A stretch of 64,000 nucleotides of DNA, from NCBI GenBank assembly GCA_000934665.2, contig KZ538042.1, positions 62,001 to 126,000 of the forward strand, given 5' to 3'. The DNA is from Catajapyx aquilonaris (lineage: Eukaryota). Within the stretch, counting starts at the first letter, position 1. Each line of letters starts with the position of its first letter. A model generated the notes under the pieces. The model had not been told where the DNA came from. It worked only from the letters and a program-made list of their open reading frames with translations, and searched no databases. Positions 1 through 64,000 of this stretch are shown in pieces. Made by a program: the position numbers and the translations under genes.

Positions 1-297
1 TTAGATAAAGAAGTCGGAGGGCAATGGAAGGAAAAGAAAAGAAAGGTTATCTCTTTTCCAAACACAGGCAAATATTTGGTCACAGTAACCGGGATCTGTT
101 TGAATTTCGCTCCAAGGGCGCCAAGTTAAGTCGACCTTTGCCCAAAAATCTGGGGGTAATCTCCTTTGAGGGAATCAACTCGCTAATTATTATTTCCAAC
201 CCTTCAATTTCAGACTTTATTTTTTTACGATTATGAAAAATCAGTCGCACGAATACCAAAGGATCGTAATATCAAATGGAAGGACCAAACTTGGTGT

Positions 298-905
298 TCT
301 TAGCAGTCGTTACTAACTTAGTAACGGCTACTAACTGAAGAGATCTTAGTAACAGCAACTAAGTGAAATGAGATTCTTAGTAACAGCTACTAAATGAAAA
401 GAGATCTTAGTAACAGCTCCTAAATGAAAAGAGATCTTAGTAACAGCTACTAAGTGAAATGAGACAGTTACAGCTCCTAAATGAAAAGAGATCTTAGTAA
501 CAGCTACTAAGTGAGATGAGATTCTTAGTAACAGCTACTAACTGAAAGGATTATATTCTTAGCAACAGCTACTAAGTGAAATGAGACATTCTTAGTAACA
601 GATCCTAACTGAAAAGAGAGCTTAGTAACAGCTAACTGAAATGAGATTCTTAGTAACAGCTACTAACTGAAAGGATTATATTCTTAGCAACAGCTACTAA
701 CTGAAGAACTTGACAGCAGCTACTAACAGAAAAGAGATCTTAGTAACAGCCACGAGTAAGTGAAAGGAGATATTCTTAGCAACACTAACTAACTGAAAAG
801 AGATATCTTAGTAGCCGCTAATAACTGAGAGGAGAGCTTCTTAGCATTATATACTAACAGGAGCAAAGCCAAGCCTGCGTTTAGTTACTGCACTACTAAC
901 TGATG
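298..905. repeat. Minisatellite, ~30-bp unit (CTTAGTAACAGCTACTAACTGAAAAGAGAT-like)
   Basis: Many tandem degenerate copies of cttagtaacagctactaa(c/g/a)tgaaa(a/t)gagat. Confidence 0.95.
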
Positions 906-1703
906 AGTATAAATCAGAAAAGATACGCCCACTTTATAAAACTGCTATGCAAAATCCTTTCGAGTTTCAGAAGTGATTATTATTTCGCGACGTCTCGCGT
1001 TTTTAAAAATTGTTTTGGGCTGAAGGCTCAAGTAGGAAAAATGGCGGCAGTTTCTTTCTGAAGAGCTGATTCGATTTAAAGTTTTTGGCAAAAACCGGAG
1101 GGGGCTTGAGAGAAGAAGAAAGAATCGGTTTAATTTTGAGAAGGTGCGTATAATAGTGGGGGTTTGATGGTGGAAAATCTGCAAAAGGCAAAATTCGTCA
1201 TTGGCCGGGAAAGTTAACGGGCCGTTTTATGATTAGTCTCGAGGGAATGATACTTTTCGGGGCAGGGGAACATTAATGATCATTCGCGTAAATTTTGCGC
1301 CTGGTTTTCGCCCGGTTCTCTGGCTCGGAAAAGTGAGAGGAGGAGTGTGGGTACTCTCACTGGAGAGGCAGAGAGAGGGGGGGGGGAGGGGGGCGTAAAA
1401 TGAAATAGTCAAATAGGCCCACCTGCAATTTGGGGATATATGGACTCCTTCCTGCCTGATAACCATTCTGGGCTTCCTATTGCCGCACATTATGTACTCC
1501 ACGGCCTGCCTCTATTCGCAGCGATAAAACCCAGTAATGTCGGATTTTACATGTTTTCCGGTGAGTCACCCCCCGCAATGTAAAGCGAGCATAAAGCACG
1601 GGGCTGCCAATGACACGAAATAAGTGGAAGTGGTCCGCCAGTACGGTGAAGTAGCAGTTAGTTTATGAGAGGACTAGCAGAGGAGCCCGTTCTTCACACT
1701 GTT

Positions 1704-1803
1704 CTGCCGTCCCACGGAAAAAAGCCGTATCTGAAAAACCGTTAGAGTTCGACTCTAACGGTTTTTAGGTAAGACTTACGGCTTTTTTTCCGTGGGACGG
1801 TAG
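1704..1803. mobile_element. Small fold-back (hairpin) element / MITE
   Basis: ctgccgtcccacggaaaaaagccgta ... tacggctttttttccgtgggacggtag, with inner arms aaaaaccgttagag / ctctaacggttttt. Confidence 0.75.
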
Positions 1804-2776
1804 TGTTGCCATGGTGAACTTATAGGACAAACCAACCAATAGACTTTGTCTTTTATGTATATATGTAGATAGATGCAATGCGGGTGGCCGTGTGCGTCTA
1901 AGGGGCAACAGAAGGTTCATTATCGTATACGTGGTTAACAATAGGATTTCAGACATTTCTCACCACTACATTTTTGGCTTGTATTAAGCCACGGCATGCC
2001 CTGGCGGAATATTGTTGAGTTTTGACTCACCCTGTAAATGCTACATGCTCTCTTTGATCCAAATTTCGATATATTAAAGTAGATAAGTGCTTAAAATGGC
2101 GATCTGACCATATGAGTCTTGTAGTAACCCACAATGTAGGGTATTGTGCCGGACGTTCCCAAGCATAAGATTGTTTTTTTTGGCGAACCTCCTGGTAGTG
2201 ACCCACATCCCTTAATCACCTGGCCTGATCTGACACGAACATGGCCTCCTTCCAAAAGAAAAGGTAAAGGAACCGTGTGACAACCCGAGTTTACAAGGAA
2301 ACTGCCAGAAGCATTAATAGGCAACGCCACAGTATAAGAGAGGACACTGCAGTGTCCTTCAAGGTGACTTGTGGGTTGCGTGGCTACCAGGATGTGCCAC
2401 GACACTACAATGCAGCTGCAACCGGACCCACACCCGGTCCTATACCCACCAAAAAAAACTCATTTGGATTATAATCACCCCCCACTGCTGAAAAGCCAAT
2501 TCCTAATGAATGACATTCGATCCGCTGAATCCCTAAATAACATTTTAATGCATTTCGGACGGATTTATTTGCGACAATCGCACTCTTTTTTGTGGGGGGG
2601 GGGGGNTGGGGGGGGGGGATGCAAGCCGGATTACTCCCTGGTGCGGTGGGACCTCGGACGCACGCAATTGGTATTTGTCATAATGACGTGACAAAAATCC
2701 AATAGCCGCAATTTTGGGAGGGGGACATCGTCCTGCATACAGCTCAAACTCACCGCTACAATTTGAATAACTGTAA

Positions 2777-3740
2777 GCCAGGCGTCACTCAAGTCACGAT
2801 ATAAACACTTTAAAAAATTTGGAGAGATTTTTCACTCAACCTTCTACATCTATTGATTCCAACTCTTTTTGAGTGGAAATCATTCGATCACTGGAGTGAA
2901 ATATTTTCACTCAAGCTGAGTGATTTTCCACCCAACTTGAGTGATTTTTCACTCAACCGTCTACCTCTATTGATTCCAACTCTTTTTGAGTGGAAATCAT
3001 TCGATCACTGGAGTGAAATATTTTCACTCAAACTGAGTGATTTTCCACCCAACTTGAGTTATTTTTCACTATTGATTCCCACTCTCTTTGAGTGGAAATC
3101 ACTCTATGACTCGAATGAAGTATTTTCACTCAAACTGAGTGATTATTTCACTCAAATTGAGTGGAGTGTCTGTTCAACATGAGTGAAATCGATTTCGATG
3201 ATGGAAAAAATAGTTTCCCCGATCATTTTCAGTCTTCATTCGAGTAATTTTCCACTCGATTTCAGTTAAAGTAAATATTTGAGGAGTGAAATTCACTTTT
3301 TAAAAAAGCATTTTGTGAAAGTGATATTTTTTGAGTGAAATTTTCACTCTGAAATTTTTATGGAGTGGCGCTGAATGTTGAGCCTCTTTCTCAATTGCCT
3401 TTTTCGCCAAGTGTCGCTCAAGTCACGATATACACTCTAAAAATTTGAGTGATTTTTCACTCGATGACTCGAATGAAGTATTTTCACTCAAATTGAGTGG
3501 AGTGTCTGTTCAACATGAGTGAAATAGATTTCGATGACGGAAAAAATAGTTTCACCGATCATTTTCAGTCTTCTTTCGAGTAATTTTTCACTCGATTTCA
3601 GTTAAAGTAAATCTTTGAGGAGTGAAATTCACTTTTTAAAATAACATTTTGCGAAAGTGCTCTTTCTCGAGTGAAATTTTCACTCGAAAATTGTTATACA
3701 GTAACTGTGGCGCTGAGGGTTGAGCCTTTTTTTCCTCTTG
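2777..3740. repeat. Tandemly duplicated TIR element rich in GAGTGAAA/TTTCACTC motifs, with internal ~117-bp repeats
   Basis: Unit start gcca(g/a)g(c/t)gtc(a/g)ctcaagtcacgatata at 2777 and 3406; shared core 3105-3350 vs 3465-3690; shared 3' flank tggcgctga..gttgagcct; ends cact(t/c)taaaaattt ... aaatttttatggagtg. Confidence 0.85.
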
Positions 3741-5317
3741 GCAAGGTTTCAGTCGTGTTGAGTACACATATCCGTGATGTGTAACTGGACGCGTAAATAG
3801 GTCGTTACATAGCGTCAGATGCGTCAAAATTCGCGTCCCGATGTTGCAGATTGAGTTTGAACCGAATCGCAGAGAGGAAGAAGCGTAGTCTTTTCCTCGA
3901 GGGAATGCTTGCCAGTCAGATGAATGTTCCCTGGAAATGCGATTGTGATGGAAACTGGCACGTACTACTCGACGGCGTTGCCAGATTACACTCGCTTGGG
4001 AAAGTCAAAAGGGGCGCCCTGGGAACCCTTTTCAACCCAGCGAATCGCTTTTTGTACATCATGGCACGATGGGAGCTGCTGGGAGGGAGTGGGGGAGGAG
4101 GGGGGGGTTTGCACAGTTTTAATTTCTCTCTCTCATCTTTCCCTCCTTTGTCGCCTTGGAACTCGTTAGGCACAAAAGCTAAAAAGGCAAAAGCTGCGGC
4201 GTTGCCAAGTGCTCTTCTTCGTCCACCCGACGACACTCGATGGCCGTGTCAGCTCCTTCAGCTCCTCTCCAAACGTGTCACTTTTTGGTTGGGGGCCCCC
4301 CACTTCAACCCCCACCTCTTTTGAAGGTTTTATGGGGCAAGGGGAAAAAATTCTTTTAAACCGGCCGGTTTGACACCTAAACCTGGAGATTCTTGATTAC
4401 AAAACTCCAGAGAAGGGGGCACCGCCGCGCCGCATCAAAATTCATCAACGGAACCCACTTTTTTTAAGAGGAGGTCTTGGTCCAGTGTGAGTGGCACAAG
4501 ACACTTTGTTTGGCTAAGTACAGCGCTGGACATATTAGCAGTCCCTTACTTAGTAGCCAGGCTGATATTGACTTTGGATTATCTTGGATGCTGTCAAATG
4601 GCTGTTTGACCGGTTTAACTGGCCGTTAAGTAACAATGGTTCAAAAGTACTACGCCAACAGAGTTAACGGCCGGTTAAAAGATTGGAGTAATCGTGCAAA
4701 CTGATTAATTAGGACAGGTCCATGTCAGCAGTAACGTGACAGCGCAAGTCGTTATTTGTGAACTTATTCCAAGCAATAAACGCCAGAGAGAGAGAGAGAG
4801 AGCTAGAGAGAAGCAGGAGGATCGATGGTAACGATGTTTGTGCTGTGGGGTGGGAGGGAGGGGGTGGGCAATATAGTAATGGCGAGTCAACTTGATGAAT
4901 GCAGTTAATTTTGACAGGTGCCTGTTGCTCAGGGGAGATCACTTCCGCCTCTGATCATCCCCAGTCTGGCACACACACACACACACACTCTGATGGATAA
5001 ATGTTGCATCCCATGGAAGGGCAGACCTCCCTTGAGACCACCATTCTGTGCAGCGTACTCCAAACTGCTTATTAAGCAGTTGCTCTCAGTGCTTATTCAA
5101 AAACATTGTCGGCTAATATAAGGCCAAAGTGTCCAAACTCGACTCGATCGGGAATCATCTTACATAATATATTATATAAAAGGGAAAGTTCGTTCGTCGC
5201 ATGCCGCTCCCTCCACCCCTCTGCCGCCCATGGCAACAACTGGTTACCATGGCGACCGTTGTGGCGTTGTCCATGGCAACGGAGTCCAATTACCTTGCGA
5301 AGAGAGGGTATTCCGCT

Positions 5318-5542
5318 ATATGCGATTTTTTTACGAACTCAACCGAGTACGCACCAACCCTCGCGAAAGTCCAACAACGTTGCCAAAGTTTCACTCCTCA
5401 AGGGCAAAATTCACATCGGTAGTAGGAGCCTTGGCAACGTCGCAAAAGTCGGCCATATTGTTACCCCCTCAAGCGTAGTGTTGGAAACAATTTGCGCGAA
5501 CTGTGTTGCGTACTCGGTTGCACTAGTGAAAAAATATATCTA
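5318..5542 (-). mobile_element. MITE family A copy
   Basis: Reverse complement of 27995-28245 (gtcggccatattgttaccccctcaagcgtagtgttggaaacaatttgcgcgaactgtgttgcg). Confidence 0.9.
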
Positions 5543-8500
5543 CAGTAATATTATAATTAGCTCGAGTCTGTGCCTCTGTCCTCTAAGTAGGTGCATGGAG
5601 TAGGGCTACCCATCGCACGACCCTGCGCGAGGGACAGTGCGTCATCTATGTGATGGTTATGGTACTACCACGTTCTAAATGTGATCGTTCGGCATGCCAT
5701 GTCGCCACAATGATAGACGAAGTCGCATTTAATCGAAATTAAATCCCGGTTCCAGTTTCGTGTATAGCAAACAGAGTCATCAAGATGGCGACTCTTCGTG
5801 GGCCGTCATCCACGGAGGCAACCTAACTGTTACGTGCAGCTAATTTGACAGCAGCTACACTCTACGCAGCCCCCTTCCATTTGACCAGACATCTCCATCA
5901 ATTTTTCTCTCCCTCTCGCTGTAGGTGTGGTGTGTTGTTTGTTTGCAATCTGATCATGCTTCTGCCAGTTGCTGTTGCGAGGCATTCGTGCAAGGCTGCC
6001 CCCGATACGCCACAGCCTTTTCTCTTCATTTCCAGGTGCAAAAATATTTCTGCACTTTTTCCCCCCCACACCGCGTGCTTCTAATGAATACCTTCACTAC
6101 CTCCCGGGGTTTTCCGGTGCATCCGGTGCATTGCGGGTCATACCGGGTACTGTTCCTTTCTACTCTTTTTTTTGTATATTCCTGCTGGCTGTGCTTTCGC
6201 TTGATCTGGCAAGCACAAAAGTGAATCCCTGGCTATTCGAGCCAGGGTTGGATGCTGTCTATAATAGCTATAGGAGAGGAAGGGGGGGGGNCACACACGT
6301 GGGAGGGGGGATCCATTCATTCCACCATCTCTTTTCACCTTTTTTCCCCTGCCAACATCCGGCCTTCCCAAGACTATCCGCAGAGTTTTTAGAACCGAAG
6401 CATTGTTGAGGGCAGCACGTTGAAAGAGTTGGTGGGGCAGGAAATTGGACACAATGCAATATGGACCATGAAAGAGGAGCTTATGATAAGGACTCTCTCA
6501 CTCACACACAATTTGGCCACGTGCGAATGGTGCGTGGCCTTTTTAAAAATAAAAAATAAAAAAGGGGACCCAGATTTGAGTCTGGTTTTGAAGGTTGGTC
6601 GCAGTCAAATATGGGAGAGGGAAGTTATGGATTGTTTACCCCCCACCCAGCAACCACTTTGAAGAGAAGCGTATCGACCGATGAATATTACTTCTAAGTG
6701 GTTGTTACACTGTTGCTTGGAAGGGGTAAACAAGCCATCAATTATTTGCATTTTCCTCTCATGAATCGAGACTGTACTGCTCTGAATTTCACTTCCTGAG
6801 ACCCACGAAACCATCGGTGCAATTATTTAGTAATACACTCTTATTGGAATGGTTGATTTCATATTTAATTTGTAGTCGCTTGTTTAAACGTAGAGTTTAA
6901 ACATGCAATTATTATTATTGCAGGCAGTGACAAAAATGTTTGCATTATTTTCTCCCAACAACATTATAAAGTTTGTTGACACGGGACTTAACCTACCGTT
7001 AGTTCTTAACGAGTCAGTTTTTAAAAAAGCTGGGAAGATCTGCGATTATAAAGCGGGATATGAATCAGCTGATCCGACTTGGGTCCCCTAAGAGTATATA
7101 GTTGGGGGCACCGATCGCCTCCAAAAGATCACTGGACTCGATGAATAATCTTTGTCCATTTTCTCCCCATCCAGATCTTGCCCCCGCATTGCGTGATAAC
7201 GAAAGTAAATATCCCCACCCCTTTTCATGAGAGGCTGGTTAAATCTTGGTTATTCCGTCTGCTTCCCGTCTAATAAAAAGTGAGACTTTCATTTCTCTAG
7301 CTTAACTCTCTCCCTCCCCTTTGGCTTAAGCCCCCTTCTCTTCTTGGTTGGTCTCCACCCTGGGGTTGGCTTTTGGGCATTTCCTATGGAGGAATTGGGA
7401 ATAAGTGTGAGGCAGGCCAGACAAGGCCAGGGCATCGATTGGTCAGTTTTGCGCGGTGCTTGGGACGGGGGAGTGGAGGGAGCCAAATGGACGGGAAATC
7501 CCCGCAAGATCCCGGAGGATTGGGGCCAACTGACGTTCCGGGCAGCAGCAGGAAAGGTGCTCCCGCCCCATCCCTTCCCATCTTGTCCCTTTTTTTTCTT
7601 CACTGGGAGGCTGAGGCTGGACCATTGACCAGAAAAGAGAAGAGGGGGAAAAATGGGAGGATAAGTGTTGGGGATTTGGCGGGGGTGGAATCTGTGACGT
7701 GTTTCCAGAAAAAGGATGATGGGTTGGATTGGCCTGTGTGGGGAGGAGGAGGAGGGAAGGAGGAATATATATATAAAAAAGGAATCCCGGAGGTGTCCCG
7801 GAGAAGCGTCTCCCGGATTCCCCATAAATCTAGGCCGGATTTGTTGCCGGCAGAAATTGTTTTCTGGGAGCTCCGGAGGTTCTGGTGACCATGAGCCCCT
7901 GCCAGGCCCCCGCTACGTCGGTTTCAATTAAAGGCCCGCTTCGTGTGGGGCAGGGAGAGGCAGACACGATTATTGCATTCCGACTTACAACAGGTCTTGT
8001 ATCGGGCCTAATTAAACATGTGCCTTGCTCACGTTTGATGTCACTGGGGGACTGACGTATCATACAGGTTGCTATGGGCGCGGACCTTGCACTGTAATAA
8101 GTTTGGCTGGTCTTTACTACAGGACAGCCGTGGTCAGTGGAGAGAAAGGCCCATCCATTAGAGCGATAATTTAACTGTGGTATGCAATAATGTGTCAACC
8201 CACAAAAAATGTCAGTCCAGGAACATGTACAGAGTACCCAAGGGATCGTACTTCATTCAGTTACAATGAAGATGCCCTGAACTTCTGCAATGAAGATCTT
8301 CCATAAGTCGTTTTTACAAAAAAAAAAAAAAACTGTGAACACATGGCATACACATGCTTTTACCACACTCGCGCATTTTCTGCGTGTTTCGCTATTTTTT
8401 TGTTTTTTAAAAAGCGTGATTATATGATGATAACCCCCCGGCGGATGGGTGGTAATTTTCCTCACCGACAACTTCTGGACATGGAAATGTTCCGTCGGAG

Positions 8501-9149
8501 TTCTTCACCTGACGCGGAGGGGGTAGGTCGACACCTGCGACAAGTGACAAGCTGGGTCGCAGATGGCGAGACTTTGCCTCTGCTGCTGTCACACTTGTCC
8601 TGGAATTAGTTTCCAGGCAGCATCAGCCCAGCCCCAGCCCCAGCCCAGGCCTGTTTTGAAGTGCAGGGTTCTGGAACCCCCAACTTGGCTTGACCTCCCC
8701 CTTCCCTCCCTGGAGAGAGCTGACCCCCAAGCCTGACCTCATTACGCCACTGCGACCATTATCTGTCTTCTCCCGCTTTCGGCTGCCATTCTCATGTCCT
8801 GTTTCCAGCAGCACAGAAGAGAAGGGGGTGGAGGGCAAGGGAAGCGGGGGCAGGGATAATGGCAGAAAAGTTTGGCCAGTTATGGAAATGGCCCACATGT
8901 TCTGGAGATTTGCTAAAAGGCACTGCCGTCAGAACCCTTCCACGTTTCTTTTCGCGGGTCATGATTAATTGGGTGTCCAAACCATTTAAAACGAGGCGTC
9001 CCAACCACAGTTAGGGCCGGTTGCATCAACGCAAATTAAAGCTGGAATAAGCTCGAGTTACTGACCACCAAAGTCTAATTATTTCTGCCCTATCGCTTAG
9101 TGAAGTCCAAAAGAGCCACAATGAGTCGGTGAGTCAGGATTTTCTCACT

Positions 9150-9375
9150 GCAGATTAATTTTTGAATAAGCGCAACAGAGTGCGCAACACAGTTCGCGCA
9201 AATTGTTTCCAACACTAAGCTCGAGGGGGTTACAATATGGCCGACTTTTTTGCGATGTTGCCAAGGAACCTTAGAGGCTACCGGTTTGAGGATTAACTGG
9301 CAACGCTGTTGTCGGAGCAATGGACTTGCGCGAGTGTGGGTGCGCACTCTGTTGCACTCGTTCAAAATAATTCAT
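9150..9375 (+). mobile_element. MITE family A copy
   Basis: TIRs gcgcaacagagtgcgca ... tgcgcactctgttgcac; core matches 27995 and 58018 copies. Confidence 0.9.
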
Positions 9376-9986
9376 TTTTAGCATGTAAGGGAGATCAAAT
9401 CTTTGCTTTGGATTATCTATTCCTATGACAGTTTGGTAGATTCGCTGGCTACGCATTCGCATCGGGACATCTCGCACGTTTACCTACTTTCCTAGGCGTG
9501 TATCCGCTGAATGATAGGGTATCCGCTGAATGATAGGAGTGTATCCGCCGGGAAGGACGGTTAGGTCATGAGGTTTCGATTTGCGTCGATTGTAAGCGTC
9601 CAAATGCAGAAACGCACACGCATGTTAAACCCCGAACAAGTGGTTGAACCCATGTTATTCGTATACGATTAATTACAGATTCAGGGTTTACCACCGTTAA
9701 TGCACCCCCTTGAGCAGAGTAATCTGACAGGCGTTGATTCGGGTTACATGGAATAATGGGAATTGAAGAGGTTTTTTCCCCTCCCCACCTCCACGCGCCG
9801 CCGTGCACCTTGAACCCACAGTAAGCCGTAAGTTGCAGAGTTTTTATTGAAATCACGGGCTGGAAAATGGTCGCGCGTAAAAAGTTATGAAACAAAATTT
9901 GAGCGGAGCGCTGGAACTGAACAAAAGGCGACTGCTATTTTGTGTGTGTGTGTAAGGATTTTTATTTAGTGGGGGGGGGGGGGGGG

Positions 9987-10177
9987 NNNNNNNNNNNNNN
10001 NNNNNNNNNNNNNNNNNNNNNNNNNNNNNNNNNNNNNNNNNNNNNNNNNNNNNNNNNNNNNNNNNNNNNNNNNNNNNNNNNNNNNNNNNNNNNNNNNNNN
10101 NNNNNNNNNNNNNNNNNNNNNNNNNNNNNNNNNNNNNNNNNNNNNNNNNNNNNNNNNNNNNNNNNNNNNNNNNNNNN
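9987..10177. other. Assembly gap (N run) between poly-G and poly-T
   Basis: Run of N. Confidence 1.
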
Positions 10178-11679
10178 TTTTTTTTTTTTTTTTTGCGAAG
10201 GGGAATTAAACCTCCCCCTTCCCTATACCCATCCCCCCCTCTTCTCTATTTTATTTCCTGAAAAGTAAATAGTCGAGTTAATCGAAGGATCTGCGTTATA
10301 GACCTCTTTTATTGGCATGGTTTAATATCGAGCCTGGAGGGGGCTGCTGGGTTTGGTGCGTGGAATGAGCAGGAGTTTTCCTAGGGATAGAGAGGGACCC
10401 CGGTCGCAATTACCTCCTGACCTAAGCTGGGTCAATTGACGGCGAGGGTAGATTAAGGGAACGGGCTTTAATGACCGCACTTTATTAAAATGGCTGGACA
10501 TGTGTTGAGCATAACGCTGCGTGACAATCATGGCCGGCCTTTAAAAAAATAACTGCCTAATTAAATAAGCAAGCGCGTGGGATGGGAGTAACTACCGGAT
10601 TGTTCGCTTCAATTTTTTTAAAAATTGCGCATTAATGGCCAAGATATGAACTGGTTGCCCATTATCGCATTTCCCTGGTTGTCCCGGAATATTGCGAATT
10701 TTTGATGTTGGGTCGAGGCGCTACAGGTACTGAAAAGGTGTCGCATCACCTCCATCTGGCATCCCCTTTACACCAGTTTACACGACACCATTGCTATCGA
10801 GATATGAGCGCAGTGTCGTGTAAACGGGCCATCAAGACTCGCAATCTTCCCGGATGTAGGGCAAGACATAAGGATTGTTTACTCCAGCAACAGGTTCTAA
10901 ACATGGGCAGGTATTCCTTTTTTAAAACTCCTGCGTTCAATCAGTTTGTAACGATTGTTCCTTCTCTTTAGAAACAGTACTCTCTGGACAGTTGAGCGGC
11001 CCTGTATTTTCTCTGCACATTGTAACACATGTCGGTACACTCCATGGCTGTGTTAACTCGCACTGTAGTACACCCGGCAAATTTTTTTCGCTCTTCTTTT
11101 TTTTTTGGCACAAGGACCTTACCAGGAATCAAAAAGTGCAGGAAGTGGGCTCGGGTGAAATTGCGATATTGCTAAAAAAAAAAGAAGANAGGGGGGGGGG
11201 AAGTGCGGCGCAGCGGGCTGCTGGTTTCTCTCTCCGACTCCCACACCAAAATGGCGGAACTTGACACATCCGGCAAAGGAAATGGCGTCAAAGAACATGT
11301 CCATTTTCTGTTCCTGCCTGGAAAACTACCAGGTTCAACTGATTTAGAGCCAGGCCCCTGGAGAGAGAGAATGCGCCGATAAATCAAGTGTGTGTAGTTG
11401 CAAAATTGTAAGGGAAGAGCATGGGGCTCATTTCATGTGCGGTGATTAAAGTAAATACTCGACGCGGAATTAATCTGACGTTGGCCCCCCTCTAATGAGT
11501 AGCCGTCATTTCTGGCTGGCCCGGGTCGCTTTTCCTGCCGCCACTTACCCTGCTCCTGGTTATTATTATTAGTTCTGCTGGGGAGCTTCACTTGCACTCA
11601 TTTGTGACCTCAACGTGTCGCCAGTGTCACCGGGTCGGGTCTAATGCCCCGAAAATTGACAGATTCTCCGAAAGAGCGT

Positions 11680-12340
11680 TCTTTCGGATGCGGCCAGAGA
11701 AGCGGCCATCTTGGATCCGGGCAGTGTGGCCAGGTCATTTCTTCCTCTTTTTCCCCAATTTCCTCGGATATTTCTTTCCGACGGGTCAGTTATCCTTAAC
11801 CTGAGCAGCATCCATCTTGAATCCGGCCAGTGTGGCCAGGTCATTTCTTCCTCCTTTCCCCCGTTTCCTTGGATATTTATTTCGGACGGGTCAGTTATCC
11901 TTAACCTGAGCAGCATCCATCTTGAATCCGGTCAGTGTGGCTAGGCCATTTCTTCGTCTTCTCTCCCCCCCCCCCTTCCTTTGATTGTTCTTTAGGATGC
12001 GGCCAGANCCCCGTTTCCTTGGATATTTCTTTCGGACGTGGCCAGTTATCCTTAACATGAGCAGCAGCCATCTTGAATCCGGCCAGTGTGGCCAGGTCAT
12101 TTCCTCCTCTTTTTTTTCCATTTCCTTGGACCTTTATTTCCGACTCGTCAATTAGCTTTAACCTTAGCAGCAGCCATCTTGAATCCGGTCAGTGTGATCA
12201 GGTCATTTCTTCATCTTTTTCCCCTTCCTTTGATCGTTCTTTTGGATGCGGCCAGAGCAGCGGACATCTTGGATCCGGCCAGTGTGGCCAGGTCGTTTCT
12301 TCCTCTATTTTTTTCCTTCTTCTTCTCCTTCCTCGGATGG
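11680..12340. repeat. Tandem repeat, ~105-110-bp degenerate unit
   Basis: About 6 copies of gccatcttg(a/g)atccggccagtgtggccaggtcatttcttcctc...cagttatccttaacctgagcagc. Confidence 0.9.
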
Positions 12341-13232
12341 TCTCCTATAAATCGTGTGGTGTGATGAACATTCCTGGATTTGGAAAACGGAGATGATATA
12401 GTGCGGGAATCAAGTGCCAAAGATGTTGATGGGATCATTTTGTACCCCCCAGCCATCCCATCGCCCATTTATAGCCCCCCTCCACTCCCTTCCCTCCATC
12501 TCCCCCGCTACTTTCCGCATCCTCGATCATCGCCGGGCCCAGACTCTCGCTCTCTAATGGCTCGCGTCATTAGAGGCAAGCGAGAGACGGCAATTTTCCT
12601 GGGCTCCCTTCCACCCCCCTCTAAAACTTCATCTCGTGTACCCATGAAGAGAGAGAAAAGAAATTGCTCTCGCCACTGAATGTCTAAATCACTCCCCGCC
12701 ATTGCTTTCTTTCTCTCCCCCCCCTCTGCCCATCTACCTTTTTTTAACCCTCCCCTACCTACCCCCTCCCAATTTAAATTAATGCAATCATGGATTACAT
12801 CAGGGGCATAAACTACCTGTAACAAAGCGTTACGCTCGCTGCATGAATATTGATTGCGTCTCTTTCTCTGGAGGTAGGCTAAGGTTGTATAGAAGAAGGA
12901 AGGAGGGAAGGGGGGGGGGGAGATGTTACACAGTTTGCCTCTCCTCCTTCCCCCACCTCCCCCTCTTCTAAAGCTTCCAGGTTTAAAAATAACACTCGAG
13001 GCTCCTCTTTCCCCCCTACCTCCCTGCCTGGCTCCCTTTTTCCCCGAGTAATGTGGCTGGAAAGGAGTGCACTTTTGTGGTTTCGCTTGACATCAAATCA
13101 CCTGACGAGTAATGAGCGTCAAGCAGAGGAAGGTTTGGATACCGTAACCGAGAGAGAGAGAAAAAAACGGCGGAAAAATTCTCTCCAAAAACCTACAACA
13201 TTTCACCACATTTTGAGTCTTTTTTACTCATC

Positions 13233-13581
13233 AAACAAGATTGGCAAATCACGCGAGTGTGATTCGAGTAGACTTTTTCTCATCGCCCAGAAAATTCTAC
13301 AGTGACATGGAATGTTGTGAGCGGTTGTCAGTCTCATTTCTCGTTTCCAAGGATACCCGCCTGGAGACTCGACCTTGGCGGATAGATTGAATATGGAAAA
13401 CGGGAAGTGGCCGATAACCGGAAGTTGACCATGAAACCTACGAGTATTAATAAGTGTCCGATTAATCCGAATCCTAAAACCGTTTGTATCTATCTCTTGC
13501 GGTTTAGGCCCTGATTCCTATCCACAGACAGACGGACGGACAGACCCATTGTATAATACATTTTTCGATGAGAAAAAGTCT
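13233..13581 (-). mobile_element. DINE-1/Helentron-associated (HINE-like) non-autonomous element, complete
   Basis: Sub-terminal IR agactttttctcatcg / cgatgagaaaaagtct; terminal hairpin aatcacgcgagtgtgatt next to aaacaag end; acagacagacggacggacagac = (GTCY)n microsatellite on the minus strand. Confidence 0.8.
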
Positions 13582-13845
13582 TATAGAACGGCTCTGTCCG
13601 TCTGTCCGTCTGTGGACAGGTAACGTGCATAAACCGCGGGAGATACCTACACACGGTTTTCGGATTCAGGTTCAGCGGACCCTGGTCAACTTCCGGTTTT
13701 CCACATTCACTCTATCCGCCAAGGTGTCCTAGGGCTCCTTGTAAATCTGAAATGAGACTAACAACATGCTACGTCGTTGTTGTCAAATACGAATTTCCGG
13801 GGGCAATGAGAAAAAAAGTATACTCGAATCACTCCAATCTCGTTT
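13582..13845 (+). mobile_element. HINE-like element, second copy inverted and abutting the first
   Basis: ctgtccgtctgtccgtctgtgg...ggtcaacttccggttttccac...tgagaaaaaaagtatactcgaatcac is a diverged reverse complement of 13233-13560. Confidence 0.8.
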
Positions 13846-15294
13846 GATTTGAGGCTGCTCCCTACATCCAGCTCAGATGGTGTAGACCAGAGAGATGGAA
13901 GTGCCATAGGCCAGATTTCCACTGTTACTTGATCGAATGTCACTCGATCTAATATTATCATAATCCCACGAGAAATGATGAAGGCAGAGAGCAAGGTGAG
14001 TCCTGGGAGAGATGAACGTATCCCATACGTGCAATGGTTTGTACCGTACTTTTTCCCCTCCCCGTATACTGTACTGAGAGGGTGGGTAATGAATGCGGTC
14101 GATGTCGGGGTGTGAGGGTGGGTCCTGAGGGAGAGGAAGGGAGTAGGGATGCTGCAGGTGTTGCATTTTTATGATGTGGGATGCACCTTGACACGTTTCA
14201 TCCTGAGCAAGCAGAGGGTGTCCCGCGGGTCGGGCCTGCTCCACGGGCAGCATACCTTTGCAGGATCATGCCACCATACACTCTATACTCGCCTTTTTTC
14301 CACCCCCCGAAAAAGAGGGTCCTTCTGCCTCATACCGTTCTGTCATATCAATTTTTTCCCCCTCTAGAATTGGCTTTAGCATGTGCCTCTGTCCGGGCTG
14401 AGCTATGCAGTATAATTTTCTATCGCATGAGCGAGAGTGGCAGTAGTGGACAAATAGGGAGGATGCGCCATCTATGTGAGAAATATGGCACTACATGGAC
14501 AATCCCAGGGCAGTGTTGCCAGATTTAGGGCTAGTTCCGCGCCGTATGTTTAGAACCGGAGAAACTTGGTTATCTGTCCATATATTGAGCCAGGTTATGG
14601 TCCGCGAGTATCAGAAGGAAGGAGGGCCATGTTGAGGGAGAGTTGAGTGGCAGTGTGGTGCATTTGCATTGACAAGCTGACAAAGAGGCCGAATCCATCC
14701 TGAGCAAATCGGCCGCTTGTTTCAGTCTGATGCTGGAAGGGCAGTTGCACCAGTCTGCTGTGTGGGTGCTCTGGATATATGTGTGTGTGTGTAGCAAGCA
14801 AAGCGGCCGGGCCGGGATTGGTGTTTTTGGGAGGACAAAAGAAGCGCCGGCCTTTTTGAAGTGGTCGCACAATGAAACTGGGTCTGTGCAAAGCGAGTAT
14901 AGGGTAGGGACAGATGATATGCGAGTATGTATATATAGAGAGAGGGAGGTGTGATGACACGTGTCGCGCACAACTGGCGTTCCTTATGGGGCCTGGGGAT
15001 GGATATGGAGGTGTTGTGTTGGCATCCCTGGCCGGCTAATGCAATAGTTGCGGGCGCGTGTTGCGCGTGACACACTTTGCACCAGGGTAATTAATTAGCG
15101 TCACTTCCGCCCTACCCCTCACTCCGCCATGCCCATTTTTCTTGCACTTATTACACCCACAAGCAGGTTGCATCGATGCTAATCTCCGATTATGTCGAAT
15201 TATGTTACGATTGCATACGCATTCTTCCTTAATTTCTTCAATTTGTGAAAACCATGTATATCCATACCCAGATATAATCGGAGATTTCATTCTT

Positions 15295-15478
15295 AATTGG
15301 ACGGTGTCATGCAATAATGTGTCAACCCACAAAAAAACATACCCAAAGGATCCTACTTCATTAAGTTCAAATCAATCCGGCGAAATCTGCATACTTCCAC
15401 TGCATATTCCGAAGCCCCCCTTTTCCTCAAAACTGTTCTCATGTTGTTTGACACGTTATTGCATAACGCCGTCCAATT
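15295..15478. mobile_element. MITE with ~30-bp TIRs (related fragments near 8180-8260 and 17538-17573)
   Basis: aattggacggtgtcatgcaataatgtgtcaa ... ttgacacgttattgcataacgccgtccaatt. Confidence 0.8.
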
Positions 15479-16199
15479 TGTGTCGACACAACCAGCCAAC
15501 TGAACCCACCTTTAAGAGCAAATCGGAGTAATTTAAATACCTGCTGCGCAGATAGGCCCGGTTGTTTCAAATTAGAGGAAAATCTCATCCGGATATCGCC
15601 AATTATTCTGAGAGATTTTTTCCCCCCTTTAATTTATGTCGATATTATTGGAGGATAATCGTATATATTTTTTTCCTTCATTTTCCATCCACGAAACTGG
15701 GTCTTATGGCCCTCTTATATCATCACGAATGAGGCTAAATCTCCGGTTTATGTATAGGTTTACTCCAATCCGTAATCAGAGATAAATTGCGTCGATACAA
15801 CCAGGCCTTGATGGGTGTCGAAATGTGGCAGCCATTTTAACACCCGATGATTTATCAAACCCTTTTTTTTTCTCCTTGAAGCGAAGGTCCTGGAAAACTT
15901 GTAATGGGCATACCTGGTACTCCAAATTTTTTTCGGTGGTAGTATAATGATAGATGCACGCATCTGATTACCAGCACGGTCAGGTGTGTGGAAGGTTTCA
16001 GTGTGGAGGGGGTTTTAAAAAATCGCGTTTCCAATATCTGCCCACTTCTAGGCCCGCAAAATCTGCCTGGTTCATCAAGTGGGTGCCGAAATGCGCTATC
16101 AACACTGCACATCGGAATGCAAAAAAAAAATGAGCACGGAAAATTAACACCCGTATCAGAAAATGTCAAAAAAAGGCATAGTCGCACGGTAGTAGTATA

Positions 16200-16495
16200 A
16201 TCTTTACAGAAAGTTTGTTGGTCTGTATATGTCACGGCTGCCTAACCCACTTTCAGACTACTGGGAGTACTGAAACTTGGCACACCGATGTCTTACATGC
16301 AGCTGATGAAGGGAAAAGTCCGAAAACTGCACCTTTTAAAAGTCTGTCTCTACATATATAAAGTAGAAAGTTTGTTGGTATGTTTGTCCGGGCTACCTAA
16401 CCCACTTTCAGACTACTGAGAGTGCTGAAACGTGGCACACCGCTGATGAAGGGAAAAGTCCGAAAACGAGCACTTTTTAAAGTGTAAAAGCACAA
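16200..16495 (+). mobile_element. Two tandem Helitron-like 5' fragments (third copy at 54471-54605)
   Basis: tctctacatatataaagtagaaagtttgttggtatgtttgtcc...cctaacccactttcagactactg repeated; TC + TATA-rich start resembles arthropod non-autonomous Helitrons. Confidence 0.6.
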
Positions 16496-16946
16496 AATTT
16501 AGGGAGTTTTATTTTTTATTTGGTTTATCATATGCTGCACATTGCTCTCTCTTATTTGCGCTAGTGGGTGCATAAAATGTCCCCCATTATAAATTAGGCA
16601 AAATGATTGAACTGTATCGGGTAAGCTCGGTGCTGTGTAAATGACCCTGAGGGAATGTGGTTTACTTGGAATTGTCAGGTGCTGGTTGAAGCAACGAGGC
16701 AGTGATTAAACATTGCGGTTTTGCAAGATCCACGAGTACCAACCCGATACTTGAAAATGAATCACCTATCTTGGGAACGCAATATAATTATTGCGGAACT
16801 GACTAAGATCATATTAGGGAAGTGGTGAGCCTATAGAGTGACCTTGTGAGATGAAGTGCTTTTTTTTGTGGATGAAGTAAAGAGACTATGTGCAGCAGCC
16901 TCCTCCTCCTCTCTTGGGAGGTGGGAGGTGGAGTAAGGAAAAAGCG

Positions 16947-17032
16947 CTAACTCGCTCCTTTTCTTTCTCCCTTTGTCAGGTGAAAGCTGATTGGCTGTGA
17001 AAGGCGACTGGCAGCTCTTACATCTGGTAAGC
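16947..17032 (+). other. 3' splice site (AG|GT) + 47-nt cryptic exon 16980-17026 + donor GTAAGC; candidate recursive splice site or non-coding exon
   Basis: CTAAC branch motif 16947-16951, pyrimidine tract ctccttttctttctccctttgt, CAG ending 16979, then GTGAAA; donor CTG|GTAAGC at 17027; stop codons in all three frames of the exon. Confidence 0.5.
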
Positions 17033-18827
17033 CTCTTTTTTTTCTTCTTCTTCCTTCTACTCTTCTCACTCTCGTTTTTTCTCTCTCTTTATATTCTCCT
17101 TTTTTGTTGTAAATGGTGTAAGGTAGACGCATGCGCACTGCTGGTGGTGGTGCACATTGACTGCGTCCGGAGATCAATCGATATTGGTTGAAATTACAGC
17201 GGGCCGTGGCTTGCTTTCCTTCTGGCCAAGCGTGCAACAAATGACAGGTTTTAGCAGCACTGCAAATCCCCAAGCTCCTCATTACCACCAGCCCCACCCA
17301 TATTTCTCTACAACTTTTTTTTCTTCTTCTGATTTTGGCCCCCCCCCCCCCTATTTTTTATTTTATAAATGTGGGCCACCGACTATATGTAGAGACCGCT
17401 GATCTCTATTATTAGCGGTTGCAGCCCCTTTAGCTGCTCGGATGAACCCCAAGGATTTTGGGGCTGAATAGGAAAAGTGGCAAGGTAGCATCAAAAGTCG
17501 ACTCGTGGGGTAGTTTATTCCTTAATAATTAACCCGAAATTGGACCGTGTTATACAATAATGAGTCAACCCACGTGAGAACAATTTGAGCCAGTGATTTT
17601 TATGTTTGCGATAATTCATCGAGAAATTGACATTTCGGTGCTGGAAATAGTGGGCCCATTGCTGCAAATTTATTTTCTGAAAAAGTAGAAGGGGGGAGTG
17701 CCTGATGGTGGTCACATTTCGCGGCGACCTTGAGTGGTGTCTGTGGTTGAAACCCCTCATCGTACCCACCATCCTCTCTAGTACAGTACCCGCAAGGATG
17801 TTTGCCACGATGAATCGAGTGCCATTAGCATAAAAAGTCGTAAACGGTGCAAGAGCACAAAGTCAATATCCAAAGCCAGCAGCAGCGGGCCTGACTCCAA
17901 TTTCCCTCAACTGCAACTTTTTTTTTTTTGCACAGGTCCAGGGGGCTGCAGTTCGTCAGGGAAAAAAAACTTTTTTTTGAGAAAAGAAAAAAAAAGAAGG
18001 GTAGAGAAAGTCGCATTCACTTACCCAAGCAATAATTCCCTCCCCATTAGTGCGATTAGTAATCGATCCTCTATCGCTTTTTTGGGGGAGGGACGGAAAA
18101 AAGAAGCAGGCGGATGGAAAGAAAAGGAGCCAATTCAATAGGCTCTCTCTATGGTCTATATTTGCCAACTTCTCTCATCGCAGTGCTGCCAACAAGATGC
18201 ATCTCTCGGACTCGTTTTCCTCCCCTTCGCTTCGCTTCAAACGGTCCAAGCCATCCCGCTCTAATTATTTCGCTTTCGCAAAAAATTTTTGCACTCCATA
18301 CACTTACGGAGAGCTTGAAGGAGGAAGGAATTGGCTCGTTTCCTTAGCCAAAAATCTTTGCGAGTCGTTTTTTTTTTGGCGGAACGGGTTTTCTCAAATT
18401 TAATCAGGATCCCAGCATGATCAGGGTGTTATAGGCCAGAAAAAACTGTTAGGCTCGGGGTAAGTGGGGGGGACACCGCAATTTGCGCAAAAAAAAACTG
18501 CCAATTTTTTTTTCTCTTTCTCTCTCCAACAAGAGAGCCTCTCCGGTAGTTCTCCGCAAGTATTCGGTGTCAAAGTGTGACGTAATGAACCGCGAACCAG
18601 TTGCGGGGACGATGAAAGGAAATTCCACGCCTGGCGGTGTATAAATGAAATATTCCGGACCCGTAACTGGTGCCGCATGCTGGAGCCACACCGTGACTAA
18701 ATGTGCGTGATAGACGCCACTTCATTGGCTCACACTGGACGGATCAGGAGAGGAGAAATTAAGTCTCGGCAGGAAATATTTTAAACGAACGAAGCGGGAT
18801 CGTCAGAATTGATTTGTGTCAGAAAAC

Positions 18828-19622
18828 ACCTAATCCCCTTATTCTCTCTGTCCACAAGTTTGTCCATGTTGACCCATCACTTATAGGTTGTAGTCACTTT
18901 CCTCGTTCAGCAATTAGAGGACATAATTATACGGTCAGAAAAAGTGGGACCCACTTCAATAGAGCACCCTGGTGGGCTTTGTACGCGCGGTGACTCATCA
19001 CTAGGGCTGTGCGATATCCGAAATTGCATATCGACTTTCGATACTCAAAAAATATCGAATCGAAAATCGAAAAACCTACATAGAAAATATCAAATCAAAG
19101 TCGATATATCGAAAATCGGAAAACCTACATCGAAGATATCGAAGGCGATATATCGAAAATCGGAAAACCTACATCGAAGATATCGAATCGAAGTCGATAT
19201 ATCGAAAGTCGGAAAACCTACATCAAAGATATCGAATCGAAGTCGATATATCGAAAATCGAAAAACCGACATCGAAAATATCGAATCGAAGGCGATATAT
19301 AGTAAATCGGAAAACCGACATCGAAAATATCGAATCGAAGTCGATATATCGAAAATCGAAAAACCGACATCGAAAGATCGCGATATTCGATGCATCGCAC
19401 ATGCCAAGCGTCGGATATCGCAACTTCGATATTAGGAAAATATCGTGTCGACAGTCGATGTATCGAAATATCGCACAGCCCTACTCATCACCAACGTGCA
19501 TGTAGTACTACTTTCCCCCTAAGCACGGCAGTAGTGTGCATCCTGTGCGCCAACTGGTAAGTACTACTTCCAAATGAGGGGCAAGCAGTGTTGCCAAAAT
19601 TTGGCAACGAGTCCGCTACTAG
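18828..19622 (+). mobile_element. Non-autonomous Helitron family B copy, interrupted by a hAT MITE
   Basis: 3' hairpin gttgccaaa-a-tttggcaac followed by ...ccgctaCTAG (19619-19622); body shared with copies at 21103, 36300, 37606, 39580 and 49330. Confidence 0.75.
19002..19483 (+). mobile_element. hAT-type MITE with internal TCGA/CGATA-rich tandem array
   Basis: TIR tagggctgtgcgatat / atatcgcacagcccta; perfect 8-bp TSD ctcatcac (18994-19001, 19484-19491). Confidence 0.92.
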
Positions 19623-21102
19623 CTTGCGTAAAATAATTGCTTTTACACACACACACGTATGTTTGTGTCCTGGCAGCGTCATTTTGTTGTCAGGTCACAC
19701 CTGCAGTTCGTTGCATTATTGACATGGCCAGCGATGCAACGATTGCAAATGCAGTTCGCTGCAGGTGAGCGTCCACAACCGCGCATCAAAGCAAATTTTG
19801 CGACATTACAGTCACCTCTGCTGGAAGAATCTGAAATATTAATGGCGCCCAACTGATGGAGCATTGTTTTGCTTCGAAAATGTGTTTATCACCGGCAGAA
19901 AAAGTGGCCCGATAGAAAATTGGGGTGCAAGTCACGTATACTGTACCTGCTATAGTCTTTGTGCGTGTCGCATCCAATGTGTGTAAGGTGTGCATGTGCA
20001 CCTGGCGCATGAACACACAGATACCGATCCGCAAAATGAAGGGGGGGCCAAAGAGTGCTTCCCTGAGCCGTAATTGCCTCCAATTTGGACCCACGAAGCA
20101 GGCTTCCCAGACAACTTTTTTTTTTTGGAAATGATTTTTTTTTTTTGGCTTGCACATCTGGCCAGCTTTTTTTTCGGGAGGTCGTGGGCCAAAAAGCGTG
20201 TGTAACCCAGTGGGCACATTAGGCACGTGCCTCAAGTCCAGACCATTTTTTGGTAGGGTTCAATCCGCGCGCGAAGGAATCTGCTCGCGACAGCTGTAAA
20301 CGCCGCTTTGGGGACTACACTACCGTTGAGTTACTCGCTTTTTTTTGACGACGAGGAGCACGACGGATGGGCTTATGTTAATCAGCTCGGAATTTTTTTG
20401 TTAAAGTGGAGTTGTTGATAATCAGGTGGAGTTGTTGATAATGAGGTTCTATCCTGCATTTTGAAAACTCATGGGGTAGAAAAAATCGTACTTATTTTTG
20501 AATGAATTTTGGTGCTTTTTTGTTTCAAGAAATACCGTACGTATTAGTTTTCGAGCTATGATCGATCTATAATATGGTATCGTATTTCCCTCTGACGTCA
20601 CTGAGGCTAAACAGGTGCAGAGGCAGGAACGCACCCGGGCTGCTTTGTTGGCGCTCCTATAACAACCGAGTAAACCAGTCTGCTGACGTCATCCGCAATA
20701 GGCAGGAGTGGAAATGCGCCTATTAGGGCACGCCCCCTTTCCCCCCGGTCAATTTCAGAGTGACTTTTAAACCCGCGATATTTTAAACATTTTTGTGCTG
20801 AAAATTGCCTGTTTACATTATGTATGATTGAACTATTTCCCAGATCCCAGACCAGGGCTGTGCTGGGTTGGCAGTTTAGCACACTTTTCTGCGAATGGCC
20901 GGATTTTCCTTACGACTGGACGTAACTCGACGGTGACGTCATCGATCGGCCAATTAAATCCCGCGGTTAACATTCTTGCGGGTTTGAGGGGAAGCGGTTT
21001 GTGCGGCCGTCCGTCGCCATAGCGATGCGTGAAGCGTGTCGCCAGACTCTCCACTGGGGGTAGTTTCCGCAAACTTGTCTTCTTTTTCGATATGCACGTA
21101 TA

Positions 21103-22164
21103 CTAGTAGCGGACTCGTTGACGAAATTTGGCAACACTGCAGCTCCAACTTGGACGTAGTAAGATATGCAGCTACCAGTTGACGCATAGGCTGTCCCTCT
21201 GCACACTACTGCTAGGGCTGCGCGATATTTCGATACATCGACTGTCGATACGATATTTTCCTAATATCGAAGTTGCGATATCCGACGCTTATCATGAGCG
21301 TTGTATCGAATATCGCGATTTTTCGATATTGTTCGATGTCGGTTTTTCTATTTTCGATATATCGACTTCGATGCGATATTTTTTGAATATGCGATTATTC
21401 GATGTCGGTTTTCGATATGGCTCGATGTCAGTTTTCGATATTTTTCGATGTCGGTTTTTCGATTTTCGATATATCGACTTCGATGCGATATTTTTTGAAT
21501 ATGCGATTTTTCGATGTCGGTTTTCGATATTGTTCGATGTCAGTTTTTCGTATCGACTTCGATGCGATATTTTTTGAATACGCGATTTTTCGATGTCGGT
21601 TTTCGATATTTTTCGATGTCGGTTTTTCGATTTTCGATATAACGACTTCGATGCGATATTTTTTGAATACGCGATTTTTCGATGTCGGTTTTCGATATTG
21701 TTCGATGTCAGTTTTCGATATTGTTCAATGTCGGTTTTTCGTCTTTCGATATATCGACTTCGATGCGATATTTTTTGAATATGCGATTTTTCGATGTCGG
21801 TTTTCGATATTGTTCGATGTCAGTTTTCGATATTGTTCAATGTCGGTTTTTCGTGTTTCGATATATCGACTTCGATGCGATATTTTTTGAATATCGAAAG
21901 TCGATATGCAATTTCGGATATCGCACAGCCCTAACTACTGCCGTGCTTAGGGGAAAAGTAGTAGTACATGCACGTTGGTGTTGAGTCACCGCGCGGACAA
22001 AGCCCACCAGGGTGTTCCTATAACCATTGAAGTGGGTCCCACCCTCTCTGACCGCTATATGGAATTGTTGAAAGTGAAAACTATGGTAACTACTACCTAT
22101 GGCCGATGAGTCAACACGGACATATAAGCAGAAAGAGATAATAAGGAGATTAGTGTATAGAGGA
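21103..22164 (-). mobile_element. Non-autonomous Helitron family B copy (full length), interrupted by a hAT MITE
   Basis: Minus strand begins a|TCctctatacactaat and ends imperfect hairpin + ccgctaCTAG|t, matching canonical Helitron termini and an A/T insertion site. Confidence 0.8.
21213..21933 (-). mobile_element. hAT-type MITE, same family as 19002-19483, with a longer internal array
   Basis: TIR tagggctgcgcgatat / atatcgcacagcccta; perfect 8-bp TSD actactgc (21205-21212, 21934-21941). Confidence 0.92.
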
Positions 22165-23384
22165 TATTTGGTTGAAACGCTCGAGAGTCTTTCCCTTTAT
22201 AAACAAGCGGGCATCATTCGATTGAAAAGTTTGGAAGAGGCGGGATGGGCGCAATTCCCGTCACGCCCAGATATTATTCCGAGGAGGTAACTCCCTCCAT
22301 GTTGGAAATACCCAGGGTGCTGCGATGATATATTCTGGGTGAAAGTCAGGGCAGAAGCGTTCCTTTCTACACTTCATCAACCGGTAGTAGTGTAGGAGGG
22401 AGAAGCAGGGGGAATGTTTACACAGCACTTGCTCCAGCGAAAGGCAATCTTTTATCCATCTTTATGGCCGCACCTTATAAGCCAGAGGGGGGGGCTAGGA
22501 ATTCCTGCCAGAAATGCTTTACTGGGGTAGGGGGGGGGGGGGNGAAGGGAGAGAAAAAGTGCGCTTCATAAGTGAATGCAGGGGATGCATGCACTGCGAT
22601 GCTGCATGCCCCGTTGAAAAATTAAAGGCTGGGAGGCCTTGGCCGGGCTCAAATTGGCTTCTTCTGGTTCATTTATTCCTTACCCCCGGATTTGGCGCCT
22701 GAAAACTTAATGCAATCCACGCCCAATTTTTACACCCACCTTCAAAAAAAATGTACCAAAATTACTCGCTGTATCTCCGGATACATTTTTTTTTGGGGGG
22801 GGGGNGGGGGGGGTTGCTAATCTCATTTTGTACTTGCCAGATAGCCCGTGTAGTTCATTTTAGCTCGGGATTTAAAAAAATATTGGTGTCATTTTCGGTA
22901 GGCGGTGGAATATACGACTTTTGGGACACACGGTAGGCACCCGGATATCTATTTCCGGGCAAGGCAGCCTCGTCATATAATTTGGGATTTCTCGAGGCGT
23001 AAACGAGAAGCACGGGCTGGACTTAACCGGTAATCCTATTGGGTAACTTGGGCTCTATACCCCCCCCCCCCNCCCCCCCCTCTCTCTCTCTCTCTCCCAT
23101 CCCCCCACCCACCAAACAGATGCTCATAAATTGGTAATAACCTCGAACGCAATTATTTCGGGAGACAGCGCTCAAGTGCTATCGATTACCTGCCTTGCAA
23201 ATGCAACTGCAGGGATTTCAATAACACCATCCGTTGGTTGGATATGAGAGACGGATAGGTGAAATCTGCCAGCCAAGGCGATGGAAGTGTCGTAGACTGT
23301 ATCCGAAGAGCGAACAAGTTGGCAACACTGCCACCGCCTCGGTGAGTCATCAGTAGTGCGCCATCCACACTGGTGACGCTCCTA

Positions 23385-23870
23385 AGGAACATCAATTTTT
23401 AATGCTCCTGTAATGCTTTTTAGAAACAAAAAAACCACAAGAGCATGAGAAGAGCCGTACAATTGATGATGTATGGGAGACTCGCCAGTTTTTAATGCTG
23501 TTCTAATGCTCTTATGTATTAGCAACAAAATCAACGTTATCAAAGCATTAAAAGAGCATCCCTACTGAGTGTCTCACGGAACATCAATTTTTAATGCTTT
23601 TGTAATGCTCTTGTAATTTGTTGATGCATTTAGCAACAAAAAAGCATCGCAAAAGCATTAAAAAAATTGTTTGTCCATGATGCTCTTTTAAGGTACAGCG
23701 AAACAAGAACATTACAAGAGCATCATCAAAGCATTTAAAAAGCATCACTCCTGAGTCTCTTATTAGACGTCAATTTTTAATGCTCTTGTCATGCACATGA
23801 TGCCTTCTATAGCAACAAGAGCATTAAAATAGTTTCTCTCTGCTGGGTAATGCTCTTTCGATGCTTTTGA
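23385..23870. repeat. Degenerate tandem repeat (AATGCT/AGCATT-rich, ~190-bp period), probably TE-internal satellite
   Basis: atcaatttttaatgct recurs near 23391, 23584 and 23769 with inverted aaagcatt/aagagcat motifs between. Confidence 0.7.
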
Positions 23871-25257
23871 GATCATTTGCAGTGCTTATTTTGCGGTTTA
23901 CAGTGTATGCAAGAGATATGGTACTCCGTCCCGACTCCGTACGTAGTACCGATGATCTCACGGAGATTGCGCACTACTGATGACTCACCGCGGACAATTC
24001 TACACATGGTCCCAGTTTATCTGAACAGACCACGCAGCAGTTCGACCGTGTGTATACCGTCGTTGGGAGCACCAATCCGGCACGTACCGTCCATTTGGCA
24101 CGCGTCGGGTTGACGACCCCAGATCACTTTGGGTGTCTATTAGTGAAGTTGACCCCCCCGTCTTTTCAACGCCGGGTCTCGTGTAAACAGGACCTGGTTC
24201 AGGTCCATCCCTACCTGCACCTTTTGTATATTTTCCCTGCCCTGGCTGGTCTGAATGGATCGGCCATTTCTTTCAGATGGCCTGGAAATACTGGCAAAGG
24301 GTAAACAGGGAACGGTGTTTGAAGAACGGGGGAGGAGGATTTTCTACAGGGGGGGGTGGCTGTGGGAGGGGTGTAAACGATCCGGGCGTGTCTTTTGGCA
24401 GCTTTGGAGCTTACCTCATAAACTGCCTGCCTGCAAAAGAGTAGGCATCCATGGGGAGGAGGAGGGGAAGGGGGGGTGGGTTTAAACTTTGCATGAAGCC
24501 CTGCTATCGTATTTCATCGTTAATCCGAATCGATACTCGTGTTGGAAGCTGATAACCGCTGACGAATAGACTCAACCACCCGACTATTTCTACCCCCCCT
24601 ATGCAGATAGTATATGTAGAGAGAGAGAGAGAGAGAGGGTTTGCTCTTCCTGATGAAGTGTGGAAAAGGGCCTGTCTGGTCCACAAACATTTTGGAGGCT
24701 GGGTCCACACAAGGGCTCGTTTCATCTTTCCAACCACATACACTCACAATCGGTCATTCAATGCGGAGGATAATCTCCGACGACTTATTTTTCATTGGGG
24801 GGGGGGGGGAATTGGACGCGTCATTGGACAAGTCACTCCCTTCCAATATACAGATTAAGGGAGGCGAATTAAGCGATATTGAAACGGGATAATCCGAATT
24901 AATGTAGCTCCCCCCCTCCAATTCCTGATGCTGCAACGCTGCGCTCATTTCCAACCCTTTGACTGTACGTAATTAATACCCATTATCATTTTCATTCACA
25001 AAGGGACGTGGAGGGAGGGAGGGATGGGGTGGAAATACAGATTTAACTGTGATAACCAAATATGCCACGTATTGACCCGCTTCACTCACTCACTCCCTTT
25101 TGGGCCTACAGTTATGGAAAACTAACCGCCATGTTTGGAAATGTCACTGTAAAAATAAAAATTGCGATTGCAGCAACTACACAGTTTGCCTAGCGTAGGC
25201 CCTCGGCATTACACGTGAAAACTGACGTGTTTACACTTGCATCGAGTAGCGTGCTAT

Positions 25258-25830
25258 ATAGGTGATTTTTTAAGGAACGCAACCGAGTGCGCATCTCAGG
25301 TAGCGCAGCGTGCACGGTTGGCATTATCGATGATATAGCTCAACCACTTTCAGAAAGGGAAGTGACGTATGATGACGTTTCTTAAAGCACCAATCAGAGG
25401 CACGGTCAGATGGGATACTTGAAGCTTATTGGGCGGTAAGGAGAGGATCTTGCCTCTGATTGGTGCCTTATGAAACGTCATCATACGTCACGTCCCTTTC
25501 TGAAAGCAGCTACGTGCAATTTTCCGATAACTCTTCGGACAAAAAAGTTGAAACATCCTGTATAGTAAGCTCTCTAAAGTGGGTTTACTTCGCTGCGCTT
25601 ATTTCCGACGCTACTCTTGAGAGGAAGGAACAAAGTGGCAGACGTTTAACTAGCGCAACCGAGCGCGCAACACAGTTCGCGCAGCGTGCACGGTTGGAAT
25701 TATCAATGATATTAAGCTCTCTAAAGTGGGTGTACTGTGTTGCACTTATTTCCAACGCTGCCCTTGAGGGGGGAAGCAAAATGGCAGACGTTTGCGACGT
25801 TGCCAAAGCTTTGGAACGTACCTAAGAGGC
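25258..25830 (+). mobile_element. Composite family A MITE fragments with a nested hairpin element
   Basis: Family A left TIR gcaaccgagtgcgca near 25279 and again near 25655; core aaaatggcagacgtttgcgacgttgcc. Confidence 0.75.
25347..25506. mobile_element. Fold-back MITE nested in a family A copy
   Basis: ctttcagaaagggaagtgacgtatgatgacgtttc...gcaccaatcagaggca / tgcctctgattggtgc...gaaacgtcatcatacgtcacgtccctttctgaaag. Confidence 0.85.
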
Positions 25831-26404
25831 TATGGGTGGGTTTTTTTTTGGTTCATGTCGACTGTGGACGCAGTATTGATGACTCGCCGCGGACAAGCGG
25901 AGTCACAGACCCAAGCCAATTTTTTGATCATATTTGGACGGGATGAGAATGTTTCATAACATGCTCTGTATACCCTCACCTCTAAGTATAATACCCTGGA
26001 GCTATTTGTATTAATCTGTTGTACAGGTAGAAGCGGAGCAATTTGTGCGGAGATGTTAGCATAGCACAGGTGCACCCCCGGTGGGTGTACCGGAAAGTGG
26101 AGGCAAGCAAGTAGACTAGAGGAGTGAGTGAATGAGAGAGCGTGGCCAGTGGGGCTTGCGTTCAAAGATACATGCCCCGGTCGTTATAGTGCCGCTGCCT
26201 GAATAATTGAAGCCCAGGACCAAGCACAGAATGGGGGGGTGGGCTGCTCAAAGGGGGCCAGGGAGGAGAGAGACCTTTGACCTGCCACATAGACCTGAAA
26301 ATGCGTTGGCCGATCGACCCACAAACCGGATGAATCGGAGGTTACGTGTGTGCACATGTCACCATTCACAAGTCCCAGCTCTGAAATATACTACCCTCCA
26401 AAAA

Positions 26405-26969
26405 AAACAAGATTGGCAAATCCAGCGAGCGTGATTCGAGTCGACCTTTTCTCATTGGGCAGCAGGAAATGATCCAAGCTGACAAACCCGATACGATACT
26501 ACGATTTTAATTGAACAGCAATCACATTAATTGTCGGTCTCATTTCCCGTTGCCAAGGAACCTGCCTGCAGATTTTGATCTTGGTGGATAGGGCCTATAA
26601 CGCGCAAAAAGATTGTCGCGCTGTATCCGTGTGGTGCCCGCGACTTGCTGTTTATCCAGGGCGTTGCCAGGTGACGCTTCCGGAACATCGTCATATAAAC
26701 GCCCGTCACCTGGTAACACCCTGGAGGAGAAACAACAAGTCGCGGACACCACACGGATACAGTGCGACAATCTTTTTGCGCGTTATAGTACCCGCGGAAA
26801 GCCAAAAGTTGGCTATAAACCCTATTTTGGTTACGCTGAATCCGAATTCGAAAACAGTTTCTCTCTATCTCTCGCGGTTGAGGCCCTGATACCTGTCCAC
26901 GGACAGACGGACGGACAGAGCCATTCAATAAGACTTCCCCCCCCCCTCCCCCCCGATGAGAAAAAGTCT
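26405..26969 (-). mobile_element. HINE-like element with nested MITE
   Basis: aaacaagattggcaaatc...gattcgagtcgaccttttctcat start; acggacagacggacggacag; gatgagaaaaagtct end. Confidence 0.8.
26591..26793. mobile_element. Fold-back MITE (GGG...CCC ends) nested in the HINE
   Basis: ctataacgcgcaaaaagattgtcgcgctgtatccgtgtggtg / caccacacggatacagtgcgacaatctttttgcgcgttatag; arms ~85 bp. Confidence 0.9.
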
Positions 26970-27584
26970 AAAAATGTTTTGGACAGCCGCGTGTGTATGT
27001 CGCTACGCAACAGAGGTCAGCACCAGTCCAAACAGTTTTTGTCCAGTGTTGCATTGTTATTGACGGGCCATTTGAGCGTGACGGGGGTTCAGGGTTGTGG
27101 TTACGGGTATTTTAAGTTGCGGTCGGGATTGTGTGTATGGAATGTAATTCGATTCGAAATTGAGGAAAAAGGCGTTTGATGCCAAATTACACCCCCGTTT
27201 AATGTTTGTAAACAGCGGGTGCTGCTGTACGGCACGTGCGGTACCGGTGCATGGCCATGGGAGGGACAAACCCCCTAATTGAACCGGACAGACGAGATTA
27301 TTTGCCGGCCACTCCACACCGGAAGTATACGAGTTTGTCATGGTCTAATTAACATACCTGCTCATTTGCAGCTGCTGAAACTAATTAGCAGCTACAATGT
27401 AGCATCTGGTTGCTGGTAGCGGCTAATTCGAAATAGCCAGAATAAGGTGCGGTAGCATTTTATATGCTCGCTGTAGCTGCTACTTTTACCATTCAAAAAA
27501 TAGCGGACGAAGCTATTTATCGGGTATTAAATTAAGCAACGTAGCAGTTGCTATCTTTAAATGCTGAGCCGATAAATTCTCTAT

Positions 27585-27835
27585 TCGAGATGAATAACCG
27601 AGTGCGCACCACAGTTGGCGCAGAGTCCAGGGTTGGCATTATCAATGAAAGCTGGAAAATGATCGTGCTGGTAAATAAGCGCTGCACTTATTTCCAACGC
27701 TACTCTTGGAGGCTAACAAAAATGGCAGACGTTTGCTCTGGAACGAACGTCAGCGGGGAATAACTGGCAACGTTGTCGTCAAAACATTGTTAGATGCGCG
27801 AGTGTGGGTGCGCAGTCACTAGCTCGTAAAAATTT
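27585..27835 (+). mobile_element. MITE family A copy (diverged)
   Basis: aaccgagtgcgcaccacagttggcgca ... gcgcgagtgtgggtgcgca. Confidence 0.8.
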
Positions 27836-27994
27836 TACAAGTAAAAATAATTTTGTTCTTAAAAATTAACACGTAAAAATAAATTCGCATCCGAAGCTAA
27901 GCAGGTGATAAATAACTGTGATTAGTTACTAATTTTAAACGCTAATAACTACTAAATGTGAATTCTAATCTGCTACATGTAAATAATAGCTGCT

Positions 27995-28245
27995 ATAGAT
28001 GAATTTTTAAATGAGCGCAACCGAGTGCGCAACATAGTTGGCGCAAATTGTTTCCAACACTACGTTTGAGGCGGTAACAATATGGCCGACTTTTGCGATG
28101 TTGCCAATGCTCTGGAACGAACCTTAGAAGCTAACGGTGTGAATTTGGCTCCTGAAGAGATACTGTGGCAACGTTGTCGGAACAATGGACTTGCGCGAGT
28201 GTGGGTGCGCACTCGGTTGCGTTCGTTTTAAAAAAATCAACTTCT
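27995..28245 (+). mobile_element. MITE family A, best-preserved copy (~35-40-bp TIRs)
   Basis: tagatgaatttttaaatgagcgcaaccgagtgcgca ... tgcgcactcggttgcgttcgttttaaaaaaatc. Confidence 0.9.
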
Positions 28246-29257
28246 AGAACATCCTCGATGACTTACATTGCCTATCAGTGGTGCAGTAGTCACACATATT
28301 ACGCTCTTTCAGAAATTGCATACATAACTTAGCAATCCGATTTTTTTTTTTTTGCCAAAATGGATATTTTTTTTGCGACATCGTTTATCGAGCGTATGAC
28401 TTACTCATGAGCTCCACCTTATTTGTTTGGGTGACGACCTGCGTGCGCTGGAAGGATCACACACACACAAAAAGAGGAAAAGCAACGAGGCCTGTGTGTA
28501 TTGATATTGGCGGAATATTTAGGCGTATTGAATCTGGGGGGGAATTGAAAAGCGTTGTGGGGGACAAGTATTGTTATTGTTGCCATTTGATTGGACGTTG
28601 ATTGGTTGAGCATGGCAAGTCATTCGGGCACTTATGGAGGATTCGACCGCAGCCGCATACAGCAGAGCACACACTGTTTGGTCTGGTTTTATACCAGCAT
28701 AGCACATCAGAGGGTGGTCGAAGAGGGAGTGCAGAGAGCGCAAAATCAATTACAATCAGCAAGCCAAACAATGATCGTTATCAATATCAACAGCTAACTG
28801 GTCTGTGTGGGGGTGGGTCCCAAACTTTCATAAATCGAGATTATGCCGCTTAATGAGCCGCAATCGTGGCGGAAATCTACACTAATGGCGCCCCCCGATT
28901 ACCACTCCCCGGGTTTTGCATCCGGTCAGACTTATACCCCCCTTCCACCCCTCAGGCTGTCCCGCGCGGCCGGACGCGTCGTGCTGCGGTCAATCGCACC
29001 CAAATTACGCCCAGGTTTTATTGCCAGTTTCATCCCTACAATCCGGCGGTCGGATGGAGGGAGAAAAAATATCCGCGGTCCTGTACCGCATGCAACCGAC
29101 ATGAACGACAACCGAAACGCAATGAACGCAGCCATGAATGAGGTCGTCATGTGCCTGCCTCCCCTTCCGGCGGGATGTGTCCGATGCGATTATTTTACAA
29201 GTCACTGCTATTGGAGCAACTCTGCTACATTAGCTACTTTTGGTACACCTGCTCTCG

Positions 29258-29885
29258 ATTGATCTTTTTACGAGCGCAACCGAGTGCGCACCACAGATTG
29301 CGCAGCATGCACTGTTGGCACTATGTGTGAATTTTTACGAGCTCGACCAATTGCGTACCCACACTCGGGCCAGTTCATATTTCTGGCAACAACACTACCA
29401 TACCTCAGGGGTCTGTAAGGTTCGTGGCAACATCGCAAAAGTCGGCCATATTGTTACTCCCTCGACTCCCACTATGCAGAAAGCTTCACTACAGAGACTC
29501 TTGGAAGATAGTAGCCAACTTGTCACATCGTCTCTGATTGGCTAGAATAATTACGGATTATTTGCGGTTCCGGCGGAGGCCGCCATCTTGCGTTGTTGTG
29601 GAAATAGTGACCGGCTGTGACGTCACGGTCGACTCTGATTGGATGCAGCCAGTCCAGCCAATCGGAGTCGACCGTGACGTCAGAGCCGGCCACTATTTAC
29701 GTAGAAACGGAATATGGTGGCCTCCATTGGAACAGTGCATAATTACGCCAACCAATCAGAGACGACGTGACTTGACAAGTTAGCGACTGTCTTCCTCGAG
29801 GCTCTGAAGCTGATAATTCCAACTATACAAGTTGCGCGAACTGTGTTGCGCACTAGGTTGTCCTCATTTTTAAAAAATCATCCAT
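29258..29885 (-). mobile_element. MITE family A copy split by a nested palindromic element (further A fragment at 29900-30100)
   Basis: aaaagtcggccatattgttactccctc before the insertion; ttgcgcgaactgtgttgcgcactaggttg after it. Confidence 0.8.
29482..29811. mobile_element. Palindromic MITE family G (CRE/CCAAT/GCCATCTTG-bearing)
   Basis: Arms gtgacgtcacggtcgactctgattgg / ccaatcggagtcgaccgtgacgtca and tcgtctctgattgg / ccaatcagagacga; homologous to 56543-56843. Confidence 0.85.
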
Positions 29886-31859
29886 AATCCATATCAATTA
29901 CAGTATTATCAATGACAGCTGGGAAGCTCTGTGTATACAGTGTGCGTGTATATATAATCACTGCACTTATTTCCAACGCTAGCCTTGGAGGAGAAACAAC
30001 ATGGCCGACGTTTGCGACGTTGCCGAGGCTGTGGTTTGGCCATTGGAACGTTGTTATCAGAGCAATGTAGCTGCACTAGTCAATTGCGATGGTAAAAAAA
30101 TTCGTAGCTGATTTTTTTTTAAGAAGCGCACATAAATCTATAATTTAGCCTCATTATAGCAAACAATCGCTCTTTTTTTTGAATGACCGCTAACTGACAG
30201 CATTAAGCGCTCATTTGGCCGCATTTGACCACATTTGACCCCCTGTGGCCCCCCCGGCTTATGATTTGAGAGAATGGGTGTGTGTAAACTGCGATATGTT
30301 TGAGCAGCAATTGGCACGGCCCGCTAATGATGACCATCATCAGTCGGTGGATTTTCTTCTCTAAAAGCCGTGATGGCGGTGCTCAGAAAGGCGTAATTAA
30401 AACGGGGCGTAAATCGCGGCCAACCCCCAAACATGACCCCAAACGCCATTATCATTGGATCCAATCGATTTGTATCTCAATTGAAAATGAGTCCTTGGGG
30501 AGGGAGAGAGACAGGTGGGGGGTGGGGACACTAACATAAAAAAGTGTGGCAACCCCGGGTCCATTCAAATTGTTGACACGCGTCCGGAAAGAGTGTCAAT
30601 CATGCAACAATTGGAATGCGGCTGCGATTGCGGTTCATGGCGATAAATTCGCTGCCTAATTGCGTTTGGAGCGGTTTTCAGACAGCGGGACACCCCCCCT
30701 TCCATGCCATCCCCCCTCTGCTCTGCTCCAATTCAACTCAATTTCAACTGGGGGGGGGGGGGNGGGGGGGGAGGATGGAAAAGCCCAGTCCAATGGATGC
30801 GGAATCCACACCATTTTACTAACTTATAGGGAGCCGCTCCTCGTCACATTGTTTGCCTCCTTCTTGCCCCAAAGCCATTCAATTTATTTCCCATATCACT
30901 GTACACATACATGCCTGGTCTATACATACACCCAGCCTGTTTCATCTCTATTCAACCAGTCGGATTATGTCATGTCCGGATCAAATCATTCATTAAGGTG
31001 CCAGTCAGCCGATAATCTCCGTTTTATTCGCCACTTAACCTGCACAGCCAGCAGAAAGTAACATTAGGCAGAATGCTCGTTGAGCATAATTTCGACCCCT
31101 TTAAAAATGTGCTCTAGTCCAATTTTGAACTGCAAAAACAGAAGTTATAATGGAGTACAGTGCAGTCAAAAAATTTTCATTGCTCGGCTATACTTTGTTA
31201 TCTTTTGTGCAGTCGAAAGTTAGTCACTCGTCGGAGAGTTACAGTGAAACATGATATTATTTTTAAAGCTTTGTGTTCATGTTAATTACGCGTTCGGGAT
31301 GTTTGCTTGTTGAACTTTTTTTAGCAATCACGACAGAGGCATAAAGTAGCGAAAATGTTGGTCAAATGGATTTCGCAATTTCTTCCAATCTCGCAAACCA
31401 CTGTAAAAGCATGCCGGCCCTTTTCATTTCTGCTGGAAGGGACAATTTTGCACGCAGTAAAAATTGGCCAGGCTATTTTGCCCGGATTTCAAATGTATGG
31501 AAATATTAAACAATGTTTGCTTACACTACTGTTGGTTCGAATCCCATACCAGGTTTAGAATCAACAACCGAGTTGTTCATTAAATTTGCAAATTAAAGCC
31601 AGCTCTTATGTTTTCCAGTTCTCTAATGTGTATTTCCAGCAGAGGGGAAAGCAAACCGAGGGAACTTACTCACTCAGGTATGCACATGCACGTTATGCGC
31701 AAGTACGCAAGGCAAACAATGAAGCTCGTTTGTAAAATAAAAATTGGCTCTAATCACAGTCGACATTACTATAAGTAGTCGCAAAAGTTACGGCAACAAT
31801 AGTCTGAACTTGAATGAGTAGGCTACCTACATATAGATGTTACAATTGATATGATCTAA

Positions 31860-31975
31860 GTTTGGTTAGGATAGGTTAGGTTGGGATAGGTTAGTTTAGG
31901 TTAGGATAGGTTAGTTTAGGTTAGGATAGGTTAGGTCAGGCTAAATTAGGTGAGGCTAGATCAGAGGTGAGGTTA
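31860..31975 (+). repeat. Degenerate (TTAGG/ATAGG)n interstitial telomere-like repeat
   Basis: ggttaggataggttaggttgggataggttagtttaggttagg... Confidence 0.85.
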
Positions 31976-33175
31976 GCGACACTAAGATTCTTATTAACCA
32001 GTTACTTTTGCACCTGTATTAGCTGAGACTATTAGGCTATCTGGCCTTCTAGATGCTGTGTTGCTTTCTCCCACTTTTTGTAGTCGTGAGTACCAAGGAG
32101 AGGTGCAAATATTTCACCCTGGGGCTGACTCGAGGTGTCAGAAAATAAAGCAAGTAGTGCGATTAGGATCAGGAGTGTGGCATGCACTAATCCTTTCCAA
32201 CCAACCCTTCCCCCCGGAAACCCTCAGTATTAAAACACAATCTGGCCTAATCAGATGTCTCTCACACTACTCCCACTTCTTTCTTTTTTTCTGAACCCGA
32301 GGCGTGACCGATAGTATCGCCTCCCCTGCAAACGATAAGTACGCCCATAAATAATGGAGAGATTAAAAGAGATGAGCGGCCTGTGAATGGTGCTAATTTG
32401 CGGAGGGCACAAGTGTAGAGGGGGGTAGTAGCTCCCACAATTCCCCCCCCCCCCTCCCAACAAAACGCAAAAAAAAGTGTGATTTATGTCTTGGCCAGGC
32501 CGAAACTAAGCCAGTTCTTTTGAAACTGGCGATATGTACCTCCCCCTCCCCATACCCAGTTTATTATGGAGGCCCAAAACGAGTGGCTGCCACTTGCCAT
32601 TAGTCGCCCTTCAAAAGAGCATTCGTCCACTCCTTTTGAAAGAATTTTCCATCTATTTTCATCTCCCATCCCATCCTCTCTCGCGGCACTCGGTTTCCCT
32701 CTATGCCAACTGAATTGCAAAGTCTGCTCCTATTGTCACCGGTCACACACACCTGAGCCTTCTCTAGGGTACGGCATATGGAAGCTGATACCATCGATTC
32801 AGAAATTTTGGCAACACTGACCAACAGTTGGCTCCGGATATAACATCCTCGGCTATATCGGTCATTCGGTTATAACTGACTCGAAAGGCCGCTATAACAG
32901 ACCATTCCTTGGCCCCTCGGGATTTTCGGTTGGTTTTTTTGGCCCTGCCTAATTTATGGGTGAGCTAATTTTGCACTTTAGTGGATAGTTAATTAATAAA
33001 TGCAGTAGTGTGTATTATAAGCATATGGAAAGAAGCCCCAGGGACCCAGAATGTGGCAGGAAAGTAAATAAATAAATAAATAATACATAAATAGAGAATA
33101 TGGAAAGCGGAAAACTGAGCGGAGATGGCCCCAGGACAAAGTCACAAACTCGAGCCAGTTCTTTCTATGACAGAT

Positions 33176-33324
33176 GTACTATGGGGTTCAAATTATTTTG
33201 GCCACTTTATCCTGGTCTTGAAGCAACCCTTCGCACAGACCCCCACGTTAAGGAGGTGAGTGTGTGTGACGGGTTCATTCAAGACCAGGATAAAGTGGCC
33301 AAAAGTGTTTGAACCCGATAGTAC
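33176..33324. mobile_element. Fold-back MITE
   Basis: gtactatggggttcaaa..ttttggccactttatcctggtcttgaa / ttcaagaccaggataaagtggccaaaa..tttgaacccgatagtac. Confidence 0.85.
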
Positions 33325-34710
33325 GTAGATATGGCAGAAAACTCACCTATGCAGGGAACATCGTAAGAACTGCTTCAACACTTAATAGTACAATGAAAGA
33401 CTACGTGCCTTTTTGGGGGTTGCCAGATGAAGCTGAGGTCGCGACGAATTAAAGGCCTGTTCCTTGCGGGATATCGGCTGCATGTTTCATGTGACAAGAA
33501 AAGTGCGGGCCTCGAACACCTTCCGATTGTTATCGAATACGGCCACTTTCGTCGCTATTGCCATTTAAAGGAGAGGGAATCTGAACCCTCGGGTATAATA
33601 ATAAAAAAAGGGTGTAGGAAAAACATGGGCATTGTGTCTTGAAGGAGTGGATGGGGGAAGAGTGTATTGTGTTTGATGCCGTATAATAGACTTCACCCTC
33701 GTCTCCTCTCTCTCTCTTTTCCCCCTCTTCTGTTTTCATTTTTCTTTTCTTCTTTTTTATATATAAAAAAGGTCCCCTCTACTTGGTCTGGCTCCCTTTA
33801 TTTCTCCAGGGGACTGTCATGGCGACCCAGAACTTCCCGACTCGCAGAAAACGGCCTTATTTTTTATCAGTTTCCACGGACGATTGCACTTGTGAGGGTC
33901 TTCCTCGGGGCCATTTCTGCCTCGACATTTTTCGCTTCTTTTTTTTTTTTGTCCTCCCCCCGTCTACTTTTTTTTTACGGCCGATACCTTATGCGCCCGG
34001 GACGATATTATCGCCGCCTTTAAAAAATCCCCCTCCCCCTACCCTTCCATCCGACGACTCGCAACTATTTTAAAAGTGGGCCTTTCCAGTAGCCGCGTGA
34101 TCCCCGTAAAGGGAATTAAGATTGCCTCTTTTTTCGGCTGCATCTTTCGCTTTACTTTGGTGTCCGCGGCCATCTTGGAAAATACGCTCGTAAAATGGGG
34201 CTCGTAATGGCGCCACACCGCATATGGCCCACCCACCAAAAAAAAAATGAGAGAGAGAGAGAAAATTTACACTGAAAGGCTTAGGGTGTGAAGTTATGTC
34301 GGAGTTGTAGTCCTGGCGTTGTCGTAACCACCATTCGGTCCCGTGATTTTTATGGTGGGAAGCGAAAATTCTGAAGATATCGATAAGTGTTGGATGTTAT
34401 CGATGCGGTTGGCCGCCGTGAGAGCGAGGTCCTTTTAATTTCCCCCCAAGAACCCGTAACCGCCATCCAACCGCCGATAACTTGTACCCTCGACTCTTCT
34501 CTATAACCAACCTCGAAGAACCCTGTTAAAAGCCCACTTTACTGCTAATAATCTAATACCAAAAGTTGCTCTCAGGAATGTTATACATGTCCGGCGGCAT
34601 TTTGTTTTACGAGGGGCGAAAAAGGGCCAAGCACTTGCACGATTTTGAGATTACGAGGTGTTCTGTGCGTCATATGAACCTGATGAAATATGTGTATTCA
34701 TTGGTTTCTA

Positions 34711-34973
34711 CAGGTTGTTAATCCTAAGCGTGTCACCAGAAAAGGTGGTGGTAGAGGGCGCAGGTGCGTAAGGAACTAGGGGTCGGAAACGCACCATCAC
34801 CGAGTTACGCCCATTTCAAGTTTTCGGCAGGCAGTGTGCAAGGGGCGTGCGGCACGCGGCGGAGTGACTCGGTGAGGGTGCGTTTCCGACCCCTAGTTCC
34901 TTATGCAAAAATGCTCACACCTGCGCCCTCTACCACCACCTTTTCTGGTGACACGCTTAGGATTAACACCCTG
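34711..34973. mobile_element. Tc1/mariner-type MITE with ~95-bp TIRs and TA TSD
   Basis: ta|caggttgttaatcctaagcgtgtcaccagaaaaggtggtggtagagggcgcagg ... cctgcgccctctaccaccaccttttctggtgacacgcttaggattaacaccctg|ta. Confidence 0.9.
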
Positions 34974-36299
34974 TATACTGTGCTTATGCCAAAAACAAGT
35001 TTCGGACAACCGTCAGTACTCCAGCAACGGGTAATGCTAGAAATGACCTTGACCTGTCTCCAGTTCTGTTATACTGTATGACGACAGTGTGTCTTATAAT
35101 TTTTTTGAGATGTAGTACGTTGCAATTATGAATTTTGCAATAACCATCGTACTCGTTTCAACAGTGGTAGGCCAGGTTTCCTAACTTATTCACTACTGGG
35201 ACTTTACACCTCGAGGTGCAAATTACATGAACGGTACTAATTTTGCGTTTGCAATAAAATATGCAATCATAGTAGCCCACGAGACATTTTAATTTTTTAT
35301 GATAATTATGGTTCTCTCAACATCACCAGCATATTAGAAAAAATCGGTGCAGTTAATTCAATTTACACTGAATTATTTGTGCCTAAACCGTTACTGATCA
35401 GAACTAACGAAAAATGACTCCCGAACAGAAACATTATTTTGTGAACTTATTACTGGTTATCATTACATTCTTTGTATTGTAGGCAGTCACACTTTTGTCT
35501 ATTGTGAAGGCAGTGCTATTTCATAACGGTTCATTACACTAACTGTGAGCATTCAACCATGGGAAAAATAATAGCGAAAATATAAAGTGCAATTGGTGCT
35601 GTGTTCTGGAAACCTCCTTTTGTATTTTGGCAATTCAGCGCGAAATAATTCAAAATTTGGCCGCCGTATTCCAACCCTGATTTTCTCTAATGAGTCGGTC
35701 GGCAGGGAGTAATTGAATACAACTTTTGCGCGTAGCCGGCCACCAGTAAAACCAATATTTGGACACCCACTTTTTTTTTCAACGATGCAGTTCATATACA
35801 ATTTGCATTGCGGCTTCCAACCAATGAACTGGCAAAAAAATGTACAGTTTTGTAGCGTTTACTGCCCGCCACTGCAAAACTGTACAAATCGCGCCATTCA
35901 AACCGTGTTTTCACGATTGAGAGAACTCCACGGGAAAAGAACTGTATTTGTGCCCCCCCCCCTCTAATCATACAGGGTGTTTCTCTCTTGTATCCATTGG
36001 ATCCATCGAGCAACTGTAAAAAAAAACTACGGATGTGAAATTGGCGAAACATCCGGCAACGGAACAGATGGAGACAAACTTTTTAGGTTGTGCCAAAAAA
36101 ACATTTCATACAAGTGTGAAACTTGGTTTATGGCAATTATTCGCACGTGTTTGACTCGGTCATTCCACATTTGTCATTTCCCTTGGCTCATACAAATGGC
36201 ACAGTACATTTGCGCTCAAACAATCGCGAAATGCAAAAACTATCAGCACTATACAGCAAGATGACATGAAAATACATTCAGCTTCCCCTGATGGTCGTA

Positions 36300-36597
36300 T
36301 CATACTATACTAATCCCCTTATTCTCTCCGTCTGCTTATATGTCGGTCGTATTGACTCATCGATTAGGTAAATGTTCAACAATGAGAGGATATGTAGCGG
36401 CCAGAGACCCACTTCAATGCAGGTGGGCTTTGTCCGCGTGGTGACTCATCACCAACGTGCGTGTAGTACTACTTTCCCCTATAGTACGATAGGTCCTACC
36501 AGTTGGCGCGTAGGCTGTCCCTCGTGCTATCGTACTACGTCCAAGTTGGGATGAATGGGCCAAGCAGTGTTGCCAAATAACGAATGATCCGCTATAG
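36300..36597 (+). mobile_element. Helitron family B copy with internal micro-inversion
   Basis: a|TCatactatactaatccccttatt start; gtgactcatcaccaacgtgcgtgtagtactactttcccc core; gcagtgttgccaaa...ccgctatag end. Confidence 0.8.
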
Positions 36598-37605
36598 ATT
36601 GTCCGAAACATTTTTAGCCACAACACAACCTTGCGTATATGTCACTTCTCTTATAAATTATCTCCGACGCGACGTCACATCCTGTCCGGCCTCCTGAAAC
36701 TGCAGTGTTTGCCTACAATTGAGCCGCTTTTGCCTGGCTTCCGGACAATAATGGGTCTGAAATGTGACCTGGAGGGCAACTCTTGAGGAGGAGAAAGAAC
36801 TTCCCCTTTCCTCTCCCATTATGTGTAACACACACTGCTGGCAATAGGGGTTTCGGTCCTCCGGAAAACGTGTTCCTCCGGATTGGAGCCCCTCCGGATT
36901 GCCCGAGTTTCCATGGAAATTTAATCTTAAGTACGAAGCTGCACAAAAGGCCTCTCTTTCCCTCAAGAATTAATAAAGCGCTGCTCTTGAGCGCGGTATT
37001 ATATCAGAAAGAGCAGCACGAGGAAGGGAGGGGTTGTAATATTTTTATATGCGAATTTTTTTGGGGGGAGGGCGAGTCTTTTGGACCCCCCTACGATTTT
37101 GTTGTCTGTTGCGCGCGTGTGTGTCTATATAGCTCGTATTGTGTCAACAATAATTTGGGAGGCAGGCTTGGTTGTTTGGCCGCGCAGCCAGGGGACTGTG
37201 ATTGCAACATTGCCGCTTCGGGTTGCGTTTGTTTGCCCACTTTAATGCACTTTCGTTCCTCTCGCGATTCACGGACAAAAGCGCCAATCCCAGATAGTAC
37301 TAGCCCACCCACCACCACCTCTCGCTCTCGCTCTTTTTTTTCCTCGCGAAAGGCCACTTCTGAAAGCGGCATTTAATCACTGTTAACCTGCCAACCTACT
37401 CTCTTTTTTTTGTACCCGCCTGGCCATTAATTAGCAATCAAGTAATCGAAGCCCTTTAGGTACAGTGTTCAAATTACTCAGATGGGACCAAAATTAGCAT
37501 GGTTACTGCTCATTCCTAGCCGCTAAACTGATATAAGCTTACACGAAGTAGCAGCTACTTCCGAAAGTTGTTGAATAATTACGGAAGTCTGTTGATATCT
37601 TACGA

Positions 37606-37755
37606 GAGTGAGTCCGCGGCCAAAACTTGGCAACACTGCCCGGCTCGCCACTTACTTGGACGTAGGGGGCGCGCAGGCTCTCTCTCTGCACACTACTGCC
37701 GCTCTCAGAGTGAAAGTAGTACTACTTGCACGTTGGTGATGAGTCACCGTGCTGA
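37606..37755 (-). mobile_element. Helitron family B fragment
   Basis: ttggcaacactgc...ttggacgtag...gcacactactgcc...aaagtagtactacttgcacgttggtgatgagtcacc. Confidence 0.8.
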
Positions 37756-38976
37756 AGAGAAAAAGCCAACGAGAGTTAACAACAAACATGGCTATACCGT
37801 TAAAATTATCAGCAGTTGCTAAATGTAGAATCAACTGTTGATTGTAACTGTAAAATTTAAAACATTCGTTGATTAGTAGCTGATAAAATTTTGCCGCTAA
37901 TTGGTCGCTGCTAAATCTTTGATTGCTAACATAATTTCCCAATCACATTAGACCAAAGGCGTTATTGGTAGATTTTTTTATTTTATTTTCTGCCACACTT
38001 TTTTTTGTGTGTGTGTGTGCGTCGAATTGATGCAAACTGGTTAGCTGTGGGGGATTAACTTTGATGCTTGCTCATCGCGAGGTTTACACCTTTTCATGCT
38101 GCCATCATCAAAAAAAAAATTGTAGCATCAGTTGGTTATATATGAACAAGTAAGTGATTCGAGTCCACCCCCACCCCACTAACACATGACCAAATGAGCA
38201 CATGTTAGCCCCGCATTATGCAAACGCCGCTTCGAATTAGGGAGAGGCAGGGGGGGGCCACAGGTCGCCATGAAAAGTAACCGCCCGAATCATGATATTT
38301 AGGACCCTCCCAACACGCGCAACAATCGAATGGAAAAGAGCAACAATCCCGTCCCCACAAATTGCGTCAAAGAGACTGGGATGCTCCCCTGTGCACTAAT
38401 GACACCCGGAGGCGGGGTGTGACACTGCAAATTAATATGTAACGAATCAGATTAAGGGGGGTTGGGGTGGTGGGGGGCGTGATGTGGTAGCAGTGACAAC
38501 AACAACAACAACAACATCACGACATTTCCCTATGAGGGGTAGTCAGCGATGAAGGGAGATGCAAGCTAACCCAACATATGAACTAATAAAACACATGAGA
38601 AAGAACCTAAAAACAACCTGTCCCACCCCCCACCCCTGCCCACCTCAGACATCACCTTATCCTCAGACGTATTTACCTATTTACCCATTAATTAACCTAC
38701 GCCATTTACACCTATCCAAACNTCTCGACCAAAAAGGAAAATAACTGGAGCGAAGGTCAGGCACTCGCAGCAGGTCCCAGGCAGTGACGTCAGTGATTAA
38801 TTCCCGGGAGTCGCGTTTTATGTTTCAGTCCGTCGGTGTCCATGGCGTCGGAACCGCGATTTAGCTGCCTGTGCGTCACCGGGTCCCAGCAGCACCCTCC
38901 CTGATGTTAATCATAATTAATCTGTCATTGAAGCACCAACTGCAAGCTCAGCCACAGGTTTCGGAGAGAGACTAAA

Positions 38977-39080
38977 AAACAAGATTGGCAAATCACTCGA
39001 GCTTGATTCGAGCAGACTTTTTTTTCTCTAAAATTGGACAACAACGACATGGAATGTTGTCAGTGTCACTTCTCGAATTT
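38977..39080 (-). mobile_element. HINE-like terminal fragment
   Basis: aaacaagattggcaaatcactcgagcttgattcgagcagactttt...gacatggaatgttgtcagt matches 13233-13340. Confidence 0.75.
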
Positions 39081-39579
39081 CAAAATCATGTAGACTCGAC
39101 GGGACGAAAATAACAGCCTAAATCGAGCAACTTTGTTCATCCTGGAAGTGAGACAACCCAAGCGCCTCTCTTGTCACACGTTGTGCCACATTTCCAGGGG
39201 CTAAAAGCCCTGCAATATTCCCCCAGTATTTTCAGAGAGATGAACGATGCTCTCTCCCGGATATTATAATTCCTTTCAAGCGTTTCCACTCGATACGTGA
39301 TCAGCCCAAAGTAGGTTTTCCTCTCCAGCCTTTTAAAAAGAGGCCCCCTCAGTTTTGCTCCGGATTATGGGAAAGGCTGCGAGGCCCAAGTTTGCGTGCA
39401 AATTTACTCCAGGATGAATGTCCCCCAGCACCGAGCATTATTGTGGAATTGTGGCTCGTAATTTGGTGACGCGTTACAAAGAAGAGTCGCGGCCGCCAAC
39501 AATGCACATTATGTTGCCGCACACGCGTAAACAAGGTAGGATTTCTCTAGAATTCACAATCTGTAAACAAGTTTACTAT

Positions 39580-39800
39580 CATCTAGGTAGCTTTAACTTT
39601 CCCCATTCAACAAGTCGAGCATAGCGCCCTGGTGGTCTTTGTCCGCGCAGTAGCTCATCACCAACGTGCGTGTAGTACTACTCTCTCCGTGAGAGTGGCA
39701 GGAGTGTGCATAGGGACAGCCTATGCGCCAACCGGTAGTGGCCTATAGTACTACGTCCAAGTTGGGGGTGGGCCAAGCAGTGTTGCCAGAATTTGCAATA
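39580..39800 (+). mobile_element. Helitron family B copy
   Basis: gcgccctggtggtctttgtccgcgcag..ctcatcaccaacgtgcgtgtagtactac...ggccaagcagtgttgccag. Confidence 0.8.
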
Positions 39801-41334
39801 TGCTCGCGAAAATATTGTGCGATCTCTTTTGACGAATAGTTTTTTAAAAGGATGCTGTTGATTTTTTTGGGACCCGAGTTTTTTGAGTGTAGGTCCGTTG
39901 GAGCCCTATTCTTGCTCCATTTTGAAACTAAAAAGGGGGTCGGTTTTGTGGCTGGTGATGATCAGCAGGCGCTTGTTTACACAGCGCTTGTTGCGACCAT
40001 TGAGGCCAGTTGAATGCATGCTGTTGCCCCCCCTCCCCTTTGCGCACCTTTTGTAGCACGCGAAACTGAGTCGAGTGAAATAAAAGGGCGCCTCCGGGGT
40101 GGGGGGCAAAAATATTTGCGAGAGCCCGCGCATTTAAAAAAAAAAAAAAAGGATGGTTGGACGCGATTCTGCATATCGCGTTTTGTGCTGTGCAAAGTGG
40201 CCCTCGCCTAACATTTCACTCTGCAACCTCACGAATTGGAGTGTAAACAGGAAGCTGGGACTGGATAACGTCTGCTTAACGATCCTCGCTTTTCCTTTCC
40301 CGAGCCTTGGCCTCCCCCTCCCTTTAACTCGAATGTGCAAGAGGGAAGATGGCGGGAGGGAAAAGCATAATGAGACATCTTGCTTCTTGCCAACGAAAAA
40401 CGGGGAGGGAAAGGCACGAAATACGAGCAGGAAGGAAGGGCAGGAAGGAAAGGAAAGGAGATTAAAAGCACTCGTGTATGTATCTATATATCTATTTCTC
40501 TAGCCTTTTGAGCTGGCGGACCGAAGGGGGTTGGGGGGCCCAAAAAAGAACTTCCACCCCCCTTCCTTTTTTAAAAAAGAAAAAAGAAAAGGAGAGAATG
40601 GCCCTCCCACCCAATTCCTTTTTTTTCTCTCTCTCTCCCCCCCCCCCTTCTTCTTTTGCTCTCTCCTCCTTTTCTCCTCTTGCTCTTTGGAAAGTGTCCG
40701 AACCATCTGCAAAACTGCTCTTGTGGAAATTAATTTTTCAGAACTTCAGGAGCAGGGTCTGGTCGATACTATACCGCCCTTTACTTACTGGAAGGGGGAA
40801 GAAGTAAAAGTAGTGGGTAAGGAAAGAAGAAAAAGGAACCAGGATCATAATTACTGGGCGGATAAAGGGGATTTGGTGTGTGTGCCGGAAAACCGGTCTC
40901 ATTTAAGAGGCAGAGCCAGAGAGCAGAGCCGGTTGTTGCAATGAGCCTGCGGCATATCTGTATTTGAAAGGAAGGGTCGACCCCAACCGCAATGCAGGGC
41001 AGGACAACCGACCATCAAAAGGTTGGGATGGCATGCACCATGCAAACCCCCCAAAAAGAGAGGTTGGGGCTTGGGGTGTATTGGGATCCCCCCCCCCCCT
41101 AAAATTGATGATGATTCTATTGGAACCGGGCCTGAAAAGTTATGCGGCACGCGAGCAGGTGACAAGGCATTGTTGATGGCTGAGCAATGGCAGTGTGTAC
41201 ACGACTGCTGGACAAATAATGCAATCGCTCGAGGCGACTTACAACACGCTGTAGTCAACAATGGCGCCCAGCTCAACGGCCTCGGAGGCCTAAATTGCGA
41301 AAATTTGGGGGACACTGCTGCCAGCTTAACCAAA

Positions 41335-41500
41335 ACTAACATGACCTGCCCTAACCCTGTCCTATCCTATATCCTAACCTATCCTAACCTATCCTAACCT
41401 ATTCTAACCCAACCCTAACCAACCTTAACCTAATCTAACCTAACCTAACCTATCCTAACCTGCCCTATCCTACCCATAGCCTACTCTAGCCTAACCTAAC
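41335..41500 (-). repeat. Degenerate (CCTAA/CCTAT)n telomere-like repeat
   Basis: cctaacctatcctaacctatcctaacc...aacctaacctaacctatcctaacc. Confidence 0.85.
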
Positions 41501-44500
41501 ATATACCCTCCTACTCTAAGTGCCCTGAACACACACCAAGGACAGCATCTCCGGGGGCATAAATTATTAAAATGCGATGTGGCTCCAGGGAGTGCAAAAT
41601 TAGATTTCAAACGCATAACAACACTGGGTTATTTAGGACCACCCCCACCCCCTCCCTAATTGTTGCTCTCTCGCGGAAACTTTACTCGAAGAATAAAGGA
41701 GTGTGGGAGGTGGGTGGGAGGAATATTATATAGAGCTCCGTGCGCTCAATTATGCGGCCATATTTCTGGAACAAAGTCGGACCTTGGGGTGCCGTCTTGG
41801 AATGAAAAGGAAAAAAAAGAAAGTCTGCTAACTTGGGGGATGGGGTGCGTCTTGATTTCTGGCCGCAATTTCAAAACAGCTTTTTTTTGCCAATCACAGG
41901 TGTGCTCCTTACAGCATTTATTTAAAACTGGTTGATTATGTAAACAATATATTACAATATTTAAGTCAATTTTTTGACATTTGATGCAGTCAATGTGCAT
42001 CTGACTGATGCTGTTCATTAATTTAGTTTAGGCGTAAGTGGCGTAAATTAATTAAGGGTTGTGTAATTGAGCGTGCGTGTTTGTTTATTACCGTGATTTT
42101 ATGATTATTATTTGAACAATGTGAGGGTTGTTTACTTGTAATTTGGATGCGCTTATGCTCACCACTGATTGCCCCTTTGACAGAGAAATGTGGGTGGTTG
42201 TACTATGTGCAGTATGTGTATGTATTGTAATGTGTATGTGCAGGTCGACGCAGTGTAGTTGAAGCCCTGCTTACTTCAGCTGTAAACTTCCCACTGATTG
42301 CCTTCCAAATTTGAATCAAAATCCGTTGAGCATGTTGAACCTTCCCTTTTCACTCTCTTTTTCGTATACATTCGGAAGAGGACATTTATTACGTGTGAGG
42401 AAGGTTTGTCGTGAAAATCCGGGTTTGTCGGTCCGTTTGTTTCAGATCTCCCCCAGCTTCAAATCCGGGCTGCTGTGTCCGGATTTTTTTTCCAATCTTG
42501 GGGTGCGTGGTGGGGGTAGCAGCAGCACGGTTTAGGCATCAAAGTATTTTTGTGACCCCCTAGTCCGCCGGATTTATTCGAAGGGTGAAGCTCCATGTAG
42601 CATGCAAATATTAGTAGGAGGGGAGAGAGAGGCAGGGATGTGGGTTGGGGAGAGATTAAAAAGGAAAATCCTCCCCTGGTCTGGTGGCTTGTGTTCAGCA
42701 TGTGTAGGTCCAGCTGAGAGGACCCAATTTTTTCTCCTTTTATTTGGCTGATGCTTACCTGCTTGTTTGCGTCTTCTGGAGCTAATAAAATGCACTACAG
42801 GTATATATACATGGGAGAACGAAAATTCCCACTGGGTCTACGTAGAGCCTGCCAACGTAAATCGCATATAATGTTTAAAAAAAATCATTGTTCATTCGAG
42901 CATAATTGTACGTTAATATACTGTAGATGCAATTAGATTTCGCAAAATTAAGTTAGCGTTTTTGGAACCTTGGGAGCTTCTGGCCTGCAGGGATGTGCTA
43001 CACTACAAATTAAAAGCCAATTATCCAGGCAACGTACAGCCTACATGAAATGAACTTGTGCTTCATAGAAACTCAATTGTTGACGAGGAAAAAGCATCCA
43101 AGCGACCTTCCCCATGACGTAGCCTGTGCCGCTAGTTTTTGGGTGTCCAACACGCTGCATGGTCAGAATGATGACCAACCATCCCTTCCTCCCCTGTGAA
43201 ACGCATTAGGGCCCGTAATCCTTTAGGAAACACGGCGCCGGCTGCGTACACTGGCCTCTGTTGACTCTGGCAACAAAGGCTCTCTACCCCTCACGTGTAC
43301 TCGTCCTCCCCCAACCACCATCAACATACGACCTATGCACCATCAAAAACTGGCTCATCCCAAGTCCAATTCGGTGGACCAGGGATGGAGAGAAGAAAAG
43401 AATTTTGGCTCAGCGCTACAGTTATCGTGACTCGAGTTTAAGATGGCTTCCGTTGGGCCTAGATGTGGCCCCAATTTCCCCCAGGTGTAGTGGATGAGTG
43501 TGGTGCAAACAACGTGGGCAGTAAAGTAGTGCGTGCCTCCCCACCCCACCCACCAGAGCAAGACAATGAATGGGAAACAAATGAGAACCGCAGAGTTGCG
43601 GAACTTTAGTGACTGCCGTTGCGGCCTGTGTGTGGTAAAGTGTATAGAGCCCCAGCCCCCCTTCGCCCCACCGCCCCCCTTTTGAATGGAGAGTAGTGGC
43701 TGGGGGGTTGAAGGGGGCTTGCAGAAAGTGTTGCGAATCCACTCGGCAATTGTCGATTTGGCAGTTGGCCGCGGCCCCTTTTGCACACCCTGACGAAAAT
43801 CGCCTCAAAAACTCTTGGTAAATGGGAAGTTGGAGTTGGCGTCCGGAGATAAAATGGCGCTCTGGGATTGAAGTGCTTGCTGCCTAGTTCGGTGGGGGCA
43901 GAGAGATGGCCTGGGAAGGGGCAACAAGTGCGGCCTTTTGATTTCACCGCAGCGCTGGAGGTTGCATTAAAGCAAATTAAAAGAAAATGTCGGATTACCC
44001 GATGTAATGGGGACATTGTCGCCATAAACTGGACATAAACTCTGTCCAAACCTATAGTCAAATACTGGAGGGCAGGGCTGGAATTAAGGCGCAAATAAGT
44101 AAGCCCGAAGCTGCTGAATTAGCTGGGGGAGGAGAATCTGGCATGGGATTAAAAACCCATGCCCAAAATCCATCATGCATTTCAGCCCCAGCTTCCACCG
44201 GAAAACCTGATGGAAATTTTGGTCAAGTTTGTGACTTCAAACGAGTTTTTGTGAATGCGGCGAATGGATTGGTGAAGGCACTAACAACAAGCCGATTATT
44301 CCTCCCTTTTTCACAACCATTCACCAAACTTGGTCCCCTCGCCGTATCTTAATCCCACTTAAAAGCGGGGCTCGTTTAGAGAGGAATCCTTTTCCTCCCT
44401 TCCCCACTCCCCAGCCTTCCCCCCCCCCCTTTCCACGCAAATTGCTAATGACTTTGAAGAGCTCTTTCAAAAAGGGAGCGGGTGGAAAGGCAGCAGGCAA

Positions 44501-46879
44501 GAACAAGAACTTGGGTTTAATCCTGGGGCCTCATCTTCTTCATCCTTTTGTTGCCTGCATCATACCCCCCAGCTTTTGCACGACCTTTCGTGCCGATAAG
44601 TAAGACCCCGATGTGGGTCACGCGCACTTTAATGACACATGACATACCTCCCATCCCCCCTCTCTTGACGTCCATGGTCACCTCCCCACAAAACCAACAA
44701 CACAATGTACAAACAGTGCAGAACACGCAGTATAATTTACAACAGTGTTTTCCTGGTTTTTATTGGCCTCATCGAGCAGGTTTGTGCCCCTCCACCCACC
44801 CCCGTTGGGAGTCCCCCACCTGGCAACTCTCCCCCGGATTCATGACACGGGACAACATAAATTAAAGCAGCGTCACCTGATGGAGCCGATTAATCCCGCG
44901 AGTGGCGTTATTTCCCATCCCCCTACCCCCCAGCCACTATTATTTCCAACCCCCCGCCCTGCCACCTCGCGATTTTGCTGCGTCACTGCGGACCAGCCCT
45001 GGCCCGGAATCAGAAACTGGATATGCCTGCCGATTCCAGGGATGTGAACTATTGTGCCAACATCAAAGTTCGGACCAGATGGCAACAGGACTCGGGGATA
45101 TTCAGCGATACACCTGGTTCAGGTCGGCCATCTTGGTTTGATTTGGTGAGGGCTGAGTAAAAGGCTAAGCCTTAGTATCGGGAAACTCTTCAATTTTACC
45201 TATACTCTCCTATAGTCTCCTATAGACTGAATGGGTTTTCTGGGGTTTTGAAGTAGTTGCCAGACGCAAAGGGAACCCGGAATACGCCACATCCACATTG
45301 AAAAAAAAATTACCGACCTGGATGCTTTACTTACCTTCAGGGCAAACATAGGTTGGGAGGGGAGCTGAAAATTTGGGAAAACCCACCGTAATCCTGCAGT
45401 CGTTTCCTGGTTCCCCTATAGGCGTGTATTCGCCGAGAAGGAAGGTTAGGTCATTGGGTAAGGTGGTGCAGAGTGCTCCTACCCCATGCCGCATTCGGTC
45501 TCCCATTACGAAAGTCCTTCCGAGTAAAGTCCCGAGATAGATGCTCTATACATAAGTTGTCAGTATAGTGAACACATGGTTGGTTCTGCCGAGATGCGAC
45601 TTTTCTCCCCCACCATCTTGGCTGTAGCTGCCATCTTGTCGCGTGGCTGGCTAGGCCTGGCGTCGATTGACGCGGCGTATCTGCCGGGGAATAGGCTCCG
45701 GATGGGTAGGAAAAATATACAGTATTTTCCACGTGGAAGGAATAAAGGGTATCATAGAGACGGGGGATGGCGGAATCCGGATCCATTTCGAGTGAATGGA
45801 CACAAGAAGGAATTTCCGGAGCCGAAGAAAAAAAAAGGACGTGTGAAGTTTTAGGAAGCGGAGGTCGCGATAGAAATGTAAAATCCTGGGGACCAAGGGG
45901 GGATGTTGACAGGTTGAGATAGAAAAAAAGCGAATAGAGAAGAAGAAGCAGAAGAAGAAGAAGTAGAAGAAGAGAAAGGCAGGTGGTTGCTAGGGAGAGG
46001 ACGAGGATGGGGCCCGAAAGTGTCAGCCTAGATGACGCCTTTGACGTCGCATGAATTTTTCACAAACCCCAACTTTATATTTCGTTTTCTTTTCTCTTCG
46101 TTTCATCTCCTCTTTTATTCTCTCTCCTCCCCCCCCCCCCTTCTGCTTTCAACCATCGGTGTATAAGGCATGTATGATGGCAGGCGCCGCGCCGCTTCCT
46201 GCGAAAAAAACGCCTCCGGATGCTTGTCAAGTTTTTCGGGCAACCAGCCCAACGGTATACGTAAACAGGGCCGAGGTGACAATGAAACGGGCGTCGAAAA
46301 TTGGAGCAAAAGTTATTTTTTTGTGTGTGTAAGCGGTGCCTTTTCTTTTTTCCTTTCTCCTTTTTTCCCCGTGGCGTTTGAAATCAACGTGGGCCATCTG
46401 GCAGAAGAAGGGCGGCGTCGGTGGGCGTCGCGGTGCAGCAGCATCTTTATATGACGTGGCAGAAAGTCGTCCCCCAGAGCCCTCTTTGTGTGCCTTGGAA
46501 GCACCTGCGATATGCCCAGGAAAAGAAGCGGGCCCGTCTCATGACTCCCAATGCGGGTTTTCCGCCCGCGACATTACATTTTCCAACCTGATGCTGCTTG
46601 CTGCGGAGGGAACGCCCCTGGCCACCCCCGAGTTAATTGTCGCGTGGCCGGCATTGTTTATTATCTTATTGCAGCCCGGTTTAGCGGGTTGAACGCGATG
46701 CGGTGGGGATTAGCGGGGGGGTTCGGGCCTGGAGCGTTAATTCGGGGCGAGGCCGCGTCAGGCAGCGCGTGATCGCGTCTGGTTAGCCGCACCTCCCCAG
46801 GCCACACCTGGCCACTGTAATCACCGGATGAACACGCCGGATAACCGGATAACCCTTCACGTGGACCAAACTAAGGCTT

Positions 46880-48085
46880 GCAAATCACACGAGCGGGATT
46901 CGAGTAGACTTTCTCTTCTACCAGGGTTGCCAACTCGTTGAATTTTAATGATCGTTAAAATTATCGCTTTGCGTTTATGAGAGTTCTTCGATGCAATTCC
47001 CATCACAGTTTTAATCGTACAAGTATAGCCATGCCACCCTGTCACTGTACAGTCCGGATGTCACTGGCTAATGCGAACCTGGCTGTACGTTGCGCAACCA
47101 ATAACTGCATTTAAAAATTAAAAACTGTGTGTTTTTTTAAACTGTATGTGGGTGTGTGTAGATTCCTGTAGCGTGCTGGCGTAATTTGGCTGCAGGGCTT
47201 GATGCGTGCTGAGGTCACATGGTATTTAGACTGGGAGGGCCTGAAAATGCATTATTTTGATTCGACTGTCGGGGAGGCCCAGTGGAAAAAAACAACATTG
47301 GTATGCGCAAAAGTACAGGTTTGCGGAGGGGGGGAGGAGACCTGGCTTGTGTGTGTGCATGGCCTGACTACCCTTGCTCGCTTGCTTTACCTGCAACCCA
47401 CGGTTTATTAGGGAGTGGTCGAGTCCGTTCAGACAGAGAGAGCTGGCGTATACATTTTGGGGTTAATTGAATACAAGATGTCTGTGGCATGCCGCTCCAG
47501 AAGGCCACGCCCGTCTAGAAGGAGACTGCTTACACTGCATGGGAGACGCGGTCGAGACGGCATCTCGGGCATCTTTGATGGTTTAGGCGGCCATGGCACT
47601 TCACGGCCAGAACACGCGCGAAGTTGAATATTTTTGCCGTATGAGCTCCTTGCACTTTTCTACTTATTAATTCCGTAAGTACGGCAAAAAAATTTCAAAT
47701 TCGCGCGTGTTCTTCCCGTGAAGTGCCATGGCCGCCAAAACCATCAAAGATGGCGGACCTTTACGGCCTGCCTGTACCCTATTTATACCTCGTTGGGGTT
47801 GCCCCCGTTTCAAAATGGCTGCCAGCATTGGCAACGGCCCCAAACAGAGAAACGCGCGAATCAAATGTTTTCGCCTCTTATATAGTATATGCTCCCTGAC
47901 GCGACCTTGTCGGATAGAGTGAACCTGGAAAACCGGAAGTTGACTATGAAACTTATAGGGCCCACTGAATCGGAATCCGAAAACAGTTTGTCGCTAATCT
48001 CTTGCGGTTAAGGCCCTGATACCTGTCCACAGACAGACGGACATAGCCGTTCTATAATACTTTTTTTGGGGGGATGAGAAAGTCT
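46880..48085 (-). mobile_element. HINE-like element apparently split by ~1 kb of inserted sequence
   Basis: End piece gcaaatcacacgagcgggattcgagtagactttctc at 46880-46916; remainder cgaccttgtcggatagagtgaacctggaaaaccggaagttgac...acagacagacggac...gatgagaaagtct at 47900-48085. Confidence 0.65.
47568..47898. mobile_element. Partial copy of fold-back MITE family C
   Basis: atctttgatggtttaggcggccatggcacttcacgg / ccgtgaagtgccatggccgccaaaaccatcaaagat; right end tagtatatgctccctg as in 57495-57866. Confidence 0.8.
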
Positions 48086-49329
48086 AACATTCATTTAGTG
48101 TGGCTAGATTGTCACGATTGATGATATTTACAGAGGGAGTTACGAGCAAGTGTGCATCGAATTTACGTGGTTGTTACCCACCTGTAAAGCGCAATGGTTG
48201 TCTCCCTTCCTTCAGTAAACATGCATAAGCGCAGTTCCCGTAAGAATTTCTGCTCGAGTAAGGCTCGTGCTGCCGTGCAATGAGACGTGACAGATGCATT
48301 ATGCAAATGACGGAACGTATTTATAATGGGGGCGGAGGAGAAGTGGGGGTGGTTGCGATAATAATATTTATCATGCATTAATTAAGACGGAGGGAAGGGG
48401 ACGTCCGTCGTCAGCCATCCATCAGCGGCAGGGGAGTTGACCATCTGGAAATCCATTTTCAATTCCCACAGCTTCATACTGGGCCAGGGATATTTCCTCC
48501 CCAATTTTCCATATGCACGACGTCACTCTGATGTTGTGGGGGAAGAGGAGCAGTGAGGTGGGAATGAAAAGGGGATGAAATGGAGGAGTCGGAATGAATA
48601 TTAGCGTCATAGGATGCTCCTTCGCCCACCAGTTTCTCTCTCTCTCTCTCTCTCACTCAAAAGCTCTCTCTCTCTCTCTCCCCCCCCCCCTAGTCATGAT
48701 TATGCCAAAAAATAGGGATGGGGAGGTGGGGAGGAATTTCCCAAGTGGCATTTCGGAAGCCTTTGGAGCATTTTGCACATTTCCTGGATTTATTATCTTT
48801 ATTGGCTCGACTAAGAGGGCGCTTTTCCTGCCCTGGCGTGGATGGATTGGATGGAGGGGGGTTAGGGACGAGGGTAGATTTCCTCCCTTCCCCCGCTTTC
48901 CCCCCATCCACGGACGTCACAACATACAGCCCCGGAAAAAGAAAACGGGAGGGAGGAAAATGAAGGCGATTACGACTGCTAATTATTTTTTTTGCCCCTC
49001 CCCTCCCCCCTGGATATTTTTTTTTCTTCTCTAAGCTGAGTAGCCCCCTTTTTGAGCCTTTTTGAGGGAAACTGGGAGCATTCACACAGGCCCGCCTCTT
49101 GCAGGGTGCCTGGCAATGATTCTAAGCGCTCTTCTTCAATTAATTCATTAATTAATTTTAAAAAAATCCTATTAAAAGTGGGAGTGAGCTGTATATAGCA
49201 GGAGTTAGTGTTAGTGTCTTTTCGCTCTGTTCGAGGGAGCTGAGTGCGCATGCGCGGAGAATTCTTCGGGCATGCGCTCCCAACTCCTCTAGAATGGTTT
49301 AATATGCGACTCCATCTAAGTTGTCTCGT

Positions 49330-49576
49330 CACCTACAGGTAGTACAGTTACCATAGCTTTCACTTTCCCCGTTCAACAATGTATTATTAGAGGACAGTAG
49401 TGTACCGCCCTGGTGGACTTTGTCCGCGCAGTGACTCATCACCAACGTGCATGTAGTACTACTTTCCTGAGAGTGGCAGGAGTGTGCATAGGGAGAGCCT
49501 ATGCGCCAACTGGCAGTGGCCGTCCAAGATGGGGGGGGGGGGATGGGCCAGGCAGTGCTTCCAAAATTGGGCAACG
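49330..49576 (+). mobile_element. Helitron family B copy
   Basis: gttaccatagctttcacttt...ccctggtggactttgtccgcgcagtgactcatcaccaacgtgcatgtagtactactttcc. Confidence 0.8.
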
Positions 49577-49579
49577 TAT

Positions 49580-50021
49580 AACTACAGTAGGCACTACAGT
49601 GTCCTTGGCAAGTAGCCCCGCCCCCTACCGGTCGACCAATCAGGATTCGATATCAAAGGAGATGGCCTTTATGTTCTAAAACCTCAAGAATAAAGGCCAT
49701 CTCCTTTGATTGACTAAAACCAAAACCGTCGACGGCGTGTGTGAATGGGCCTTCACACAGGCCGTCGACGGTTTTGGTTTTTGGTCTCGTCGACGCCGCG
49801 GACCAATCAGAACGGGCCCTCACGTAAACAACGCGTCATGGTTACCGTGAGGGCCCGCTCTGATTGGTCCAAAACCAAAACCAAAACCAAAACCGTCGAC
49901 GATGAGTTTGTTTACACTAACGCAGTTGGTAACCCAGCAGGGGACGGGGCGAATTAGTGTATGTAGGCAAGGTCACAAGCCACGCCCAAAACCCTTAGGT
50001 TATCTTGTCCCTACTGTAGTT
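49580..50021. mobile_element. TIR-bounded element containing three consecutive internal hairpins
   Basis: Outer aactacagtagg / cctactgtagtt; inner hairpins 49652-49710, ~49716-49781 and 49800-49870. Confidence 0.7.
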
Positions 50022-50026
50022 GAAGC

Positions 50027-50766
50027 AAGGTGATTTTCCGGGACAGTCCCGAATTTTCGCCCTTTGTCCCGGATTTTTTCAAGGGTCATTCGGGACGCCC
50101 ATTTGTCCCGAATTCGGCCAAGTTGTCCCGGAAAGGAATGAATAAGTATATTCGTATGGTGTCACATTTCGAAACTAACCATGTCCCATGCAAAAAATTC
50201 TTAAGTTAGCAGAATTCCTTTTTTGCTTGCCTGGGACAAATGCTGCCACTGACATGAGTATTCTCCCTCATGAATAGCGTGTGGACCAGTGACAAAAGTC
50301 ACCATAGTGTGGAAACTCTAAAGGCAATGTTAGAGACTAAGGTCAACTATGATGAAACTTGTGTTGAGTTTTTTTTAATGCTTCTGACAAAGAAAGACCA
50401 CAGCTCTGGAAAATACTACAGCAGCTTGGCTTCTGCTTCTCATAAGCTTCTGCTAAAGTAAGTACTATATACTTCACATATAGATGATGATGATGATGGT
50501 AAATAAATTGTGAATGTTCTAAGTGACACCTTGCTTTGTCAGATTGGCTTAGGACATCTGGGCTTGCTTGTAGTACATCTCATTGTCCTAATAAGGAATG
50601 TTCATTTTCTTAAAGTGGAAATAAACTAGATGGCATACTTTCATTGGTCTTTTACCAATCACTCTCTCTGCAACAAACACCCCCCCNCCCCCCCCCCCTC
50701 CCCCCCCCCCGGTTTGCGACGTAATGAGGCGTCCCGAATTTGGGGCCCGGAAATCTGGTCACCTTA
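50027..50766 (+). mobile_element. Internally deleted hAT transposon
   Basis: Ends aaggtga... / ctggtcacctta, multiple sub-terminal gtcccg/cgggac motifs, internal transposase remnant. Confidence 0.8.
50191..50430 (+). pseudogene. Frameshifted hAT transposase C-terminal dimerization-domain fragment
   Basis: Translates QKILKLAEFLFCLPGTNAAT then, after a frameshift, VFSLMNSVWTSDKSHHSVETLKAML, matching the hAT 'P..NA..ERxFS' signature. Confidence 0.85.
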
Positions 50767-52280
50767 ATTTAAAGGACGGTTTCTGATTAGATAATTTGCC
50801 TCACTTTCCTAAGAATGGTCTAACTTCACAGTGACGTACTTGTTTCATCATGTCTCTGACGTCATGTCCGTGACGTCATTGTGAAGTTACACTAAAGTTA
50901 CGATAACTGTAGCGCTAAAGGCAGGCCAAGATCTTTATTATTTTTCCCCCCCACTCTGAGCAACGTTGCAACTGGTTCGAAGCAACAATCACTGTTGGCC
51001 TATTGTACAGTTACAGACGGAAGTGTTTCGTATTTCCCGGAAACCAATCCCGGAATTGTCCTGGAAGTGACCAGTTCCAACAATGGGGCCTCCCATCAAC
51101 AGCATGGGGCGGAGTCAACCGGTGGCAAAACCTTTACCGTGGAAGCTTGCATCTCTCTCTCTTCGTCCTTTTTTTCCCCCTTCCATGTTTCCTTTCTCCT
51201 CCTCTTGCCCAGTGTGTCCCTGGTAATTGATGGGCGCAAAGTTTAGTTCCCTGAGACGGGAAGCGTTTTTGGGGCCCGCCTTTTTTTCCCTCATGGGCCT
51301 GAAGAATGATCGTTCTCTGTATACTGGCCCCCCCAAACTATATACCGGACACGACCATCCCATTAGGCCCGCCCTTGTTTTGGGACTTTGGTTGCTGGAG
51401 GGGACCGGGAGGGAGGGGTGGCAGCAGCGTATATAGGGGGGTGTTTTCATATATTGATTCACGCAGTGTTACAGGACACAACGGGAAGATTTTTTTAGAG
51501 GAAAAATATCGGGGGAAACCCACCCTAGCACGGAGAGAATCTCGCAAAAGTGTTTTACCCAGATTCGTCTATTTCTTGATTGAACTGCTGGGATTTAGGA
51601 AATTTGTATACAAATATCTCAACCATACCTATAAACACGCATTCCACCACCAAAATGTCCATTTCTCGATAAATAATAAAAAGTAGCTTTGAAATTGGCG
51701 CGAAGAATGGGGCGTGGCCAAGGTCGCATTCCGACTCCTGCCCGAAGCTTTGTGGACCAAATGACATCATCTGGCACTCTGTGGACCACCCTGTGATCAG
51801 CACGCACAAAAAAGTGGAGCGTATTCGTATAATGATTTGGTGGCAGGGGTTGAGTCTAGCGGTGTTTGCGGCCGGATCGGGTTCGAAAAGGGGGAGGCAG
51901 ATTGGAGGGGGTATCCTAAGTAAATTTGCGCAATAAATTTTCGTAGGCGGCCAATTGATTGGTCATGCTTCGTGTGGCCACCGCCGTGTGATTGGTAGTC
52001 GGGCCTCGGGCGGGATAAATCTGTCCAGGGCTTAATTGGGGAGGAGGCCTCCCCCACACACATCCTTATGCCGGCCTCTCCCACAAGGAACGGCTCGTTT
52101 TGCCTGGCTGTTATCGAGACTCTCCGGGCCACACCAGGAGAAAATAACTGCTACGACTCTCCAGAAAATCACTTCAACGCAATCTGTAATTCATTATCAA
52201 AACCTATGCCATGGTGTCAAAATATGTTAATTTCTTGTTGTCCGCGCACGACTGATGACTCACCGCGGACAGAGCTGCCC

Positions 52281-52473
52281 TCAGAGATGAGAAGACCGTA
52301 ACTCAATGTCCGCTTGCGGCGAGAAAAAAAGTAGTACCAAAAGCATCCAAGAGGTGGATTTGGGGTGCCGTTCCTTTTCCCCCCTTCCCCCAACGCCACC
52401 TCTTGGATGCTTTTGGTAACACTTGCTTTCTTTTCTCGCCTAAGGGAATGAGTTACGGCCTTCTCATATCTGA
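52281..52473. mobile_element. Fold-back MITE
   Basis: tcagagatgagaagaccgtaactca / tgagttacggccttctcatatctga; inner taccaaaagcatccaagaggtgg / ccacctcttggatgcttttggta. Confidence 0.85.
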
Positions 52474-54088
52474 CGCCAGAGAGTCACATACCATAAGCCA
52501 ATCATGCCAGTTTGAATTACGAGTATGTTTGTTTAAAACGTTAATTTCGAGCATCCTTTCCCCCCAAGCCATTTTGACGATTCAATTGCAATATATAAAA
52601 GAGCTTTTAAAGCTGGCTTGGAACAAAGAAGCGGTTGTGTGAATGGGCACGTAAATATAAAGCGGAGCATGTGGATGTAGCAGCTAAATGAAAAGACAAA
52701 AACCACCTTTTTCCACCCTCTGTAGGAGGCAACATCAAAGCTTATATTGGGTTGCTGTGGGTATAGAGTGTGTCCTTGCGCCCCAGGGGCGGCCCCTGGG
52801 GCTAGATGCTGGCACCGGATTACAAAACAGAACCCCGGTTGCCATTATGCAACTAATCTGCGGATAATTGCAGGGCTCGGGTGACATGGTTTACCCTAGC
52901 TAAAGCGCACCTTTTTCTTTTCCTCAAATTTTTTTTTTCCAGGCCTCATTTTTCCCCTGCTCTTTTTTTTCCTGCTGTTGTTGTTGGCTGCTGCTGTAGC
53001 TGGAGGAGGAGGAAGAGGGGGGTTAGCATTCACGGATGCCACCAGAAACAAAACAGCGCGGAGGTCATTAATTACGACTAGCCTTAATTACAAAACGCCT
53101 GCCTCATTAATTCAAGCCCTGAGTTTTGGGCCTAATCCCTAACACGGTCTTTCTTCCCTTTGTGCCCGCCTCACTGAACAACAAACATACGGGACGCACC
53201 CAGATAAATATTATATCAGCGGGAGAAATGTAATTAGTCACCAGTTGGCCACCCTGCGAATTACTGGCCTTATGCTCTAATTACCCTGACCACTTCAGTG
53301 TTGGAAGAACTTGGGGAGAAAATTGGACACCCGTTCAGTGTTAATATATTGGCAACGCTCGTCGCATGGTCCAGCCATTCAGTTGGCGACACTGTGTCAG
53401 TGAGCCGGGTCCGGAACTGGTCCGGTTTCGTCAGTCTTCTTGGCCGAGGTGTACCGGTAATGGCCGGCTAATTAAGGAGGATTGCAATTATCCTCGGGTT
53501 TAAATGAATGAATAGTACATGAGGCTTTCATTGCCAATTAGTGCTGCTCGTGATGACATGATTCCCCCCCACCCCTTTCCCCCCCTCTTCTCTCCACTTT
53601 ACAAACGCTGTACTTGTCAACTTATCCATTCTTTCACTTATAATAATACCCGCAAGGTCCGGGGGATATAAATAAGTCACGAGTAGGTCTGCACCTTCCC
53701 AATGTAATCCTTGGCTCCCTTTGATTTTCACTTTTTGCATGTTATTTAACCCTCCCCGGCTAATTGCGGGGCTTATGCAACTCTCATTACGCTTGTTGGC
53801 TCCTTGGCGGAAATTACATTCAACTTTCAAGGCCCGCTGTCACATTTGTATGCTTTGCAAAAAGCCCCCCATGTAGGTAATAAGCTCATGCTTCGTACGC
53901 TGTAATTGAGCCTGCGGTCATACAGTGCGTACGCACTAATATGTTCGCATAAGCCTACCAAAATTGCGTCATCTACTATTTACGCCCGATGTACTGTACG
54001 TACACTCAACTGTAAGAGCTGTAGGTTACAATGTAATATCAGCAAGCCGCAGTTTGTATTTCAATTGCTTGGGTACGTTATCCTATGT

Positions 54089-54168
54089 TACTAATTGAAC
54101 ATGTCTTTTTCTTGCAGGTAAGTTTGTCTGCATGACCTACAGTGTACGGAGAGCTGATAGTGGTGAGT
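54089..54168 (+). other. Candidate recursive splice site (CAG|GTAAGT) with 45-nt frame-preserving microexon 54118-54162
   Basis: TACTAAT branch motif 54089-54095, tctttttcttgCAG ending 54117, perfect donor GTAAGT at 54118, second donor GTG|GTGAGT at 54163; phase-1 reading (G)KFVCMTYSVRRADS(G) is open, other two frames stop. Confidence 0.65.
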
Positions 54169-54256
54169 ACTCTATCTCACCAAATGGCTGCAAATTTTCA
54201 AGAAAAGAACTTTTTTGGATTTTTTTCTGTCTGCCCGAAAAGCGCAAGAAACAGCT

Positions 54257-54470
54257 ACAAACGGTTTTCGGATTCGGATTCAGGGGGGTCCTAAATAGGT
54301 TTCAAGGCCAACTTCCGGTTTTCCAGGTTCACTCTATCCGCCAAGGTCGAGTCTACGGCCGGGTGACCTTGGCTTCCTTTGAAACCGGAAATGAGGCTAA
54401 CAACATTCAATGTCGTTGTTGTCCAAATTAGAAGTTCCTTGGAAATGAGAAAAAGTCGACTCGAATCACA
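54257..54470 (+). mobile_element. HINE-like element, partial
   Basis: cggttttcggattcggattcag...caacttccggttttccaggttcactctatccgccaaggtcgagtct...tgagaaaaagtcgactcgaatcac. Confidence 0.8.
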
Positions 54471-54605
54471 TCTGACATAATATAGCAGAAAGTTTGTATG
54501 TTTGTATGTCCGGGCGATCTAACCCACTTTCGGACTACTGAGAGTGCCGAAACTCGTCACACTGATGGCTTATTGATTGTGAAAAAGTCCGAAAACCACA
54601 CTTTT
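54471..54605 (+). mobile_element. Helitron-like 5' fragment (same family as 16200-16495)
   Basis: gaaagtttgtatgtttgtatgtccggg..ctaacccactttcggactactgagagtgccgaaac..aaaagtccgaaaac. Confidence 0.7.
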
Positions 54606-55539
54606 TTTTTTGTAAAAGTCGAAATGACTACAAGTTAGGATTTTACCGGTTGCCTTTGCCATGGAAAGATGCCGTGCGAAGAACGGGCTCCGCTGCTAGT
54701 CTCGTTATCATTTTTGACGAGCAATAATTTCCGAAACACCCTGTGCAACCTCCCAGTGTAATCGTGGTATCTGGCTGATGTCCCCAGCCTTCTCTCTCTC
54801 TCGATTTGACTAGCGTGAGTGACTTGCCAGATATTGAGTGGGCCAAGTGCCCTCCACGGCTAAAGGTAGGCACTTCCCAAAGGCAGTCTGGTGCAGATCC
54901 CCCCCTGCAATTTCTCTCCTCTTTTTTTTATCCATCCTCCTTTGCTCATATGAATGGGACAGGTGTACTGTACAACCCCCCCTCCAATATTCGGGTTCCT
55001 GTCATTTGTGCCAGTGGAAGGGGCAGGGTAGTCGAAATTGCCTTCCCGTGTTTGATAGCCTGTAATAAATTATGAGGCTCGCCATTGGATGCTGAAGGGC
55101 AATTATTTTTTTCCGCCCCCTCCCAGATGATATAATTGCGTTTTTTTTAAAAAAAATCTATATGAAAGTGTACATTGTGATTGGCACGGAAGCGTATCAT
55201 TGGAGCCGGATTCCTGCAAGTGCCAAACTGCCACTCACTTCCGGTCCCGAGTAGCCTACTATCGTTTTGGAGAGGCGGGCTGGGGGGGAAATAATAATTA
55301 TCGCCGAGTCCGAATCCCCCCTTGCCTGCTATTGCCTTTTTGCAAAAAGGGGAGGCCCTCCCTATAATAGCTTACCGCCCGCGGAATTTGCACGGCACCC
55401 CGATTAGGTGCTAAAAAAATGCGCAACAAGTCCTTGCCCCGCACGCCTCACTACGTCAATCATCCTAAGGGTGTACTCGGGACAAGAACATGCCACACTC
55501 ACCCAATCTTCATCCCCTAGGGGGAAACATAGTCGCTAC

Positions 55540-55970
55540 ATGTGATTTTTTTAAACCAGAGCAACCGAGTGCGCACAACAGTTCGCGCAGCTTGCAGGGT
55601 TGGCATTAACAAAATGATGGTTGGTGGGGCAGATGGTAACGTCTCGGCTAGCTGAGTGAAAGGTCCCATGTTCGATCCCTACCTGGGAGTTCCCTTTCAC
55701 CTGCGTCGGGAGGGTCTCTGACCTTCTCCCTACTACATTTTCGACGTTTTGGCCCAAGGAATACGCTGGCTGCCGTTGACCGTTACTAGTAGTAAGAAAC
55801 ACCTTGTGTAGAGGGTGTACTGCTTTGTACTTATTTCCAACGATGCGTTTTGGGGGAGTGGGCAAATGGCCGACGTTTGCGACGTTGCCAAGGCTCTGGA
55901 ACGAACCGCTCCTGGAGAGTAAGAACAATGGAGCTGCGCGAATGTGGGTGCGCACTAGGTTCGTTTATAG
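55540..55970 (+). mobile_element. MITE family A copy interrupted by a SINE (further degenerate A copy at 56020-56170)
   Basis: gcaaccgagtgcgcacaacagttcgcgca start; cttatttccaacg...atggccgacgtttgcgacgttgccaagg resumes after ~55810. Confidence 0.8.
55617..55805 (+). mobile_element. tRNA-derived SINE (Pol III A and B boxes)
   Basis: A-box-like tggggcagatgg 55625-55636, B-box gttcgatccc 55670-55679 at tRNA spacing, followed by non-tRNA body; absent from other family A copies. Confidence 0.7.
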
Positions 55971-56542
55971 TCGCTGCTACTTATTTCAAAACATAACAGT
56001 TTTGGCCCCTGACAGTTATATATGAATTTTTATAAGAGCAACGAATGCGCACCGACACTCGCGCAGCTCCATTGAGCTGACAACAACGTTGCCAGAGTTA
56101 CTGTCCCACTTGTAGTGCGTGCTTGCACCATCCGGTGTGAGTGCAGTGCGCGGGGGGGTATTATGCAGTTTGCACAAGTTGATCCAAGCACAGTGTGCCT
56201 CCCTCCCTCCCTCCCCATCCAAAAATGGTGCGGTAATATTTACTGCGGGCCTTTGATATAATTGATTTGTAAGAGCGGATGAACTGTGTGTGCTGGCTTC
56301 CGCATTGTCTGCTGCCAGCAACACAGCCTGGGATTGCCAGTGTTTTCCATCGGGGGCAGGGCAGGCCAGGGTGGGGGTTCAAATTGCTTCATTTGATAAC
56401 CCTGCTGGTGCCTCTAAAAACACACTGTAATGCCCGTAACTCCATTTCTGACTCGCGTCATTCTGTACAGTGCTGCATAAAGCCCAAAGAAAGAATATTG
56501 CTAGTGTAACAATAATTAACTTCTTTTTAAAAACCGTTACTT

Positions 56543-56843
56543 AGGCTCGAGTCAGAGAGTCGCCAACTTCTGACTTCATGTCGTCTCTGGTTGGCTGGAG
56601 TCATTTTGGACAGTTTATGTGTCCTATGGAGGCCGCCATCTTGCGTTTCTAAGGTGGCCGGCTCTGACGTCACGGTCGACTCCGATTGGACAAGCCAATC
56701 GGAGTCGACCGTGACGTCAGAGCCAACCACTATTTCCAGAGAAACGAAAGATGTCACCCTCCATAGGACCCGTAAACTGTCCAAAATGACTTCAGCCAAC
56801 CAGAGACTCTGAAGTCAGAAGTTGGCGAATCTGACTCCAGCCT
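56543..56843. mobile_element. Palindromic MITE family G
   Basis: Central palindrome ggctctgacgtcacggtcgactccgattgg-acaag-ccaatcggagtcgaccgtgacgtcagagcc; outer tcgccaacttctgacttca / tgaagtcagaagttggcga. Confidence 0.9.
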
Positions 56844-57494
56844 CTCTAGACTGGATGCGTAGATATCCAGATAGTGCAGGGCAGATTCATGAAAAGTTTT
56901 GTAAAAAAAAAGTTCCTAATTTCCTCTTGTAAAAAGGGAGGAATACGAGACAGTGGAAGGAGGGAGGGGGAAAGAATAAGTGAAGCTAATCTTGTTGGGT
57001 GTCATCTCGTATCTGAAGGAGTCCAAAGAATTTCCTTCTTTTTTTGTGTATGTGTGCAGACGGTACCTTTACCTTCCCCCTCTTCCAAGGCTCCGATTGT
57101 CAGTGGGAAGGAAAAACACGGATGACATTTGAGCGGAAGCGGAGAAGAAGAAGAAAAAGAAAAAGAGTAGAATGGGTACAAATCGGGGGAGGAGGGAGGG
57201 GGGGGGGGAATATATGGAGGCGTCTTCTAAGGAGACTTTCTCCCCCCCCCCCTCCCCTCACCAGGCTCTAATCTCCTAATGGAAATTGAGTTTTGGAAAA
57301 TGAGTCTGCAGCCACTCTCTTCCTTCCAACAAACCCATTGTTGAGAGCCCTTCTTGCAGACTCGTTACAGGGTGGACCAGCATGCCATAACTGTACTGAC
57401 GTCACGAGTCTGCAATTGTTTTTTTTTTCTCTTGTCGGAATAATTTCATTTTCACTTTACATATTCTTCCGAGGTTATTCCGTAGCTGTAATAC

Positions 57495-57866
57495 CAGGGA
57501 GCATAATTATTATACTATACATAAGAGGCGCAAACTTCTGTCGGCGCCTTTGATGTCCGCGTCTCTCTGTTTGTAGCCGTTGCCAAGGCTGGCGGCCACT
57601 TTGAAATATGGGCAACGCCAACGAGGTATATAGGGTACAGGCAAAAATAGGGTCCGCCATCTTTGATGGTTTTGGCGGCCATGGCAACTACACGGCAAGA
57701 ACAAGCGCGAATCAAAGATGGCGGACCCTATTTTTTCCTGTACCCTATTTATTATACCTCGTTGGCGTTACCCACACTTCAAAGTGGCCGCCAGCCTTGG
57801 CAACGCCCCAAACAGAGAGACGCGGAAATCGAATGTTTGTGCCTCTTACGTAGTATATGCTCCCTG
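57495..57866. mobile_element. Fold-back MITE family C, complete, 7-bp TSD (P-element-like)
   Basis: TIR cagggagcata / tatgctccctg; TSD gtaatac at 57488-57494 and 57867-57873; long inverted arms. Confidence 0.88.
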
Positions 57867-58017
57867 GTAATACCGACAACGAATGTACGGAAAATGAAAG
57901 AACGATCTTGACGTCATCGTTTCTTCCATTGTTGCTTTTTTGTGGACACTGTTTACTCGTATTGTTCTGCGAGGGTATTTCCATGGAAACCTCGATGACC
58001 TCATTTTCCGCACATTA

Positions 58018-58241
58018 TAGGCGAATTTTTAAATGAGCGCAACCGAGTGCGCAACACAGTTCGCGTAATTGTCTCCAACACGACATTTGAATGGGTAACA
58101 ATATGACCGACTTTTGCGATGTTGCCAAGGCTCTCGAAGGAACCTTAAGAGCCCCCTGAGGAGTAATTGTGGCAACGTTGTCGGAACAATGGACTTGCGC
58201 GAGTGGGTGCGCATGCGGTTGCGCTCGTAGGAAATTCATCT
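58018..58241 (+). mobile_element. MITE family A copy
   Basis: gaatttttaaatgagcgcaaccgagtgcgca ... tgcgcatgcggttgcgctcgtaggaaattcatc. Confidence 0.9.
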
Positions 58242-58830
58242 GCTGGTTGCTGGAGGTGAACAATAGGCAACTTCTTGGCTGCGCACCGCCCTGTTAAATT
58301 TTTTAGAGGTATGGTTTGGGGAAAGGGCCCATTTTTCACACTCGGGCCATTCTTTTTTTTTTTCCTTCACCGCGAGCGTTTGCTACACACACGAGTGGCC
58401 TGGGCGACATAACTGCAGCTGTTTATTTTCTCTGTTTATTTTCTGCCGCTGATTTACCGGGGGGTGTCGACGTGGGGGTCAGGCTCATTTCAAGGGGGAT
58501 GGAGGGAATACAAAGAGAGGGGAGGGGAGGAGAGGGGGGGTATGAAAAATGTGCTGCAGACGCAATTCCAAATTTCCACAACCCTCGTATAGGGCGACAT
58601 GCACCCGCGAGGAAAATAAATGTCATTTTTTATTCCCCNCCTTTCCCCCCCCCCCCCCCCCTCCACATCTCCGCCTGCGCCTTTTCCTGCCTCGGTTTAC
58701 TTAACTCCTCATATTGTTAGGAAAGCCCATCTCGCATGCTACAAGTTAGCATCCCTGCTGCCCACCTGACATATCCACAATGAGGAGAAAGTGTACGCCA
58801 CAGAGTTCAGGTGATGACTCACCCCGGACA

Positions 58831-59101
58831 AGCGACCCTCCGAGAGTGCACATCTGGCACCTCCCCACACTTCCACGCATGCTCCGAGGGAATGAGGGTA
58901 CCAAGTGAAGAGAACATTATCTCTTTAAAACATTCTACTGGCAAAGGAAATATCACTCTGGTACTTATATGTAAATTGATATTCAGACATGTAGTAGACT
59001 ACTTATGTATGTAATTGGAAAAACGTCACTTACACCATCTGGCAACCTTGTGGACATGTGAAAAGTGGGAGGTGCTCGAAGTGCATTCTCGGAGGGCCGC
59101 T
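58831..59101. mobile_element. MITE with ~45-bp imperfect TIRs
   Basis: agcgaccctccgagagtgcac..gcacctccc / gggaggtgc..gtgcattctcggagggccgct. Confidence 0.75.
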
Positions 59102-61417
59102 GCCTATAGTAGCACAATTCAGCAGTTATAACAGCTAGTTGCAGCAGATATCAAATTATTAGCTGTTAGTATCAGGTTGAATGGAGGCATAAATTTAAGT
59201 CCGTATATATGGCATGCCAGTGGTTTAAAAATCTTTTTGCCATAATGTGTCGAATTTGTGGCTAATTGTTAGCACCGCATTTTGATAAACGGGGTCTGGT
59301 TCCATTATGCTCGAGTGACAAAGACTAGTTGCAATAGTAGTAATCGCTATGGCGGCGGCAAGGCAGATCTGCAAAGCAAATATTGATACAATTAGCTATT
59401 TTCCTTCGGATGACTCGACTCTCTCTCTTGTGTTCCAAAGGCTTTTAAGCGAGCTTAAAGCGTCACGGCTCGTTTACACGCAGCCCAGAATTTACCCGTA
59501 ACAATATATTACATCTATCGGCTCCCTATAGAAGCTGTTGAAACTACCTGGGGTAAAAGGGAGAACGCTTATGGAGCCATTTACACACCACAGGAAGCTA
59601 GACCCGATCCGGACCTGGTTCGGTTACTAGCTGACAGTATCGCCAATTATTATAGACACTTCTTATAATATTAAAATCTTCCTTTGTTTGTACTATAAGC
59701 ATTCGGATTGGTTGTTGTTACCGCGACGCGTCCTATTGGCCCGCGTTCTACGCCTGCGCAATGGGGGTGGCGGCAGCGCCTCTGGTGTGTGGGAGGAGAA
59801 ATTGTCCATTCGTTAGCTGTCGGCCGTAGGGTCTACGTCGCTCTATTCCAACGCCCTGTTCGAAGGCCAAGGAGATTAACAATATGGCCGCCATCACCGC
59901 AGGCCTAGAAAAAATCGAACGAAGCGAGGTTTCTTTCGGTGTTTCTAAATTTTGTAGCCATGGATTCCGCCAACGACCACTCGAAAGAGGAGCAACCTGT
60001 TGGAATGCGCAACAATAAGGTCTTTTTCACGCCATCCGATTGTTGGATGAGACACATTCCTGTTGGCACCTTCGGCAACAATATTTGCACATCCTCTTAC
60101 AGTGTTTCTTTTGAACTCCAGCCTATTAAGGCTCTGAACGGTAGGCATAATTTATCATCTCCGTTTCTTTTTATTGTACGATTTTTTTTTTTTAAAAAAA
60201 AAAGAAGCTGTGCTTGAAACTTCCAATGGTAACTAAGCACGAAAGTTTAGCAAAGAAAGAAAAAAAAAAAAGGCCGCAACTTTTTCTCTCGTCTCTTTTG
60301 AACCCGGGAGCACAGCATCAGAGGCCATTATTCGCGAACTTTGGTCACAGAAGCAGCAGCGTTTCTTGAGAGAGAGAGAAGGTTGAGGGATTGTTGGCCG
60401 GCTTCTCTTTCTCTCGCTGCCTTTGAAGGTGTCTTCATTTTTTAAAAGCTCTTGCTTCTGTTGCATGGAGGGGGTTGAGTGGGGGGCAATCCGACGTCAG
60501 AAGCTGGAAAAGTCAGAAGAGGGCGGGGGGCCTCAGGGTATAGGAAGGGAGGGGGAAATCGAGGCTTGTTGCAAATGAAGTTGTAAGGGAAGTGCTTGTT
60601 AAGCCACTGAGGTGAATTCCTCCAGACATGAAAATAATGAAAAAAAAGAGAGAGAGAAGAAGAAGACAGCGCCATTGCTTTATTTCCTAAGCCCGGCTGC
60701 TGTTGTCTCCTTGCCTTCATTCGGTCGACTTAATTTGTAGTTATTGCCAAGACTGGATGAAAACGGCTCCCGCTTCAGTTTCGCCATTTGATTCTTTAAT
60801 ATTGCATCGCAATCTGCATAACTAATCGACGCTCCGGTCCCTGTCAGCATCCCTACAGAGTGTTCCCCACTCAACTGCCAGCAAGATTTTGTATATATTA
60901 AGCGGTTACTTCGGAACAAGTCCTGTAAGGGTGTCGGTTGGAAATAACATTAAAAAAAATGGAACATCAGGATTCGCTAACTGAAATGGACACACACGGA
61001 TTCCTGCGTTAATTTGGGCGTAAAATGTGTCCCGCTACGTACAAATTGAGCCAGCTTCCGGGTGTAGAGGGTAAGCGAGACAAGTCAGTTTGCACACATT
61101 GATTTCGGCAGCAGCATCCCTGCCTGGACCGGGACTTCTTTTTTTTTTGGCCTGGAGATGAGACATGGCTGCTGCTGCCTCAGGAGGTAGGCAGGGTGGG
61201 GAAGGTAGCTAAGTATGCAAATGGGTTTGGAGGCGCTCGCTTTTCCAGAGGAAGAGGAAAAGGGGGAGGGTTGGGGATGGTGTGGAAGAGGGGGCGAGAG
61301 ATAGTCAGTGGAGTGAGCAAAGAGAAGGTCTGGACGGAAAGAGCCAAGGCGCCTCGGATGATTCGAATGCCAAGCAGACGACTTTAGGGGATGGGTAGGG
61401 GGAAAAGGGGGGGGGGG

Positions 61418-61446
61418 NNNNNNNNNNNNNNNNNNNNNNNNNNNNN
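61418..61446. other. Assembly gap (N run) between poly-G and poly-C
   Basis: Run of N. Confidence 1.
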
Positions 61447-62782
61447 TTTGCCCCCCCCCCCCTCCAAAAAAAAGTCGTACGTCAGCAGCAAACTGCTTAG
61501 GAAAGAAAAGTGAGGGATCCCCACCCAACCTATTTGCTGATTTCGGCATGAAAAAAAAGTCACTTTTACAGAGGACGGATCGAATTCAGGCTCGTTCGCA
61601 ATGTAGGCGTTCAATTCGTTACACTATAGAGTCCTTGTGTGTCACCATCAGAAGCCACAACTGTGCGTGACTAAATCCGTGCGTGATGACACAGGTTTGT
61701 TTTAATTAGCTCCATGTCTGACAAATAAAGCGAGTCAGCCATGCTGATAACCTCGTGCGGTTTTGCTGATAAGATTTCAAAGTCCGGACTCTGCCTAACA
61801 GCCAGCCTGTCAGTCACTGACCTTGTTTGGTGCTGGGATGAGTGCAGTGGCTGTTTCCGTGTGATTTTTAGTGACGCTGATTCGCCAGGTAAGACTTTGT
61901 ACACTTTTTTTTTATTTCGTGCACTCGACTATAGTCCAATTGCATCTGGTTATCTCAGGATTATTACACGTAAAGCCAGAGTGAATCCCCTCCGATTACT
62001 CCGGGGTTTCCTGAGGATGGTCTCAGAATTCCCTCCGGCACCACTTGTGGATTATTCTCGAGTTGCTCCCAGGCCATCTCCGAATCACCCCCGGAATTAC
62101 TGCCCCGGATTTACAGGGCAGACAAAAGGCCCCCCCCTGTAATTATTTATGCCATCCAATCGGAATGATTTTCCGACTGGACTGATATTAGGAAAATGTT
62201 GCGAACCTGTAAGTATCGACCTAAAAGTGTAATTTTGTCCGCAGCAACTATTTTGATTATATGATCCTTCGAGTTGCCATGTACCCTTGCCCCACCAACC
62301 CCCTCTCCTCCAGCCCTGGGGCCTCGTTCTCGCCTTGCAAACGAGGACAACGGCGGCAGTAAAACCTTATTGGTCGTCCCGCTCTAATATATGAAGTCCC
62401 AGTTAATTGTCAAAAGGATATTAACACGCGCCCGGGATCACTTTCATTCCCACAACCTGCCTTCAGGGGTGGGATGGAGCCAAGGGGGGATCAAATTTCC
62501 TCTCTTCTTCGTCTGACGAAATGCCTTCCACCCACCCACCCCACTCAAAACCCTGCTGGGTTGGGTAGAGAGGAATCCGAGAGTAGCATGCTTGCTGCCT
62601 GCTTTTTTGTTTAGACCCCTGGAATTTGCAGAGTGACAGACGCTTTGAGAAATGGCGATGCTGCGTCTGCTGCTATGTATGAGAGGGCGACGCCGTCGGT
62701 ACGTGTGTACGGCGTCGGAGTGACGTCGGCTTGCCTCAATTATTACCAGACGAGACAACATGTCGCGATTTTTGACTCGGTG

Positions 62783-63245
62783 AAGGCGCTGTTTACACCC
62801 TGACGATATGAGCCTGGGTCGCACGACCAGGTGCTTTGCGACCGACAAAAATGGGAACGACTGAAGGTATGCGACCGCAAAACTGTGACCAAAATCATCT
62901 CCAACAGAAACAGTCGCATGCCTCGACCGGACCTAGGAGAGCCCATTTTTATGGGTCGCACGACCATCACACTCTTTTCGACCGACAAAAATGGGACCGG
63001 ACCGGATCTGTAGGGGAGCATATTTTTTGTCGGTCGCAAAGCGTCTGATGGTCGTGCGACCGACAAAAATGGGACCGGACCGGATCTACAGGGGAGCAAA
63101 TTTCTGTCGGTCGCAAAGCGTCTGGTGGTCGTGCGACCGACAAAAATGGGACCGGACCGGACCTATAGGGGAGCGGATTTTTGTCGGTCGCAAAGCGTCT
63201 GGTCGTGCGACTGATGCTGAAATCGCGAAGGCGTAAACAGGCCTT
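62783..63245. mobile_element. TIR element (PIF/Harbinger-like ends) with internal ~78-bp tandem, self-complementary repeats
   Basis: aaggcgctgtttacac / gcgtaaacaggcctt; 3 units of cgaccgacaaaaatgggaccggaccggatct...ttttgtcggtcgcaaagcgtctg at 62980-63212. Confidence 0.8.
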
Positions 63246-64000
63246 GTGCACTGAGCTGGATGGCGCAGAATTTTTGGTACATCTGGTGAACGTGGCTAGG
63301 ATCTCCCGGGGGCCTGGACCATGCCTGGTGACGTGGATTCTGGTGCGGGAAATGAGCAGACTTTGCGGTCGGTTCCCACATTAGGCTGATGAGACAAGTG
63401 CAGAGCGCCGAGTGCACTCTCTCTCTATTTTCCGTCCATCCCTGGGCCCCACAGCAGGGTCAAAGAACCAAGACCAACGCAGCAGCATCAGGAGAAAAAG
63501 GAGCCCGAGGCGAAAAGGCCTCTGCCGTACCGTGCATTATTACAAGAATCGAGCGGAGGAAAGGAGCCTTGTCTGCTGCCATCAGGAAAAGGGGTTATCT
63601 GCTGGCTGCAGCATCCATCTGCTCCAACTCCAGATGAGGGGGGGAGATAACTCGATGAGCTGTGTCATAATTTGGTTATTTCGGCCCAATTCTCCCAACC
63701 CCGACTGAATTTCACTTCCTGTTGCGTCCTCTCTCAACCCGCCAACGTCGCCACAACATTTGCTTGCCCCTTGACCTCATCATCTCGCATTATGCCAGGA
63801 GACCCCCTCGGGCCGATTTAGCATATATATGGACCAGAGAAGGAATATTGTTACCGCCACGTGTTAATGTAGCAGCGTATACTCGGGAGGGAGAAAAACA
63901 GGAAGCAATTACCAAGCAATGGAGTTCGGATGAAACCTTGTTTGTCATCACTGATGGGGGAAGATGCTCCGCATGACTCAATGGCATGTCGGTCTGGAAA

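Follow-up and report, generated by a model that had tools for sequence, protein, structure and literature searches.

A candidate recursive splice site with a short, probably cryptic exon in a repeat-rich 64-kb DNA window

The candidate site

The whole stretch of DNA analyzed here, referred to as the window, is 64 kb long. A compact group of splice-like motifs lies near its 3' end on the + strand (Table 1). A branch-point-like heptamer is followed by an uninterrupted polypyrimidine tract, a CAG acceptor and, fused directly to the acceptor, the donor hexamer GTAAGT; a second donor, GTGAGT, begins 45 nt further on. An earlier reading of the same DNA, made without database searches, had listed this set of motifs, and every one of them was found on the + strand exactly where the sequence-only reading had placed it. 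The CAG/GTAAGT at 54115-54123 is the sole CAGGTRAGT on either strand of the window. Its donor half, the putative ratchet-point donor, matches the donor consensus at +1 to +6. The downstream donor carries G at +3, and the exon bases just before it, GTG, fit the consensus poorly.

The same reading held that the motifs lie in unique sequence, and this is borne out by single-copy contigs that span the site. Contigs from three DNA runs of one sample start at 52384, 52446 and 52450, all end at 54282, and cover the region at depths of 17-27 with 0-1 differing letters. Of the five runs listed for this DNA, four are DNA runs of one sample and none is recorded as RNA; the fifth, X5, matched repeats only and gave no cover at the site, a result that has no bearing on expression. 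A search for relatives with an exact 24-mer had 0 matches in metagenome contigs. Single-copy sequence ends shortly after the second donor: a highly repeated element begins 115 nt past it, the single-copy contigs resume at 54673, and over the intervening 54283-54672 the contigs sum to a depth about 70 times higher, a figure that is not a copy number. A segment of this interval is an inverted copy of DNA found more than 6 kb upstream (Table 1).

Table 1. Features of the candidate site and of the window around it
Feature	Position	Strand	Remarks
Branch-point-like heptamer TACTAAT	54089-54095	+	presumed branch A = 54094, 24 nt 5' of the cut; direct read
Polypyrimidine tract TCTTTTTCTT	54104-54113	+	10/10 Y; TT (54112-54113) at -6/-5
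CAG acceptor	54115-54117	+	preceded by G; putative cut 54117/54118
GTAAGT, putative ratchet-point donor	54118-54123	+	would be regenerated on joining an upstream exon at 54118
Putative RS-exon, 45 nt	54118-54162	+	probably cryptic and skipped
GTGAGT, downstream donor	54163-54168	+	would define the RS-exon
Stop-to-stop open stretch, 110 aa	54099-54428	+	contains the open phase of the 45 nt; continues into the repeat
Highly repeated element	starts ~54283		
Inverted copy within the repeated interval	54295-54353		90% identity to 47898-47956
Bins of high summed depth	47336-48002, 49337-50003, 55340-56006, 57341-58007		hundreds to ~2000x single-copy; not a copy number
Inverted-arm elements, MITE-like	47565-47757, 52322-52431, 56583-56807, 57578-57805, 57627-57751		arms 41-71 nt, 86-95% complementary
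Tandem unit of 77 nt, x3	62946-63177		73-100% identity; internal inverted repeats
Long ORFs with a short peptide period	~18887-21890	both	no Pfam above cut-off
N runs	9987-10177, 61418-61446		191 and 29 bases; 11 single N in addition

A different origin of the core motif was also considered. The reverse complement of CAGGTAAGT is the 5' end motif of U1, and the site could in principle be a U1 snRNA gene, or a relic of one, on the - strand. The only point in its favor is the 9-nt complementarity, which is inherent in any consensus donor. No Rfam family reached its gathering score in the window and no U1 match was obtained at E <=1 over 47000-59000. The U1 explanation was therefore rejected, and its probability is very small.

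The 64-kb setting

The window was scanned for genes by several routes. The Pfam scan comprised 472 ORFs of at least 60 aa in all, a size limit at which short exons may be missed. None of the 241 stop-to-stop ORFs of at least 80 aa scored above the cut-off (below it were PatG_C with 16.4 bits and DUF5759 with 19.4 bits), and there were 0 hits among the 231 ORFs between 60 and 79 aa long. A Homeobox domain was found by Pfam in none of the 472 ORFs, and the motifs YPWM, WFQNRR, KIWF and QNRRMK occur in none of the six frames across the 64 kb. At gathering score the whole window has no Rfam family, and no Hox-cluster microRNA was detected in it; the tRNA scan of the window returned 0. A home-made period-3 scan, uncalibrated on known exons, had a mean of 0.94 and peaked at 3.7, with no region standing out. 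A flanking exon was not recognized anywhere in the 64 kb. The longest ORFs of the window have the appearance of low-complexity or tandem-repeat read-through.

As no coding content was recognized, the window appears to be a long non-coding part of a eukaryotic genome rich in repeats. Its sequence is compatible with a large intron, but it may also lie between genes. The suggestion that the host intron might belong to a Hox gene drew nothing from this repeat-dense window, in which the homeobox, the YPWM and WFQNRR motifs, any Pfam domain above cut-off and any microRNA at gathering score were all looked for and not found; Hox exons may still lie beyond the 64 kb. The CpG observed/expected ratio of the window is 0.83, which speaks against strong CpG depletion of the vertebrate type.

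The two strands differ in composition. T exceeds A in 11 of the 16 bins of the + strand and G exceeds C in 12 of them, and the same holds for the window overall. Runs of at least six T, overlapping matches included, number 305 on the + strand and 188 on the - strand; TACTAAY occurs 13 and 4 times, respectively, and AATAAA 28 and 41 times. These asymmetries lean weakly to + strand transcription but may also stem from oriented repeats. Acceptor-like tracts run the opposite way, being commoner on the - strand (48) than on the + strand (33).

Rarity of the composite signal

How often the motifs would meet by chance was estimated from shuffles and from background rates measured in the window itself, at 127,640 positions on both strands. 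The simplest version of the signal is not unusual. The bare core, CAGGTRAGT, has one match where 0.80 is expected, and at least one match occurred in 53 of 100 shuffles, both strands counted. Adding seven pyrimidines with at most one mismatch leaves it unremarkable (one match, 0.29 expected; 27 of 100 shuffles). More complete versions are scarcer. The exact pattern Y10-N-CAGGTRAGT occurs once in the window and in 0 of 100 shuffles, and the core followed by GTRAGT after 25-55 nt has a single match, with 1 of 100 shuffles also producing it. There are 48 GTRAGT in the window (22 + and 26 -), among which only the 54118/54163 pair is spaced 5-100 nt apart.

A tract with at least nine pyrimidines in ten precedes 4.1% of the 127,640 positions, GTRAGT begins 25-100 nt downstream at 2.7%, and CTRAY lies 19-45 nt upstream at 8.4%. 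Multiplied with the 0.80 expected cores, these rates give expectations per 64 kb of 0.033 for the core with its tract, 0.00095 when the second donor is added and 0.00004 when the branch motif is added as well; the smallest of these are optimistic, because the feature definitions were set after the site was seen. The composite signal is rarer than chance within the background of the window.

An alternative is a chance juxtaposition. The DNA would then be intergenic, antisense, or intronic and unused, and nothing would be spliced at the site. The raw material is plentiful, with 81 strong acceptor-like tracts in the window beside the 48 GTRAGT, and the bare core is expected almost once per window. 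The expectation of 0.033 for core and tract, small as it is for 64 kb, implies that a gigabase genome would carry hundreds of chance matches. The lack of a recognized exon within the 64 kb is also in keeping with chance, as is the rarity of efficient intronic recursive sites outside flies. What speaks against it is that the full composite is expected far below once per window, both in the shuffles and in the product of the rates, and that three of its features (the TT at -5/-6, the branch distance and a donor within 100 nt) had been defined in the literature beforehand. Taking both sides together, chance is nearly as likely as the reading of the site as a recursive splice site.

Resemblance to fly ratchet points

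The closest known system is that of the Drosophila intronic ratchet points with their cryptic RS-exons (Burnette 2005; Duff 2015; Joseph 2018, 2021; Pai 2018). In the preprint of Duff et al. (Duff 2015), 197 ratchet points are described in 130 introns of 11-133 kb; the recursive branch points map to -36 to -21, and TT is present at -5/-6 in 196 of the 197, compared to 43.8% among all introns. Recursive introns make up only 6% of the fly introns that exceed the shortest recursive one (Duff 2015); by another fly figure, 63% of introns longer than 40 kb are recursive. According to Joseph et al. (2021), a cryptic RS-exon defined by its downstream donor is required for recursive splicing, the known fly RS-exons are 51, 51, 53 and 56 nt long, and cryptic RS-exons of the fly tend to be out of frame. 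According to Blazquez et al. (2018), a second donor lies less than 100 nt downstream at most fly sites. In both, the rebuilt donor competes with that of the exon itself, and the outcome sets skipping or inclusion.

The candidate resembles the fly sites in each anatomical respect. Its core is AG/GTAAGT, preceded by a U-rich tract with TT at -5/-6; the A of TACTAAT, a motif rather than a mapped branch point, stands at -24, inside the fly range; a second donor follows 45 nt downstream, well within 100 nt; the putative RS-exon, at 45 nt, is near the 51-56 nt of the known ones; and the setting is long and non-coding. It differs from the fly cryptic RS-exons, which are mostly out of frame, in that its 45 nt preserve the frame; it is a putative site, and its host may not be an insect. 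The proposal that a recursive splice site lies here is partly supported in its motif anatomy. The rarity of the composite adds to it, as do three published features that the sequence-only reading had not invoked, namely the TT, the presumed branch distance and the nearby donor; whatever went beyond the motif found no support.

What such a motif is worth depends on the genome that carries it. Ratchet points are dense in Drosophila, and a motif as good as this one, if found there, would very probably be real. Most matches would be idle in a genome of the vertebrate kind, with its few efficient intronic sites. Blazquez et al. (2018) give about 10 efficient intronic ratchet points in human against the 197 in fly. 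A lungfish preprint reports recursive splicing at conserved sites, to an extent like that in human, rather than as a ubiquitous process. Among arthropods other than flies, a locust gene has a predicted site for which U2AF65 pull-down gives support.

Reading frame of the 45-nt stretch

The 45 nt between the two cuts equal 3 x 15. Phase 1 alone is open and reads KFVCMTYSVRRADS; the other two frames stop. The open phase, as claimed before, is correct, but the openness extends beyond the 45 nt, being part of the 110-aa stop-to-stop stretch listed in Table 1, which runs on through the presumptive intron. The G residues that had been bracketed at either end of the peptide are dropped here: they come from intron bases in a genomic read-through, and the actual flanking residues would depend on the neighboring exons. 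Stretches of 14 codons are stop-free at 57% of window positions, and to find a stretch both open and frame-preserving is almost uninformative, because 0.57 x 1/3 (~0.19) is expected by chance. A 40-aa read-through query containing the peptide, searched in a 5.8-billion-cluster collection, returned one candidate among proteins of 71-2000 aa, and none scored at E <=10, which is weak negative evidence.

These results bear on a second alternative, that the 45 nt are an ordinary included exon which merely starts donor-like. Such an exon might code for protein, be untranslated or belong to a lncRNA, and be constitutive or alternative, and the Ubx-style microexon would be one version of it. It has an acceptor and a donor that are both strong, a length that is a multiple of three and an open phase 1. 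Published work adds that a donor is rebuilt at the upstream junction of 3.6% of annotated human exons, which nevertheless stay included, that exons begin with GT more often than with any other dinucleotide, and that Ubx has two RS-exons, m1 and m2, each 51 nt long and frame-preserving. Frame preservation itself leans slightly to an included exon, because cryptic RS-exons in the fly tend to break the frame. On the other side, the open phase and the multiple of three are those expected by chance, the frame stays open beyond the 45 nt and into the repeat, the weak evidence of the protein search points the same way, and a full GTAAGT ratchet donor favors skipping, according to the published model of donor competition. 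An included exon is on balance unlikely.

The sequence-only reading had gone further and proposed that the site can toggle a 15-aa insert. This proposal is left without support, since an open phase in a multiple of three is expected by chance and the peptide has no protein match in the search described above. It is very improbable that a non-dipteran animal with a large genome has here, in a developmental gene, a regulated recursive microexon that preserves the frame and is kept or re-spliced away as GTAAGT and GTGAGT compete. If it were true, Ubx-type toggling by re-splicing would not be a peculiarity of flies. The donors point in another direction. GTAAGT is at least as good a donor as GTGAGT, and under the donor-competition model the 45 nt should therefore be skipped most of the time. 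The putative RS-exon is probably cryptic and skipped and not a toggled protein insert.

A proposed model for splicing at the candidate site

The reading we prefer, tentatively and at less than even confidence, is that 54089-54168 holds a ratchet point for recursive splicing together with a short cryptic exon, on the + strand and inside a long intron. A possible sequence of events can be drawn from the anatomy of the site together with the fly and vertebrate literature, which are the sources of all its steps. U2AF and U2 would recognize the TACTAAT, the U-rich tract and the CAG, and U1 would bind the GTGAGT at 54163, so that the 45 nt are defined as an exon. The upstream exon would then be joined at 54118, and the 5' portion of the intron would be lost. 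The new junction would recreate a full donor, made of the exon end and GTAAGT, in competition with the GTGAGT 45 nt on. GTAAGT, being a consensus donor, would be mostly chosen; the 45 nt and the remaining intron would then leave together, and the mRNA would bear no trace of the event.

Relation to known recursive systems

The Ubx microexons mI and mII are RS-exons that are expressed (Hatton 1998, cited in Duff 2015 and Joseph 2021). The earlier statements about them agree with the literature: they are 51 nt long, have GTAAGA straight after the acceptor, preserve the frame and are re-spliced. The candidate is like them in being a short frame-preserving exon with a donor consensus right after the acceptor. 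It is unlike them in having 45 nt rather than 51 and GTAAGT rather than GTAAGA, and in lying in a window with no Hox signature.

A likeness to vertebrate RS-exons (Sibley 2015; Blazquez 2018) lies in exon definition and in the competition of the rebuilt donor with the exon's own donor. Vertebrate intronic sites are few, and most vertebrate RS-exons are annotated exons that are included under the protection of the exon-junction complex.

Recursive splicing at dedicated ratchet points has good documentation in Drosophila alone, with sparse records from vertebrates. The site bears on the largely open question of how far invertebrates with large genomes depend on it for their long introns. A site so near the fly consensus makes a clean target for RNA work; a single motif alone changes little. 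If real, the candidate would add one example to the already known class of ratchet points.

Repeats and other features of the window

The last 20 kb of the window are strewn with repeats and short inverted-repeat elements, and in several bins the summed contig depth rises far above that of single-copy DNA (Table 1). At a loose contig end at 55693 stands GGTTCGATCCC, which resembles the B-box of tRNA genes. This B-box-like sequence suggests that the repeat family is a tRNA-derived SINE. Five further elements with inverted arms are MITE-like.

When the Rfam threshold was relaxed to E <=1 over 47000-59000, 74 matches were obtained, all below gathering score and none at the candidate site. Nearly all belong to microRNA-precursor families, that is, to hairpins. 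Matches of this kind, all far below gathering score, occur in and around several of the inverted-arm elements, at 52.3, 56.65 and 57.6-57.7 kb.

Gaps in the sequence, in the form of two N runs and scattered single N (Table 1), mark the window as part of a gapped scaffold. Near its 3' end, a 77-nt unit is repeated in tandem and carries inverted repeats of its own. Far upstream, the long ORFs of the ~18887-21890 region show a short peptide period on both strands (e.g. KISNRKSKNLHRKYQIKVDISKIGKPTSKIS), which looks like an array of tandemly repeated DNA and not like a gene.
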